Source of the DNA: Longimicrobiales bacterium | GTDB taxonomy: Bacteria; Gemmatimonadota; Gemmatimonadetes; Longimicrobiales; Gaopeijiaceae | NCBI GenBank assembly: GCA_965202985.1 | Contig: CBDBCF010000002.1 | Coordinates: 192,001-256,000 of the forward strand | Reading direction: 5' to 3' | DNA length: 64,000 nucleotides | The notes under the pieces: generated by a model | What the model saw: the letters and a program-made list of their open reading frames with translations, nothing else | The model's database searches: none | What the model was told of the DNA's origin: nothing | In this document: positions 1 to 64,000 of the stretch, piece after piece | How positions within the stretch are numbered: the first letter of the stretch is position 1 | How the letters are laid out: each line of letters starts with the position of its first letter | Made by a program: the position numbers and the translations under genes

Positions 1-1245
1 GAAGAGGCCGCCGCCGAGGGTGCTCGGGCCGTGGTCTTGGAGATCGAGACGCCGGGGGGGCGAGTGGACGCCGCGGAGCGGATCGTGGGCGCCGTGAGCC
101 GCTCGTCCGTGCCCGTATACGCCTACGTGAACATGTACGCCTATTCGGCCGGGGCCATGATCGCCCTGGCGGCCGAGCAGGTCTTCATGCGGACGGGCGC
201 CGTGATGGGGGCCGCCACGCCGGTCGACGGCCAGGGAACCAAGGCGTCCGAGAAGGTCGTCTCGGCGATGCGGGGCCGGATGCGGGCGCTGGCCGAGGCG
301 CGCGGACTGGACCCCCGAGTGGCCGAGGCGATGGTGGACGAGGAGCTGGCCATCGACGAGGTGGTGGAAGAGGGCAAGCTCCTGACGCTGACCACCGAGG
401 AGGCCGTGGAGCTGGGGTACGCCGTCGCGGTGGCGGACTGGGACGACGTGATGGGCGAGATCGGGCTGGGAGCGGCGGGGCCGGCCGGAGCGGGAGCGGT
501 CGCCGGCGGCGACGGACCCGGGGCCGTGACGGTCGTGGACGCCCGCGTGAACTGGGCGGAGCGGCTGGTGCGCTTCTTCACCAGTCCGGTGATCGCGCCG
601 TTCCTGTTGTCGCTGGGGTTCCTGGGGCTGATCGTGGAGATCAAGACGGCAGGGTTCGGCTTGGCGGGCGCCGCCGGGCTCCTGTCGCTGGCGCTCTTCT
701 TCGGGGCGCACCTGCTGGTGGGGTTGGCCGGCGCCGAGGACCTGATCCTGGTCGGCGTGGGGGTGGTCCTGGTGCTGGTCGAGATACTGGTCGTGCCGGG
801 CTTCGGGATCGCCGGCATCGCCGGGGGGGTGGCGCTCGTCGGCGGACTCTTCATGACCCAGATCGGCAGCCTGCCCACGCAGCAGGACTTCACGCGGGCG
901 GCCGCGGTCCTGAGCACCACGGTCGTGCTGGTCGTCCTGACCACGTGGGCGTTTCTGCGGACCTTGCCGCGCAACTGGCGCCTGCGCCGAAGCGGCGTGC
1001 TGCTGCCCGAGTCCACCGACCGGGACGAGGGGTACATCTCCGCAAGCGTTCGGCCCGACTTGGAGGGCGCGCGCGGCGTGGCGATCACCGCGCTCCGCCC
1101 CGCCGGGATGGGCCTCTTCGGCGACGAACGAGTGGACGTGGTGTCCGAAAGCGAGTGGATCGAAGAGGGCACGCCGATCCGAATCCTCAGCGCCGAGGGC
1201 TACCGTCACATCGTGCGCGCCGTGAAGTCCCATCAGGCGGAGTAG
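1..1245 (+). CDS. nfeD: NfeD-family membrane-bound serine protease (long form), 5' truncated by the window edge
   Basis: ClpP-like TPGG and AYSAGA motifs, several TM helices and a C-terminal OB-fold (ALRPAG...VDVVSE); directly upstream of floA. Confidence 0.9.
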   Translation, partial: EEAAAEGARAVVLEIETPGGRVDAAERIVGAVSRSSVPVYAYVNMYAYSAGAMIALAAEQVFMRTGAVMGAATPVDGQGTKASEKVVSAMRGRMRALAEARGLDPRVAEAMVDEELAIDEVVEEGKLLTLTTEEAVELGYAVAVADWDDVMGEIGLGAAGPAGAGAVAGGDGPGAVTVVDARVNWAERLVRFFTSPVIAPFLLSLGFLGLIVEIKTAGFGLAGAAGLLSLALFFGAHLLVGLAGAEDLILVGVGVVLVLVEILVVPGFGIAGIAGGVALVGGLFMTQIGSLPTQQDFTRAAAVLSTTVVLVVLTTWAFLRTLPRNWRLRRSGVLLPESTDRDEGYISASVRPDLEGARGVAITALRPAGMGLFGDERVDVVSESEWIEEGTPIRILSAEGYRHIVRAVKSHQAE

Positions 1246-1339
1246 CTTGATTCCACCCGAGGCCGCCGTCGCGCGCTCACGGAGTCGGCCCTAACGAGGT
1301 CCGGCCCCGCACACCTTCCCAAAACGGAACCGCAACCAA

Positions 1340-2329
1340 ATGAACGAGACTCTCCTTTTCCTGGCCGTCCCCGCGCTCCTGGTCGTGGCGATCATGATCC
1401 TGGGCTGGGCCATCCCCGTTCGCCTGTGGATCGAAGCCACCTTCTCCGGCGTGCGCCTGGGGCTGGGCAGCTTGGTGGGAATGCGCCTGCGCAAGGTCAG
1501 CCCGCCCGCCGTGGTGCGGCCCTTGATCGCGTCCACCAAGGCCGGCTTGCCCCTGGACGTGTCGCATCTGGAGGCCCACTACTTGGCCGGCGGCGACGTG
1601 GACCGGGTGGTGCGCGCGCTGATCAGCGCCGACAAGGCCAACATCGAGCTTCCCTTCCAGCAGGCGGCGGCGATCGACTTGGCGGGCCGGGAAGTCTTCG
1701 AGGCCGTGCAGGTCTCGGTGAACCCGAAGGTCGTGCAGACGCCGCGGGTGGCAGCGATGGCCAAGGACGGCATCCAGCTGATCGCCGTGGCGCGGGTCAC
1801 CGTGCGGGCCAACATCAATCGGTTGGTCGGCGGCGCCGGAGAGGAGACGATTCTGGCGCGCGTGGGCGAGGGGATCGTGTCCACGATCGGGTCCGCCGAC
1901 ACGCACAAGGCGGTTCTGGAGAACCCGGACGCGATCTCCAAGACCGTGTTGCAGAAGGGGTTGGACTCGGGGACCGCCTTCGAGATTCTGTCGATCGACA
2001 TCGCCGACGTGGACGTGGGGAAGAACATCGGCGCCGAGCTGCAGACCGACCAGGCCGAGGCCGACAAGCGGGTCGCCCAGGCGCGAGCCGAGGAGCGCCG
2101 CGCCATGGCGATGGCCAAGGAGCAGGAGATGAAGGCCAAGGTCGAGGAGATGCGGGCCGAGGTCGTGGCGGCGGAGGCGAAGGTCCCGCTTGCGATGGCC
2201 GACGCCTTCCGCAGCGGCAACCTGGGCGTCATGGACTACGCCAAGTACCGCAACGTGGAGTCGGACACCCACATGCGCCGCGCGATTGCCACCGGCGACC
2301 CGGACGCGCCCTCCGAATCCGAGTCCTAG
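1340..2329 (+). CDS. floA: Flotillin-like protein FloA (YqfA/UPF0365)
   Basis: [35 protein letters not shown] and [15 protein letters not shown] signatures. Confidence 0.95.
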
Positions 2330-2371
2330 TCGAGCCGAACGCCGAGCCCGCCAGCCGAACGGAGCCGCCCC

Positions 2372-5155
2372 GTGGACCTCCAGATCCTGGTCATCGTCGT
2401 TGTCGTGGTCCTGTCGATCCTGGACGCGGTGATGAAGAAGGCCAAGAAGCGCGGGCTGGAGCTGCCCCAGAGCGACGAGCCGGCGGCCACTTCGGAGGTG
2501 GAGCAGGGGCACCCGCCACCTGTGCCCGGCCCGGACGCGGCGTCGCGGCCCTCCACGGCCGGCCCTCCGTCGGCGGGAAGGCGCCAGTCGGCGTTGGACA
2601 TCCTGGTCCCGCCGGAGATACGAAAGGAGCTGGAGGACTTGGTCTCGGGCGGGGGGCCGAGGGCCGGGCAAACGACGTCTCCGCCGACGCAGGCGTCTGG
2701 ATCGGGGGAGCTCTCGGGGACTTCCATGCCGTCGGATCGGCGTTCACTCCCGGCACCTTCCGAGGCGTCTGCGTCGTCCACCGCAGATCCTTCCTGGGAA
2801 AAAGAGGGTTCGCTAGGCGAGTGGCTGGCTCCTGACCACGGCCGCAGCGCGCCACAGGTCGAAGTGCGTTCAAGGGTGCCTCGTCCCTTGAACGTGCATG
2901 CCCCAGAGCCTCGCCCGGAGCGTCGAGCGGTACCGAGCGTGCCCACCACGCCCGGGTCGCCGGCTCGGCCTCACCCCCCACTCGCCAGCAGGCTTGGCTT
3001 CAGCACGATGTCCGACCTGCGACGCAACATCGTTGCGCGAGAGATCCTAGGTGCGCCCGTGGCGCTGCGGGACGACGGCCAATGGCGCGGAGAAGCAGGA
3101 TCCCGGCCCTTGGCGACACCCTTGGTGCCGCCGCCTACTTCTCCAGAACCCCCATCTTCGCCTCCCTCGACGCCCTCCGACCCCCCAACGCCGAAGCCAC
3201 CACAGCCGGAGTCGGAGGACGACAAGACACCGATCTCGGTCGGCGGAAAACGTCGTGACCCTCACAAGCCTTCGGACGAGACACCTGCGAATAGGGAGCG
3301 CCTGTCCGGCTTTCGCAGGCCAGAACTGCGGTGTCGCGAGACCTCCGACTCGCATTGGGAAGTCGTAGTGGACTTACCGAACGCGCCCAGCCTACCCAAG
3401 ATATTGCTTGACGGTCAACAACTGCCGACCTCCGACCGATGCTGTCCGCTTCCCAGCCTTGACCGCAACATCGTTGCGGTGCTGGATGGGGGCAGCACGG
3501 TCGAGCTGCTGACCCCTGGCTTGCCTCTGATCTTCAAAACGGCAAAGCACTGGAAGTCCGGCGGACGGCGCGTTGGTCGAGTCACGCGCGGCTATTTCGT
3601 GGTGATCGTTCCCGAAGGCTGGCGGCGCGAGGGTCCTCCCCCTCCGGTTGCTCCCACGAAGGCTACGGCTCCTGGGTACCAAGCGCATTACGAGTACTGG
3701 GACGGCCGCAGCAACGACCGAGTGCGCTTCGCAGGACACGATCTGCCTATGGCGAACGACATTGAGATTCTCAAAGGTTCAACTCTCTTTGACGATGATC
3801 TGGATCACGGCCCCCTTTTTGTCGGCGACCCGCCGAGATTGACGAATTCGAACGCCTTCGCGTGGGCGATGGTGGGGGAGGAAGGAGTTCCCGACGGTTG
3901 GCGATGCCGCTTCAAGCCGTCGAAACACCAACTGGCCGACCTGCTGGAAGGCCGGGAGGGCTGGTTCTTTGTGCGACTGTACGATGCGAACGTTGCACTC
4001 CAGGCGAGCACCGACTTCCGTTATTCCCGTTGCTTGGCTCAGATCCACGTGAACAACCAAGCCTACTCGGGCACGACGATACTGCTTCCAGCCGAGACTG
4101 GCCACGATCTCACTCGCCTGGCATTTATTGACCGAACGGGCAGTCCAGTCAATCCCTGGTACTCACGCCTCCAGCCTACAGTCGTTGATGCGATTGCGGA
4201 CAAGCATGCTGACGACGTGCGTGTGGAACTAAGGTCGCCAGCCGGCAGAATACCAGTAAGGGTCCAACTGCCCCGACTCTGGTGGCGACTTGTGGGTGAC
4301 GATACCGAGCACGATTGGCAGTCCACCGCATTTCGCTGGGTGCCCCAAGAGTACCATAGACTCGCCGAAATCGGGACAACGATATGTCTAGATATGCCCC
4401 GCCATGTGCCGGATGTCAGCTGTGGCTTCGACGGTGACACCACACGTCGGTATCGTCGATCAAAATCAGGTTACTTCGAGATTCCATTGGACGAGTTCTT
4501 GGATGAACTGGACGACTTCTTCGACGAACATGCACCCCATGTGGAATCCCGAGATCGAATAGCCCTTGGCGTTACCTCTAATCTGGTGTCTCGCAACGTG
4601 CCCATCGTTCACGTACACCGCGAACCTGTCGAGAACGGTCCCATGGACTACAACGAGCCTATGGATATTCCCCGCTCGGAGGACGATGACCATGAATTCG
4701 TAGCTGTCGAGCAGAGACCCCCGCCACCAGATCCCATAACGCAACGAGACTGCGAGGAGTTTCTCGTCTGTCACTGCGACTCCCATGATTTTCACAGTTG
4801 GGAAGAGGCTAGAAGCAATGGCGTTGTGAACATACCGTACTTGACGCGATTCCCGATGGGATTGCCATCACCGGGTTCCCGACTTTGGGTGTGCTTGTCA
4901 GGCAGAGGCTATGTCGGGGTGGGGATCGTTGCCAATCGGAACCGTGGCCAACCCCAGCGTCCGGCGACTAAAGATGGACCGTGGACCACCGAGGTGCCGG
5001 TCGACTGGTACGACACCCTACCCGAGACCAAGATGCTTTTCGGTCCCGAGATTATGCTTGTTTCGGCTGTTGTGCCTATCAGGAACGATGGACCCAAGTG
5101 TCGCGAAACAGTTGAAGCCCTCAAGACAGGGCTCAAGTGGCGCATCGATGCCTGA
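2372..5155 (+). CDS. Chimeric 927-aa protein: N-terminal TM/YqfB-like region, Pro-rich linker, large beta-rich region, C-terminal PUA/EVE-like domain
   Basis: N-terminal hydrophobic helix; LRRNIVAREILGAPVALR motif at ~aa 216-233, which normally ends the third gene of nfeD-floA operons; the ORF continues without a stop into lower-GC sequence. Confidence 0.75.
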   Translation: MDLQILVIVVVVVLSILDAVMKKAKKRGLELPQSDEPAATSEVEQGHPPPVPGPDAASRPSTAGPPSAGRRQSALDILVPPEIRKELEDLVSGGGPRAGQTTSPPTQASGSGELSGTSMPSDRRSLPAPSEASASSTADPSWEKEGSLGEWLAPDHGRSAPQVEVRSRVPRPLNVHAPEPRPERRAVPSVPTTPGSPARPHPPLASRLGFSTMSDLRRNIVAREILGAPVALRDDGQWRGEAGSRPLATPLVPPPTSPEPPSSPPSTPSDPPTPKPPQPESEDDKTPISVGGKRRDPHKPSDETPANRERLSGFRRPELRCRETSDSHWEVVVDLPNAPSLPKILLDGQQLPTSDRCCPLPSLDRNIVAVLDGGSTVELLTPGLPLIFKTAKHWKSGGRRVGRVTRGYFVVIVPEGWRREGPPPPVAPTKATAPGYQAHYEYWDGRSNDRVRFAGHDLPMANDIEILKGSTLFDDDLDHGPLFVGDPPRLTNSNAFAWAMVGEEGVPDGWRCRFKPSKHQLADLLEGREGWFFVRLYDANVALQASTDFRYSRCLAQIHVNNQAYSGTTILLPAETGHDLTRLAFIDRTGSPVNPWYSRLQPTVVDAIADKHADDVRVELRSPAGRIPVRVQLPRLWWRLVGDDTEHDWQSTAFRWVPQEYHRLAEIGTTICLDMPRHVPDVSCGFDGDTTRRYRRSKSGYFEIPLDEFLDELDDFFDEHAPHVESRDRIALGVTSNLVSRNVPIVHVHREPVENGPMDYNEPMDIPRSEDDDHEFVAVEQRPPPPDPITQRDCEEFLVCHCDSHDFHSWEEARSNGVVNIPYLTRFPMGLPSPGSRLWVCLSGRGYVGVGIVANRNRGQPQRPATKDGPWTTEVPVDWYDTLPETKMLFGPEIMLVSAVVPIRNDGPKCRETVEALKTGLKWRIDA

Positions 5156-8100
5156 AACACACGACATCCTCGAGTGGACAGCGACGATACGTCGTCGCTA
5201 CGAAAACTACCTAAGAACGCTGTTCTACTTCAAGGACGCTGGGCTTCGGGCGTCCTTTCGCAACGCTCTTCAGAAAGGCGACGGCCTCCTCAAGGGCCCA
5301 TTTTCCGAGGAAGATCAGGGATTTCTATACGGCGCAACGCCGAGGGACATGGCTGAAGCCGCATTTCCGCAGCGGAGTGCTGATCTGTGGCCAGCACTGC
5401 TTGACAAGCCTCTCTACACTCATCAGGAACAGGCTTTGCAGAACGTGCACTGTCGAGGGCGTAATGTGGTCGTAGCTACCGGTACCGCTAGTGGCAAGAC
5501 TGAGAGTTTCTTGTATCCGATTCTATTCTCTCTATATCGCGAGCACCTGGAGAAGAAGCTGGAACGTCCTGGCGTACGCGCCATGATACTGTACCCGATG
5601 AACGCACTGGCCAACGATCAGAGAGACCGGCTGGGCGCAATCTGCGACGCACTGGAGAAAGAAAAATCTCAGTTCCGCTTCACCTTTGGCCAGTACATTG
5701 GCCAAACACCGGAAAACTCCCGGGACAGTTATCGGAATGCTCCGGTCCGAGCAGAAGAACGCCTCCCGGGCGAGATGGTCTTTCGAGAGGACATGCGCCA
5801 ATATCCTCCTCACATCCTGCTGACGAACTACTCGATGCTTGAGTACTTGTTGATCCGACCGCAGGACAGCTCGTTGTTCGACGGTGGCAGAGGTTCTCGC
5901 TGGAGGTTTATTGTGTTGGACGAGGCTCACCAGTACCGCGGCGCAAGGGGTATGGAGATGGGCATGTTGCTGCGGCGATTGAAAGAACGCGTGCGCGACG
6001 GAGGCCGAACCGATGGATTTCAATGCATCGCGACAAGCGCGACGATTTCCACCAAACAGAGTAGCACGGAGAAGTTGAATGTCGCCGATTTTGCATCGGA
6101 GTTGTTTGGCGCTCAGTTTAGCGACAGCGACATAGTGTTCGGATCACGAGTGGCCGACAGGCGTGACACGACGCGGCGCCATCACGTATTTGTTCGTGCG
6201 CTGGAAGGGGCGTTTGTGGTTCATGAACAAGGTGAGGACAGGATTGTCTTGAACAGGACGGCAGGTGCAGACGGTCGCAACGGCTCAACACCGCTGGAGA
6301 TTGCACTGTGTCGAGAGTGTGGTCAACACTATTACGTGGGGCGGGTAGTGGGTGGGAGGTTGAGCGAAGCCGTCAGGGACCCAAGCCACACGGCCTTCGG
6401 TGTAGAATTCTTCCTGCCGTCCAATCGCGGAGATCAGTTGCTTTGTCGGCAATGCGGCCGGATTGGAGTTTTGAGGGCGCCGCCGATGTGCGATTGTGGC
6501 GCAATGGTGCAGGTAATGACCTGTCCTTCACACGGGAAGCGGGCTGACCAGCTGGCAAAGTGCGAGTCGTGCGGATACGGACGGGGTGGCGTGGGCGATC
6601 CGGTTCAGGAAGTTGTCCACGGTCACGACGGCCCGAACACCGTTATTGCCACCACGTTGCATGAGCTTCTGTCGGCCGAGTCACGGAAGATCCTTGCGTT
6701 TGCGGATAGTAGGCAAGAGGCAGCGTTCTTTGCCTGGTACCTTGAAGATACATATGACAAGATCCGTGACCGGAATCTAATGTGGAGGGTTGTGGAACGA
6801 ATGGGTGCTGGGGCGGAGGCGCTGTCGCTCTCGGACCTGGCGGATGGAATGTCGCGGCTCTGGGGCGAGCACAGACTGTTCCGGGCATCGGACACTGAGC
6901 TGGCTAGGAGGCGCCAGATCTTGGGGGCGATCTTGGCGGAGGCCATGACGTCGGAGAGACGCTTGTCGCTCGAAGGGGTCGGATTAGTGAAGTGGTACAC
7001 GGAGTTGCCCGACGACGTCGAGATGCCACGGACACTGTCGGAGAGTGCCTGGGGTCTTGACGAGGAAGAGGGCAGACGACTAGCCCTTAGGCTTGTGGAC
7101 GAGTTCCGAAGGAACCGCGCGGTCGAGTTGTCGGAGGGATATCCGGTCTGGGGGTGCGTTTCACCGTGGCCGCAACGGGCGTTCGGTGCAGGACCACCCA
7201 GAGGAAGAAGGAATGTGGCCGAATGGGGTAGTGCCGGATCAGGGATCGTCCAGCATTTCTTGACGAGGGTGTGGCTTGACGACGGGCCGGGCTCGGCGGA
7301 GGTTGAAGCAAGCAAGGCCGGTGTTGAGTTGATGAAGCAGCTGTGGAGAGCGTTGCGTGCTCGGGACCGCAGGGTGCCCGCTTCGGAGCGGTTTCTGATT
7401 GGAACGGGTGCTGGCAAGTATCGAGTTTCGCCTGAGTGGCTGCGGATTGCACGAGTAACGAATGGAGGGCTGTGGGAGTGCGGGATGTGCGGCGCCGTCA
7501 GCCCTACGAACATTCGAGATGTGTGCGACAGGCGTGCGTGTCCGGGCCGTCTTCGGTCGGTGGTACCGGGGCGGCTGGACCAGAACTACTATCGGGAGTT
7601 GTACGCCAACGCTAGCATGCCATCCCGGCTGCGGTCGGAAGAACACACTGCGCAGATCGACAGCGAGGAGGCGAGGATACGGCAGAACGGCTTCAAGCAG
7701 GGCGATATTCATGTGCTGAGCTCCTCGACTACGTTCGAAGTCGGCGTCGACCTAGGGGACCTTGACGTCGTGTTTCTGCGCAACGTACCACCGGAGGCGT
7801 TCAACTACACCCAGCGGGTCGGGAGGGCGGGGCGTCGCGACAGTCCCGGCGTGGCTGTTACGTACTGCCGTCGGAACCCGCACGACTTGTATCACTACGA
7901 GAATCCAGCGCAACGAATCATCAAAGGGGAGATCAGGCCGCCACGGCTGCGGATGAGCAACGAGAAGATCATCCGTCGGCACATGACAGCTGTTGCACTT
8001 TCCGCCTTTTTTCGCGAACGGCCGAATGCAGACCGTTTTTCGCGGGTGAAGAGGTTTGTGGGAGATTGGTTGAAGCCAAGCGGCACGTCTTCGTTTCGGG

Positions 8101-9386
8101 AGTTCTGCACACAGGATCGGTCTCTGGAGGCGACGCTTCGGCGGGTGGTGCCGAACGATGTCCACGAAGCTGTCGGACTCGCAGACGGAACATGGATCGA
8201 AGAAGTGTCGGGATCCAAAAGTCGTCTGGCAGAGATGGAAGCCGAGGTTTGTGGAGACTACCGTACAATGAATGAAGCGAAGGATAGGTTGATTGACAAG
8301 CAACCAAGGTCATGGACTAAGCGGGTGGAGAGAATCGAGCGACGGATGAGGGGAATCACCTCGGAACGCACGCTGAATTTGCTGTCGCGAAAGGCTGTGA
8401 TACCGAAATATGGATTTCCAGTTGACGTTGTGGAGCTCGACACACACGGGGAAAAGGGCGTTGCTCTTGCCCGTGATTTGTCGCAGGCAATCGCGGAGTA
8501 CGCACCAGGGAGTTCCGTCGTAGCGAAGAAGCTGGAGTGGAAGTGCGCTGGGCTGAAGGTCGTTCCTGGATGCCAGTTGCCCGTTCGACGGTATCAGTAC
8601 GATGATGCGCGAAATTTTCGCCAAGAGGAAAAAGCCGGAACGGTGTTTGCGGATTCGTTGGAGCGGGCGTACGTGTCGCCGGTGTTTGGGTTTGTAACAC
8701 CTCATATGGGATCACAAACGCCCAAAGGACGTTCCCGTCGCTTGTACACGACAAGGCCGTTTTTCCAGGGAGTGGGGAAGGAAACGGGGACCGACGCCAG
8801 GGTGGTGGCAGGCGTGCGCATAACCAAAGCGCAACCGGGAACACTGGTCATTTTGTGCGAAGGCAAGGCTAGAGCGGGATTCCACATATGTCTCACGTGT
8901 GGTAGCGGTTTCAAGGAGCTGACGGTGCCACACAAGTCGCCATATGGCGGTAGTTGCAACGGAACGCTTGAACGGCTGTCTCTCGGGCACGAGCTGGCCA
9001 CTGACGTGGTTCGCTTGCAGTTTCCCGGGCTGAGCGGCGAATGGGACGCGTACTCGGTGGCGTACGCTGCTGTTCTTGGCGTGGCAAAGGCCTTGGACGT
9101 TCCAGATACAGATCTGAACGTCACGATTACGGCCGGCGAACGCCCGACAGAGACCGGGATCGTATTGTACGACAACGTGCCGGGTGGGGCTGGCCTGGTA
9201 GCACAGCTCGAAGACGAGCCGTTGTTCCGAGAAGCATTGGAAAGGGCATGCGAACGCGTTGAAGGAGGTTGCGGATGCGACATGAGTTGCTACGGCTGTC
9301 TGCGAAGCTATCGCAACCAGTTCGCACACCCGCATCTGAACCGGAAGAGAGCAAGGTCGTTCCTTATGGATGTCGCGACAGCGTGA
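5148..9386 (+). CDS. Large DEAH-box SF2 helicase with C-terminal DUF1998 (YprA/DruE-like), 1412 aa
   Basis: TGTASGKTE, YPMNALANDQ, DEAH, SAT, FADSRQEAA, STTFEVGVDLG, YTQRVGRAGR and C-terminal CGCDMSCYGCLRSYRNQ; ATG at 5148 overlaps the end of the upstream ORF. Confidence 0.92.
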   Translation: MPETHDILEWTATIRRRYENYLRTLFYFKDAGLRASFRNALQKGDGLLKGPFSEEDQGFLYGATPRDMAEAAFPQRSADLWPALLDKPLYTHQEQALQNVHCRGRNVVVATGTASGKTESFLYPILFSLYREHLEKKLERPGVRAMILYPMNALANDQRDRLGAICDALEKEKSQFRFTFGQYIGQTPENSRDSYRNAPVRAEERLPGEMVFREDMRQYPPHILLTNYSMLEYLLIRPQDSSLFDGGRGSRWRFIVLDEAHQYRGARGMEMGMLLRRLKERVRDGGRTDGFQCIATSATISTKQSSTEKLNVADFASELFGAQFSDSDIVFGSRVADRRDTTRRHHVFVRALEGAFVVHEQGEDRIVLNRTAGADGRNGSTPLEIALCRECGQHYYVGRVVGGRLSEAVRDPSHTAFGVEFFLPSNRGDQLLCRQCGRIGVLRAPPMCDCGAMVQVMTCPSHGKRADQLAKCESCGYGRGGVGDPVQEVVHGHDGPNTVIATTLHELLSAESRKILAFADSRQEAAFFAWYLEDTYDKIRDRNLMWRVVERMGAGAEALSLSDLADGMSRLWGEHRLFRASDTELARRRQILGAILAEAMTSERRLSLEGVGLVKWYTELPDDVEMPRTLSESAWGLDEEEGRRLALRLVDEFRRNRAVELSEGYPVWGCVSPWPQRAFGAGPPRGRRNVAEWGSAGSGIVQHFLTRVWLDDGPGSAEVEASKAGVELMKQLWRALRARDRRVPASERFLIGTGAGKYRVSPEWLRIARVTNGGLWECGMCGAVSPTNIRDVCDRRACPGRLRSVVPGRLDQNYYRELYANASMPSRLRSEEHTAQIDSEEARIRQNGFKQGDIHVLSSSTTFEVGVDLGDLDVVFLRNVPPEAFNYTQRVGRAGRRDSPGVAVTYCRRNPHDLYHYENPAQRIIKGEIRPPRLRMSNEKIIRRHMTAVALSAFFRERPNADRFSRVKRFVGDWLKPSGTSSFREFCTQDRSLEATLRRVVPNDVHEAVGLADGTWIEEVSGSKSRLAEMEAEVCGDYRTMNEAKDRLIDKQPRSWTKRVERIERRMRGITSERTLNLLSRKAVIPKYGFPVDVVELDTHGEKGVALARDLSQAIAEYAPGSSVVAKKLEWKCAGLKVVPGCQLPVRRYQYDDARNFRQEEKAGTVFADSLERAYVSPVFGFVTPHMGSQTPKGRSRRLYTTRPFFQGVGKETGTDARVVAGVRITKAQPGTLVILCEGKARAGFHICLTCGSGFKELTVPHKSPYGGSCNGTLERLSLGHELATDVVRLQFPGLSGEWDAYSVAYAAVLGVAKALDVPDTDLNVTITAGERPTETGIVLYDNVPGGAGLVAQLEDEPLFREALERACERVEGGCGCDMSCYGCLRSYRNQFAHPHLNRKRARSFLMDVATA

Positions 9387-9401
9387 CCGAAGCGACTCCG
9401 A

Positions 9402-9914
9402 TCATCCGTCGAGGCTTCCTTCGCCCTCGGCAGGATCCGGGCGGCGTCCTTCCGTCTTCATGACTGTGGGTTTCACCGGATCGCCTTCTGGCGTCTCGGA
9501 TCTGCCTGTCGACTCGCCGCCGACCGGGTAGTCCTTACCCGTTTCCCGCACCACGAGCGGGCGGGGAGACGATCGCTCGTCAAGCTTGGCGTTGACGGCG
9601 CTGACCGTTGCCTTCAGCTCGCCGATCTCCCGGGCGAACTCGGCGATCTTCCCGAGCAGTTCTGCGTGGTTGGCACGAGCCCGCTCTTCTTGCCGGTCGA
9701 TACGATGTCCGAGGGCTTCGTCGCCCTTGTCGATCCGCTGTACGAGCCTCTCTTCACTCTTGTCGATCCGGTGTACGAGCCTCCCTTCGAGCTTGTCGAT
9801 CCGCTTTCCGGTGTCGGTTCGCAGAGCCCAGAAGAGACTGGCCGCGGCAACGACGACGGAAAAGACGGTGACGAAGACGTCGCTGGACAGGAAATCCACC
9901 ACGGTCTCGTCCAT
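9402..9914 (-). CDS. Membrane-anchored coiled-coil protein with 11-aa repeats, 170 aa
   Basis: ATG 9914; N-terminal TM helix followed by four RID(K/R) repeats; this is the 3' part of track ORF 9402..11333. Confidence 0.75.
   Translation of the reverse strand: MDETVVDFLSSDVFVTVFSVVVAAASLFWALRTDTGKRIDKLEGRLVHRIDKSEERLVQRIDKGDEALGHRIDRQEERARANHAELLGKIAEFAREIGELKATVSAVNAKLDERSSPRPLVVRETGKDYPVGGESTGRSETPEGDPVKPTVMKTEGRRPDPAEGEGSLDG
9693..9803. repeat. 33-bp period coding tandem repeat
   Basis: CTTGTCGATCCG at 9726, 9759 and 9792, with a degenerate copy at 9693. Confidence 0.9.
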
Positions 9915-10027
9915 TTTCTCGGTGGTCTCGCCCCGGCAATCCGGGCTTGGGTCGGAAGCTGACCGACACCATAACAGGTACCGCAAGCCCCCCAACCCCG
10001 ACCGCCGCCCTCCGGCTGGACGCGCTG

Positions 10028-12784
10028 CTACCTCCCTTCGGCCGCCAACTTCCGCAGCACCGTGTGGAGGATGCCGCCGTTGCGGTAGTACTCCACCTCG
10101 ACATCCGAGTCCAACCGGGCCGTCGCGCTGAACTCGATCCGAGCGCCGTCGGGGCGGGTGGCCTTCACCTCGACCTGGCTGCGGCGCCCCAGCCCGTCGG
10201 CGATTCCCGCGATGTCGTAGGTCTCGTCGCCGCTCAGCCCGAGCGACTCGGCGCCTTCGCCCTCCGCGAACTGGAGAGGCAGCACGCCCATCCCCACCAA
10301 GTTGGAGCGGTGGATGCGCTCGTAGCTCTCGGCGATCACCGCGCGCACGCCGAGCAGCAGCGTGCCCTTGGCCGCCCAGTCGCGGGAGCTCCCAGTTCCG
10401 TACTCGCGCCCGGCGATCACGATCAGGGGCGTCCCAGCCGCCCGGTAGCGCTCCGCCGCCTCGAAGATCGGCACGACGTCGCCGCTGGGGACGTGCCGGG
10501 TCCAGCCGCCTTCCTTGCCGTCGAGCAGCAGGTTGCGCAGCCGCACGTTGCCGAAGGTGCCCCGCATCATCACTTCGTGGTTCCCGCGCCGAGCGCCGAA
10601 GGTGTTGAAGTGGATCGGCGTCACGCCCAGCCCCTGGAGGTACTGGCCGGCGGGCTCGTCCCTGGGAATCGCGCCGGCGGGCGAAATGTGGTCGGTGGTC
10701 ACCGTCTGGCCCAGCAGCGCAAGCACTCGGGCGTCTCGCACGTCCTCGGGTGCCGGAGCCTCGGAGCTCATCCCCTGGAAGAAGGGCGGGTTGCGGATGT
10801 AGGTGGACTCGGCGTCCCACTCGTAGAGGCTCCCTTCCTCCGGCAGGGGAAGGGCGCGCCAGTGCTCGTCGCCGTCGAACACGCTGCCGTAGCGCTCCCG
10901 GTACATCTCCGGCTTCAGCGACGCCGCCACCGTGTCGCGAACCTCGCCGGGCGACGGCCAGATGTCGGCCAGGAAGACGGGCACGCCGTCGCGGTCGCAG
11001 CCCAGCGGCTCGTCCCGCAGGTCGATGTCGATTCGCCCAGCCAACGCGAACGCCACCACCAGCATCGGCGACGCAAGGTAGTTGGCGCGCACCAGCGTGT
11101 GGATGCGGGCCTCGTAGTTGCGGTTCCCCGACAGGATCGACGCCACGACCAGCCCGTTCTTCTCGACGGCCTCGGCCACCGGCCCGGGCAGCGGTCCGCT
11201 GTTGCCGATGCAGGTCGTGCAGCCGTAGCCGACCAGGTTGAACTTGAGCTCCTCCAAGTACCGCATGAGCCCGGCCGCCTCCAAGTAGTCCGTGACCACC
11301 TGCGAGCCCGGCGCCATGCTCGTCTTCACCCACGGCTTCGGCTCCATCCCCAGCGCCCGCGCCTTCGTGGCCATCAGTCCGGCGCCGACCATGACCGACG
11401 GGTTGGACGTGTTCGTGCAGCTGGTGATCGCGGCCACCACGATGCTCCCGTCGCCGATCTCCATCCGCTCGCCGTCGATCTCAATCTCGACGCTGCGTCG
11501 AGCGTCGGGCGCCGTCCCGCCTTGCGGCTCGGCACCGTTGCCGGACGCGCCCGTCCTGCCGAACCCCGCTGGACGCAGCTTCGGCAGGTCCGTGGGGAAC
11601 GCCCGGTCGATCTCCGTCAGCGCGATCCGGTCCTGGGGACGCTTCGGCCCCGCCAAGCTGGGCACCACGGTCGAGAGGTCCAGCTCCAGGGCGGTCGTGT
11701 ACTCGGGGTCGGGGGTGTCGTCGGTGCGGAAGAGGCCCAGCTCCTTGGCTACCCGCTCCACGCGCTCGACGTGGGCGGGCTCCCGCCCGGTGCCCCTCAA
11801 GTAGCGCAGCGCCTCGTCGTCCACGGGGAAGAAGCCGACGGTGGCGCCGTACTCGGGGGACATGTTGGCCAGCGTGGCCTTGTCCGGCAGGCTCAGCGCC
11901 GACAGGCCGGCCCCGTAGTACTCGACGAACCGTCCCACGACCCCGTGGGCGCGGAGCATCTCGGTCACCCGGAGGACGAGATCGGTGGCGGTCGCGCCTT
12001 CGGAGAGCGCGCCGGTGAACTTCACGCCCACCACGTCCGGCAGGAGCATGTGGTAGGGCTGGCCCAGCAGCACCGCCTCCGCCTCGATCCCGCCGACGCC
12101 CCAGCCCACCACGCCCAGCCCGTTGATCATCGTCGTGTGGGAATCGGTTCCGACCACCGTGTCCGGGTAGGCCAGCGCGCCGTCGCCGTGCTCCCGCCGG
12201 TGCACCACCGACGCCAAGTACTCCAGGTTGACCTGATGCACGATCCCGGTGCCCGGGGGCACGACCCGGTAGTTCTCGAAGGCCTCCTGCGCCCAGCGAA
12301 GGAGGGCGTAGCGCTCCCGGTTCCGCTCGTACTCTCGGGCGACGTTCTTCTCGAAGGCGTAGCCGGTCCCGAAGAAGTCCACCTGCACCGAGTGGTCGAT
12401 CACGAGGTCGGCCGGGACGAGCGGGTTGATGCGCCCGGGGTCGCCGCCCATCGCGCGGATGCCGTCGCGCATTGAAGCCAGGTCCACGACCGCGGGCACC
12501 CCGGTGAAGTCCTGGAGGACCACCCGCGTGGGCATGAACGGGAAGTCGGGGCGGGGACCGTCGGGCCGCCAGGAAGCCACCGCCTCCACGTCGTCGGGCG
12601 AGACGTGGCCGTCTCCTGCATTGCGCAGCACGTTCTCCAGCAGGATGCGGATCGAGAAGGGGAGGCGGTCCAGCGAGGGGACCACGCCGCTCTCTTCCAG
12701 GCGCGCGAGGCGGTAGAAGGACGCACGGCCCTCCGCCAGTTCGATAGCGGCGAGGGCGCCGAAGGGATCGGTGAGGCTTGGCAC
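10028..12784 (-). CDS. acnA: Aconitate hydratase A
   Basis: RVVLQDFTGVP, DLVIDHSVQVD, AAITSCTNTSNP, GYGCTTCIGNSG and GTGSSRDWAAKG; GTG start at 12784 inferred. Confidence 0.97.
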   Translation of the reverse strand: MPSLTDPFGALAAIELAEGRASFYRLARLEESGVVPSLDRLPFSIRILLENVLRNAGDGHVSPDDVEAVASWRPDGPRPDFPFMPTRVVLQDFTGVPAVVDLASMRDGIRAMGGDPGRINPLVPADLVIDHSVQVDFFGTGYAFEKNVAREYERNRERYALLRWAQEAFENYRVVPPGTGIVHQVNLEYLASVVHRREHGDGALAYPDTVVGTDSHTTMINGLGVVGWGVGGIEAEAVLLGQPYHMLLPDVVGVKFTGALSEGATATDLVLRVTEMLRAHGVVGRFVEYYGAGLSALSLPDKATLANMSPEYGATVGFFPVDDEALRYLRGTGREPAHVERVERVAKELGLFRTDDTPDPEYTTALELDLSTVVPSLAGPKRPQDRIALTEIDRAFPTDLPKLRPAGFGRTGASGNGAEPQGGTAPDARRSVEIEIDGERMEIGDGSIVVAAITSCTNTSNPSVMVGAGLMATKARALGMEPKPWVKTSMAPGSQVVTDYLEAAGLMRYLEELKFNLVGYGCTTCIGNSGPLPGPVAEAVEKNGLVVASILSGNRNYEARIHTLVRANYLASPMLVVAFALAGRIDIDLRDEPLGCDRDGVPVFLADIWPSPGEVRDTVAASLKPEMYRERYGSVFDGDEHWRALPLPEEGSLYEWDAESTYIRNPPFFQGMSSEAPAPEDVRDARVLALLGQTVTTDHISPAGAIPRDEPAGQYLQGLGVTPIHFNTFGARRGNHEVMMRGTFGNVRLRNLLLDGKEGGWTRHVPSGDVVPIFEAAERYRAAGTPLIVIAGREYGTGSSRDWAAKGTLLLGVRAVIAESYERIHRSNLVGMGVLPLQFAEGEGAESLGLSGDETYDIAGIADGLGRRSQVEVKATRPDGARIEFSATARLDSDVEVEYYRNGGILHTVLRKLAAEGR

Positions 12785-12978
12785 GGGGATTCGGCTCCTG
12801 GTCCGGGGGCGTCGCGACGGGTTGGACTCTGAAGCTAGCCACGAGCGAACGGCGGAACCGGCGGGCCCGAACGCGGACCCCGATCCCGTCCAGACGATTC
12901 TCCGGCCGTCCCGTTCCAACCACGCCCCCGACTTTACGGACCGGCATTGTCGCGCTAGACTCCCCCGCTCCCCAACCA

Positions 12979-13062
12979 GCCGAGGTGGCGGAACCGGTAG
13001 ACGCGAAGGTCTCAAAAACCTTTGCCCTTGCGGGCGTGAGGGTTCGAGTCCCTCCCTCGGCA
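12979..13062 (+). tRNA. tRNA-Leu (anticodon CAA)
   Basis: GCCGAGG/CCTCGGC acceptor stem, AAGGT-CTCAAAA-ACCTT anticodon arm, long variable arm, GGTTCGAGTCC T-arm; CCA not encoded. Confidence 0.96.
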
Positions 13063-13199
13063 TTCTGGACAACAGGTGGGCCTGGGGTCAATGCCGAGTA
13101 AGCCCGAGAGAGGCTTCGACCGCCTGCCCTTGATGCCGGGCCGCCGAATCAACGCGCCGGCCCGGGTCCTCGCGACGCCACCCCGGGCACCGAGCGAAG

Positions 13200-13233
13200 T
13201 TGACTGCCGCTTCGAAAATGTGTAGACTACACA
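13200..13233 (+). promoter_or_regulatory. Sigma70-type hicAB promoter with an overlapping palindromic operator
   Basis: TTGACT (13200)-17 bp-TAGACT (13223); perfect inverted repeat TGTGTAG-A-CTACACA at 13219-13233 covers the -10. Confidence 0.8.
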
Positions 13234-13358
13234 CTCGTGCCGAATCGGCCTCGGCACCCGGTACTCGTTCTCCCAGAGGAGCTACTTGATGGATCGTGCC
13301 AACCAACGAAAGAGGCTACTAAATGGGCCGTCGCAAACGACCTTCCCGAGGAGGGAAA

Positions 13359-13553
13359 ATGAGAAGCAAGGAAGTGATCCGGATGCTCGGGCAAGATGGA
13401 TGGGAGCATTGCCACACGAAAGGAAGCCACCGCCAGTTTGTCCACTCCGACAAGACCGGGCGGGTGACGGTACCGCACCCGACCAAGGACATTCCCGTCG
13501 GCACGCTACGCAACATCTATCGTCAAGCTGGCTGGGACTGGAACGACCGCTGA
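13359..13553 (+). CDS. hicA: HicA-family toxin (mRNA interferase)
   Basis: 64 aa with KGSHRQF, VTVPHP and GTLRNI; GAGG-rich SD before ATG 13359. Confidence 0.93.
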   Translation: MRSKEVIRMLGQDGWEHCHTKGSHRQFVHSDKTGRVTVPHPTKDIPVGTLRNIYRQAGWDWNDR

Positions 13554-13605
13554 GGTGGAAGAACGCGACGACGAATGAACTTACCAAAACCGGAGAAAGC
13601 CAACC

Positions 13606-14016
13606 ATGCGATTTGCCGTCGTCATTCACAAGGACCCGAACAGCTGCTACGGGGTCACCGTGCCCGGGCTCCCCGGCTGCTTCTCCGCCGGGGACACGCT
13701 CGACGAGGCCGTCGAGTCTGCTTCGGAGGCCATCGCCTGCCATGTTGAGGGTATGCTGATGGACGGGGAAGCGGTCCCCGAGCAGCCATCCCTGGAAGAA
13801 CTCCAAGCGTGCAACGACTTCGAGGCCGGGACCTGGGCCCTCGTGAACGTCGACCTGTCGAAGCTGACAAGCGCGACGAAGCGGGTGAACATCACGATGC
13901 CGGCCCGAGTACTGGCGATCGTGGACGAGGCGGCCGTCAGGGAAGGCGACACGAGGTCGGGCTACCTGGCCCGTGCGGCGCTCAGCTACCTGAGGGACCG
14001 CCAGCCCGTCGGTTGA
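13606..14016 (+). CDS. hicB: HicB-family antitoxin with C-terminal RHH domain
   Basis: YGVTVPGLPGCFSAGDTLDEA and KRVNITMP...TRSGYLARAA. Confidence 0.93.
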   Translation: MRFAVVIHKDPNSCYGVTVPGLPGCFSAGDTLDEAVESASEAIACHVEGMLMDGEAVPEQPSLEELQACNDFEAGTWALVNVDLSKLTSATKRVNITMPARVLAIVDEAAVREGDTRSGYLARAALSYLRDRQPVG

Positions 14017-14926
14017 AGCCCCCGATCTGATCCGCGCTCGGCTCAGCAGCACCCGTTCCGGTCTCGATCTCGCGGCTGCGGTGCAGATAGGAGCCGACGA
14101 CGCCGTAGCCGCCGTTCACGTTCTGCACGGGATGGACATCGTGCAGGTTGCCTTGGTCGCCCGTCGTGAGAAAGGCGTGGAAGTGACGGTCAACCGCAAG
14201 CACGTCCAGCATGGGAACCGGAGCTGCGCTGTCCACCGCGACCTGGGGCACCTGTCCTTTGAAGCGCGTGCCCTGCACCTCGGCGTACCACGCTCTGCCG
14301 CAGTTCGGGCAGTCGTCGAATCGCCGCCGCACACCCATCAGGTATCGATGCGCGGCCGCGCTCTCGGACCACGTTGCGGCCAGCGAATGCGAGCCGTCGC
14401 TACTAGAGATCGCTGCGCGCTCGATCTCGAAGTCGCCGACGACACGGGTCTCGCCGAAGGCTCGAACCCGCCCGTCCGCGGCGGCTTCTACGCGGTACGT
14501 CGCTCCCGGTTCCAGCACGGCCTCGGGCCGCAGGCAGTACCATGCCCGCCGCACTCCGGTCGCATAGACGATCCGAGGCCCCAGCGAGCCCGGCCACTCG
14601 TAGTCGCGATCACGACGGATGCAGCTGTCGCCGGCGAATCTCGTGCCCGCGGCGGCGGCCCGGGCGCTGTCCCACTCCACGACGAGAGTCCACCCTCCCG
14701 ATCCCGGGTCGCGCCGGTGAATCCGGACGCTCACGTTTGCGAGCGCATGGGTGGTGAATCCGTCCACGGGCGCGACGTCCACTACGTGCCCGATGGAGTC
14801 GGCGTTCAGGACTGCGTAGAGCACCAGCTGGTCGCTGAGTCCCGTGGGTTGCAGCGGAAGTTCCTCGCAGGCACCGAGAACCAAGGCCAGAAGGCCAAGG
14901 CCGGCAAGGCGGTTGTTGGTGGTCAT
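13982..14926 (-). CDS. DUF4249-like lipoprotein
   Basis: Lipobox LGAC, LVLYAVLN, C-terminal NVNGGYGVVGS; follows a TonB-dependent receptor. Confidence 0.75.
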   Translation of the reverse strand: MTTNNRLAGLGLLALVLGACEELPLQPTGLSDQLVLYAVLNADSIGHVVDVAPVDGFTTHALANVSVRIHRRDPGSGGWTLVVEWDSARAAAAGTRFAGDSCIRRDRDYEWPGSLGPRIVYATGVRRAWYCLRPEAVLEPGATYRVEAAADGRVRAFGETRVVGDFEIERAAISSSDGSHSLAATWSESAAAHRYLMGVRRRFDDCPNCGRAWYAEVQGTRFKGQVPQVAVDSAAPVPMLDVLAVDRHFHAFLTTGDQGNLHDVHPVQNVNGGYGVVGSYLHRSREIETGTGAAEPSADQIGGFNRRAGGPSGS

Positions 14927-14954
14927 CTTCGCGGGCCTCCTTGTATTCGTTCAG

Positions 14955-17267
14955 TCAGAACTTGAAGTCGATGCCGATCGTCGGGAGGAACGGCAGCTGT
15001 TGCTCGTGCTCGAAGACGTACGGACCGTTCGCGTCGTCCAGAGCGTGTCCGAAGCCGGCGAACTGGTAGAACAGGACGTTGGTGCGCCCTGTAACGTTGA
15101 CGACGGAAAGATAGGGCGCGATCTCCCACGCGCCCCACCGAAAGGCGTAGTTCGCCGCCACGTCGAAGCGGGCATAGGTGGGAAGGCGACCCTGCAAGTC
15201 CGACCAAACGGTGAAGAAATCCCCGGTGGTCAGCAGGGCTCCCTCTTTGCTTGTGCTCCCGCCGCGACGCTGATGCGGATCGAAGCGCTGGTTGGTGTAG
15301 TCTCCGGCCGGGTACCAAAACGGGCCACCGGTTCCAACGGTCGCCCGAAGGGAGACGCCGAACCCGCCGGGCAAATCGGCTACCACAAGGCCTTCGACTT
15401 CGTGGCGCCGGTCCCAGTGTGGACGGTACTCTTCGCCTTCGGCGCGGGCGAGGGCCACGCTTGCCCACTGGTACGACAGCCATCCCCGTACGGGACCCGC
15501 GTGCTTCTGCACCATCAAGTCCACGCCGTAAGCGTTGCCGTCGTGAAACTCCATCGTCCTGGGGTCGCGGGCGACCCCGGCTCGCCAATGCGGCAGACCT
15601 CTGAACCGACGGATCCATCCGGCTATGGAGGCTGTCCAGTCTTGTCCCCGCCATGCGTCCAGCGCCAAGCTCGCGCCGTCGGCTACGGAGACGGGCTGGT
15701 CCTCGGCGTGAACAAACCATGTCGGCGCGCCCGGTTCGCGGGCGTAGGCGTCCCGAAGCACCGACAAGAACTGGTACGTGCGATCCACGCTGGCACTGAT
15801 GGCGAACAACGGGGTGCGCAAACGAACCGAGAACCGCGGCTCGAAGAAGCTGCGCTTCGACCTTCTCTCCAGGCCCGCGCGGATCCCCGGAGCGAATCGC
15901 ACCGGTCCCAGCCACGCTTCCATCTCCGCGAACGCGGACGCGTGAAGGTAGGAGCGAGAAAGATTGCCAGTGAAGGCGGCTCCCTCCCCAAAGCTTTGCA
16001 GGCGCACAGGACCGCCTTCGACGGCAATTCCTGCTCGTCCGCCAGTCCGCTCGCCCCGCAATGTGACCCCTGCTCGCAGTCCCGCCACCGCAATGCGGTT
16101 GGTGGTCGAAGGGTCGGTGGGCGTGCCTCCGAACGCCTGTCTTGCCCGGTAGCGGCTGTAGTATGCGGTCACGTTGCTGGTCGTGCGGTTGTCGCGCACC
16201 CACGACCACGACGCCGAAGAGGTGAGGTTAGCCCACTTTGCACTGAAGGATTCGTGTCCTACGCCACCAGACTGAAAGTCCCACGCGTAGTAGTCGTCGG
16301 ACGCGAAGATCGACCAGCGCAGTCGGTGCTCTTCGGCAGGATATGCCTCGATGCCGAGGTTTAGGTCGTGGAAGGAGTACGGGACGTTGATGCGCGCGAG
16401 GTCGACGAACGCCTTGCGTCCGGCCGCAAGCCATCGAACGCCGGCCCAGGGGAGCGTCCCGTCGGCGGCGAGCCGTCCGCCGAGCAGGCTGAGCCCGCCG
16501 GACAGGTTGACTCCGCCCGGACCGCCGGCGCGCTGATGCGCGGACACCACGCCGGAGAGGGTGCCGCCGTGCCGGGCGGGGATCGCTCCCCGGTAGAATT
16601 CGGTGGACTCGACGACGTCGGCGTTGAAGGAGCCGAAGTAGCCATACATGTGGTACGGCGCGAAGACCGGAGCGCCGTCCAGGAGCACCGCCACTTGGTC
16701 GCTGCCGCCGCCCCTCACGAAAAGTTCGCCCGTGTAGTCGTTCACGCTGGTAACGCCGGCCAAAGCCTGGAGGCTGCGGAAAACGTCGGGCTCGGCCAAG
16801 GCCGGCACGGCCTTGATCTCGGCCTGCGTGACGCCGACTGCGCCGACCGCGACCTCGCGGTCGAAGATGAGCCGGTGAAGCTGCCGGGACGTAATCTGAC
16901 GATCGACCTGGACGGTCAGCGCGGGCAAGGAGATCGCTGTGCGTTCCAGTTGGAGCTCGGCGATGGAGCCCGCGGGAGGCACCGCAACGATCGTGTCCAG
17001 GTCGGCGTACCCGAGTCGCCTGGCCACTATCCGAACCCGGCTGCTCGTGCCTTCGCCGGTCGCCAGCCCCTCGCGGTTGGTGAGCCGGGTCGTCGAGTAC
17101 TCCGGAAAAGCGACCAGCACGTCGCTCAACGGTTCGCCTGAAGTGCGGTCCACGGTGCGAACCGCCCAGGCCCCCGATGTGGGGACCTGGGCATAACTCG
17201 CCGCCGGCAGGAAGGCCAAACACGTCGCTGTGCTCGCCAATCCGAAAAACGCCGCGAGATGGTTCAT
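14955..17267 (-). CDS. TonB-dependent receptor with N-terminal carboxypeptidase-regulatory-like domain
   Basis: Signal peptide, plug motif EPDVFRSLQALAGV...FVRGG, FEPR, RLPTYARFD and terminal Phe. Confidence 0.9.
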   Translation of the reverse strand: MNHLAAFFGLASTATCLAFLPAASYAQVPTSGAWAVRTVDRTSGEPLSDVLVAFPEYSTTRLTNREGLATGEGTSSRVRIVARRLGYADLDTIVAVPPAGSIAELQLERTAISLPALTVQVDRQITSRQLHRLIFDREVAVGAVGVTQAEIKAVPALAEPDVFRSLQALAGVTSVNDYTGELFVRGGGSDQVAVLLDGAPVFAPYHMYGYFGSFNADVVESTEFYRGAIPARHGGTLSGVVSAHQRAGGPGGVNLSGGLSLLGGRLAADGTLPWAGVRWLAAGRKAFVDLARINVPYSFHDLNLGIEAYPAEEHRLRWSIFASDDYYAWDFQSGGVGHESFSAKWANLTSSASWSWVRDNRTTSNVTAYYSRYRARQAFGGTPTDPSTTNRIAVAGLRAGVTLRGERTGGRAGIAVEGGPVRLQSFGEGAAFTGNLSRSYLHASAFAEMEAWLGPVRFAPGIRAGLERRSKRSFFEPRFSVRLRTPLFAISASVDRTYQFLSVLRDAYAREPGAPTWFVHAEDQPVSVADGASLALDAWRGQDWTASIAGWIRRFRGLPHWRAGVARDPRTMEFHDGNAYGVDLMVQKHAGPVRGWLSYQWASVALARAEGEEYRPHWDRRHEVEGLVVADLPGGFGVSLRATVGTGGPFWYPAGDYTNQRFDPHQRRGGSTSKEGALLTTGDFFTVWSDLQGRLPTYARFDVAANYAFRWGAWEIAPYLSVVNVTGRTNVLFYQFAGFGHALDDANGPYVFEHEQQLPFLPTIGIDFKF

Positions 17268-17281
17268 TGTTCGCTCCTTGC

Positions 17282-18426
17282 CTACCACGTGAGTGCGACT
17301 TCGGAGCGAACGCGCAGGTTAACCGACAGGGCGTACGTTCTGGGCCCGTTCTCGAACGTCACGACGGCCGAGCCGAGGTCGTCGTCCCAGATTGGGTCGA
17401 GTTCGACGGCCGAGACCTCGAAGTTGGCTCCTCCCGGCTTGGGCGAAACAGGGAGCATTTCACGTGCGGGATCGATCGTAACCCACCGTCCGTCTCTGAC
17501 GCCCCCGTAACTTGCGGTCCCGGTTACGAGTGTTCCGTGGGAGTTGGTATATCCCACGCTGATTCTAACTTCCTCACGTCCCCATTCCGTGTTGTAGAGC
17601 GACTTAAAGCCAATCAGGTCCGTAGGCGAGTAGGTCACCAAGGGGTCATAGTGAGGGTGTCCCGCCACATTGCCTTCACGAGCTAACCCGATAGAAGCCA
17701 GCAGGTAGTTTCGGGCCGTGTCCAAGTCTTCCACCGACTCGAATCGCCCGTAGTCCAGCGTCAAGGGTTCGGCGTCACCCACCTTGTACGTCCACACCAC
17801 GGCCGTCTCGCCGTCATCAGGGTCCTGGATGACGGCTCCGGGCACGTCGGCTTGGTGGCCGATTCGAGTTCCCCAGTTCTCTCTGGGAGCCACGTAGAAG
17901 AATGCGCCGTACCGCTGGATATGGCGCATCTCGGTTGCCTCCGCTCGGCGTCCGCCGGGCTCGTGGACCGCGAAGTCGAGTACGTCCGGGTCCCACGAGC
18001 CTGCGACTCCGATGTCGGGACTGCCTCTCCACGTCAGCCGGTGTTCGCGAAGTGGTACCGAGATCACCAGCTGGGCCACCTCGTCGAGTCGAGCGACCCG
18101 AGCCAGGAACGCGGCTTCGTCGGTGTTCAGGGCAGCGGCACTGCCCGCCAGCAAGTCCCGGCCTTCGGGGCTGCCGAGGTACTCGCCGAGGATCAGCTGG
18201 TGCTCGACTTCGGTGGAGGCCCTCATGGCGGCGAGGATCTGCCGCCGGGCGTCGGGGGACGCCAGCCCGCGAGCCAGGGCGCCGGCCACCTGGGCGAGCG
18301 TGGGTTCGGCGTTCAACGCGCGTGAGCGAAGGACTCGTCGCCGGGTGTCGCGACGGGACGAGTCGCGTCGGCGCAGGCCGTCGTGAAGACGGCGAGCGCG
18401 ATCAGGAACAGCTTGCTGCTTCTCAT
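17282..18426 (-). pseudogene. Frameshifted lipoprotein gene (signal peptide 18426-18313, body 18316-17282)
   Basis: SD AGGAG plus MRSSKLFLIALAVFTTAC lipoprotein signal ends at TGA 18313; the body continues in another frame across a CG run. Confidence 0.65.
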
Positions 18427-18498
18427 GGAACGACTCCTGGATGGTGCGCCGTCCAGGAACAGGCTGGATGCCCGTTCCCAGAGAGGCGCCTGTACCCT

Positions 18499-18526
18499 GG
18501 ATACTCCAGGTTCCCGAAAAAGTTCC
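18499..18526 (-). promoter_or_regulatory. Putative ECF-sigma promoter
   Basis: GGAAC-TTTTT...(17-bp spacer)-GTATCC upstream of the lipoprotein/TBDR operon. Confidence 0.5.
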
Positions 18527-18682
18527 ATTTGCCGTCCGCTAGCCGTGCTGACCGCACCACGGACGAAGCCGCCGCCAGAGATGGCGACCCGAGGTCGAGC
18601 TACTGGGCTCGGGCCCCGGCGACCTGCTTGAAGGACGGCCCTGCCATGACGCCCCGGCAGGCCCGGACCACGCCCGCCGCTC

Positions 18683-20194
18683 CTACTCCTCCGCCACCGG
18701 CGCGACCGCCTTCAGCACCTCCCGCGTCAGGTCCCAGCGGTTGAAGCCCTGGCGGCCGTAGTCCAGCCCGCGCCGGACGATCACCAAGTCGTGCGTGGGG
18801 ACGACGACCACGTACTGGCCCCGGTTCCCGGCGGTCGAGTAGGCGGTGGCCGGCACGTCGGTGCGGTCGTCGGGGACCAGCCACCACTGGCCGCCGTAGA
18901 AGGCGCCGCGCTCGGCGGTGGACGGGGCGGGCGTGCGCGCGAAGTCGATCCACGCCTCCGACAGGATGCGCTCGCCGTTCCACACGCCGCCGTTCAGGTA
19001 GAGCAGGCCGAAGCGGGCCAAGTCCCGCGCGTTCGTGTACACCTGGCTGCTCAAGATGAAATCGCCGAAGCGGTCCACGCTCAGGTACGTGTTCCGCATC
19101 CCGATCCGGTCCAGCAGGGCGGTGCGGGGGAAGGTCAGGTAGTCGCCCCCCAGCGCCAGCTTCATGGCGTAGACGCCCAGCAGCGTGTCGTAGTTCTCGT
19201 AGTCCCAGTTGGCGCCCGGCTCCCGCACGAGCGCCCGACGGCGAGCCCCAAGCACGGAGCTCGCGCCTGCCCAGTACGACATCCCGGAACCGACGGCGTA
19301 CTCCATCCCCCGATTGTCGACCGGGTATAGGCCGCTGGACATGTTGAGGACGTGACGCAAGGTGATCCGGGCGCGCGGGTCCGTCTCGGCGGCGTCGGCT
19401 TCGGGCAGCCAGTCGAAGCCCAGCGGGGCGTCCAGCTCCAGTCGCTCTTGGTCCGCCAGGATGCCGATCAGCGTCACGGCGATGCTCTTGGCGGTGGACC
19501 AGGTGCGGGTGCGGGTAGCCATCTCCACGCCGGGGGCGTACCGCTCGTGAACGATCCGCCCCCCGTGGACCACGAGGAGGCTCAGCGTGACCTGCTCCGG
19601 GGACTCGCGCTCGAAGGCCCACGTTGAAGCCGCGTCGAGGGCGGCGGCGTCCACGCCCTCGGGCAGCGCGGCCTCCGCCACCATGTCGCCGTCCGGCCAC
19701 GGGATGTCGGCGGGGTCGCCCGGGGGCGGCGCCATGTCGAGAACGGGCAGGCTCTCGATGTCGGCAAAGGTCTGGTCGGGCGCCATGATCACGCAGCCCA
19801 GCCCCTCTCGGAACGCCGCCCGCATCGTCGGGACGTACCCCGGCGCGCCGATCGCCACGGCCCGGCGCTCCCAGTCCACCTCGTAGTCGCCGCCCTCCGC
19901 GGTCCCGACCGCCGTGCCCACCCGGCCCTGGATGTACGCGATCTCCTGGTCGAAGACCTGCTCCAGCGTCCGGTTCGACGTGAACAGCCCGTTGCAGAGG
20001 AAGATCGCCTGCATTCCTCGAGCGATCATCTCCCGGTTGAACCGCCAGTAGTCGTAGGACCCTTGGGCCTGGGACGCGACGGCTTCGGCGGTCGCGGCGC
20101 CGTCGGCGGCAGCGGGGGCGGGGTCTTCGGCGTCGGCGACGCAGGCGGCGTGCGCGAGAAGGGCAAGGAGGGCGGTGGAGGCGGGACGCTTCAT
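18683..20194 (-). CDS. Serine hydrolase, beta-lactamase class C-like
   Basis: SxxK (STAK), YxN (YEN), DLARFGLLYLNGG; signal peptide from ATG 20194. Confidence 0.9.
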   Translation of the reverse strand: MKRPASTALLALLAHAACVADAEDPAPAAADGAATAEAVASQAQGSYDYWRFNREMIARGMQAIFLCNGLFTSNRTLEQVFDQEIAYIQGRVGTAVGTAEGGDYEVDWERRAVAIGAPGYVPTMRAAFREGLGCVIMAPDQTFADIESLPVLDMAPPPGDPADIPWPDGDMVAEAALPEGVDAAALDAASTWAFERESPEQVTLSLLVVHGGRIVHERYAPGVEMATRTRTWSTAKSIAVTLIGILADQERLELDAPLGFDWLPEADAAETDPRARITLRHVLNMSSGLYPVDNRGMEYAVGSGMSYWAGASSVLGARRRALVREPGANWDYENYDTLLGVYAMKLALGGDYLTFPRTALLDRIGMRNTYLSVDRFGDFILSSQVYTNARDLARFGLLYLNGGVWNGERILSEAWIDFARTPAPSTAERGAFYGGQWWLVPDDRTDVPATAYSTAGNRGQYVVVVPTHDLVIVRRGLDYGRQGFNRWDLTREVLKAVAPVAEE

Positions 20195-20458
20195 GGACGC
20201 GGGTTCTCCCGGAGAGTGGAATTGGGTACCGGAAGGGCATTCTACGGCGCGCCAACTTGGCCAACAAGAGGCCGCACGTCGGGTCGAACCGGATCGCCGC
20301 GCGCGGGCCGATTCCACTTCCCGTCCCCTGCCCCCGGGGCTATCTTCCAGGGCGAAAACCCACGACGACCCGGCCCGAACCGCGTGGAGCCCGGCGGTCT
20401 CTGCGGCCGCTCCGAAGGGCCGTCCGGAAACCATCGGAAGAAGGAAGCGAGGGAGGCG

Positions 20459-20962
20459 ATGAACACGAGGAAGATGGCGGCAGCCGGCTTGCTGGCGGCA
20501 GGGGTTGCGGTGGTGCTGGTTGCCGCGAGCATGTCCCGCGGCGACGGGGTGGGCGACGGCTTGGAGGTTGCTCGGGCGACGGGCGACGGCCCTGCGGTCC
20601 ACGTCTATAAAACGGCCACGTGCGGGTGCTGCGCCAAGTGGGTCGACCACCTGCGGGAGGCCGGCTTCGCGGTGACGGTGGAGGACACGAGGGATCTGAT
20701 GGCCGTGAAGCGCCGCGAGGGAATCCCGACGGACCTGAGCTCGTGCCACACGGCGCTGGTGAACGGCTACGTCGTGGAGGGCCACGTGCCGGCCTCGGTG
20801 GTCCAGGCGTTCCTTGAAGAGCCGGGAGACGCTCGCGGCTTGGCCGTGCCCGGAATGCCGATAGGGTCGCCGGGGATGGAGGGACGGCACGCCGAAGCCT
20901 ACGACGTGTTCGCCTTCGACGCGGACGGGGGCCGGGAGGTGTTCCGCCGCATCGAGCCGTAG
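20459..20962 (+). CDS. DUF411 metal-binding periplasmic protein
   Basis: CGCC..W, SCHTA, VEGHVP and AVPGMPIGSPGME. Confidence 0.92.
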   Translation: MNTRKMAAAGLLAAGVAVVLVAASMSRGDGVGDGLEVARATGDGPAVHVYKTATCGCCAKWVDHLREAGFAVTVEDTRDLMAVKRREGIPTDLSSCHTALVNGYVVEGHVPASVVQAFLEEPGDARGLAVPGMPIGSPGMEGRHAEAYDVFAFDADGGREVFRRIEP

Positions 20963-21128
20963 CCGGCTGTTTCGGAGGCGTCCCCGCGACCATAGAATAG
21001 GGACCCGCGCCCGGCAGAGAGGCGACAGCGTCGCCGGCCTTCCCCACAACCCTTCCATCCTCCGCCACCGCCGGCGGAGCCCGAACCGGCCCCGGCCCGC
21101 GCCAGGGCAGGACGCTTCCAGGAGCCCG

Positions 21129-22433
21129 ATGTCCGAGACCGACAACCGCAAGAACACCCTGACCGTCACCGACAACCGCACGGGGCGACGGTACGAGATC
21201 GACGTCCTCGACGGCGACGTGGTGCGCGCCATGGACCTGCGCCAGATCAAGGTCCGCGACGGCGATTTCGGAATGATGGCCTACGACCCCGGCTTCATGA
21301 ACACGGCGTTCACGACCAGCCGGATCACGGACGTCAAGGGGGGGCAGGGGATCCTGGAGTACCGGGGCTACCCCATCGAGCAGCTGGCGGAGCGGTCGAC
21401 CCACTTGGAGGTGGCCTACCTGATCCTCAAGGGGGAACTCCCGACGCCCGAGCAGCTGGACGGCTTCGTCCACGACGTCACCTACCACACCTACGTCCAC
21501 GAAAACGTCCTCACGATTCTCAAGGGGTTCCGCTACGACGCCCACGCCATGGGGATGATGATCTCCACCGTGGCGGCCCTCTCCACCTTCTACCCCGAGG
21601 CCAAGGAGGTTGAGGACCCCGAGAACCGCTGGGTGCAGATCAACCGGCTGATCGCCAAGCTGCCGACTCTGGCGGCCTTCGCCTACCGTCACCACCGGGG
21701 TCTGCCTTACGTCTACCCGGAGAACGAGTTCTCCTACACGGCCAACTTCCTCAACATGCTCTTCCGGATCGGGGGCAGGGAGTACCAGCCGAACCCGGTG
21801 CTGGAGCGGGCGCTGGACATCCTCTTCATCCTCCACGCCGACCACGAGCAGAACTGCTCCACCACGGCGATGCGCGTGATCGGAAGCTCCCGGGTCGATC
21901 CGTACTCGGCGATGGCCGGCGCCATGGCCGCCCTGTACGGGCCGCTGCACGGGGGGGCCAACGAGGCGGTGCTGCGGATGCTCGACGAGATCGGGACGAC
22001 CGACAACATCCCGGCCTTCATGGACAGCGTGCGGCGTGGGGAGCGGCGGCTGATGGGCTTCGGCCACCGCGTGTACAAGGCGTACGACCCCAGGGCGGCG
22101 ATCATCAAGCGCACGGCGGACGACGTGTTCGCCGTCACGGGGCGCAACCCGCTGCTGGACATCGCGCTCGAGCTGGAAAAGATCGCGCTCGGGGAAGAGT
22201 ACTTCGTGAAGCGCAACCTGTACCCCAACGTGGACTTCTACTCCGGGCTGATCTACCAGGCCATGGGCTTCCCCGTGGAGCTGTTCCCCGTGCTCTTCGC
22301 CATACCGAGGGCCGTCGGTTGGCTTGCCCAGTGGGAAGAGATGATCCGCGACCCCGAGCAGAAGATCGCCCGCCCGCGCCAAGTGTTCCGGGGACGCGAG
22401 CGTCGCGACTTCGTGCCGCCGGAGGCGCGCTAG
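21129..22433 (+). CDS. gltA: Citrate synthase
   Basis: HADHEQN, GPLHGGANE, LMGFGHRVYK and YPNVDFYSG. Confidence 0.97.
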   Translation: MSETDNRKNTLTVTDNRTGRRYEIDVLDGDVVRAMDLRQIKVRDGDFGMMAYDPGFMNTAFTTSRITDVKGGQGILEYRGYPIEQLAERSTHLEVAYLILKGELPTPEQLDGFVHDVTYHTYVHENVLTILKGFRYDAHAMGMMISTVAALSTFYPEAKEVEDPENRWVQINRLIAKLPTLAAFAYRHHRGLPYVYPENEFSYTANFLNMLFRIGGREYQPNPVLERALDILFILHADHEQNCSTTAMRVIGSSRVDPYSAMAGAMAALYGPLHGGANEAVLRMLDEIGTTDNIPAFMDSVRRGERRLMGFGHRVYKAYDPRAAIIKRTADDVFAVTGRNPLLDIALELEKIALGEEYFVKRNLYPNVDFYSGLIYQAMGFPVELFPVLFAIPRAVGWLAQWEEMIRDPEQKIARPRQVFRGRERRDFVPPEAR

Positions 22434-22441
22434 CCCGCGCA

Positions 22442-22855
22442 ATGTTCGCACGGGCCGCAATCCGCGGGCGTCGCCCGGACGCCGTCGCCGTCGGCATTGC
22501 GCTTGCGTGCGCCCTGGCGGCGTTCGCGGGCGGGTGCGCCGGGGGCCGCGCCGACGCCGGGGCCAACCCGCTGGGCGGAGGCGTCCAAGACGACGAGATC
22601 GAGATCCTCGTGCGCAACGACAACTTCAACCAAGTCACCGTCTACACCGCGCGGGGCAGGGCCTTCCGCCGGCTGGGCGTCGTTGCGGGCAAGGGCGAGG
22701 CCACGTTCTCCACCAAGTGGTACCTGCCCGACATCCAGCTGCGCGTGAAGTTCCTGGCCGGCCCCGACTTCTACACCGAGGTTCTCCCGGTCAGTCCGGG
22801 CGAACTCCTGGAGCTGATCATCCCCGCGCGACAGTCGCAAGCCCCGGGCGAGTAG
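22442..22855 (+). CDS. Hypothetical lipoprotein
   Basis: Hydrophobic stretch plus AGGC lipobox, small beta-rich domain, host-like codon usage; start uncertain. Confidence 0.65.
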   Translation: MFARAAIRGRRPDAVAVGIALACALAAFAGGCAGGRADAGANPLGGGVQDDEIEILVRNDNFNQVTVYTARGRAFRRLGVVAGKGEATFSTKWYLPDIQLRVKFLAGPDFYTEVLPVSPGELLELIIPARQSQAPGE

Positions 22856-22867
22856 GGCGGACGAGCC

Positions 22868-25120
22868 ATGCTGCGTGTCCTGGGGGCGGCGTTGTCCGCG
22901 GCAGTCCTGCCGGTAGCGGTCCTGCCGGCGGCCGTCTTGCCCGTGGCGACTTTGTCCGCGGCGGTCCTGCCGGCCGCGGCGGGGCTGGGTTCCGTCGTGG
23001 AACCGGCGGCCGCGCAGCAGGCGCAGGACGGGAGCGCGCACGCGGGATCGCAAGGGTTCGGCTTCGACGACGCGCTGAACTTGGTGGGCGTGTCGGCACC
23101 GAGGCTGTCCCCCGACGGCTCCCGGGTCCTCTTCGCGCGGGACGAACTGGACTGGGACAAGAACAAGCGCAACATCCGCATCTGGATCGTGGGTGCCGAC
23201 GGCTCCGGCGCGCGTCCCTTCACGGCCTCCACCGACGACCGCAACGCCGAGTGGTCGCCCGACGGTCGCTGGGTCGCGTTCACCCGCCCCGTGCAGCGAA
23301 AGGGCGACGAGACCGACGCCAAGCCGAGGCAGCTGTTCGTGATGCCGGCGGGAGGGGGCGAGCCCGCCCAGCTGACCCGCCATCCCACGTCGGTGGGGCG
23401 GTACGCCTGGACCCGCGACGGCGCGTCGATCTTCTTTCTGGCCCCCGACTCGCTGCCCGACGCCGCGGAGAAGGAGCGCAAGAACGGGGCCGACGCCGTG
23501 TTCGTGGACGAAGGTCCCAACGGCCAGACCCGCGGGTCGTGGAACGGGATCTGGAAGGTCGATCTGCCCGTGCGCGGCTCCGGGCTCGCCGCAGCCCCCG
23601 TGGACGCGGTGCGCGCGACGCCCCAAGGCCGGATCGCGAGCAGCTTCGCCGTCTCGCCGGACGGCAACCACTTGGCGTACGTGTTCCGCACCGAGAACCG
23701 CCGCAACGCGGGCCATCTGGGCGAGATCGCGCTGCGGCCGGCCAGGGGCCTGGACGGGGCGGTCGACATCGCCGAGGAGCGGCTGACCCGGAACGACGCC
23801 CCCGAGTCGCAGCTTGCGTGGTCGCCGGACGGCCGAAGGCTGGCGTTCGTCGCGCCGGACTTGGAGAGCTGGGAGCTGGATCAGGGCAACCTGTACGTGT
23901 ACGACGTGCCGTCGGGTCGGACGCGGCAGGTCCTGGCCGACTTCGAGGGCGACCTGCGGGACTTCCGCTGGCACCCGGGCGGGCGGGCCGTGGACTTCGT
24001 GGCCTTGGAGCGAACCGACGCCAACTTCTACCGGGTGGAGCTGGCGTCGGGCGAGGTCCGGCAGCTGACGCGGGAACCCGGCGTGGCGAGCGCGCCGTCG
24101 TGGGACCGCTTCCACCATGCCGCCGCCTTTGCCCACGCCTCTCCGACCGCGCCCGCCGACATCTGGCTGGCCCGCTTGGACGGCGGCGGCATGGTGCGGC
24201 TCACCGATGCCAACCCGGCGCTCGCGGGCAAGGACTTGGCGGACCCGGAGATCGTCCGCTGGAACAGCGCCGACGGCCTCGAGATCGAAGGTCTCCTCTA
24301 CCTGCCTCCGGGGCGCGGCGCGGCCGGCGAGGGAGGCCGAAGTCCGGACGCCGGGCAGCGTGGTCCGGGCGCCGCCGTGCTCCAGATTCACGGAGGGCCG
24401 GCTGGAGTCTTCACGCGGCGCTTCGACCCGGGCGCCCAAATCCTGGCGTCTCACGGGTACGCCGTGTTGCAGCCCAACGTGCGGGGGTCGTCGGGGTACG
24501 GCGACGCCCTGTTGCGCGGGAACATGAACGACATCGGCGGCGGGGACTACGAGGACCTCATGTCGGGCGTGGACGCCATGGTGGAGCGGGGCGTGGCCCA
24601 TCCCGACTCGCTGGCGGTGAAGGGATGGAGCTACGGCGGCATCCTCGGAGGCTGGACGATCACGCGGACGGATCGCTTCAAGGCCGCCAGCCTGGGGGCG
24701 ATGGTCGCCGACTGGCGGAGCGAGTTCGGCGCCGGGTTCAACTTCGACGTGGTGCGCTGGTACTTGGGCGGGGACCCGTGGTCGAACCGCGACTTCTGGA
24801 CCGACCGCTCGCCCTACACCCACTTGGACAAGGTGCGGACGCCGACGATCCTCTTTCACGGGGCGGCGGACCGCACCGACACCATGGAGCAGTCCATGAA
24901 CTTCTTCGCCGGCCTGCGCCACTTGGGCGTGGAGGCGCGGTTCGTGCTGTTCCCCAGGGAGGGCCACGGCATCCGGGAGCCCCGCCACCGGCGCACTCTG
25001 CTGACCGAGGAGATGCGCTGGCTGCAGGGCCACGTCCGAGGGCTGGAAGACTGGGAGCCCCCGCCGCGGCCGGCGGTTGCGGATTCGGCGGCGACGGCTC
25101 CTCGTCCCGTGTCGCCCTGA
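22868..25120 (+). CDS. S9 family peptidase (beta-propeller plus alpha/beta hydrolase)
   Basis: WSPDG repeats, HGGP, GWSYGG nucleophile and EGHG. Confidence 0.93.
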   Translation: MLRVLGAALSAAVLPVAVLPAAVLPVATLSAAVLPAAAGLGSVVEPAAAQQAQDGSAHAGSQGFGFDDALNLVGVSAPRLSPDGSRVLFARDELDWDKNKRNIRIWIVGADGSGARPFTASTDDRNAEWSPDGRWVAFTRPVQRKGDETDAKPRQLFVMPAGGGEPAQLTRHPTSVGRYAWTRDGASIFFLAPDSLPDAAEKERKNGADAVFVDEGPNGQTRGSWNGIWKVDLPVRGSGLAAAPVDAVRATPQGRIASSFAVSPDGNHLAYVFRTENRRNAGHLGEIALRPARGLDGAVDIAEERLTRNDAPESQLAWSPDGRRLAFVAPDLESWELDQGNLYVYDVPSGRTRQVLADFEGDLRDFRWHPGGRAVDFVALERTDANFYRVELASGEVRQLTREPGVASAPSWDRFHHAAAFAHASPTAPADIWLARLDGGGMVRLTDANPALAGKDLADPEIVRWNSADGLEIEGLLYLPPGRGAAGEGGRSPDAGQRGPGAAVLQIHGGPAGVFTRRFDPGAQILASHGYAVLQPNVRGSSGYGDALLRGNMNDIGGGDYEDLMSGVDAMVERGVAHPDSLAVKGWSYGGILGGWTITRTDRFKAASLGAMVADWRSEFGAGFNFDVVRWYLGGDPWSNRDFWTDRSPYTHLDKVRTPTILFHGAADRTDTMEQSMNFFAGLRHLGVEARFVLFPREGHGIREPRHRRTLLTEEMRWLQGHVRGLEDWEPPPRPAVADSAATAPRPVSP
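22886..22975 (+). repeat. Six degenerate 15-bp units in the signal-peptide coding region
   Basis: AALSA-AVLPV-AVLPA-AVLPV-ATLSA-AVLPA. Confidence 0.8.
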
Positions 25121-25143
25121 AGCCGTCCCGTCCGGCGCAGCCC

Positions 25144-26457
25144 TTGGTTCCGCAAGAGCTGATCGCCCGCAAGCGCGACGGCGCCGTTCTTTCGCCGGGC
25201 GAACTCGGCGCCTTCCTGCAGGCCTACATGGACGGAGCGGTCGGCGACGATCAGATGGCGGCGTTCCTCATGGCCGTGTACTTCCAAGGGCTGTCCGCCG
25301 ACGAGCTGGACGCGCTGGTCGAGGCCATGATCCACTCGGGCCGGGTGCTGGAACGAGAAGGCGGCGGGGCGCCCCGTGTGGACAAGCACTCCACCGGCGG
25401 CGTGGGAGACAAGGTCTCGCTGGCGCTGGCGCCGTTGGCCGCCGAAATGGGCATGGTGGTGCCGATGATGTCGGGGCGGGGCCTGGGGCACACCGGCGGC
25501 ACCCTGGACAAGCTCGAAGCCGTCCCCGGCTTTCGCACCCGCATCTCGCTGGAGGAGTTCGACCGGGTTCTGGCCGGCGTGGGGTGCGCCATGATCGGCC
25601 AGACGGACGAGATCGCGCCCCTGGACCGGCGCCTCTACGCCCTGCGCGACGTGACGGCCACGGTGCCCTCGCTGCCGCTGATCACGGCGTCGATCATGTC
25701 CAAGAAGCTGGCCGAGGGGCTGGACGCGCTAGTGCTGGACGTGAAGGTGGGGCAGGGGGCCTTCCTGCCCGAGATCGACCAAGCGCGGGAGCTGGCTCGC
25801 GCCATGGTGCGAGCCGGGACGGCCAGGGGCTTGGCGGTGACCGCGTTGCTGACGGCCATGGACCAGCCGCTGGGGCGGGCCGTGGGACACGCCCTCGAGG
25901 TGGACGAGGCCGTGGCGTGCCTGTCCGGACGCGGCCCCGACGACTTTCGGTCGCTCGTCGTGGAGCTGGCCGCGGAGATGGCCGTGGCGGGAAGCGTCGC
26001 CGCCGGCTTGGACGAGGGTCGCGCCGCCGCGACGGTGGCCCTGGACGAGGGCGGTGCCCTGGAGCGGTTCGGCCGTCTGGTCGCGGCCCAAGGCGGAGAC
26101 GCCGGCTTCCTGGCCCGCGGCGAAGCGCTGGCGGAGGCGCCGCGCCGAACGGTGGTGGAGGCGGAGCGGGACGGCTTCGTTGCCGAGATCGAACCGAAGG
26201 CGCTGGGCTACGGACTGGTCGCGATGGGCGGCGGCCGGACGCGCCAAGACGAGGAGATCGACCACCGCGTGGGGTTCGAACTGGAAGCCAAGGCGGGCGA
26301 CGCCGTTGCGCGTGGTCGGCCGCTGGCGGTGGTCCACGGGGCGGACTCGGCCGGTCTGGCCGCCGGCGTCGACGCCGTCAGGAAGGCGGTTCGCATCTCC
26401 GAGGAGGCCCCCGTCCCAAGCCCGCTGCCACTGCTGATTGAGCGCGTGAGCGCGTGA
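25144..26457 (+). CDS. pdp: Thymidine/pyrimidine-nucleoside phosphorylase
   Basis: IARKRDG, DKHSTGGVGDK, SGRGLGHTGGTLDKLE and SIMSKK; start is TTG 25144 or CTG 25117. Confidence 0.93.
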   Translation: MVPQELIARKRDGAVLSPGELGAFLQAYMDGAVGDDQMAAFLMAVYFQGLSADELDALVEAMIHSGRVLEREGGGAPRVDKHSTGGVGDKVSLALAPLAAEMGMVVPMMSGRGLGHTGGTLDKLEAVPGFRTRISLEEFDRVLAGVGCAMIGQTDEIAPLDRRLYALRDVTATVPSLPLITASIMSKKLAEGLDALVLDVKVGQGAFLPEIDQARELARAMVRAGTARGLAVTALLTAMDQPLGRAVGHALEVDEAVACLSGRGPDDFRSLVVELAAEMAVAGSVAAGLDEGRAAATVALDEGGALERFGRLVAAQGGDAGFLARGEALAEAPRRTVVEAERDGFVAEIEPKALGYGLVAMGGGRTRQDEEIDHRVGFELEAKAGDAVARGRPLAVVHGADSAGLAAGVDAVRKAVRISEEAPVPSPLPLLIERVSA

Positions 26458-26500
26458 CGGCGGGCGCCCCGGCTCCGGTCCGGCTCCGGGTGGTCCCCGG

Positions 26501-26743
26501 TCAGACCGACCGGGTCGTGTAGCCGATCCCTTCCTGGTCCAGCGCCTCGGCCAGCGCGCCGGCGTGCGCTTCGGGGGTGCGCAGCGCCAAGCCGCACTGT
26601 GCGCCGTCGCCTGGAGGCGCGGGGACGACTTCCGCGGGGATGTCCAGCTCCTGGGCCACGTCTTCCGCCCACATGGCGTGGTGCGTGGTGGAGAAGACGA
26701 AGGTGCGGGTCCGGGCGGGCGGACGTTCGTCGGGAGCGGACAT
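26501..26743 (-). CDS. DUF3343-like small protein
   Basis: FSTTHHAMWAE...VVPAP...CGLALR, 80 aa. Confidence 0.8.
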   Translation of the reverse strand: MSAPDERPPARTRTFVFSTTHHAMWAEDVAQELDIPAEVVPAPPGDGAQCGLALRTPEAHAGALAEALDQEGIGYTTRSV

Positions 26744-26763
26744 GGCCGAGAGGGCGGAGGGGA

Positions 26764-29004
26764 TCAGGGGCGCGGGCGACCGGCCACCGGGCGGGCCTCG
26801 CGGTCGCACGGCGCGGTGGGCTCGGTCCCCGGCAGGTAGAGCTCGTCGTAGGCGTCTTCGTCGGGGCACCAGCGAGAGGCCACCAGCCCGGTCTTCGAGT
26901 CCACGCGGAGCGAGACCAATCCGTCCGGCACCGGCCAGCGCACCGGAACCGGCAACAGCGGGCGACGAGGGCGCGCGATCTCGGCCACGTCGGTCGTGCC
27001 GGCCCCTTCGTCCGCCGTCTCGCCGCCGGGTTCGGGCAAGTCGTCGTAGTAGACGCGGCGCATGAACTCTCCCCAGACGGGGGCCGCGAACCCGCCCCCG
27101 GTGGCGCGCTCCACGATCGAGACGGGTTCGTCCATGCCGAACCACGCGGCGGCCGCCAAGTCCGGCGTGAAGCCGATGAACCAGACGTTGCCGCCCTCGT
27201 TGGTGGTGCCCGTCTTGCCGGCGGCGGGCACCTCGCGTGGCAGCCCGGCCACCAAGCGGACCCCCGTGAAACCCGTGCCTTGGACCACCACGTCTTCCAG
27301 CAACGACACCGCAAGCCGCGCCACCAGGGGGTCCAGCTCCCTCGTGCTCTCGGGCTTGGGCTCCCACAGCACCTCGCCGCCCGAACCCTCGACCCGTGCG
27401 ATGGGGAAGGGGCGAACCCGCGTGCCCATGTTGGCCAGCGTGGAGTACACCTCCAGCATCTGGATCGGGATCACCTCGGCCGCGCCGATCGCCGACGACG
27501 GGTAGCGCTCCACCTCGGTGGCGATCCCCAGTCGCCGCGCCATCTGTCCCACCGACTCCAGCCCCACGCGCTGCCCCAGCCGGATCGCCACCATGTTGAT
27601 CGAGCGGCGCAGGCCGTGGCGGATCGTGATCGGTCCCAGGAACTCCGGCTCGTAGTTGGTGGGCCGCCACACCGTCCCGTCGATCTGGTCGATCACGACG
27701 GGTGCATCCAACTCGATCTGCGACGCCGGAACGCCGCTCTCCAGCGCCGCCGCGTAGACGATCGGCTTGAACGACGAACCGGCCTGGCGGAGCGCCTGGG
27801 TGACCCGGTCGAACTTGGAGTGGTTGTAGTCCCGGCCTCCCACCAGCGCCCGCACCCGGCCGGTGCGCGGGTCGGATGCCACGAACATGCCCTGCACGTA
27901 CGGGATGTTCCGGAAGTTCACGCCCTGCGCCGTGTCGGCGAACTCCTGGTACGTGACGTGGTCGTACCCGGGCCACGCCTCGATCCGGTCCCAGCCGTTC
28001 GTCATCGCCGCTTGGGCCGCCGCCTGCATGTCCAAGTCGAGCGTCGTGTGGATCGTCAGTCCGGCCGTGTACAGCTTGCTGCCGAAGCGGTCGTCCAAGA
28101 TGCGCCGGACCCATTCCACGAAGTACGGCGCCTGCTGCTCCACGGCGCGCGCGCGCTCCAGCGGCACCGGCTCCTGCTTCCAGCGGGCGGCTTCGTCGGC
28201 GGTCAAGTAGCCTTGGCGCGCCATCAGGTCCAGAACCAGGTTCCGTCGTCGCACCGCGGCGTCCGGGTGGCGAAGCGGCGTGTAGTGCTCGGGCAAGTTG
28301 GCGATCGCGGCCAAGAGGGCGCCCTCGGCCGGGTTCATGTCGATGGCGTTCTTGCCGAAATAGTTCTCTGCGGCAGTCTGAAGTCCGTACCAGCCATGGG
28401 CATAGCCGATTTGGTTCATGTAAGCCTCGAGGATTTCGTCCTTGGAGTACGCCCGCTCCAAGGCCGTGGCGACCTGCCACTCCTTGAGCTTCCGAAGAAC
28501 CCGCTTCTCGAAGCCCAGCCGCTCCGTCCACATGTTCCGCGCCAGCTGCTGCGTGATCGTGCTGCCGCCGCCCCCCGAGAACGACCGCGTCCGGATCACG
28601 CCCAGCACCGCCCGCGCGATCCCCCGATAGTCCAGCCCGCGGTGCTGGTAGAACCGCTTGTCCTCGATGGCGATGAACGCCTGCGGCACGTGGGTGGGGA
28701 GGCTCGCGATCGCCACCAGCGTGCGGCGTTCGGTGCCGAGCTCGGTCACCAGCCGACCGTCGCGGGCGTAGATCTTGCTGGCTTGGCGCGGCTGGTAGGT
28801 GTGGATGCGGGCGATCGACGGGCAGTCCGTGCACAGATTCCGCCACGCCCCCGCCGCCAGTCCCGCGCCGCCCGCGACAAGAAACACCAGGACGAACCAC
28901 GCGGCGGCGGGAATCCGCAGTCGCCAGCGACGGGTCCCGCCCCGGTCGCTCTGGGCTCCGCGCCTGCGGCTCCGGCGGCTCCGCAGGTTCGCGAAAGGCT
29001 TCAT
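26764..29004 (-). CDS. Class A penicillin-binding protein (PBP1A family)
   Basis: Transglycosylase EDKRFYQH and GGSTITQQL; transpeptidase SSFK, SIN and KTG. Confidence 0.95.
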   Translation of the reverse strand: MKPFANLRSRRSRRRGAQSDRGGTRRWRLRIPAAAWFVLVFLVAGGAGLAAGAWRNLCTDCPSIARIHTYQPRQASKIYARDGRLVTELGTERRTLVAIASLPTHVPQAFIAIEDKRFYQHRGLDYRGIARAVLGVIRTRSFSGGGGSTITQQLARNMWTERLGFEKRVLRKLKEWQVATALERAYSKDEILEAYMNQIGYAHGWYGLQTAAENYFGKNAIDMNPAEGALLAAIANLPEHYTPLRHPDAAVRRRNLVLDLMARQGYLTADEAARWKQEPVPLERARAVEQQAPYFVEWVRRILDDRFGSKLYTAGLTIHTTLDLDMQAAAQAAMTNGWDRIEAWPGYDHVTYQEFADTAQGVNFRNIPYVQGMFVASDPRTGRVRALVGGRDYNHSKFDRVTQALRQAGSSFKPIVYAAALESGVPASQIELDAPVVIDQIDGTVWRPTNYEPEFLGPITIRHGLRRSINMVAIRLGQRVGLESVGQMARRLGIATEVERYPSSAIGAAEVIPIQMLEVYSTLANMGTRVRPFPIARVEGSGGEVLWEPKPESTRELDPLVARLAVSLLEDVVVQGTGFTGVRLVAGLPREVPAAGKTGTTNEGGNVWFIGFTPDLAAAAWFGMDEPVSIVERATGGGFAAPVWGEFMRRVYYDDLPEPGGETADEGAGTTDVAEIARPRRPLLPVPVRWPVPDGLVSLRVDSKTGLVASRWCPDEDAYDELYLPGTEPTAPCDREARPVAGRPRP

Positions 29005-29191
29005 TCGGTTCTCCCTGGTCGCGTCGGTTGCCGCTGCGGTTTCCTCGGGGACGCCCCGGCCCTCCAAACAAGTTACCACCAACGGGGCTGCGGGCGGCCC
29101 GATCTACGCTTGCGGGCGGTCATGGAGCGGGAGCTGGCGGCAGCGGCGGGTTGACCGAACGAAGACCGCATCGCTAACAATTGTGACGTTC

Positions 29192-29356
29192 GGCAGAGTA
29201 CTCGGGGTCCGCACTCGAAGAACCCCAGACGAAGAAGGAAGGCGCAGTGACGGAACGCCCGACATGTTCACGTGGCATGGGGCTCCGCCTTCTTCGCGCT
29301 TACGTTGCTTTGGGTGTTCGCCTAACTCGGAGCTAGTGGCCAAGTCCCCGGCTGCC
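29192..29356 (+). ncRNA. Candidate structured RNA (irregular rod, ~165 nt)
   Basis: Nested pairings GGCAG/CTGCC, CGGGG/CCCCG, GAACCCCAGA/TTTGGGTGTTC, CGAAGAAGG/CCTTCTTCG, GCCC/GGGC and CATG/CATG; TTGACC at 29151 upstream. Confidence 0.45.
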
Positions 29357-29403
29357 TCCCGGGAACCTGGAGCAGAGATAGGGAGACTACCCCAGTTAGA
29401 ACG

Positions 29404-30639
29404 ATGAACGTTTGGCGGTCCCTGTTCGCATCCGCGGTGCCGACAACCTGCTGGGTTCTGGCTTCGTGCGCCGCGCAGACGCCTGGGCAGCAATGGGTGG
29501 AGGCTGCCGACCCGGCGCTCGAAGCGATGGCGACGCGGTTGCTCCCGGAGGTCTCTCGTCGCTCGGGGATGCCGATCCGCCGGCCCGTGCACGTGGCCCT
29601 TCGCAGCCGCGACGCTCTGGAAACCTACTTGCGCGCCAAGCTGGCCGAGGACCTTCCGCCGCAGGAAGCCGAACGGGTCGTCGCGGCCTACTCGCTGCTG
29701 GGCTTGGTGGAACCGGACCTGGACCTCGAATCCGTGCTGCTGTCGGTCTACCTGGAGCAGGTCGTGGGCTTCTACGAGCCCGACTCGCTCGCGCTCTTCG
29801 TCGTGGAAGGCCAGGACGACGCCGTCTTGGAGCCGGTTCTGGTCCACGAACTGGTGCACGCTCTGCAGGACCAGTACCGCAACCTGGACTCCCTGACGGC
29901 CCGCGAGCGCGGCAACGACGCTCGCACGGCGGCCCAGGCGGCGTTGGAGGGCCACGCCACCCTGGTCATGATGGAGTGGGCCATGAGCCGCAGCGCGGGC
30001 GGCGACGTGGACTTGACAAGCCTTCCCGGCCTGGACGCCGGCTTGGAGGCCGTTCTGGGGGCCGCGGAGTCAGACTTTCCCCGGTTGTCGGAAGCTCCTC
30101 GGGTGGTGCGCGAAGGGCTGCTGTACCCCTACGTCGAAGGCGCGCGTTTCGCCGCTGCGGTCCGGCGCGCCACCGGAGAGCGTGCATCGGCGCTGGGTCG
30201 CCACCTGCCCCAATCCACGGAGCAGGTGTCCGATCCGGCGCGCCTCCTGGGGTCGCCGACCGACGCACCCGTACGCCTCGTGTTCGGGGGCGAGAACCGG
30301 CCCGTCTTCCAGGACAACCTGGGTCGGCTGGAGCTGGGCATCCTGCTGGCAGAGCGGGGTGGGGGCGCCCGCGTTGCCGACCTGGCCACCGGGTGGGCCG
30401 GGGACCAGTACGCGCTGTACGGCGCCCCGGGCGCGTGGTCGCTTCGCTGGGTGGTGCTGTGGGACGACGAGGCCGAGCGCGACGCCTTCTTGCGGTGGGC
30501 GGCGGCGGGCGGCGCGCCTCCGGGTGCCCAGGCGGGTCCGGTGGAGGTGGAAGGCTGGCCGGGGGCCGAGCTGGTCGTCGGGCGTCCGCCTCCGGGCGCG
30601 GTCCAGATACGGGCGGCGGCCCAGGGAGACGGCGGCTGA
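29404..30639 (+). CDS. Putative lipoprotein with HExxH zinc-metallopeptidase motif
   Basis: LASC lipobox, GFY, HELVHALQDQ, LEGHAT and GWAGD. Confidence 0.75.
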   Translation: MNVWRSLFASAVPTTCWVLASCAAQTPGQQWVEAADPALEAMATRLLPEVSRRSGMPIRRPVHVALRSRDALETYLRAKLAEDLPPQEAERVVAAYSLLGLVEPDLDLESVLLSVYLEQVVGFYEPDSLALFVVEGQDDAVLEPVLVHELVHALQDQYRNLDSLTARERGNDARTAAQAALEGHATLVMMEWAMSRSAGGDVDLTSLPGLDAGLEAVLGAAESDFPRLSEAPRVVREGLLYPYVEGARFAAAVRRATGERASALGRHLPQSTEQVSDPARLLGSPTDAPVRLVFGGENRPVFQDNLGRLELGILLAERGGGARVADLATGWAGDQYALYGAPGAWSLRWVVLWDDEAERDAFLRWAAAGGAPPGAQAGPVEVEGWPGAELVVGRPPPGAVQIRAAAQGDGG

Positions 30640-30650
30640 GCGTCGGCGTT

Positions 30651-31781
30651 GTGGTCCGCGTCTCGTCGGCGTCGGGCGGCTACGATGTGCACATCGGGCG
30701 GGGCGTGCGACGGCAGCTGCCCGACTTGGCCGGCGCGGCGGCACCGTCGGGCCAGTGCGCCGTGCTGTCGGACGACCAGGTCTTTGCGCACTGGGGCGCT
30801 CGCGCGGTTCGACTTCTGGAGGAAGGGGGGCTGGACGTGGTCTCGGCTACCTTTCCCGAAGGCGAGGCGTCCAAGACGCGGGACACCTGGGCCGCGCTGA
30901 CCGACGCCTTGTTGGAGGCGGGCCTGGGCCGCGACTGCGCCGTGGTGGCCCTGGGCGGGGGCGTGACGGGAGACGTGGCGGGGTTCGTGGCCGCCACCTA
31001 CCTGCGCGGCGTTCCGTTCGTCCAAGTCCCGACCACCACCTTGGCGATGATCGACGCCTCGGTCGGCGCCAAGACCGGCGTGGACCACCCCGCCGGCAAG
31101 AACCTCGTCGGCGCCTTCCATGCGCCCCGCGCCGTAGTGGCCGACACCGAGTTCCTGGACACGCTGGCGCCGGAACGACGGGCCGAAGGCTTCGCCGAAG
31201 CCGTCAAGCACGGGGCGGTCCTGGACGCGACCTACGCCGAGTGGCTGGCCGGCCGGGCCAACGAGCTGCTGGCCTGCGCACCCGCCGTCGTGGAGCGCGC
31301 GGTGGTCCGTTCCGTCGAGTTGAAGGCCGGCGTCGCGTCCGCCGACGAGTTCGAAGCCGGGCGTCGCCAAATCCTCAACTTCGGCCACACGGTGGGCCAC
31401 GCCCTGGAAGCCGCCTCCGGCTACGCCCTGCCGCACGGTCGAGCCGTCTCCGCCGGCATGGTGGCGGAAGCCCGGATGGGAGAGGCGCTGGGGGTAACCG
31501 CTCCGGGGACGGCGGCCCGAATCCGATCGATGGTCCGCGCGTTCGGCCTGCCGGACGAGCCCGACCAGGGCGCGAGCCCGCAGGCGCTGGCCGCGCTGAT
31601 GACCCGAGACAAGAAAGTGCGGGACGGAGTTGTCCATGTCGTGCTTCTGCAAGAACTGGGAACAGTGGCCGCGAACGCCACCGCATGGGCCCATCCCGTG
31701 CCGGTTCGCGAACTCGTTCCGCTCTTGGCGAATGCGCTTCGGCCGGGAAGGCTTGCGCCCCGCGAAGCCGGTCGGGTTTGA
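30651..31781 (+). CDS. aroB: 3-dehydroquinate synthase
   Basis: GGGVTGDVAGF, PTTTLAMIDASVGAKTG, LNFGHTVGHALE and HGRAV; start is GTG 30651 or CTG 30636. Confidence 0.95.
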   Translation: MVRVSSASGGYDVHIGRGVRRQLPDLAGAAAPSGQCAVLSDDQVFAHWGARAVRLLEEGGLDVVSATFPEGEASKTRDTWAALTDALLEAGLGRDCAVVALGGGVTGDVAGFVAATYLRGVPFVQVPTTTLAMIDASVGAKTGVDHPAGKNLVGAFHAPRAVVADTEFLDTLAPERRAEGFAEAVKHGAVLDATYAEWLAGRANELLACAPAVVERAVVRSVELKAGVASADEFEAGRRQILNFGHTVGHALEAASGYALPHGRAVSAGMVAEARMGEALGVTAPGTAARIRSMVRAFGLPDEPDQGASPQALAALMTRDKKVRDGVVHVVLLQELGTVAANATAWAHPVPVRELVPLLANALRPGRLAPREAGRV

Positions 31782-31841
31782 CGCAGCGTTCTCCCGACGC
31801 GAAATTCCACGTTACGCCCCGTCACGACGGCCGGAGGGCAA

Positions 31842-33473
31842 ATGGCGCCACGAGAGCGCGCGCCGGACCTTACAATCTCGACCGTTCTAGCACGCCGTGC
31901 CGCGGAGGAGCCCAGCCCGGCGTTCCTTCTGTCGGACGGCGATGCTCTGTCGTACGCCGAAGCCGAAGCGCAAGCGACCGCGATCGCCGCGGCCCTGGCG
32001 AACCTGGGCGTCGCAGCGGGCGACCGAATCGCCTTGGTGCTGCCGGCTTGGCCCGAGTTCGCGGTCACGGTCTTCGCCGCGGCCAAGCTGGGCGCGTCGG
32101 TGGTCCCGCTCAACCCGCGGCTCACCGTCCCCGAGCTTCGGTACAAGCTGCGCCATTCGGGCGCCACGTGCGCCGTCTCCGCCGAGGACGCCTACGGCAT
32201 CGACTACCTCCAAGTCTTCGAGGACCTGCTGTCCGACCTTCCGGACCTCCACCACTTGGTCACAGTGGGTCGGGAGGACCTGTGGTACGACGACCGCATC
32301 TTCCAGTGGGAGGACCTGCTGTCCGCGGGCAAGGGCAGGGAGCTTGGCGCCCGTTCCGGCGACGCCGACTCGCCGTTCGCGCTCTTGTACACGTCGGGCA
32401 CCACGGGAAAGCCCAAGGGCGTGAACCTCAGCCAAGCCAACCTGCTCCACGCCGCTTCCGAGACGGCGAACGCCGCGGGCTTGAAATCCGGCGACGTGGT
32501 GGTGGGCGCGACCGCCCTCTTCGACGCGTTCGGCCTGGGCCCCGCTCTCCTGGGAACCCTGTTGCAGGGCGCCGGCCTGCTCCTCCAGGACGACTTCGAC
32601 CCGCTGGCCACGCTGGACTTGGCCGACCAGCGCCGGGCCACGGTCCACTACGGCGCGCCTTCGCAGTTCGCCATGGAGACGCGCGAGATCGAGGACGGCG
32701 TCCGCCGGGCGCCCCCCGCCTTGCGGGTCTGCATGACCGCGGGCGGGCCGGTGACCGACGACCTGGCGCGGCGCGTGGAGGCGTGCTTCGGCGTGCCCCT
32801 GCTGGCCGCGTACTCCTTGACCGAAGCCGCGTCCACCGTTGCCGTCGGCACGCTCCGGGACCCCGGCGAGAAACGCCGATTCACCGTCGGGCGACCGGTG
32901 GGCGGCACGTCGCTCCGAGTAACCGACGAAGCCGGCGTCTCGCTCCCCTCCGAGAGCGTGGGCGAGATTCGGGTCCGGGGCCCGGGCGTCATGCTGGGCT
33001 ACCATCGGCAGCCCGGCGCGACCGCATCGGCGATCGACCCCGACGGCTACCTGCGCACCGGCGATCTGGGCATGGTGGACGAGGACGGCTACCTGCACTT
33101 GGTGGGCCGGCAGGTGGACGTGATCGCCCGAGGCGGCTTTGACGTGCACCCCCAGGAGGTGGAAGACCGCTTGGCGGCTCATCCGGCGGTGGACCGGGCC
33201 GCGGTGCTGGGCGTGCCCGACGACGAGCTGGGCGAGGCGGTGTGCGCCTGCGTGGTTCGAGTCGAGGGGGGCGTGGTCACCGAGCAGGAGCTCCGGAAGT
33301 GGAGCGCGCTCGACTTGGCCAAGTACAAACTGCCGGATTGGATTACGTTCATGGACGACCTTCCCCTGACCAGCACCGGAAAGGTGCGGCGCCTCGAGCT
33401 GGCTCGTCGCTTGGCAGAAAGCGGGCGGGAGCCCGGGGCGGGGAAGCACGTCGAAACGAAGGAAAACGGATAA
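31842..33473 (+). CDS. Class I adenylate-forming enzyme (acyl-CoA ligase)
   Basis: YTSGTTGKPKG, YSLTE, RTGDLG and TGKV. Confidence 0.92.
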   Translation: MAPRERAPDLTISTVLARRAAEEPSPAFLLSDGDALSYAEAEAQATAIAAALANLGVAAGDRIALVLPAWPEFAVTVFAAAKLGASVVPLNPRLTVPELRYKLRHSGATCAVSAEDAYGIDYLQVFEDLLSDLPDLHHLVTVGREDLWYDDRIFQWEDLLSAGKGRELGARSGDADSPFALLYTSGTTGKPKGVNLSQANLLHAASETANAAGLKSGDVVVGATALFDAFGLGPALLGTLLQGAGLLLQDDFDPLATLDLADQRRATVHYGAPSQFAMETREIEDGVRRAPPALRVCMTAGGPVTDDLARRVEACFGVPLLAAYSLTEAASTVAVGTLRDPGEKRRFTVGRPVGGTSLRVTDEAGVSLPSESVGEIRVRGPGVMLGYHRQPGATASAIDPDGYLRTGDLGMVDEDGYLHLVGRQVDVIARGGFDVHPQEVEDRLAAHPAVDRAAVLGVPDDELGEAVCACVVRVEGGVVTEQELRKWSALDLAKYKLPDWITFMDDLPLTSTGKVRRLELARRLAESGREPGAGKHVETKENG

Positions 33474-33475
33474 GG

Positions 33476-35365
33476 ATGCAGAACCACTACTCGACAAAAC
33501 ACGCTGGACGGGCGTCTCCGAGCGTCGCCGAGGCGGCCCCGAACGCCGCGCTGCTCATCGACTTCGACAACGTGACGATGGGCATGCGGAGCGACTTGGC
33601 CAAGGAACTCAAGAACCTCCTGGACTCGGACATCATCAAAGGCAAGGTGACGGTGCAGCGGGCCTACGCCGACTGGCGCCGGTACCCGCAGTACATCGTG
33701 CCCCTGTCGGAAGCGTCGATCGACCTGATCTTCGCCCCCGCATACGGAAGCTCGAAGAAGAACGCCACCGACATCCGCATGGCGATCGACGGGATGGAGC
33801 TCGTCTTCATTCGCCCGGAGATCGGGACGTTCATCCTGCTCACGGGCGACTCGGACTTCTCCAGCCTGGTCCTCAAGCTCAAGGAGTACGGCAAGTACGT
33901 GATCGGGATCGGGCTCCAGGAGTCCAGCTCCGACATCCTGGTCCAGAACTGCGACGAGTACTACTCCTACACGTCGCTGACGGGCCTGAGCCGAACGTCG
34001 GAGGGCGGCGGCCCCGAGAAGCCCGATCCCTGGCAGTGCGTCTCGGATGCGATGGCGCGCATGACCGCCCGGGGCGACGTGATGCGGTCGGACCGGCTGA
34101 AGCAGGTCATGATCGAGATCGCGCCCGACTTCGACGAGAGCAACTTGGGCTACCGCAAGTTCTCCAAGTTCCTGTTCGCAGCCGCCAACAAGGGGCTTCT
34201 CCGGATCGAGCGCGGCGAGAACGGCCAGTACTCGGTCGCGCCGCCGGGCGGAGCGGGCGCGGCGAAGGCGCCGGCGGGCAAGGCGAAGGGCGAGGGCAAA
34301 GCGTCGGCTTCCGGGAAGACGCAGGCCTCGGGGAAGGCGTTGGTTGCGGCAAGAGCACCGGCGGCAGAGAAGGCCCCGGCGGCCGCCCAGCCCGCGGCCA
34401 AGGGTCGCTCGGCGGCGAAGCGTTCGCGAGCGCCCGCCACGGACCAAGCTTCTGCGGGCGCGGCAAGTCCCGCTTCGGGCGACCGAACCGGAACCGGCGA
34501 GGCAGCCGTCAATGGAGAGAGTGGCCGGCCGCCGGCAGCAGACCCCGGGCCCGCGCTGGATCTGCTGCGGCGCGTGCTGCGGGAGTCCGGCGACAAGGGA
34601 CGCCAGGGCGTTCGCGACTCGGAGGTCAAGCGTCGCCTTCTCGCCTTGGACGAGGGCTTTGACGAGAGCGCACTGGGCTTCTCGAAGTTCGGCAAGTTTC
34701 TGCACTTCGCGCGGGACTCGGGGGCCGTTTCGCTGGCGGGACTGGACGGCGGCGGCTACGAGGTGCGGTTGACCGCCGACGGCAGGAGGGGCTCGACCGG
34801 CGCATCGTCAAAGGACGGCGGAAGGCCGCGCGATCGTCGACGCCGGTCCGGCGAGTCGAAGAGCACAGCCGCCAAGTCCGGCGTCGACGCCAAGGCTATG
34901 GGGCTCCCGACCACGACGGAGGCCGCGACGAGCTACTTGGCGCACAGCTACCGGGGTGTGGGCGTGAAGACGGCCAAGACCTTGGTGGAGACCTTCGGCG
35001 ACGACTTGTTCGGCGTGCTGCAGGATGCTCCGGACAAGGTTCGCGCTCTGTTGCCGCGGGGCAGGGCGGAACGGGTGCTGTCGGCTTGGAGGGAGGACTA
35101 CGGGCGTCGGAAGGCTGCGATGCCGGCCCAACCCGCCGTCAGGGGCGGAGGGCCGCCGCCTCGGGCCCAGCCGAAGACGGACGCGCCGACTCCGCCTCGC
35201 CGGGAGCCGGCCAACGCGGTTCAGAAGCCGGCCGACGCAATCCGGGAGCGGGCTGGCGCAGGCGCGGCTGCCGGCGCCGGTTCGAGGACGCCCGCGGAGA
35301 AGAAGTCCTCGCCGGGGCTCATGGGGCTCTTTCGGCGGCGCGGCAGGGGGGATGGTGGCGGCTGA
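33476..35365 (+). CDS. NYN-domain protein with two OST-HTH/LOTUS domains and a C-terminal HhH domain
   Basis: LIDFDNV, KNATDIRMAIDG and TGDSDF; FDESNLGYRKFSKFL and FDESALGFSKFGKFL; GVGVKTAKTLVETFG. Confidence 0.88.
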   Translation: MQNHYSTKHAGRASPSVAEAAPNAALLIDFDNVTMGMRSDLAKELKNLLDSDIIKGKVTVQRAYADWRRYPQYIVPLSEASIDLIFAPAYGSSKKNATDIRMAIDGMELVFIRPEIGTFILLTGDSDFSSLVLKLKEYGKYVIGIGLQESSSDILVQNCDEYYSYTSLTGLSRTSEGGGPEKPDPWQCVSDAMARMTARGDVMRSDRLKQVMIEIAPDFDESNLGYRKFSKFLFAAANKGLLRIERGENGQYSVAPPGGAGAAKAPAGKAKGEGKASASGKTQASGKALVAARAPAAEKAPAAAQPAAKGRSAAKRSRAPATDQASAGAASPASGDRTGTGEAAVNGESGRPPAADPGPALDLLRRVLRESGDKGRQGVRDSEVKRRLLALDEGFDESALGFSKFGKFLHFARDSGAVSLAGLDGGGYEVRLTADGRRGSTGASSKDGGRPRDRRRRSGESKSTAAKSGVDAKAMGLPTTTEAATSYLAHSYRGVGVKTAKTLVETFGDDLFGVLQDAPDKVRALLPRGRAERVLSAWREDYGRRKAAMPAQPAVRGGGPPPRAQPKTDAPTPPRREPANAVQKPADAIRERAGAGAAAGAGSRTPAEKKSSPGLMGLFRRRGRGDGGG

Positions 35366-35948
35366 ACCCGGTCTGCCCGAGGGTCTTCTGGGCGAGGACT
35401 GCGCGCAGGCGGCCCGCAATCTGCTTGGAAGCGTCCTTGTCTCCACGGTGGACGACGCGGAGACCAGCGGCGTCATCGTCGAGACGGAGGCGTACTTGGG
35501 GCCGCGCGACCCCGCCAGTCACGCCCGCACCGCCACGGGCAGAACCAGCCGCAACGAGGCCATGTTCGGAGACCGGGGCACTCTGTACGTCTACTTGTCC
35601 CACGGCATCCACCACTGCGCCAACATCGTGACCGGCGAGCGGAACGACCCGGCCGCCGTGCTGGTTCGGGCGCTGGATCCCTGCAGCGGGATGGGGCGCA
35701 TGGCGCGGCGACGGGGCCGCGACGCCGACCTCTGCAACGGTCCGGGCCGCTTGGCGCAAGCGTTGGGGATCACGCTTCGCCACAACGGGCACCCCCTGTC
35801 GCGGCCCCCGGTGCGCCTGGCCGCCGGCCGCGCCTTCGAGGACGACGAGGTCGGCGTCTCCGGCCGGGTCGGCGTATCGCGCGCGGCCGACTGGCCCTTG
35901 CGCTTCTTCGTCAAGGGACACCCCGCGGTGAAGGCGCCCCGGTGGTAG
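35352..35948 (+). CDS. DNA-3-methyladenine glycosylase (MPG/AAG family)
   Basis: IVETEAYLG, YVYLSHGIHHC, GPGRLAQALGI and RVGVS. Confidence 0.93.
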   Translation: MVAAEPGLPEGLLGEDCAQAARNLLGSVLVSTVDDAETSGVIVETEAYLGPRDPASHARTATGRTSRNEAMFGDRGTLYVYLSHGIHHCANIVTGERNDPAAVLVRALDPCSGMGRMARRRGRDADLCNGPGRLAQALGITLRHNGHPLSRPPVRLAAGRAFEDDEVGVSGRVGVSRAADWPLRFFVKGHPAVKAPRW

Positions 35949-35982
35949 CAGCGTCTCGACCTGCCGGCTCCTGGGCACGGCG

Positions 35983-37401
35983 ATGATCGAGCCCACCTGG
36001 ATTTCCGTCCTCCCGCCGCTGCTGGCGATCGGGCTGGCGATCGCCACCCGCCAAGTCTACCTGTCGCTGGCGGGCGGCATCTGGCTGGGCTGGTCGATCC
36101 TCCACGGCTGGAACTTCGCCTCGGGGCTTGCCGAGGCCGTCGAGTCCGCCGTTCGCGTCTTGGCTTCGCCGGGCGACGCCAAGGTCGTCGTCTTCACCCT
36201 GGTCATGGGCGCGCTCATCGCCACGCTGAGCGGTTCCGGCGGCGTCGCCGGCTTCGTGGCGTGGCTGGAACGCAATCGGTGGGTCCACAACGGACGGCGC
36301 GCTCAGCTTCTGGCCTGGTTCACCGGCGTCGTGATCTTCATCGAGTCGAACATCACGGTCCTGGTTGCCGGTTCGGTCGCCCGGCCCCTCTTCGACCGCT
36401 ACCGGGCGTCCCGCGAGAAGCTGGCGTACATCATCGACTCGACCAGCGCCCCCATCTGCATCCTGATCCCCTTGAACGCTTGGGGCGCCTACAACATGCG
36501 TCTGCTGGGCGACGAAGGCGTGGCGAACCCGGTTGGCCTGCTCGTCCAGTCGATCCTCTTCAACTTCTACGCCCTCGCCGCCGTGGCCCTGGCCCTTGCC
36601 GCGATCCTCTTCAAGCTGGACTGGGGACCCATGAAGTCGGCCGAGTCCCGCGCGGCCCGGGGAGAGGTGCTGCGCCCCGGCGCCGTCCCCATGATGGACG
36701 AAAGCGTGCTGGGCGGACCGGAGCCCGGCCCCGTGCAGGCGCCGCCTCGGGCGGTCAACATGATCGTCCCCATCGCCGTCCTGGTGGCGCTCATGCCGCT
36801 GGGCCTCTGGATCACGGGCGACGGCGACGTCCTGAGCGGCGACGGCTCCACTTCCGTGCTCTGGGCGTCCCTGGGCGCCTTGGCCACGGCTTGGGTCCTC
36901 CTGCTCGCCCAGCGCGTCTCGTCGGTGGACCAGCTGACGAGGACGGCCCTGAAGGGCGCCGGCGGCTTGGTTCCTCTGGCCTTGATCCTGGTCTTGGCCC
37001 TGGCCTTGAAGGAAGTGGCGAGCGAGCTGGGGACGGGCGCCTACGTGGCCGGCGTGGCCCGGGACGCCCTGCCGCCGGCCGTCTTCCTGCCGCTGGTCTT
37101 TCTGGTGTCGTCGGCGATCGCGTTCTCGATCGGGTCCAGCTGGGGCACCTTCGCCATCATGATCCCCATCGCGGTGCCGGCCGCAGCCTTCATGGACCTG
37201 GCGCCGGCGCCGTTCCTGGCCGCAGCGCTGTCCGGCGGCATCTTCGGCGACCACTGTTCTCCGGTCAGCGACACCACGATCGTGTCTTCCATGGCCGCGG
37301 CCACCGACCACGTGGACCATGTGCGAACCCAGCTTCCGTACGCCCTGGCGGCGGGCGTGGCGGCCGCGGCGTGCTTCGTCGCGACAGGAGCCTTCCTCTA
37401 G
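35983..37401 (+). CDS. NhaC-family transporter
   Basis: SREKLAYIIDSTSAP, GSSWGTFAIM, GDHCSPVSDTT and HVRTQLPYA. Confidence 0.9.
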   Translation: MIEPTWISVLPPLLAIGLAIATRQVYLSLAGGIWLGWSILHGWNFASGLAEAVESAVRVLASPGDAKVVVFTLVMGALIATLSGSGGVAGFVAWLERNRWVHNGRRAQLLAWFTGVVIFIESNITVLVAGSVARPLFDRYRASREKLAYIIDSTSAPICILIPLNAWGAYNMRLLGDEGVANPVGLLVQSILFNFYALAAVALALAAILFKLDWGPMKSAESRAARGEVLRPGAVPMMDESVLGGPEPGPVQAPPRAVNMIVPIAVLVALMPLGLWITGDGDVLSGDGSTSVLWASLGALATAWVLLLAQRVSSVDQLTRTALKGAGGLVPLALILVLALALKEVASELGTGAYVAGVARDALPPAVFLPLVFLVSSAIAFSIGSSWGTFAIMIPIAVPAAAFMDLAPAPFLAAALSGGIFGDHCSPVSDTTIVSSMAAATDHVDHVRTQLPYALAAGVAAAACFVATGAFL

Positions 37402-38172
37402 ATGAACGTCTTGGTCTGCGCGAAGCGGGTGCCCGACACCGAGACCCGCGTTCGCATCGCCGAGGGCGGCACGGAGATCGACCGCAGCGGCGTGAAGCAC
37501 GTCCTGAGCCCCTACGACGAGTTTGCCCTGGAGGCGGCGCTGCAGGTCGTGGAAGGCGCGGACGAAGGCAAGGTGACGGTGCTGACCTTCGGAGGCGAGG
37601 ACGCGAAGGAGACTCTGCGTTCGGCGCTCGCCCTGGGGGCGGACGAGGCCGTGCTCCTGCAGGGCGAACCGACGATGGACGGGTGGGCCACGGCCCAGGT
37701 CCTGGCGGCCGGCATCGGGGAGTGGGAGGCCGGGGCCGACGGCCGGCGGGCCGAACTGGTGCTCTTCGGGGTCAAGGCCGTGGACGACGACCAGCAGCAG
37801 GTCGGTCCCATGGTGGCCGAGCTTCTGGGCCGCCCCTGCGCCACGGCGGTGGCCGAGATGGAGCTGGGCGACGGCGTGGCGATGTGCAAGCGCACCGTGG
37901 AGGGAGGCCGCGAGCGGGTCGAGATGGACTTGCCGGCGGTGGCCACGATCACCAAGGGGCGCTACGAGCCGCGCTACGCCTCCCTCCGGGGCATCATGGC
38001 CGCCAAGCGCAAGCCGCTGGTCGAGATCGACGCGGGGGCGGTCGACGCCGGCTTGGTGGTGGAGCGGCTTGAGCTTCCGCCGGCCCGGCCCGAGGGGCGG
38101 ATCGTGGGAGAGGGGCCGCCGGCGGCCGCCGAGCTGGTTCGCCTTTTGCGGGAAGAGGCGAAGGTCCTGTGA
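37402..38172 (+). CDS. etfB: Electron transfer flavoprotein beta subunit
   Basis: KRVPDT, PYDEFALEAAL and EPRYASLRGIMAAK. Confidence 0.95.
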   Translation: MNVLVCAKRVPDTETRVRIAEGGTEIDRSGVKHVLSPYDEFALEAALQVVEGADEGKVTVLTFGGEDAKETLRSALALGADEAVLLQGEPTMDGWATAQVLAAGIGEWEAGADGRRAELVLFGVKAVDDDQQQVGPMVAELLGRPCATAVAEMELGDGVAMCKRTVEGGRERVEMDLPAVATITKGRYEPRYASLRGIMAAKRKPLVEIDAGAVDAGLVVERLELPPARPEGRIVGEGPPAAAELVRLLREEAKVL

Positions 38173-39167
38173 CGAACAACGTTCTTGCCGTGGCCGAGCT
38201 GAAGGCGGGACGGGTCGCCGGCGTCTCCAAGGAGGTGGCGACCGCGGCGCGAACGCTGGCGGACGGCTTGGGGGGGTCGGCCACCGCCGTGGCGACGGGC
38301 ACGCCGGGGACGGCCGCCGAGGCCGGCGTCGAGGTGCTCGCCGCACACGGGACGGAGCGCGTCCTGGTACTCGAATCCGAAGCGCTGGCTCCCGGTTGCG
38401 CCGGCGTCCACGCGGCCGCCTTGGCCGACCTCGTGGCCGACGAGGGGTACGGGGCCGTGGTGTTTCCGGCCACCGGGACGGGCAAGGACTTGGCGCCGCG
38501 GGTCGCTGCCAAGCTGAAGAGGCCGCTTCTGACGGACGCCACCGCCCTCGAAGCGGTTGACGGCGAGATCGTCGCGACCCGCCCCGTGTACGCCGGCAAG
38601 GCCTTGGCCAAGGTCCGCCCCGTGGGAGCACCGGCGCTCGTCTCGATCCGCCCCAACGTGTTCGCGCCCGGCTCCTTTGGGGGGACCGCGTCCGTCGAGG
38701 TCGTGGCCGTCGAGCGGGCCGTGGGCGCCGACGGCGGCTACCGGGTGCAAGGCTTCGAAGCGGCCGAGGGAGTCGCCCTCGACGTCTCCGAGGCGGCGAT
38801 CGTGGTGTCTGGAGGGCGGGGCATGAAGGGACCCGAGAACTGGGGCCTTCTGGAAGACCTGCGCGACGCCCTGGGCGACACGGCGGCCTTGGGAGCCTCG
38901 CGCGCAGTGGTCGATGCCGGCTGGCGGCCTCACGCGGAGCAGGTCGGCCAGACGGGCAAGACCGTCACGCCCAAGCTGTACTTCGCCTTGGGGATCTCCG
39001 GCGCGATCCAGCACTTGGCCGGAATGCGCACGGCGGGCGTCGTGGTGGCGGTGAACCGGGACCCGGACGCCCCCATCTTCGGCGTTGCCGACTACGGCAT
39101 CGTGGGCGACGTGTTCGAAGTGGTCCCGGCGCTGATCGACGCCGTTCGGAGTCTGCGAGAGGAGTAG
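38169..39167 (+). CDS. etfA: Electron transfer flavoprotein alpha subunit
   Basis: VSGGRG, ASRAVVDAGW, QVGQTGK and GISGAIQHLAGM. Confidence 0.95.
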   Translation: MTNNVLAVAELKAGRVAGVSKEVATAARTLADGLGGSATAVATGTPGTAAEAGVEVLAAHGTERVLVLESEALAPGCAGVHAAALADLVADEGYGAVVFPATGTGKDLAPRVAAKLKRPLLTDATALEAVDGEIVATRPVYAGKALAKVRPVGAPALVSIRPNVFAPGSFGGTASVEVVAVERAVGADGGYRVQGFEAAEGVALDVSEAAIVVSGGRGMKGPENWGLLEDLRDALGDTAALGASRAVVDAGWRPHAEQVGQTGKTVTPKLYFALGISGAIQHLAGMRTAGVVVAVNRDPDAPIFGVADYGIVGDVFEVVPALIDAVRSLREE

Positions 39168-39195
39168 CGCCGACGGTCCGCGACCGCCGAGTCGC

Positions 39196-39651
39196 TTATC
39201 CCTTCGGCGGGCCGCCCAGCAGCTGCACCGGATCCACCTCCCGTCCCCATCGCCACACCTCCAAGTGCAGATGAGGCCCGGTCACGTTCCCGGACTGGCC
39301 GGTAAGCCCGATCACGGTGGCCTTGGTCACATCTTGGCCGGGTTGCACGGCCGTCTCCGACAGGTGGGCGTATACCGAGAGCATCTCGGGGCCGTGGTCG
39401 ATCCAGACCACTAGGCCATAGCCGCTCATCTCGCCGGCGAATCGAACGCGGCCGTCCAGCAGCGGACGCACGGGGGTGCCGACCGCCGTCGCGATGTCCA
39501 CGCCGCGGTGCATGCCGGGCCACGTGCCCTCCATGCGGACGCCGAACGGAGAGCTCAACGGGCCGTTCACGGGCCACTGGGGCGTGCGGCAGCCGGCCGC
39601 AATCGCGAGCCCGGCAAGGACGACCGCCGACCGGGCGGCGAACCGTCTCAT
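39196..39651 (-). CDS. M23 family metallopeptidase (lipoprotein)
   Basis: HRGVD, YAHLS and GPHLHLE; AAGC lipobox; ATG 39651 overlaps the moeA stop. Confidence 0.9.
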   Translation of the reverse strand: MRRFAARSAVVLAGLAIAAGCRTPQWPVNGPLSSPFGVRMEGTWPGMHRGVDIATAVGTPVRPLLDGRVRFAGEMSGYGLVVWIDHGPEMLSVYAHLSETAVQPGQDVTKATVIGLTGQSGNVTGPHLHLEVWRWGREVDPVQLLGGPPKG

Positions 39652-40922
39652 CGGCCGGGGAGGGAAAGCACGGACACGAACTGGTCGCGGGCGATGCCCC
39701 GAGCACCCTCGGGCACCACTGCGAGTCCCCCGGCGTCTCGGAGGGGCAGGACCAGGCCGCTTCCCTGGGGTCCGGTCAGCGAGCAGCGCAAGCCGGACGC
39801 CGCGCCCGGACCCGACTCCAGCTGGACCCGATAGAACTGCGTCAGTCCGGCCGGCGACGGCAGGGGGTTGGTGGTTCGCGCGAGGACGGTCGCGCCCTCG
39901 GGGCGGGGCGAACCCAGGCAAGCGCGAAGGTAAGGCGCCACGAAGACGTGAAAGGTCACGAACGCCGATGTGGGGTTGCCGGGAAGTCCGAATACGGGGA
40001 GACCCGAATCTCCGTGCCGTCGCGGGACATGTCCGAACGAGACGGGGCTGCCGGGCCGGACGCGCGCTCGCCAGAAGGCCAGTCGAAACCCCTTGGTCAG
40101 AAGCACCTTCTTGAGCAGGTCGCGTTCGCCCATGGACGCGCCCCCGGTGGTCACCAACAGGTCGACTCCCTCGTCGATCGCCCGGGTCAACTTCCCGGCC
40201 AGGGCGCCCTCGTTGTCGTTGGCCACGCCCAAGTCCACGGGCACGCCGCCGGCCTCCACGACTCCTGCTGCGATCATCCCCCGGTTGGTGTCGGGCACGG
40301 CGCGTCCCTCGGCCACCAAGTCGAAGCTCTCCGGCCCCGCCAGCTCGTCGCCGCTGGAGAGCACCCCCACGCTCGGCCGGCGATGGACCCACACGTGCTT
40401 GCGGCCGCTGGCCAGCAGCACCGGCAGCGAACCCGAGTGAACGACCGTCCCCGCCGGCACGATCTCGTCCCCGGCGGTCATGTCCTCGCCCGCAGGACGC
40501 ACGTGGCGCCCAAGGTCGTCCGTCTTGCGGATCAAGACGAAGCCCGGCTCGGCCTTGCCCCCGTCGGTGTGCTCCACGCGAATCACCGAGTCGAACCCGG
40601 AAGGGATCGGGCCTCCTGTCATGACCCTGACCGCCGACGCCGGGGGCATGTCTTCGAGGGGCGCGCTTCCCGGCAGGGACAGGCCGGCCACGGGCATCCG
40701 CAGCGGCTCGCCCTCGTCGGCTCCGTCCAAGTCGCCGCTCCGCACGGCAAAGCCGTCCATGGCGCTGTTGGGCCAAGCCGGCAACGTGGCAGCCGCGCGC
40801 ACCGAAACCGCCACCGACCGCCCAAGCGAGTCGCCCGGGGCCACGGTCTCGGCCGGCAAGGGAACCGTGGCGGACAGGACCCGGCTCAGGGCTTCCCGGT
40901 AGGACAGCCAGTCGGCCTTCAC
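39648..40922 (-). CDS. moeA: Molybdopterin molybdotransferase
   Basis: NSAMDGFAV, VMTGG, SGDEL, TGGASMG and LPGNP; GTG start inferred. Confidence 0.93.
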   Translation of the reverse strand: MKADWLSYREALSRVLSATVPLPAETVAPGDSLGRSVAVSVRAAATLPAWPNSAMDGFAVRSGDLDGADEGEPLRMPVAGLSLPGSAPLEDMPPASAVRVMTGGPIPSGFDSVIRVEHTDGGKAEPGFVLIRKTDDLGRHVRPAGEDMTAGDEIVPAGTVVHSGSLPVLLASGRKHVWVHRRPSVGVLSSGDELAGPESFDLVAEGRAVPDTNRGMIAAGVVEAGGVPVDLGVANDNEGALAGKLTRAIDEGVDLLVTTGGASMGERDLLKKVLLTKGFRLAFWRARVRPGSPVSFGHVPRRHGDSGLPVFGLPGNPTSAFVTFHVFVAPYLRACLGSPRPEGATVLARTTNPLPSPAGLTQFYRVQLESGPGAASGLRCSLTGPQGSGLVLPLRDAGGLAVVPEGARGIARDQFVSVLSLPGR

Positions 40923-40938
40923 GCCCGCCGTCCCGGAC

Positions 40939-41679
40939 TCAGAAACGCCAAGCGGCGCCAAGGGCGAACCCGAAGCCCCGCACCCACTCCCGTTGAACCG
41001 CGTCCTCCAGCTCCTTGCCGGGTTGGCCGAAGCCAGTGGGCGTCTGGAGACGCCAGAGCACGATGTTCGCGTCCAGCCGAACCATGATGCGGTCCGAGGG
41101 CGCCAACCGCACGCCGCCGCCGCCGGAGCCCGTGAAGGCGGTGCCGAAGTCGAACCGATCCTCTTCCAGCAGGACGTTCTCGGCCTCCCCCAGGCCGGCA
41201 ACGTCCAGTGCCGCGCCGGCGCCCGCGAAGATGTAGGGACTGACGCCGCGCCACGTCCTTCGGCCCGTCACGCTGAACGCCAGGCGAGCGTCGGCCATGA
41301 TCAAGTTGGCGTCGGTCTCGCCGATGGTGCGGTCGCCCTCCGCCCGCCGGGGGTCGACCACGTCCCGGGTGGTGGGCACGTAGAACAGCAGTCCTTCTAT
41401 CGACAGCGGGCCGCTCAGCTCCAGGGCGTATCGCCCCCCCGCGAAGACCGACGACTTCGGCCCCAGATCCAGGCTGCCCGAGGCCAACTCCAAGTAGCCG
41501 GACACCAAGCCGGCTTCCTGACCGTGCTCCAAGTACCGGTAGGAGGAGGGGATCGCTTGGCCGGAGGCCTCGGGCGGATCCGCAATCGACGGCGCGAACG
41601 CCGGCAGGAGTGCCGCCAAGCCGGTCGCGAGGGTGCGAATCGCCCCTCCGCGAGAACGATTGTTGGGTGGAAGGGCCAT
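40939..41679 (-). CDS. Outer-membrane beta-barrel protein
   Basis: Signal peptide, alternating beta pattern, SPYIFAGAG and terminal WRF. Confidence 0.75.
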   Translation of the reverse strand: MALPPNNRSRGGAIRTLATGLAALLPAFAPSIADPPEASGQAIPSSYRYLEHGQEAGLVSGYLELASGSLDLGPKSSVFAGGRYALELSGPLSIEGLLFYVPTTRDVVDPRRAEGDRTIGETDANLIMADARLAFSVTGRRTWRGVSPYIFAGAGAALDVAGLGEAENVLLEEDRFDFGTAFTGSGGGGVRLAPSDRIMVRLDANIVLWRLQTPTGFGQPGKELEDAVQREWVRGFGFALGAAWRF

Positions 41680-41798
41680 TCTGCCGCGATAGTGAGCCGG
41701 GTTGCTCCAGTCCAGGTTGAATGTAATCTGATTCCGGCAACGGTATCTTTCGGCGAGGGGCGCGCAGGCGCCCCATTTCCCAAGACGAGGCGAGGGAC

Positions 41799-42587
41799 AT
41801 GCTCATGCGGTGCACCACGTGCGGACTGGTGCTTCGGGACGGCGAGGACCGCTGTCCGACGTGCGGCGCCGCGGTTGCGAGCCGTCCGGTTCCCACGTCG
41901 TTGCGCGGTCTGCGCCAGTGCCGTCGCTGCGGGTACCGGGGCGAGGGCATTCCCTACTTCCGCAAGGCCGCCCACGTGGGTCTGCTGGCCGGGCTGAGCC
42001 TATTCACCTACGGGGTCGGCGGCGTCATCTACTACGCGGCTCGACGAAACCACGAGGTCTGCCCCGGTTGCGGCTTCGGGTGGGAACACGCGCGCGAGCC
42101 CGGTCCGCCCCAAGAACCCGCGGCGCCCGTTCCCGCCCCAGGCGTCGCCGGGCGGCCGACGCCGCTGCCGCCTTCGGGCGCCGGCCGGCGCGTATTCGGT
42201 GGCGTCCTCGCCGGGCTTGCCACGCTGATGATCACCTTGGGCCTAGTCGGCGGCGAATTCGAACCGGTCGTGCTGGGCTCCCTGTTCGGCATGGCCGGTT
42301 CCGGGCTCTTCCTGGGCGGATGGCGCGCCTTGCAGCGCCGGCGCCAAGCCGTCCTTCAGTCCCTTCATCGGAAGGTGCTCCTCATGGCCACGCAACGCCA
42401 AGGAGTGCTGACCGTGACCGAGGTGGCCGCCGAGCTCAGCCTGTCGCTTCCGGCGGCGGAGAAGCTCATGACGGGCATGGAGGACGGCTTCCGCGTCCGG
42501 TCCGACGTGACCGACGACGGCATCATCGTCTACGAGTTCCCCGAAGTGCTCCACCAGAAGAAGCTGCGGCCCGGTGGTTCGGACTAG
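41799..42587 (+). CDS. Zinc-ribbon membrane protein with C-terminal wHTH-like region
   Basis: Four CxxC pairs, about three TM segments, LTVTEVAAEL...GIIVYEFP. Confidence 0.75.
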   Translation: MLMRCTTCGLVLRDGEDRCPTCGAAVASRPVPTSLRGLRQCRRCGYRGEGIPYFRKAAHVGLLAGLSLFTYGVGGVIYYAARRNHEVCPGCGFGWEHAREPGPPQEPAAPVPAPGVAGRPTPLPPSGAGRRVFGGVLAGLATLMITLGLVGGEFEPVVLGSLFGMAGSGLFLGGWRALQRRRQAVLQSLHRKVLLMATQRQGVLTVTEVAAELSLSLPAAEKLMTGMEDGFRVRSDVTDDGIIVYEFPEVLHQKKLRPGGSD

Positions 42588-42691
42588 AACTGGATGAGGT
42601 TGTTGCCTCCATGTCGCCTGCCCTAGTAGGATTGCAGCGCACTATTGCCATCATCGAAACTGCGAGGCCAAGACTTGGAGGAAGCCTCTAG

Positions 42692-44988
<2,297 letters not shown>

Positions 44989-44992
<4 letters not shown>

Positions 44993-46044
44993 GACGCACC
45001 ACCGGTATCGTGACCGCAGCGCTGCTCGCGGCTTCGTGCGACTTGCCCACCAGCGCTCCGATCCTGGAGACGAAGTGGCTGTTCGAGGTTCGCTCCACGG
45101 CGATCGGCGTGGAGGGGCTGTTGCCGGCGGGTGTGGCGCTGGAGGCGGGCGTCTTCGCGGTGGCGGTCGATCCTGGGCAAGCGGGCAAAGGACTGGACGA
45201 ACTGTGTCCCGCTTGCCGCGAGCTGCAGGGCCGGTCGGCGCCGAAGCCGGCCTTCACGGGCAGCGTGGCCGACACCCTGAGCTTGCCGGCGGAAGTCGTA
45301 TCGGCGGAGTTGTCGGCGGGAAGCGTCGAGCTTTCCTTCCGCCACAACTTCGGCTTCGATCCGCTCCGGCCCCCGGGCGGAGAGGCGGGCTCCTTCACCG
45401 TGGTCGTGTCCGAGATCGGCGGCCGGGAGCTGGCTCGCGCCGTGGTGGACGGAGCCGCGGACTCGCTGCCTCCGGGCCGGCCCTTTCGCCGAGTCTTGGC
45501 GCTGGCGCCGGGGGCGGTCGGACCCGAGGTCTTGTTCACGGCGTCGATTGCGTCGCCTGCCGGCGGGCTGGATCGGGAGCACTGGATTCACTTCAAGGCG
45601 GACCAGAGGCTCGACGCGACCGTCGCGCCGACGGGCCTGTCGGTCTCTTCGGCCAGGGTTGGCGTGGTGGGCCGGCAGGCCGAGATCGAGCCCGCCGCCG
45701 TGGACGTGGAGGCCGTGGACGCCGGGATCGTGGACCGCATCGCGGACGGGGCGTTCGTCTTGGATGTCACCAACCCGTTCGGCGTCGGGATGGACGCCGA
45801 GCTGGTGATCGTCCAGGGCGACAGCGCTGTGGTGCGCAAGGACTTCGCGGTCTCCGAGCAGGCGGCCTCCATCGTGTCGGTTCCGCTGTCCGCCGACGAG
45901 TTTCGGTCGTTCTTGGGCAAGGCGGGCGTGGTGCTGAGCGGATCGGGAACGGTCACCTCGCCGACCGGCGGGGTGCGCGTGGCGCCGGAGATGGAAGTGA
46001 CGATCGACGGCAACGTCGAGCTCGTCCTTCGCGTGGGGAGCTGA
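44989..46044 (+). CDS. Hypothetical beta-rich lipoprotein
   Basis: GTG overlaps the acs stop; LAASC lipobox; coupled to the downstream barrel gene. Confidence 0.75.
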
Positions 46045-47339
46045 TGAGGATGCACGAAGGGCTGATACGCGCCTGCTTGGCGACGGGACTCGGCGCGGCG
46101 TGCTTGCTGGGACCGGTGGTCGCGCCGTCGCAGGCCCAGCTGGGCACTGCGAGCACGCGGGCTCTGAACATGGGCGGAGGCGCGGCGGCGTCGGCTCGGG
46201 GGTTCGGCGCCGTGGCCACCAACCCGGCCGGGCTGGGCATGCCCGACGCGCCGTCGTTCTCGCTGGCGGTCCTGGCCGTCGGGGCCGAGAACGGCGTTGG
46301 TCCAATCGCCTGGGGCGACATTGGGTCTTTCGGGGACGGCGTGCTGTCCGACGCCGTCAAGGCAGACTGGACGAGCTGGGTGGCGGAGGCCGACGGGCAA
46401 ACTGGTCCCTTCGGCGTCGAGCTGACCTGGGTCGCACTGTCGGTGGGACGGATCGGCTTTCAGGTGTCCACGGTCGGGTCCGTGGGCATGGACCTGTCTC
46501 CCGGACTGGTCGAGCTCATGCTCTACGGGAACGCGGGGCGGACCGGATCGGCGTCGGAAGTCCGCGTGGCACCGTCCTCGGCCAGCGGGTGGGCCGTCAC
46601 CACGGCCGGCGTCGGGTCGGCGTTCGGGTTCTCCGCCGGCAACGGTCGAGGGGCCGCCGGGGCCACGCTCAAGTACTCCCTGGGCCACGGCGCCATGGCG
46701 ATGGACGGCCCCGGAGGAGTCGCCACCGCGTCGCCCCTGGCCGTTTCGCTCGACATGCCCGTGCTGTACACCAAGGGAGACGATGTCGGCTTCGCGGGTG
46801 GCGGCGTCGGCCTCGACCTGGGCTTCCAATACGCCTCGGGCGCCGTCTCCGTGGGCGCGACGATGCGCAACGTGTTCAGCACCTTTGCCTGGGACGACGC
46901 CAAGGCCGCCTATCGCCCGATGGCCGCGGACATCCGCGACGGCGGCTTCGACACCGATTTGGCCGTAGGCGCGGTATCCGGCGCGCCCAGCGACTTGCGC
47001 GGCAAGTGGGACGACATGGGCTTCGCGCCGCAGCTGGCGCTGGCCACCGCCTACGAGGTCGTGCCGGACCTGATCGTGTCCGCCGAACTCCACAACCACT
47101 TCGGCGAAGGCATGCGCGTCGGGCCGAAGCTCTTCGCCGGCGCCGGCGTTGAGTACCGGGGCGTGTCGCGGCTGGGTTTGCGCGCCGGCGGAGGGGCCGC
47201 GACGGGCGGGTTCCAGGTGGGCGGGGGCGTCACGCTTTCGCTTGAACCGGTGCACCTGTCGCTCGCTGCCGGCCTCAGGCGAGACGGCGACGTGGACGTG
47301 CCGACCGCGATGGCGGGGGTATCCTACGGCGCTCATTAG
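46044..47339 (+). CDS. Outer-membrane beta-barrel protein (FadL/DUF5723-like)
   Basis: TGATG overlap, signal peptide, RALNMGG...NPAGLG, GVGLDLG and GVEY...LRAG. Confidence 0.75.
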   Translation: MRMHEGLIRACLATGLGAACLLGPVVAPSQAQLGTASTRALNMGGGAAASARGFGAVATNPAGLGMPDAPSFSLAVLAVGAENGVGPIAWGDIGSFGDGVLSDAVKADWTSWVAEADGQTGPFGVELTWVALSVGRIGFQVSTVGSVGMDLSPGLVELMLYGNAGRTGSASEVRVAPSSASGWAVTTAGVGSAFGFSAGNGRGAAGATLKYSLGHGAMAMDGPGGVATASPLAVSLDMPVLYTKGDDVGFAGGGVGLDLGFQYASGAVSVGATMRNVFSTFAWDDAKAAYRPMAADIRDGGFDTDLAVGAVSGAPSDLRGKWDDMGFAPQLALATAYEVVPDLIVSAELHNHFGEGMRVGPKLFAGAGVEYRGVSRLGLRAGGGAATGGFQVGGGVTLSLEPVHLSLAAGLRRDGDVDVPTAMAGVSYGAH

Positions 47340-47418
47340 GCGGGTGTACCGCCAGGGCGGTTTCGTCAATTGCGACTCGGCGGACGGGTCATGGACGGGG
47401 TCGTCCAAGGACACTGAG

Positions 47419-47447
47419 TTGAGCAGCGAGTCGCGATTCGGTATACT
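47419..47447 (+). promoter_or_regulatory. Putative sigma70 promoter
   Basis: TTGAGC-17 bp-TATACT upstream of ORF 47540. Confidence 0.6.
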
Positions 47448-47539
47448 CGGTAGCTAGTGGCCTTCCCTCCCGAAAGTGGTGGTGCAGGCAAGGTCACGGA
47501 CGGAATCACAAAGCTCCCCTGCTCCAAGGCTGAACGCCC

Positions 47540-48631
47540 ATGACCGACCAAGAGAACCTACTTCTCCCAGAGGCCGTTGCTGTCGCCGAATCTGCAGACT
47601 GTGATATCTTGCTGCTCAATGGTCCCCTCTTGTTTCCCGTTGACCAAGAGGTTGCGCAGCTTTGCAAGGGCCGGCAGGGGCGACGCAATTTGTTGTTCAT
47701 GCTCGTGACAACCGGTGGGGATGCCGATGCGGCATATCGGCTTGCGACCACACTTCAAAATCACTACGAGACGATAACCTGCTACGTTACAGGCTATTGC
47801 AAGAGTGCTGGGACTCTTGTAGCAATTGGTGCACACAGCCTCGTCATGAGCGATTGCGGTGAACTGGGTCCCGTCGATGTTCAACTCTACAAGGAAGACG
47901 AAATTGGAGAAAGAAGGTCGGGCCTGACCGTACTTTCAGCCTTGAAGACTCTGCACGAGCAGGCATTTGATGCATTTGAGCACTTTATGTTGTCGATCAA
48001 GTTTCGTAGCGGGGGTTCAATAACCGCCCGCACAGCCACGGAAGTTACTGCTAATCTGACCGGCCGACTGATGGAGCCGATCTATGGTCATATCGATGCA
48101 ATGCATATTGGCGAGGCCGGTCGCTCGTTGAGGATCGCACATGAGTATGGCGAGTTGCTGGACAGCAGAACAAACAACCTTAGGAAGGGTACGCTTGACA
48201 GACTTACGAACGACTACCCGGTTCACACGTTCGTGATTGACCAACGCCAAGCTGAACGGCTATTCCACAACGTTCGTGAACGCTCGGCCGAGGAGGTCTT
48301 ATTGGCCAGCAAGTTGGGGGAATGGGCTGTTTTTCCTAGATCTGCACCTTCCGACAAGCTACTGGCTTTCTTGAATTCCGAGAATCATGCGTCCCGACAG
48401 GAGGATCAAGAACGTGAAGACCAAGGAGAGGTACTGTGCCCCGGAGGAGAATCCCTTGAAGATCCAGGAGCGCACTCTGGCGCGATTGAGGGACATACCT
48501 CGGGTCGACCCCGGGAAGGAAGCACGCAGGATCCAGCGGGAGTCCCTAAGGCGGATTCGAGCAACGGTAGACCGGTCCCAGTAGGCATCCAGCCCACAGT
48601 CGCCGACTCGGTGGTGGGGGTCCACACTTGA
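47540..48631 (+). CDS. SDH_sah-family ClpP-fold serine protease
   Basis: TTGGDADAAY, CKSAGTL, LGPVDVQ and YPVH; markedly lower GC than the host genes. Confidence 0.85.
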   Translation: MTDQENLLLPEAVAVAESADCDILLLNGPLLFPVDQEVAQLCKGRQGRRNLLFMLVTTGGDADAAYRLATTLQNHYETITCYVTGYCKSAGTLVAIGAHSLVMSDCGELGPVDVQLYKEDEIGERRSGLTVLSALKTLHEQAFDAFEHFMLSIKFRSGGSITARTATEVTANLTGRLMEPIYGHIDAMHIGEAGRSLRIAHEYGELLDSRTNNLRKGTLDRLTNDYPVHTFVIDQRQAERLFHNVRERSAEEVLLASKLGEWAVFPRSAPSDKLLAFLNSENHASRQEDQEREDQGEVLCPGGESLEDPGAHSGAIEGHTSGRPREGSTQDPAGVPKADSSNGRPVPVGIQPTVADSVVGVHT

Positions 48632-48776
48632 GTGGGGATTTCCCCCCGCGGCTTGTCTCGGCTAAAGTTGGAGACTCGCAGCGCTGACTGCCCGTCCACG
48701 CAGGTCGGGGACGCCGGGCCGAGTGGGGAGCCGGCGACTTAGCAGTCGTCGCGAATCTCTGGCGGACGGCGGGCGA

Positions 48777-49112
48777 ATGGATCAAGTCGACGACGCTCTG
48801 ATCACCGAGATGGTCAAGGCCATCGTTGACGAAGTAGACCCCGAAAAGGTCGTTCTTTTCGGTTCCAGGGGTCGCCGGGCGGCTACGGAGCGGTCGGATG
48901 TGGACCTGCTCGTCATCGAAGCCGAGCCGTTCGGTCCCGGTCGCAGCCGGAGCCGTGAGCTCGTCAGGCTGTACGGCGCCCTCTCCGGCTTTGTCGTGCC
49001 CGTGGACGTTCTCGTCTACTCGCTGGCCGATGTGGAGTACTGGCGCGACTCCCTCAATCACGTCCTCGCACGGGCGTTGCGGGAAGGAAGGGTCGTGTAT
49101 GAGCGACCCTAA
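48777..49112 (+). CDS. Minimal nucleotidyltransferase (MNT)
   Basis: LFGSR...SDVDLLV, VDVLV and EGRVVYE. Confidence 0.9.
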   Translation: MDQVDDALITEMVKAIVDEVDPEKVVLFGSRGRRAATERSDVDLLVIEAEPFGPGRSRSRELVRLYGALSGFVVPVDVLVYSLADVEYWRDSLNHVLARALREGRVVYERP

Positions 49113-49491
49113 GTGCGCCGGGATGTTGCTCCGCGCAGCCGAACGCGATGTTCTCACGCTCAGGAGCATGACGGCAGAAGCGCCCGACGAGTCCTTCGGT
49201 TTCCATGTCCAGCAGGCGGCGGAGAAGGCCTTCAAGGCGTGGCTCGCCGTGCTTGGCGAGACCTATCCTCTCACGCACAGCCTCCAGGCGCTGCTCCGGC
49301 TGCTTGCCGCGAAGGGCGTCGCGACAGCCCCGTTCAATGACCTTGCAGACTTCACGCCGTATGCCGTGGAATTCCGATACGAGGGAGTTGGCGCGGACGC
49401 GGAGCCCATCGATCGGGAGGCGACGCTTGCCCGGCTCGTGATCTTGCTGGACGGCATTCGGCGGCAGGTCGACCACGCGAGCCCGGGCTGA
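49099..49491 (+). CDS. HEPN-domain protein (partner of MNT)
   Basis: FHVQQAAEKAFKA, THSL and FRY; overlaps the MNT 3' end. Confidence 0.9.
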   Translation: MSDPKCAGMLLRAAERDVLTLRSMTAEAPDESFGFHVQQAAEKAFKAWLAVLGETYPLTHSLQALLRLLAAKGVATAPFNDLADFTPYAVEFRYEGVGADAEPIDREATLARLVILLDGIRRQVDHASPG

Positions 49492-49681
49492 CAGGCCGGA
49501 GCCCGCCAGCAATGAAGGGCGATGTCCTGCCGCCTCGTGCGTCTACTTGTTGGTTGCAACGAGGCCCCGAATCGGCTCCATCAGTGCTTCCCGGCTTGCC
49601 GCGCGCCCTGGGCCAGCTTGGCCGCAGTAGCCGCACGGGCGGTTCCCGGCTTACTGTTTCGCTGTGAACGGGCCTTCGGAG

Positions 49682-52600
49682 ATGCAGACAGACCAAGACT
49701 GCCGCAAGAGCGTCGGCGCACAGCTCGAGGCGTCGCGCCGGGACCTGCTTGACGTCGGGCTTCGCAACCCGCTGATAGCGTTCCGTCCGCTCCGTGCCAA
49801 GGGGGTGCGGATCGTCGACGAGGTCTCGCGCGAGGTCTACCGCATCTTGGTGGCGGAGAAGCGGCCGATGTACTTCCTGGCCGCGCCGGAAGTCGAAGCT
49901 GCGGGCGGTCCCGCCCCCTCCGACGAAGGCGCCGACGTGCCGAGCGAGCTTCGGGCGCTGATCAGCGAGTCGGCGCGTCGGGAGGCGCCGAGCGAGCGCC
50001 ACGTGGACAACAAGCTGCAGACGGTCCACAGCGCTGTGCGACTGGACAGACGGCTGCGGAACACGCTTCGGCATGCGCGGTCGTCGATTGAGGAGCAGGG
50101 CGTCAACATCTTGTACTTGGCGCTGGGAGCGCTGGTCTGGTACGAGTCGCCCTCCAGCGAGGTTGCGCGCCGGGCGCCCTTGGTGCTGGTGCCGGTGGAG
50201 CTGGACAGGGGGAGCGCCCGCGCCCGCTTCAAGGTGCAGTGGACCGCCGAGGACATCGACGCCAACCTGTCGCTGGACGCCAAGCTGCGGGGCGACTTCG
50301 GCCTCTCCCTGCCGGAGATGGGCGACGACGACGACCTGGACGTGGACAACTACTTTCGCCAGGTGGAGGAAACGGTCTCGGAGATGGATCGGTGGCATGT
50401 CGACCGGGACGCGGTCGACCTGGGCTTCTTCTCGTTCAGCAAGCTGCTGATCTACAAGGACTTGGCGCCGGAAGCTTGGCCCGAAGACGAAAAGCCGGAC
50501 GACCATCCGGTCATGCGGGCGCTCTTCTGCGGCGGGTTCGGCGGGAGTGCCGGGAACGGCGCGGAAGCCGGACTCGCGGACTGCGGCGACGGTGAGGAGC
50601 GCCGCCTGGACGACCGCGTGGCGCCTGGCGACACCCACGAGGTGATGGACTCGGACAGCTCGCAGACCGAGGCCGTGCTGGACGTGCTGGCGGGCCACCA
50701 CTTGGTGATCCAGGGGCCGCCGGGCACGGGCAAGTCGCAGACGATCACCAACCTGATCGCCGAATGCGTGGCGCAGCGCAAGAAGGTGCTGTTCGTGGCC
50801 GAAAAGATGGCCGCGCTGGAGGTCGTCAAGCGCCGGCTGGACGCCGTTCACGTGGGCGACGCCTGTCTGGAACTGCACAGCCACAAGGCCAGCAAGGCCG
50901 CCGTCCTGGCCGAGCTGAAGCGCACCGTCCAGCTGGGGCGGCCCCAGGTCGCCGACGTCGACGAGGACCGGGAGCTGCTGCGGACGGCCCGCGACCGCCT
51001 GAACGAGTACGCGCAGGCCGTCAACTCCCATGTGGGGAAGACCAAGCTGACGCCCCATCAGCTGGTTGGCATGTGGTCGCAGCTGGGAGGGTCGGAGGCT
51101 TCCGGAGGCTCGGACGCCCCCGGGTTGGAGCAGGTCGCGCCGGTGGCTTGGACCCGCGAGGACTTCAAGGTGCGTCGCGAAGCCGTGCGCGAGATGCAGG
51201 ACCTGCTGGGGGCGATCGGCGTTCCCAGGGAACACGCGTTCTGGGGAAGCGCCCTGACGCGGCACATGCCGCAAGACCGCGCCAAGGTTGCGGAGGTGCT
51301 GGACGCCGCCGCCGCGGCCCTCCGCCGTCACGACGAAGACGCACGCCAGCTTCGCGACCTCTTGGGGGCCGGCCCCGACCCCTTGGACCGGGCCAAGACG
51401 GGCGTGCTCCTTGTCACGGCGGCTCGGCTGGCCGAGGCCCCGAACCTGTCCGGCGTCCGGCACAGGGCCCCCGAGTGGACCCGGCGCGCCGCCGAAGTCG
51501 AGGCCCTGGCCCGCGACGCACTGGAGTTCGCCCGCCTTCGCGCCGAGCACGACGAGGTGCTGATCCCCGAGGCCTGGGACGACCCGCAGGTGCTGGCTCA
51601 CCGCCAGGGACTGGCAGCCTCCGGCGAAAAGTGGTGGAGGTTTCTGTCCGGCAGCTACCGGAAGGCGGTCAAGGGGATCCGCGGACTGTGCCGCGAAGCG
51701 TCGCCCACCGCACACAAAGAGCGGCTGGCCCTGCTGGACGCGGTCTTGGCCGCGCGCCGGCTGCACGGCAACGTCGAGGGAGCGGGGACCCTCTGGACGC
51801 GCCTCTTCGGCGACGGGAAGCCAGGCCAGAGCGCCGAGGCGCACCGCAGGGCAGGGGATGTGGCCGAGTGGCTCTTGCGCCTGCACCGGGATACGGCTTC
51901 CGGCGAGATCCACCCCTGCGTGCACGATGCGTTGGACCGTCCGCCCGACGAGGCCGGCCTCCGCGCCGCAAGCGACGCCTGTCGCAAGTCTCGCGAGGCC
52001 CTGTCGGAGGCGCTCGACGCCGTGGCGGCGGCACTGGAGCTGGACGCCGCCCGGTTCGCGCCCCTGCTGCCGCCGGGCGACAGGCCGTTCGGCGAGATGG
52101 AACGTTGGCTCAGTGCGGCTTCCGGGGCGGTGGAGTTGCTTCAGGACATCGTCCGATTCAACCAAGTCGCCAGGCGCTTGGCCGACCACGGGCTGGAGAG
52201 CGTGAGCGAGGTGGCCGCCGAGTGGGACCGGGCCGACCGGGAGCTGGTGCGCGCCTTCGAACGCCGCTGCTGTTCGGCTTGGCTCAAACTGGCCTGGGAC
52301 GAGCGGCCCGTGCTGGCCGAGTTCCACGGCGCGACGCAACAGGGCACGGTCGCCCGATTCCGGCAGCTGGACCGGGGTCAATTCGCCCGCAACCAAGCCC
52401 GGGTCGCGCACCGTCACTGGGAGGGCGTTCCCCGGGGCTCGGGCGGCGGGCAAATGCTCGTTCTGGCGCGCGAGTTCGAGAAGAAGCGGCGGCACCTTCC
52501 GTTGCGGAAGCTCATGGAGCAAGCCGGCAGCGCGGTGCAGCGGATCAAGCCCGTCTTCATGATGAGCCCCCTGTCCGTGGCCAAGTTCGTCCCGCCGAAG

Positions 52601-54676
52601 TCGCCGGTGCGCTTCGACCTGGTGATCTTCGACGAGGCCAGCCAAGTGCGTCCGGTCGAGGCCTTCGGGGCGATCGCGCGAGCGGGGCAGGCCGTGGTGG
52701 TGGGCGACAGCAAGCAGCTGCCCCCGACGACCTTCTTCGACCGCATGGCCGAGGACGACGACGACAACCCTTCCGCAGCGTCCGACTTGGAAAGCATCTT
52801 GGGGATGTTCTGCGCCCAGCAGGCGCCGGAGCGGATGCTCAGGTGGCACTACCGGAGCCGCCACGAGTCCCTGATCTCGTTCTCCAACGAGGCGTTCTAC
52901 GACAGCCGTCTGGTGATCTTCCCCAGCCCCGACAAGGGCCGGGAGAGCACCGGTCTGCGCATGCGCTACGATCCGGAGTCGTTCTACAAGCCCGGGAGCG
53001 GCGGGCGCGTGAACCCCGCGGAGGCGCGGGCCGTGGCGGAGGCGGTCGCGCGACACGCCGTCGAGTCCCCGCACCTGACGCTGGGCGTGGCGGCGTTCAG
53101 CTTGGCGCAGGCTCGCGCAGTCGAAGACCAGTTGGAGATCCTGCGTCGGCAAGACGCTTCGTCAGAAACGTTCTTCGCGGCCCACCCCGAGGAGCCGTTC
53201 TTCGTCAAGAACCTGGAGAACGTCCAGGGCGACGAGCGCGACGTGATCTTGATCAGCGTCGGCTACGGCAAGCGGCAGGACGGGCGGATGGGGATGAACT
53301 TCGGCCCGCTCAACCAGGAAGGGGGCGAGCGGCGCCTGAACGTGCTCGTCACCCGCGCGCGCCGGCGGTGCTTGGTATTCGCCAACTTCGAGGCCGCCGA
53401 CGTGCGAAGCGATGCTCGGGGGGTCGTTGCGCTGAAGCAGTTCCTGAAGTACGCCCGCACGGGCAAGATGGAGCTGCCGGAGCGAACGGGGCGGGGCGCC
53501 GACTCGCCGTTCGAGGAGGCCGTGGCCCGGGAGCTCGGACGGCGGGGGCATCAAGTGGACCACCAAGTCGGCTCGGCGGGCTTCTTCGTGGACCTGGCCG
53601 TGGTGGACCCCGACCGGCGCGGACGCTACCTGCTGGGCGTGGAGTGCGACGGCGCCAGCTATCACAGCGCGCGCTCCGCCCGGGACCGAGACCGTCTCCG
53701 GCAGCAGGTCCTGGAGGGCCTGGGCTGGACGATCCACCGGATCTGGAGCACCGACTGGTTCATGAATCCAGACCGCGAAATGGAGCGGCTGGAAGAGGCG
53801 ATTCGACGGGCTCGGCAAGCTGGCTCGGACAGGACGTCCACTTTGGACGGCGTGTCCACTTTGGGCGGGACGCCGACTTCGGGCGGATTGTCAGTCCCGG
53901 GCCCGACCGCAGGTTCGGGCGAGCTGTCGGCGGCGGACTCGGCCTCGGCGGCGGGCGAAGTCCCGGCCTTGGACGGCCGCTCGGCGTCAAGCGGGGCTTC
54001 GGCGCATCGAGTCGCGCCGTCGCCCTCGCGGTCTCGCTCTCCGTCTCTGGTCCGCGAGGCACCGGCCGCACCAGCGCCCCGCGAGGTGTGCGTTCCGTAC
54101 CGGCCCGCCGACTTCGGGATCGACCTTGACGGCCGGGAGTTCCACGAGGTGCCCGTCCAGGAGGTGTCGGACTGGCTGGCTGAAGTGGTCGCCGTCGAGA
54201 GTCCCATTCACTGGGAAGAGGCAGGCGCGCGTGTTGTGCGATTCGCGAGACTGGGGCGAATGGGCTCCCGGATCAAGGAGCGGGTGTCGCAAGCGGTGGG
54301 CCAGTGCATTCGCGATGGCGCCGTGGCGGCGAATGGGGACTTCCTCTGGGTTCCCGACCGGCAGTGGCGTCCCGGGGAGCCGCAGGCCCGGGTCCGCTGC
54401 CGAAAGGACGTCCACGACAGCCTGCGCAGAATCGATCGCATCGCGCCCGAGGAGATCGGCCATACGCTGGTGCTGGCCGTCCGTGACAGCCACGGCATCG
54501 AGGACGACGATGCCGTCGACGAGGCGGCACGCATCTTCGGGTTCAAGCGAGTGGGCAAGAACCTGCGCACCGGCTTCCACGCAGTCCTAGGCCGGTTGGT
54601 CCAGGAAGGGACCTTCCAGCGCCGGAGCGGCTTTCTGTACGAGGCCGACGGTTCCGCCGGCGACCGGAGCTCGTAG
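49682..54676 (+). CDS. DUF4011 / SF1 helicase / Vsr-like endonuclease / DUF3320 protein (HheA-like)
   Basis: LLDVGLRNPLI, EEQGVNILYLA, GPPGTGKSQT, DEASQ, ENVQGDERD and VECDGASYHS...RIWSTDW. Confidence 0.9.
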   Translation: MQTDQDCRKSVGAQLEASRRDLLDVGLRNPLIAFRPLRAKGVRIVDEVSREVYRILVAEKRPMYFLAAPEVEAAGGPAPSDEGADVPSELRALISESARREAPSERHVDNKLQTVHSAVRLDRRLRNTLRHARSSIEEQGVNILYLALGALVWYESPSSEVARRAPLVLVPVELDRGSARARFKVQWTAEDIDANLSLDAKLRGDFGLSLPEMGDDDDLDVDNYFRQVEETVSEMDRWHVDRDAVDLGFFSFSKLLIYKDLAPEAWPEDEKPDDHPVMRALFCGGFGGSAGNGAEAGLADCGDGEERRLDDRVAPGDTHEVMDSDSSQTEAVLDVLAGHHLVIQGPPGTGKSQTITNLIAECVAQRKKVLFVAEKMAALEVVKRRLDAVHVGDACLELHSHKASKAAVLAELKRTVQLGRPQVADVDEDRELLRTARDRLNEYAQAVNSHVGKTKLTPHQLVGMWSQLGGSEASGGSDAPGLEQVAPVAWTREDFKVRREAVREMQDLLGAIGVPREHAFWGSALTRHMPQDRAKVAEVLDAAAAALRRHDEDARQLRDLLGAGPDPLDRAKTGVLLVTAARLAEAPNLSGVRHRAPEWTRRAAEVEALARDALEFARLRAEHDEVLIPEAWDDPQVLAHRQGLAASGEKWWRFLSGSYRKAVKGIRGLCREASPTAHKERLALLDAVLAARRLHGNVEGAGTLWTRLFGDGKPGQSAEAHRRAGDVAEWLLRLHRDTASGEIHPCVHDALDRPPDEAGLRAASDACRKSREALSEALDAVAAALELDAARFAPLLPPGDRPFGEMERWLSAASGAVELLQDIVRFNQVARRLADHGLESVSEVAAEWDRADRELVRAFERRCCSAWLKLAWDERPVLAEFHGATQQGTVARFRQLDRGQFARNQARVAHRHWEGVPRGSGGGQMLVLAREFEKKRRHLPLRKLMEQAGSAVQRIKPVFMMSPLSVAKFVPPKSPVRFDLVIFDEASQVRPVEAFGAIARAGQAVVVGDSKQLPPTTFFDRMAEDDDDNPSAASDLESILGMFCAQQAPERMLRWHYRSRHESLISFSNEAFYDSRLVIFPSPDKGRESTGLRMRYDPESFYKPGSGGRVNPAEARAVAEAVARHAVESPHLTLGVAAFSLAQARAVEDQLEILRRQDASSETFFAAHPEEPFFVKNLENVQGDERDVILISVGYGKRQDGRMGMNFGPLNQEGGERRLNVLVTRARRRCLVFANFEAADVRSDARGVVALKQFLKYARTGKMELPERTGRGADSPFEEAVARELGRRGHQVDHQVGSAGFFVDLAVVDPDRRGRYLLGVECDGASYHSARSARDRDRLRQQVLEGLGWTIHRIWSTDWFMNPDREMERLEEAIRRARQAGSDRTSTLDGVSTLGGTPTSGGLSVPGPTAGSGELSAADSASAAGEVPALDGRSASSGASAHRVAPSPSRSRSPSLVREAPAAPAPREVCVPYRPADFGIDLDGREFHEVPVQEVSDWLAEVVAVESPIHWEEAGARVVRFARLGRMGSRIKERVSQAVGQCIRDGAVAANGDFLWVPDRQWRPGEPQARVRCRKDVHDSLRRIDRIAPEEIGHTLVLAVRDSHGIEDDDAVDEAARIFGFKRVGKNLRTGFHAVLGRLVQEGTFQRRSGFLYEADGSAGDRSS

Positions 54677-54711
54677 TTGTTCGGGACCTGCGCCCGTGAC
54701 CGGAACCGATA

Positions 54712-55176
54712 ATGTCGGGCGGCTGCGCCCGCGATCGGGCTTGGATGGCGCGTGCGCTCGAGATGGCCCGCGCGGGCGCCGCACGCGGGGAGGTCCCCGT
54801 CGGCGCAGTCGTCGTGCTGGAAGGCAAGGTGCTTGCCGAGGACCACAACCGGACCGTGGCGTGGTCCGATCCCACGGCTCACGCCGAGTCCGTGGCGATC
54901 CGTGCCGCTGCTCGCCGCCTGGGCGACTGGCGGCTGGAGGGATGCACGCTCTATGCCACGCTGGAGCCGTGCGCACAGTGCGCCGGGGCCGTCGTGCTGG
55001 CCCGAATCCCGAGGCTGGTGTTCGCCGCCTCGGACCCCAAGTCTGGCATGGCAGGCAGCCTGGAAGACCTGGTCCGAGACCCCCGCCTCAACCACGCCGC
55101 CGAAGTCGTGAGCGGCGTCCTGGCACGAGAATCCGCCGAACTGCTCCAAGCTTTTTTTAGGGTGCGGCGGGCGTAG
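54712..55176 (+). CDS. tadA: tRNA adenosine(34) deaminase
   Basis: GEVPVGA, DPTAHAE, TLEPCAQC and DPKSG; start may be 54745. Confidence 0.92.
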   Translation: MSGGCARDRAWMARALEMARAGAARGEVPVGAVVVLEGKVLAEDHNRTVAWSDPTAHAESVAIRAAARRLGDWRLEGCTLYATLEPCAQCAGAVVLARIPRLVFAASDPKSGMAGSLEDLVRDPRLNHAAEVVSGVLARESAELLQAFFRVRRA

Positions 55177-55393
55177 CGGGTCATGGCTTCTGGTCGATGG
55201 CCACGACGATCGACTACCGGCGGCAACCGGCGTGGCCTGCAAGGCTCCGGGGCCTGCGGACCGCGGGGCTGCGCCGTGTGAATTTTGATATACCAAGTTT
55301 CGCGACGACAGGCATCTCCCCAGTAATCGCAACCGATGGGCGTCCGCGAGGAAAGTCCCGCGAGGTCGCCCATCGCTGGAAGGGAGAAGCATC

Positions 55394-56017
55394 ATGACGA
55401 CGTTCCAAGGATTCGCCTTGCGCATTATCGCTGTCCTGCGCCGCATCATCCTCGCGGTGAGGCCGGCTCGCCCGGTACGCCACCCCGTCGGCGTCAGAAA
55501 CCTCAACCTCGGGCTCACACTGATTGCGACGGCTTTGGCGGTTGCGGTCGGGCTGCTGGTGTCCCCGGTCACGGGCGCGTCCTCCTTGCAGGGGCAGTGC
55601 GTCGTCTGCAATGAGGACGGGCACTGCGTGGACGGAGCCGGGGGCTCGAGTTGCACGAGTACGCGAGGCGGCGGAAAGCATCGCTGCCAAGTGACGGGCG
55701 GGTGCGAATGCACCAAGGTCGAGATACCGTTCTGGTTCGACACCCAGGTCTGCGCACCGACCGAAAGCGAGCAACAGGCAAGCCTGATGCCCGGCGTGGA
55801 CACTCGGATCATCGATCACGGCGGACGCAACATTACCTTGATTCGAGTAGGGCCAGCCCACTTCGCCGGAGCCGCCCAATGCGGGTCCAGCGACGATTGG
55901 GTCTTCCTTGCGCGCCAATTGCCGAGTGGTGAGCTTGCCGTTACCTTGAATCCGCTCGTCATCCGATTCCAGCGCTGGGCCCACGGGCTCGCGTTCGAGC
56001 GAGCAACGACCGACTGA
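55394..56017 (+). CDS. Exported or membrane-anchored Cys-rich protein
   Basis: SD before ATG; hydrophobic segment followed by 8 Cys in 52 aa. Confidence 0.65.
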   Translation: MTTFQGFALRIIAVLRRIILAVRPARPVRHPVGVRNLNLGLTLIATALAVAVGLLVSPVTGASSLQGQCVVCNEDGHCVDGAGGSSCTSTRGGGKHRCQVTGGCECTKVEIPFWFDTQVCAPTESEQQASLMPGVDTRIIDHGGRNITLIRVGPAHFAGAAQCGSSDDWVFLARQLPSGELAVTLNPLVIRFQRWAHGLAFERATTD

Positions 56018-56047
56018 GCCTGCTGGGCCAATCAGGAGGCATTCGAC

Positions 56048-57115
56048 ATGAAGCTCCACTTCATGAAGACCATCGTTGGGGCCGTCCTGCTATTCGCGTC
56101 GAGTCTGGCGGTGACCGGCGAACTGGTTGCGGCCCACACGCAGGCGTCGACGTACCCGCTCGAAGTGCGTGTCCGGGAGATCTGGAGCACATACGGCGAT
56201 CCGGGATTCGGATGGCCCAGAGGCATGTTGCAGTGGCCGGACGGAACTGTCTGGGTTGGCGACAGCCAAGTATCGGAGGTGGCCGAAGTATCGGCCGACG
56301 GCACCCAAATGAAGCTCGCTCTGCGCGGTGGCGAGGGTCCGGGCGAGCTCCGCAGAGTTTACCGGATCGTGCATTACCGGGACGGCGGAATCGTCATACA
56401 CGACGTGCCGGGATTCTCGTTCTTCGGTGCCGACAAGAAGTTCCGCCGACGGATGACGTGGCCCGTCAGCTTGAACACGCGCAGCGTAGTGGCAACGCCC
56501 GACGGCGACCTGATCGCCAGTGGCGGCTTCGGGTACAAAGACCACGAGCTGGCTCGCTACGCCGTGCATCGGTTCGACAGCAGGCGGGGTCGGCACGTCA
56601 AGAGCTGGCACGCCGCCGCCGACCACCAACAGTGGGAAACGGTTCGCCAGACTTCCGGGGGAGCAATGGCCGTTACGGCAGACGGCGGGCTCTTGGTGTC
56701 CGATGCGGCACCGTTCAGGATCACCCGTTATGCCGATCTCCTGGGTAATGGAGCGCAACTTGTGATCGAGGACGAAGGCGTGGTCTCCGCATCGGAACGA
56801 GACCGGGCGGTCACGTACCTGCCTGACGGCTACGAGTACAATAGCGGGTGGACCCGATCGTACTTTATCAACGAGCTCGAGAACGGAAACATTCTCAATG
56901 TCGTAAAGGTCTGGCCCGAAGAGGGCCCGCCCACGAGCGAATGGCTCGTCGTCTCGCCGGAGGGAAGCATCTTGGCCCGCAGTCCTGTGGCGAAGGGATA
57001 CGAGGTGTGGAACGCCACTCCCGACGGCCGCTACTTGGCCACGTATTGGGACGACCCGGCTGGCATGGACGCGGCGGTCAAGCTGGAAGTGGCGGTCGGC
57101 CCGCCGCCACGGTGA
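56048..57115 (+). CDS. Exported beta-propeller protein (6-bladed/NHL-like)
   Basis: AGGAGG SD, signal peptide, GEGPGEL, and repeated PDG/ADG turns. Confidence 0.8.
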   Translation: MKLHFMKTIVGAVLLFASSLAVTGELVAAHTQASTYPLEVRVREIWSTYGDPGFGWPRGMLQWPDGTVWVGDSQVSEVAEVSADGTQMKLALRGGEGPGELRRVYRIVHYRDGGIVIHDVPGFSFFGADKKFRRRMTWPVSLNTRSVVATPDGDLIASGGFGYKDHELARYAVHRFDSRRGRHVKSWHAAADHQQWETVRQTSGGAMAVTADGGLLVSDAAPFRITRYADLLGNGAQLVIEDEGVVSASERDRAVTYLPDGYEYNSGWTRSYFINELENGNILNVVKVWPEEGPPTSEWLVVSPEGSILARSPVAKGYEVWNATPDGRYLATYWDDPAGMDAAVKLEVAVGPPPR

Positions 57116-57142
57116 CGCGAACCTAGGGAGTGGGGACTGGCC

Positions 57143-57294
57143 GTCGTCGGTTCCCGGCATGCGTCCGACGAGGCTCTCGAATGCGCGGTGCCCCGGCGCG
57201 ACGACACTCGTTGAGCACGCGCTTGGACCAAGCGTCGCAGTATACATCCTGGGCCTTTGACGACCGGTGCAGGAAGGCTGGCCTGACCGCCTCC
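57143..57294 (+). pseudogene. Degenerate IS3-family transposase (integrase core) remnant
   Basis: VVG...DEALECAV then, after a frame change, DQASQYTSWAFDDRCRKAGL, resembling the IS3 motif HSDQGSQYTS.AF..RC..AG. Confidence 0.65.
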
Positions 57295-57385
57295 CACCGT
57301 TGCGCCGTCGCATTCGACGCCGGCATGTACGCCCAAGCCGTTGCGAACGCATCGCACCACCGGACCATCCTGAACGCCGTCATCG

Positions 57386-59479
57386 TTATCCCTCCGCCGA
57401 AACTTCCTCCACAGGCGTCCCGAAAATGCGCAGGATCACGGCCAGCACGATCACGCTGGCCGGCAGCGCCACCCAGTGGGGCAGCCCGAGCGCGGTGCCG
57501 ATGCTGCCCAGGGCCAATCCCACGGCGCCCACCAGCATGGCGTACGGCAACTGGGTGCGGACGTGATCCATGTGGTCGCAGGCCGCCGCCGTGGACGACA
57601 GCACGGTGGTGTCCGAGATCGGCGAGCAGTGGTCGCCCCAGATCGCCCCTGCCAGGACGGCGCTGACCGCCCCCAGGAGGAAGCCGTATTGGGAACCGTC
57701 GGCGAAACCCGTTCCGCCCGCCAGGGACACGGTGAGCGGCACCACCAGCGGGATCATGATCGCCATGGTTGTCCAGGAGGTGCCCGTGGCGAACGCCATC
57801 GCCCCCGACGTGACGAACACCAGGGCCGGAAGCATCCACAGGGGAAGGTTGCCGCTCAGCAAGCCGGACAGGTAGCCGGCCGTCCCCAGGTCCGAGGTCA
57901 CCGATCCCAGCGACCACGCCAGGACCAGGATCGTCATGGCCACCATCATGGCCTTCACGCCGCCGGTCCAGGCGTCCACGCACTCGTGGATCGTCAGCGC
58001 GCGCTGGGCCAGCGAGAGCACCGCTGCCACCAAGCATCCCGCCAGCGAGCCCCAGAGCAGGGTGTTGAAGGGATCGGCGGCCCCGAAGACGTCTCGCAGC
58101 GACGCGTCAGGACCCGCCCCGGCCCGGCCCGTGACGTACAGCCCGCCCAGCACCACGGCCACCACGGCGAGCACCGGAAGGCCGGCGTTCCAACCGTTGC
58201 ACGCCAAGCCTTCCTTGGCCTGCAAGAAGCTGCCCGACGTGTCGGTGGCCGGTGTGGCGCCCGGCCGGTGGAGCCCGCCCCCGGCCGCGGCTCTGGCTTC
58301 GGCCCGGGCCATGGGACCGAAGTCCCGGTTCATGACCGACGTGAGGAACACGAACGCCATCGCCAGCAGGGGGTAGAACAGGTAGGGGATCGACTGGACG
58401 AACAGGGTGTAGGGACTCAGCGCCGCAAAGAACGCCGACTCCGCGCCGGTGGTCCCCGCGGCCACGGAGTCCAGGCCGCCGCCGATCAGCGACACCTCGT
58501 AACCGACCCAGGTGGACACGGGCACCAGGGCCGCCACCGGCGCCGCCGTCGAGTCCACTAGATACGCCAGCTTCTCGCGGGAGATCTTCAGCTTGTCGGT
58601 GATGGGGCGCATGGTGTTGCCCACCACGAGCGTGTTGGCGTAGTCGTCGAAGAAGATCGCCAGGCCGGCCAGCGCGGTGGCGACCTTGCCCCGTCGGCGG
58701 TTCCTTGCCAGGGGCGTCACCGCCCGCACGATGCCCAGCGTGCCCCCGTTGCGCCCGATGATCCCCACCATCCCGCCCAGCATCAGGCTGAAGACGACGA
58801 TCTGCGCGTGGCCGCTGCTGGTGTCCGCCAGCGCCGAGATCACGTACTGATCCACCATGCGCCACGTGGCGTCCAGCGGGTTGTAGCCCGACACCGCCAG
58901 GGCGCCCAGCCAGATGCCCGCCACCAGCGCGGTGATCACTTCCTTGAACGCCAGCGCCAGCAGGATGGCGAACAGCGGCGGCAGCACCGAGAACCATCCC
59001 GGCGCGTAGGGGCGCGAGAACTCCTCGACCGCGTCGCCCACGCGAACCGACAGGGGCAGGGCGTCCCGCGAGGCCACGGAGATGTCGCGGAACTCCCGCA
59101 CTTCGCCGGCGTCCACCGGCCCCGACGCGAGCAGCGTGCCTTGGGCATCGCGGATCTCCGCCAGCGCCGACAGGCCCCGCTCCCTTCCGGCCGACGTGGC
59201 TTCCTCGCCCGCCACCGACAGGGAGAAGGGAACCGACCCGAGCACGACCTTGGGGCCGTCCGCCACTTGCTGGCCGCTGGCCGCCGCCGTCGGGAGCGCG
59301 AGCGCCAGCACGACAGCAGCGACGCGCCGGGCGAGTCGGAAGGCGGGCCAACGGCGGATCGTGACGCGCGGGCGCCGAACCCGCGCGCCTGAGCCAAGGG
59401 CCGCCGCCCTCGAATGCGGGGTCGGCGCGTGGGAAGTCGGCGCTGGCGAACGGAAGATCGAGGCGTCGAGACGGGACAT
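57386..59479 (-). CDS. NhaC-family transporter with N-terminal extracytoplasmic extension
   Basis: FFDDYAN, SREKLAYLVDSTAAP, GTSW and GDHCSPISDTT; start uncertain. Confidence 0.9.
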   Translation of the reverse strand: MSRLDASIFRSPAPTSHAPTPHSRAAALGSGARVRRPRVTIRRWPAFRLARRVAAVVLALALPTAAASGQQVADGPKVVLGSVPFSLSVAGEEATSAGRERGLSALAEIRDAQGTLLASGPVDAGEVREFRDISVASRDALPLSVRVGDAVEEFSRPYAPGWFSVLPPLFAILLALAFKEVITALVAGIWLGALAVSGYNPLDATWRMVDQYVISALADTSSGHAQIVVFSLMLGGMVGIIGRNGGTLGIVRAVTPLARNRRRGKVATALAGLAIFFDDYANTLVVGNTMRPITDKLKISREKLAYLVDSTAAPVAALVPVSTWVGYEVSLIGGGLDSVAAGTTGAESAFFAALSPYTLFVQSIPYLFYPLLAMAFVFLTSVMNRDFGPMARAEARAAAGGGLHRPGATPATDTSGSFLQAKEGLACNGWNAGLPVLAVVAVVLGGLYVTGRAGAGPDASLRDVFGAADPFNTLLWGSLAGCLVAAVLSLAQRALTIHECVDAWTGGVKAMMVAMTILVLAWSLGSVTSDLGTAGYLSGLLSGNLPLWMLPALVFVTSGAMAFATGTSWTTMAIMIPLVVPLTVSLAGGTGFADGSQYGFLLGAVSAVLAGAIWGDHCSPISDTTVLSSTAAACDHMDHVRTQLPYAMLVGAVGLALGSIGTALGLPHWVALPASVIVLAVILRIFGTPVEEVSAEG

Positions 59480-59535
59480 GGGCACTCCGCGGTCGGGTCT
59501 GGGAACTGCTCCCATCATGTTGGACCGGCGTTTCC

Positions 59536-60159
59536 GTGGCAATTATCTTGTCGGCCGTGAACCCAGAAAATCTCCCGGCCGGCCCGCCCTCGGCGACGCC
59601 CACGGTGCTCATGGACGCGGACGCCGTCCGGCGGGTCGTGGACCGCATGGCGCACGAAGTGCTGGAAAGGGCCGGGGGCGCTGGGGACTTGGTCCTGATG
59701 GGCGTCCAGCGCCGGGGCGTCGACTTGGCGGACATGATCGGCGCGCGCGCGGCGGCGGCCGAGGGCGCGTCGGTTCCCACCGGGACGCTGGACATCACCA
59801 TGTACCGGGACGACCTCATGGCCTTGGGGCACCTGCCCCGGGTCGGGGAGACGCGCCTGCCGTCCGGCGGCGTGGACGGCAAGACGGTCGTTCTCGTGGA
59901 CGACGTGGTGTACACCGGGCGCACCGTTCGCGCGGCCCTCAACGAGCTCATGGACTTCGGGCGCCCGGCGCGCATCCTCCTCTGCGTGCTCGTGGACCGG
60001 GGCGAGCGGCAGATGCCGATCCAGGCCGACATCGTGGGCCGCGCCTGCCAGGTGCTCCCCGACCAGCGCGTGGACGTGCTGGTCCCCGCCGTGGACGGCA
60101 GCTTGGCGGTCGTCGTGACCGGGACGCTGCGACGGCCGGGCGCCGCCTTGCCCCGATGA
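59536..60159 (+). CDS. pyrR: Pyrimidine operon regulator / uracil phosphoribosyltransferase
   Basis: LDITMYRDDL, VLVDDVVYTGRT and VDRG; start uncertain. Confidence 0.92.
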   Translation: MAIILSAVNPENLPAGPPSATPTVLMDADAVRRVVDRMAHEVLERAGGAGDLVLMGVQRRGVDLADMIGARAAAAEGASVPTGTLDITMYRDDLMALGHLPRVGETRLPSGGVDGKTVVLVDDVVYTGRTVRAALNELMDFGRPARILLCVLVDRGERQMPIQADIVGRACQVLPDQRVDVLVPAVDGSLAVVVTGTLRRPGAALPR

Positions 60160-61196
60160 CGGTTCCGTCGCCGGCTCTGGGGAAGGACCTCGTCGGGCTG
60201 GAGCACCTCTCGGGGGACCAGATACGGGGCATCCTCGACTTGGCCACGCGCTTCCGGGAGATATCGGACCGCCCGATCAAGAAGCTGCCCGTCCTGCGGG
60301 GCAAGACGATCGTCAACCTCTTCTTCGAGCCCTCGACCCGCACACGCATCTCGTTCGAGTTCGCGGAGAAGCGACTGGGGGCGGACACGGTGAACATCGG
60401 GGCCAGCCGGTCGTCGGTGTCCAAGGGCGAGACGCTGGTCGACACGGCCCGGAACCTGGAGGCGATGCGGATCGACATGGTGGTGATGCGCCATTGGTCC
60501 GCCGGTGCCGCCGCCTTCTTGGCCAACCGCATTCCCTCGAACGTGGTGAACGCCGGCGACGGCGCGCACGAGCACCCCACGCAGGGGCTCCTGGACCTGC
60601 TCACCCTCCGCGACCGCTTCGGCAAGCTGGAGGGGCTCAAGGTTTGCGTCGTGGGGGACGTCCTCCACTCCCGCGTGGCGCGGTCCAACATCTTCGGCCT
60701 GCTCAACATGGGTGCGGAGGTGGCGGTCTGCGGACCTCGCACCTTGCTGCCGGCCGCGATCGAGGAACTGGGCTGCCGCGTCTTCGCACGGGTAGAGGAT
60801 GCGCTGGAATGGGCCGACGCGCTCAATGTGCTGCGCCTCCAGCTGGAGCGGATGCAGGCCGGGTTCGTGCCGTCGCTCCGCGAGTACAACCGTGCCTTCG
60901 GGGTGACCTGCCACCGGCTGGCCCAGGCGCCGCGGGCGGTGACGATCCTTCACCCTGGACCGATGAACCGAGGCGTCGAGATCGACTCGGACGTGGCCGA
61001 CGGCCCCCACTCGGTCGTCCTCCGCCAGGTGACCAACGGCGTGGCCGTCAGGATGGCGGTGCTGGCGCTGCTGGCGGACCGCGCGTCCCATGCGCCGGAG
61101 GCGCCCGCTTCTGCTGGGTCCGCTGAGCATCCCGGGGGCGAGGCGCCCGCGTCCGTCGGGTCGGACCAGCCCCCGACCGGGAACGCGAACCGGTGA
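60156..61196 (+). CDS. pyrB: Aspartate carbamoyltransferase catalytic subunit
   Basis: FFEPSTRT, HEHPTQ, HSRVARSN, RLQLER and HPGP. Confidence 0.96.
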   Translation: MTVPSPALGKDLVGLEHLSGDQIRGILDLATRFREISDRPIKKLPVLRGKTIVNLFFEPSTRTRISFEFAEKRLGADTVNIGASRSSVSKGETLVDTARNLEAMRIDMVVMRHWSAGAAAFLANRIPSNVVNAGDGAHEHPTQGLLDLLTLRDRFGKLEGLKVCVVGDVLHSRVARSNIFGLLNMGAEVAVCGPRTLLPAAIEELGCRVFARVEDALEWADALNVLRLQLERMQAGFVPSLREYNRAFGVTCHRLAQAPRAVTILHPGPMNRGVEIDSDVADGPHSVVLRQVTNGVAVRMAVLALLADRASHAPEAPASAGSAEHPGGEAPASVGSDQPPTGNANR

Positions 61197-62521
61197 CGCG
61201 GTTGCTGGTGCACGGGGGACGCGTCGTCGACCCGACCCGGGGCCTGGACGCCGTGCGCGACGTGCTGGTCGAGGACGGACGGGTCGCGGCGGTGGGCGAG
61301 GACTTGGCCACAACGGTTCCCTCGTCGGCGGAAGGTTCGCCGTCCTTGCAAGCGATCGACGCCGCCGGCTTGGTGGTGGCGCCCGGCTTCGTGGACCCGC
61401 ACGCCCACCTCTGCGAACCGGGACTGGAGCATTGCGAGACGATCGCCACCGGCGCGGCGGCCGCGGCGGCGGGGGGCTTCACGGTGGTCTGCGCCATGCC
61501 CGACACCGACCCGCCCGTGGACGATCCCGCCGCGGTCGGCTTCGTGGTCGCGGCCGGACGGCGCGCCTCGGGCGCCCGGGTCTTCCCGGCGGCGGCGGCC
61601 ACCGTCGGCAGGGAAGCGGAACGCCTGGCAGAGTTCGGCGAAGTGGTAGAGGCCGGCGCGGTGGCCGTGAGCGACGCGGGCCGCGCGATCCGCTCTTCGC
61701 GGCTGATGCGGCTGGCCCTTGAGTACGCCCAGTCGTTCGACATCCCGGTCCTGGCCCATGCGGAGGACCCGTGGCTGGCGGAGGGCGCCGTAATGCACGA
61801 GGGGGTCGTCTCCACCCGGCTGGGGCTCCGGGGCAAGCCGGGCGCCGCCGAGGAGATAGGCATCTACCGGGACTTGGCGCTGGCCGGTGCGACGGGCGGC
61901 CGCCTCCATCTGCAACGGGTCACGACCGCCGCCGCCTGCCGCCTGATCCGCCAAGCTCGCGAGCGCGGCGTTCGCGTCACCGCCGAGGCCACCCCCCACC
62001 ACCTGCTTCTCGCTCACGACCTGCTGGATAGCTACGGCGCCAACTGCAAGGTGGACCCGCCGCTGCGGCCCCGCGCCGACGTGGAGGCGTTGCAGGCGGC
62101 CTTGGCCGAGGGCGTGATCGACGCGGTGGCCACCGACCATGCGCCCCGCCACTACGACGAAAAGGAACAGGCGTTCGACGACGCCCCCTTCGGCGTCGTG
62201 GGCTTCGAGACCGCCTTCGCCGTCCTTCACACCGACTTGGTGCTGAAGGGAGTTCTGGACCTTCCGACCCTGATCGCGCGCATGTCGTCGGGTCCGGCGC
62301 GCGTGCTGGGCCTACCGGGCGGCGGGCTGGCGCCGGGTTCGCCCGCCGACCTGATCCTGATCGACCCGGCGGACGAGTGGGAAGCCGACCCCGACGCCTT
62401 CCTCTCCAAGAGTCGCAACACGCCCTTCGCGGGCCGGCGGCTGGTCGGAAGGGTGGTCCGAACGCTTGTGGAGGGCGAAACCGTCTGGATGCGGTCGGAC
62501 CCCGGCGGAGCCTTGGACTAA
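61193..62521 (+). CDS. pyrC: Dihydroorotase-family protein with several active-site substitutions
   Basis: PGFVDPHAH, EATPHHL, ATDHAP and SKSRNTPF; coupled to pyrB. Confidence 0.85.
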   Translation: MTRLLVHGGRVVDPTRGLDAVRDVLVEDGRVAAVGEDLATTVPSSAEGSPSLQAIDAAGLVVAPGFVDPHAHLCEPGLEHCETIATGAAAAAAGGFTVVCAMPDTDPPVDDPAAVGFVVAAGRRASGARVFPAAAATVGREAERLAEFGEVVEAGAVAVSDAGRAIRSSRLMRLALEYAQSFDIPVLAHAEDPWLAEGAVMHEGVVSTRLGLRGKPGAAEEIGIYRDLALAGATGGRLHLQRVTTAAACRLIRQARERGVRVTAEATPHHLLLAHDLLDSYGANCKVDPPLRPRADVEALQAALAEGVIDAVATDHAPRHYDEKEQAFDDAPFGVVGFETAFAVLHTDLVLKGVLDLPTLIARMSSGPARVLGLPGGGLAPGSPADLILIDPADEWEADPDAFLSKSRNTPFAGRRLVGRVVRTLVEGETVWMRSDPGGALD

Positions 62522-62551
62522 GGTCGGTCGGGCTCGCAGTCCAAAGCGTGG

Positions 62552-63634
62552 TCAGACGGGGCCGTTCGCGGTCCGCGCCAACAGCTTGTCGCCCGTGTCG
62601 CAGTCCACCACGGCGTCCGCCGCCTCGTCCACCAACTCCGAGCCCGACGCCGCCAAGATGCGGCGCAGCCGCTCCGCCGTCCCCGACCCGAACCGCCGCT
62701 CCGCCAAGCGAACCACCAGCGCCCGCTTGTCGGCCAACCCCTGCTCCAGCCCCTGCTCGCGACCCTGCTCCATCCCTTGTTCCAGCCCTTGCTCTCGGCC
62801 TTCTCGCCGGAGCTCCTCCGCTGCTTCCGCCGCCTGCCAGGACATGCCGCCTCCCTCCCTTGGGTGTCTGATCCGCTCCACGATCCGCTCTCTCGTCGCC
62901 CGCGCCACGCCCATCGCCCGCGCCGCCTCCTCCGCCCACATCGCGTAGCCCTCCCGCACGCCCGCGTGCTCAGGACCGCCGTAGCGCGCAGCCAGAGCCT
63001 CGGTCACACGACCCAGGCTCCGCCAGTCCCGAACCAAGTCCACCAGCCACCGCAGCAGCGTGCCGTCCGCCGGCAAGTCTTGCTCCGCAGCCGACCTCGA
63101 GTCAAGGACCTCGTACAGGTGTGCGGTCTGGAGCCGGGCGGCGCTCGCAGACCCCGGCGGCGCCAGCGCGGCCACGCTCGTCAGCGCGCGCCACGGCTCG
63201 GGACCGATGTGCAGCACCGACGACAGGACGGCGGGCGCGCCGCTGCCGTCGGGGTTCCTCCACTGCTTGCTGGCTTTGAGGAAGCGGTAGAGGTGGGCGA
63301 CGTACTCGAGGCTTCGGAAGAGCATGTCGTAGCCGACGGCGGACTGGTACTCGACGTGGAAGACGACGGCGCGGCGGCGGTGGCGGAAGGGGACCCACCA
63401 AGCGGCGTCGGCGCGCCGGAGCTTGGGGCCGGGGGAGACGTGCTCGGTGGGCAGTTCGCGGATCGAGTCGAGGTCGAGTTCGCGGTGCCAGCCGCGAGCC
63501 ATGAAGTCGCGGACCAATGACTGGGCGGCGAGGGGGTGGGCGAAGAACGACTTGAGGACCTCGTCGTGCCTGCGGGGGCGCTTGCGGCGAGGGGGTTGCC
63601 GGCCGTTCTCGGGCGGCGTGGGGTGCTCCGTCAT
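62552..63634 (-). CDS. Rpn-family (Transposase_31/YhgA-like) PD-(D/E)xK nuclease
   Basis: HDEVLKSFF, LDLDSI, RRADAAW, HVEYQS and a C-terminal EQG repeat followed by LAERRFG. Confidence 0.85.
   Translation of the reverse strand: MTEHPTPPENGRQPPRRKRPRRHDEVLKSFFAHPLAAQSLVRDFMARGWHRELDLDSIRELPTEHVSPGPKLRRADAAWWVPFRHRRRAVVFHVEYQSAVGYDMLFRSLEYVAHLYRFLKASKQWRNPDGSGAPAVLSSVLHIGPEPWRALTSVAALAPPGSASAARLQTAHLYEVLDSRSAAEQDLPADGTLLRWLVDLVRDWRSLGRVTEALAARYGGPEHAGVREGYAMWAEEAARAMGVARATRERIVERIRHPREGGGMSWQAAEAAEELRREGREQGLEQGMEQGREQGLEQGLADKRALVVRLAERRFGSGTAERLRRILAASGSELVDEAADAVVDCDTGDKLLARTANGPV
62735..62803. repeat. 12-bp coding repeat (EG-REQG-LEQG-MEQG-REQG-LEQG)
   Basis: Repeated CC(C/T)TG(C/T)TC units at 12-nt period. 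Confidence 0.85.
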
Positions 63635-63817
63635 GGGTTGCGGTCTCCGTCGGCGCGGGGAAGTTGGCGGGGCTCGCTGGCGGGCTCGCGGGCGAACGCC
63701 GCCGGCCCGGCCTGCGAGGACCGGGCGAGTCCCGGATACGGAGCAAGATGGGACGAAAATTGGGCGCTTCCATGGCTGAATCGGCCCGTCTTTCGGCGAC
63801 CGCCGCTGGCCGGCAAG

Positions 63818-63845
63818 GGAACCTTTTTGCGGTTTGGTGAGTACC
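63818..63845 (+). promoter_or_regulatory. Putative ECF-sigma promoter
   Basis: GGAAC-CTTTTT...(18-bp spacer)-GTACC. Confidence 0.45.
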
Positions 63846-63879
63846 ACGTACCAGAACCACCAACCAAAGGGGGGACCCC

Positions 63880-64000
63880 ATGGACGCTCTGCCGCTCAAC
63901 AAACCGCCCGCCGCGGCGAAAACTTCCGCCGCCGCCCTGCCGCCACCGGAGCCCGAGGTCGACCTGGACCGCTTCCACGCCGGCAACCCACGCCTGTTCC
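63880..64000 (+). CDS. 5' end of a gene running off the window, possibly an ECF sigma factor
   Basis: AAGGGGGG SD plus ATG; MDALP...DLDRFHAGNPRLF resembles the xxGDxxAF start of ECF region 1.2; only 40 codons visible. Confidence 0.4.
   Translation, partial: MDALPLNKPPAAAKTSAAALPPPEPEVDLDRFHAGNPRLF

Follow-up and report, generated by a model that had tools for sequence, protein, structure and literature searches.

Druantia type III-A is encoded by two genes, a partner (DruH) with tandem Ig-like domains and, downstream of it, a YprA-type helicase (DruE) with an MZB domain. The role of DruH is disputed in papers of 2026, which, in the parts available, describe it as an exonuclease, a single-stranded DNA binder, a scaffold or a sensor; according to the same portions, helical domains of DruH carry the reported active site and the DruE interface. 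Druantia III-B, or "type III-like" (Bell et al., 10.1101/2025.09.15.676423), is also built from two genes, with a helicase that is mostly nuclease-less according to the available text. YprA-type helicases are likewise present in DISARM (DrmA of class 1) and in ARMADA, and SNIPE (PMC13190303) is described, in the part of the paper at hand, as a membrane-anchored anti-phage protein whose homologues swap N-terminal anchors resembling host membrane proteins. The nfeD-floA-yqfB (yqeZ-floA-yqfB) operon carries nfeD, floA and then a third gene with a membrane helix. Further literature was also consulted (10.64898/2026.05.12.722862, PMC13316683, 10.64898/2026.05.12.724681, 10.1101/2025.09.30.679545, PMC8144471).

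Here, we describe a locus in which the third gene of an nfeD-floA operon continues in frame into a helicase partner. The fusion is real and conserved, is probably mobile, and probably exposes a modular, membrane-bound variant of Druantia-like defence. A published description of its architecture (anchor, Ig array and swappable tail) was not found in our search, and the supplementary tables of Bell et al. may list the clade.

The Locus and Its Fused Gene

The window analysed is a 64,000-nt stretch of a Longimicrobiales bacterium contig. It begins inside nfeD (positions 1..1245, + strand, 5′ end outside the window; Pfam NfeD1b_N, NfeD_membrane and NfeD), which is followed by floA, coding for a flotillin-like protein (1340..2329, +; PF12127, E 2.7e-156; NF010186 above cut-off). 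The database matches support both genes as named in an initial annotation of the sequence. That annotation had also called the next gene the third of an nfeD-floA-yqfB operon. The gene order agrees with this label, the identity with yqfB does not: the fusion protein has no Pfam or NCBIfam match, including any that would link it to YqfB, and the label is positional only. We refer to this gene as gene 3.

As the annotation had noticed, gene 3 lacks a stop codon where one is expected. The frame 2372..5155 (+, GTG start) is open over all 927 codons. Its host gene-3 part (aa 1-233, 2372..3070) starts with a single transmembrane helix followed by a basic stretch (2378..2452; Kyte-Doolittle value 2.84 at aa 3), and from the positive-inside rule we take the C-terminus of the fusion to be cytoplasmic. 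The junction and a Pro-rich tether come next (aa 234-307, 3071..3292), delimited from the sequence, from alignment A1 and from the stop codons of sister genomes; no amphipathic helix is visible in this segment. They lead into a conserved core (aa 308-755, 3293..4636) and a C-terminal slot (4742..5152). The ATG of the helicase at 5148 overlaps the end of the fusion frame by 8 nt, an overlap that the annotation had described. The helicase frame (+) closes at 9386, and its product of 1412 aa contains DEAD, Helicase_C and MZB/DUF1998 domains.

At most ~30 nt separate the helicase stop from the right boundary of the cassette. This boundary is a small gene (9402..9914, − strand, start set by eye) that encodes a hydrophobic helix, contains 33-nt repeats (repeat D1) and is 71% identical to L033 over 387 nt (blastn); it lies outside the cassette and is present in sister genome G002 too. 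Beyond it, an aconitase-like host gene (10028..12820, −, named by eye and with an approximate 5′ limit) forms a conserved flank with 87-88% DNA identity to G002 and G003. No integrase and no target-site duplication were found, the longest word common to both ends being 11 nt and lying inside the flanking gene. Promoter and terminator scans gave chance-level results.

The initial annotation had proposed a comparison with sister genomes. In G001, G002 and G003, which belong to the same genus as the window, gene 3 stops 9 codons past a shared C-terminal motif, at a point equivalent to ~3098-3100 in the window. By a motif scan, gene 3 was located in 18 of 30 floA loci across the family and order, and all 18 (one of them L020, from the unpublished genome G025) stop within 18 residues; the scan missed 12 of the 30, including four of the window's own genus, which were read directly instead.

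One could suppose that an assembly or sequencing artefact removed the stop codon. The junction was checked in contigs rather than in raw reads. A contig from run X1, which may be the source sample of the window, spans 2233-10078 with 0 differences, and a contig from run X3, which comes from another study and is labelled as a sponge metagenome, bridges the junction (1951-3144) with 47 differences and three gaps in which the frame is unreadable. In addition, the fusion to this host N-terminus recurs in two independent public proteins, P0002 (976 aa) and P0003 (921 aa), whose cores are 64% and 44% identical to that of the window. The artefact is thus largely refuted and scarcely credible, and the fusion of gene 3 to a helicase partner is confirmed. 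Neither gene 3 nor the core occurs a second time in the source genome, and a JGI metagenome scan with the fused C-terminal part returned no relative.

The fusion is presumably expressed from the operon promoter and translated at full length. A distinctly improbable alternative is that there are two products, with the full fusion being minor or cleaved in the tether and the partner made mostly from an internal start such as TTG 3110. This codon is preceded by a short purine run (duplex energy −4.8 kcal/mol), and NfeD carries a ClpP-like protease domain that might do the cleaving. However, 20 in-frame start-like codons lie upstream of 3400, and as six of them, including the annotated start, outscore TTG 3110, this codon is not special; its leucine, kept in P0002, is out of register in P0003. 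With two products, nothing would keep a stop codon from returning, but all three fusion proteins are without one.

Origin and Spread of the Fused Allele

Lower-GC sequence had been reported past the missing stop. A drop in host-like codon use is there, but it begins earlier, at ~codon 120 inside gene 3: GC3 is 0.8-0.95 before this point and ~0.62 after it. Gene 3 is a mosaic. When P0003 was compared with the unfused gene of G001, 143 of 145 positions were identical in the 5′ part of gene 3 and 57 of 113 in the 3′ part. Between the window and G001, dS rose from 0.35 (5′ part) to 1.38 (3′ part); the corresponding values for the three pairs of unfused genes were 0.88-0.96 and 0.70-1.27. These estimates are rough, and the sequence aligned is disordered.

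Judged from these comparisons, the 5′ half of gene 3 is host-like and the 3′ half travels with the cassette. The 3′ parts of the three fused genes group together, and the three fusions probably had a single origin. The identity and dS contrasts between the two parts and the fall in GC3 are compatible with a single fusion event and later allele replacement, in which recombination within gene 3 of the host would have spread the fused form.

The Partner Family and Its Probable N-Terminal Anchors

With an E cut-off of 0.001, a profile search with the partner retrieved 1,228 clusters, of which the best 150, together with seven earlier matches, were examined (157 proteins). The annotation had not recognised the architecture from any named system. 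The partner is indeed outside all models of PADLOC, Pfam and NCBIfam; the helicase is DruE-like and matches PADLOC DruE models. PADLOC found no DruH in the window partner or in the nine relatives scanned. Membership of PDC-S11 (PADLOC, E 9e-5) was considered and rejected, the match being weak and confined to aa 797-858 of the EVE region. Longer homologues were sought among proteins of 1709-4880 aa, with one irrelevant match as the result.

In the AlphaFold2 model of aa 300-927 (mean pLDDT 85, 103 alignment rows), the protein is mostly beta. The core is predicted to be a run of Ig-like beta sandwiches, which Foldseek matches best to multi-Ig proteins, though with low TM-scores.

At least 60 residues precede the core in 135 of the 157 family proteins examined. 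This N-terminal region is mostly low-complexity, with a median length of 187 residues, and in 94 of the 135 it opens with a basic amphipathic helix by a helical-moment criterion, a heuristic of our own that was applied to relatives that are not independent and that 41 of the 135 fail. As controls, 135 internal windows, 2700 shuffles and 1364 long host frames were put to the same criterion, which picked out one, 640 and 85 of them, respectively. In six of the proteins examined, a transmembrane-like segment takes the place of the amphipathic helix: these are the three gene-3 fusions, two fusions to DUF4389 (P0046 and P0108, 47% identical and probably one event) and P0070, with a hydrophobic helix and a coiled coil. 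Soluble domains have been captured as well, a PIN domain in P0063 and sigma70 in L096.

Membrane attachment is therefore probably native to the whole partner family, as far as its N-terminal sequences tell. The initial annotation had concluded that an imported helicase module captured a host membrane anchor. The import and the in-frame fusion are supported; since most relatives have an amphipathic helix of their own, the event was probably the replacement of a native anchor, not the gain of anchoring. Selection for a membrane anchor may be at work, but three membrane captures against two soluble ones do not demonstrate it.

The fusion could also be neutral, which we regard as rather unlikely. 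A cassette inserted behind gene 3 would have lost its own start codon and promoter, and the fusion would have been retained as a source of expression that leaves gene 3 intact; the system would be soluble, with the anchor made irrelevant by the long tether. The soluble captures fit such a course of events, as does the probable single origin of the three fusions. What lies behind gene 3 varies in any case: the aconitase gene follows directly in G003, a small gene in G002 and a giant repeat protein in G001. A weak scan of the + strand from 2300 to 10100 turned up no sigma70-type promoter. On the other hand, most relatives possess an amphipathic helix, and its absence coincides with the arrival of a transmembrane helix; the fusion has also persisted while the cores diverged to 44% identity.

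C-Terminal Tails

The slot behind the core is occupied by different domains in different relatives. An eL13-like tail was found in 151 of the 188 cases examined (proteins and loci, partly overlapping) and in 123 of 150 when proteins alone are counted. Other tails named by Pfam are ribosomal S5, S6 (two), S17, NusB (beside eL13) and MacB, with weak matches to NusG (E 0.003) and to a helix-hairpin-helix. By eye, we take further tails to be S21-like, RNA-polymerase-delta-like and NusA-like. The function of the tails may be to bind nucleic acid or to serve as decoys. Read-through into a ribosomal operon does not account for the S17 tail, since in L090 a helicase gene still comes after it.

An EVE-like tail, as in the window, is carried by five. 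The predicted fold of the window tail is of the EVE/YTH (PUA-like) type: comparison with 1wmm gave Z 8.8 (rmsd 3.3, 111 residues aligned), YTH domains gave Z 8.3-8.6, and the top 34 rows of the fold search were all EVE-, YTH- or ASCH-type, the pLDDT of the modelled region being only 54-90.

The Helicase and Its Coupling to the Partner

The two genes are coupled. Among 41 partner loci, 40 have room for a downstream gene; in 34 of these, a helicase lies no more than 300 nt downstream, in most cases overlapping the partner by 8 nt as in the window, and six are without an intact adjacent helicase. In G002, an unfused partner-helicase pair is found elsewhere in the genome. Partner-linked helicases are ~1400 aa long, come from many phyla and are 52-61% identical to that of the window. 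No third conserved gene recurs in the 41 loci.

The window helicase matches the PADLOC models DruE1 (502 bits) and DruE3 (485 bits) in pieces. It ends 27 residues past MZB, without C-terminal PLD domains or any fused nuclease. In a FastTree phylogeny of 25 rows, which has flagged long branches, a midpoint root and neither a repair-type outgroup nor a named III-B reference, it belongs to a clade of its own (12 rows, support 100) that is separate from DruE III-A (five rows, support 100), DruE I and ARMADA-like rows and has a nuclease-less Clostridium helicase as its sister.

It is improbable, in our opinion, that the pair performs a housekeeping or surveillance function, with the helicase acting in DNA repair or removing transcription-translation blocks and the tails docking to RNA or ribosomes instead of sensing phage. 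Relatives of MrfA/YprA act in repair, according to the available part of 10.1101/2025.09.15.676423. Most tails resemble RNA-binding proteins, and no defence gene recurs among the neighbours of the partner loci. Such a function agrees poorly with the patchy distribution of the pair, in which strong core matches were found in at least six of 314 family genomes and loci are scattered across many phyla, and with the low GC3 of the cassette. Moreover, the highest scores of the helicase are with DruE models, and a tree that has no repair-type outgroup places it with Druantia-type helicases.

Binding of the partner to the helicase was modelled with partner aa 308-755 and helicase aa 340-830, a fragment chosen before complex modelling. 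The complex scored 0.72 and the best control 0.00. Among pairs of known status, 116 of 157 solved ones and two of 215 mismatched ones attain the mark of the complex; with our own alignments, these counts apply only approximately. Separate runs agreed in at least 92% of contacts, the partner pLDDT being at least 81. In the predicted interface, partner residues ~685-722 contact helicase residues 680-687 and 737-758. The model supports the binding of the partner to the helicase.

A structure of DruE-DruH is described in a preprint (10.64898/2026.05.13.724313, available in part), and likeness to it could contribute to the complex score. The interface reported there uses a helical DruH domain. The window partner is without this domain.

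A Proposed Membrane-Held Module

We consider it slightly likelier than otherwise that the locus encodes a compact two-gene defence module, similar to Druantia III, in which the partner is held at the inner membrane and its usual anchor has been exchanged for gene 3. The fusion, the architecture, the gene coupling and the mosaic are observed, the folds and the binding come from models, and localisation, trigger and defence are conjectural. In this reading, the partner consists of a membrane anchor, a tether that is long and disordered, an array of Ig-like domains in tandem and an exchangeable tail that would bind nucleic acid or serve as bait. By binding an insertion in the DruE-type helicase, which lacks a nuclease, its last Ig domain would hold the helicase near the membrane, until invader DNA, or a cue read by the tail, licenses it to load and unwind. 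A tail of the EVE/YTH type would most likely read modified bases, judging from its modelled fold. In the fusion, the whole of gene 3 of the nfeD-floA operon would replace the usual amphipathic helix and supply the transmembrane helix, the tether, the start codon and the promoter, while keeping its own motifs, and the fused allele would move between lineages by homologous recombination inside gene 3. Localisation to flotillin microdomains and sensing of DNA as it enters, both put forward in the initial annotation, are speculative.

Druantia III-A is reported to defend without PLD domains, and a DruE III-A fusion is reported to be cytosolic (10.64898/2026.05.13.724758, in its available part); the former speaks for the module, the latter against the membrane reading. 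The pair has no recognisable nuclease, and the membrane-held module leaves the clearance of DNA unexplained.

A wider reading, which we think unlikely to hold as a whole, is that of a membrane-tethered immune scaffold with two plug-in slots, where gene 3 is a recombination handle that spreads the system without an integrase. If it were true, the N-terminal slot would set the place on the membrane where the protein waits, which for a protein from a flotillin operon would be flotillin domains. The C-terminal slot would set the target: copies of host ribosomal and antitermination proteins would be decoys for phage take-over factors, an EVE tail would detect modified DNA, and in either case a nuclease-less helicase would be released. 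A host membrane gene would then double as a recombination handle between species.

The family is a natural deletion experiment on the role of DruH, for here the Ig array alone is kept and helicase binding, according to the complex model, is apparently retained. Its natural exchanges of anchors and tails are ready-made chimeras for asking whether phage specificity depends on position at the membrane and on the identity of the tail. The locus also exhibits a way for a defence cassette to merge with a core gene of its host and to be passed on through allele replacement.

Comparison with Known Systems

The core was aligned with the Ig region of DruH by hhalign in five set-ups, which gave P 0.027, 0.0057, 0.033, 0.0046 and 0.49 in a single register (~partner 455-735 against DruH 462-740); five of 20 shuffles also reached P < 0.05 on sequence. 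The secondary-structure score was 16.3, against at most 2.8 in 20 shuffles, and any Ig array might agree to this extent. The similarity of the two regions is weak and varies with the alignment, and their homology is only somewhat more likely than not. In fold searches, DruH was not found with the partner model, but neither was it found with a true DruH model; the PDB sequence set does include DruH, as 9tud. A single Clostridium partner gave negative profile comparisons both with the core and with DruH.

The fused third gene differs from that of the nfeD-floA-yqfB operon in running into a helicase partner and in having no family match to B. subtilis YqfB. SNIPE is, in the available text, one protein with DUF4041 and a GIY-YIG nuclease; neither has a Pfam match here at E 0.1, the partner model shows Ig and EVE folds, and the likeness is in design only. 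The EVE-like domain of DrmA (7s9w) resembles the tail of the window (Z 6.3, rmsd 4.1, 109 residues aligned), but in the window this fold sits on the partner C-terminus, not on the helicase as in DrmA. Unlike DISARM and ARMADA, the cassette has no methyltransferase or second (BrxHII-like) helicase.

The window agrees with Druantia III-B in consisting of two genes with a nuclease-less helicase, and it may belong there. The tree reference nearest to the window helicase, the Clostridium enzyme, has a partner of 1069 aa. Druantia III-B is described as DruE plus DruH, and an anchored, shortened partner with captured tails is absent from the available text of 10.1101/2025.09.15.676423. When III-B references were sought, one DruH locus was obtained, and its helicase grouped with III-A.

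With Druantia III-A, the window shares two genes, the partner upstream of a YprA-type helicase with MZB, tandem Ig-like domains in the partner and a partner-helicase contact, which is here predicted. In contrast, the window helicase has 1412 aa and no PLD domains and belongs to a separate clade. DruH has N- and C-terminal helical domains, which its model also shows; neither is present in the window partner, which instead combines an anchor with a tether and an exchangeable tail. The module would thus work like a compact Druantia III while lying outside III-A.

C-Terminal Slot and Unusual Architectures of the Partner Family

Across the family of proteins encoded upstream of DruE-type helicases (partners), the C-terminal slot holds copies of ribosomal proteins S5, S6 or S17 or of NusB (e.g., locus L090:7146-10118 and proteins P0067, P0115, P0133 and P0153). 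Its commonest occupant is an eL13-like domain; outside this family, eL13 is known as a ribosomal protein of archaea and eukaryotes.

At L096:5388-9461, σ70 regions 2-4 are fused to the partner N-terminus, and the helicase gene follows. In the 1756-aa partner at L063:6555-11825 (minus strand), the core is followed by a domain weakly matching NusG and by a complete SNF2 helicase, and the DruE-type helicase of this locus is broken into two frames. In family member P0010 (1173 aa), the core is present twice, in tandem. A two-gene pair on a Clostridium plasmid (L115:3777-11662) consists of a nuclease-less helicase, sister to the clade of the window's helicase, and a 1069-aa partner for which no PADLOC or Pfam match was found.

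Genomic Surroundings

The site behind gene 3 of the nfeD-floA operon varies strongly within the genus, since in genome G001 a repeat protein of >3,500 aa (L031:1-10785, minus strand) lies behind the unfused gene. Downstream of the window's helicase, a small minus-strand gene (9402-9914), with a hydrophobic helix and three repeats at 33-nt spacing, is found in same-genus genome G002 and not in G003. Farther along the window lie a highly conserved 88-nt tRNA-gene-like stretch (~12978-13065) and then a HicB-like antitoxin ORF (13606-14016), both recognized by eye.

Beyond the window, the same genome encodes two further YprA-type helicases, L124:7232-13186 (1984 aa) and L123:8008-14775 (2255 aa). 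The latter, followed by a gene that by eye is UvrD-like, clusters with an ARMADA-II-like reference.
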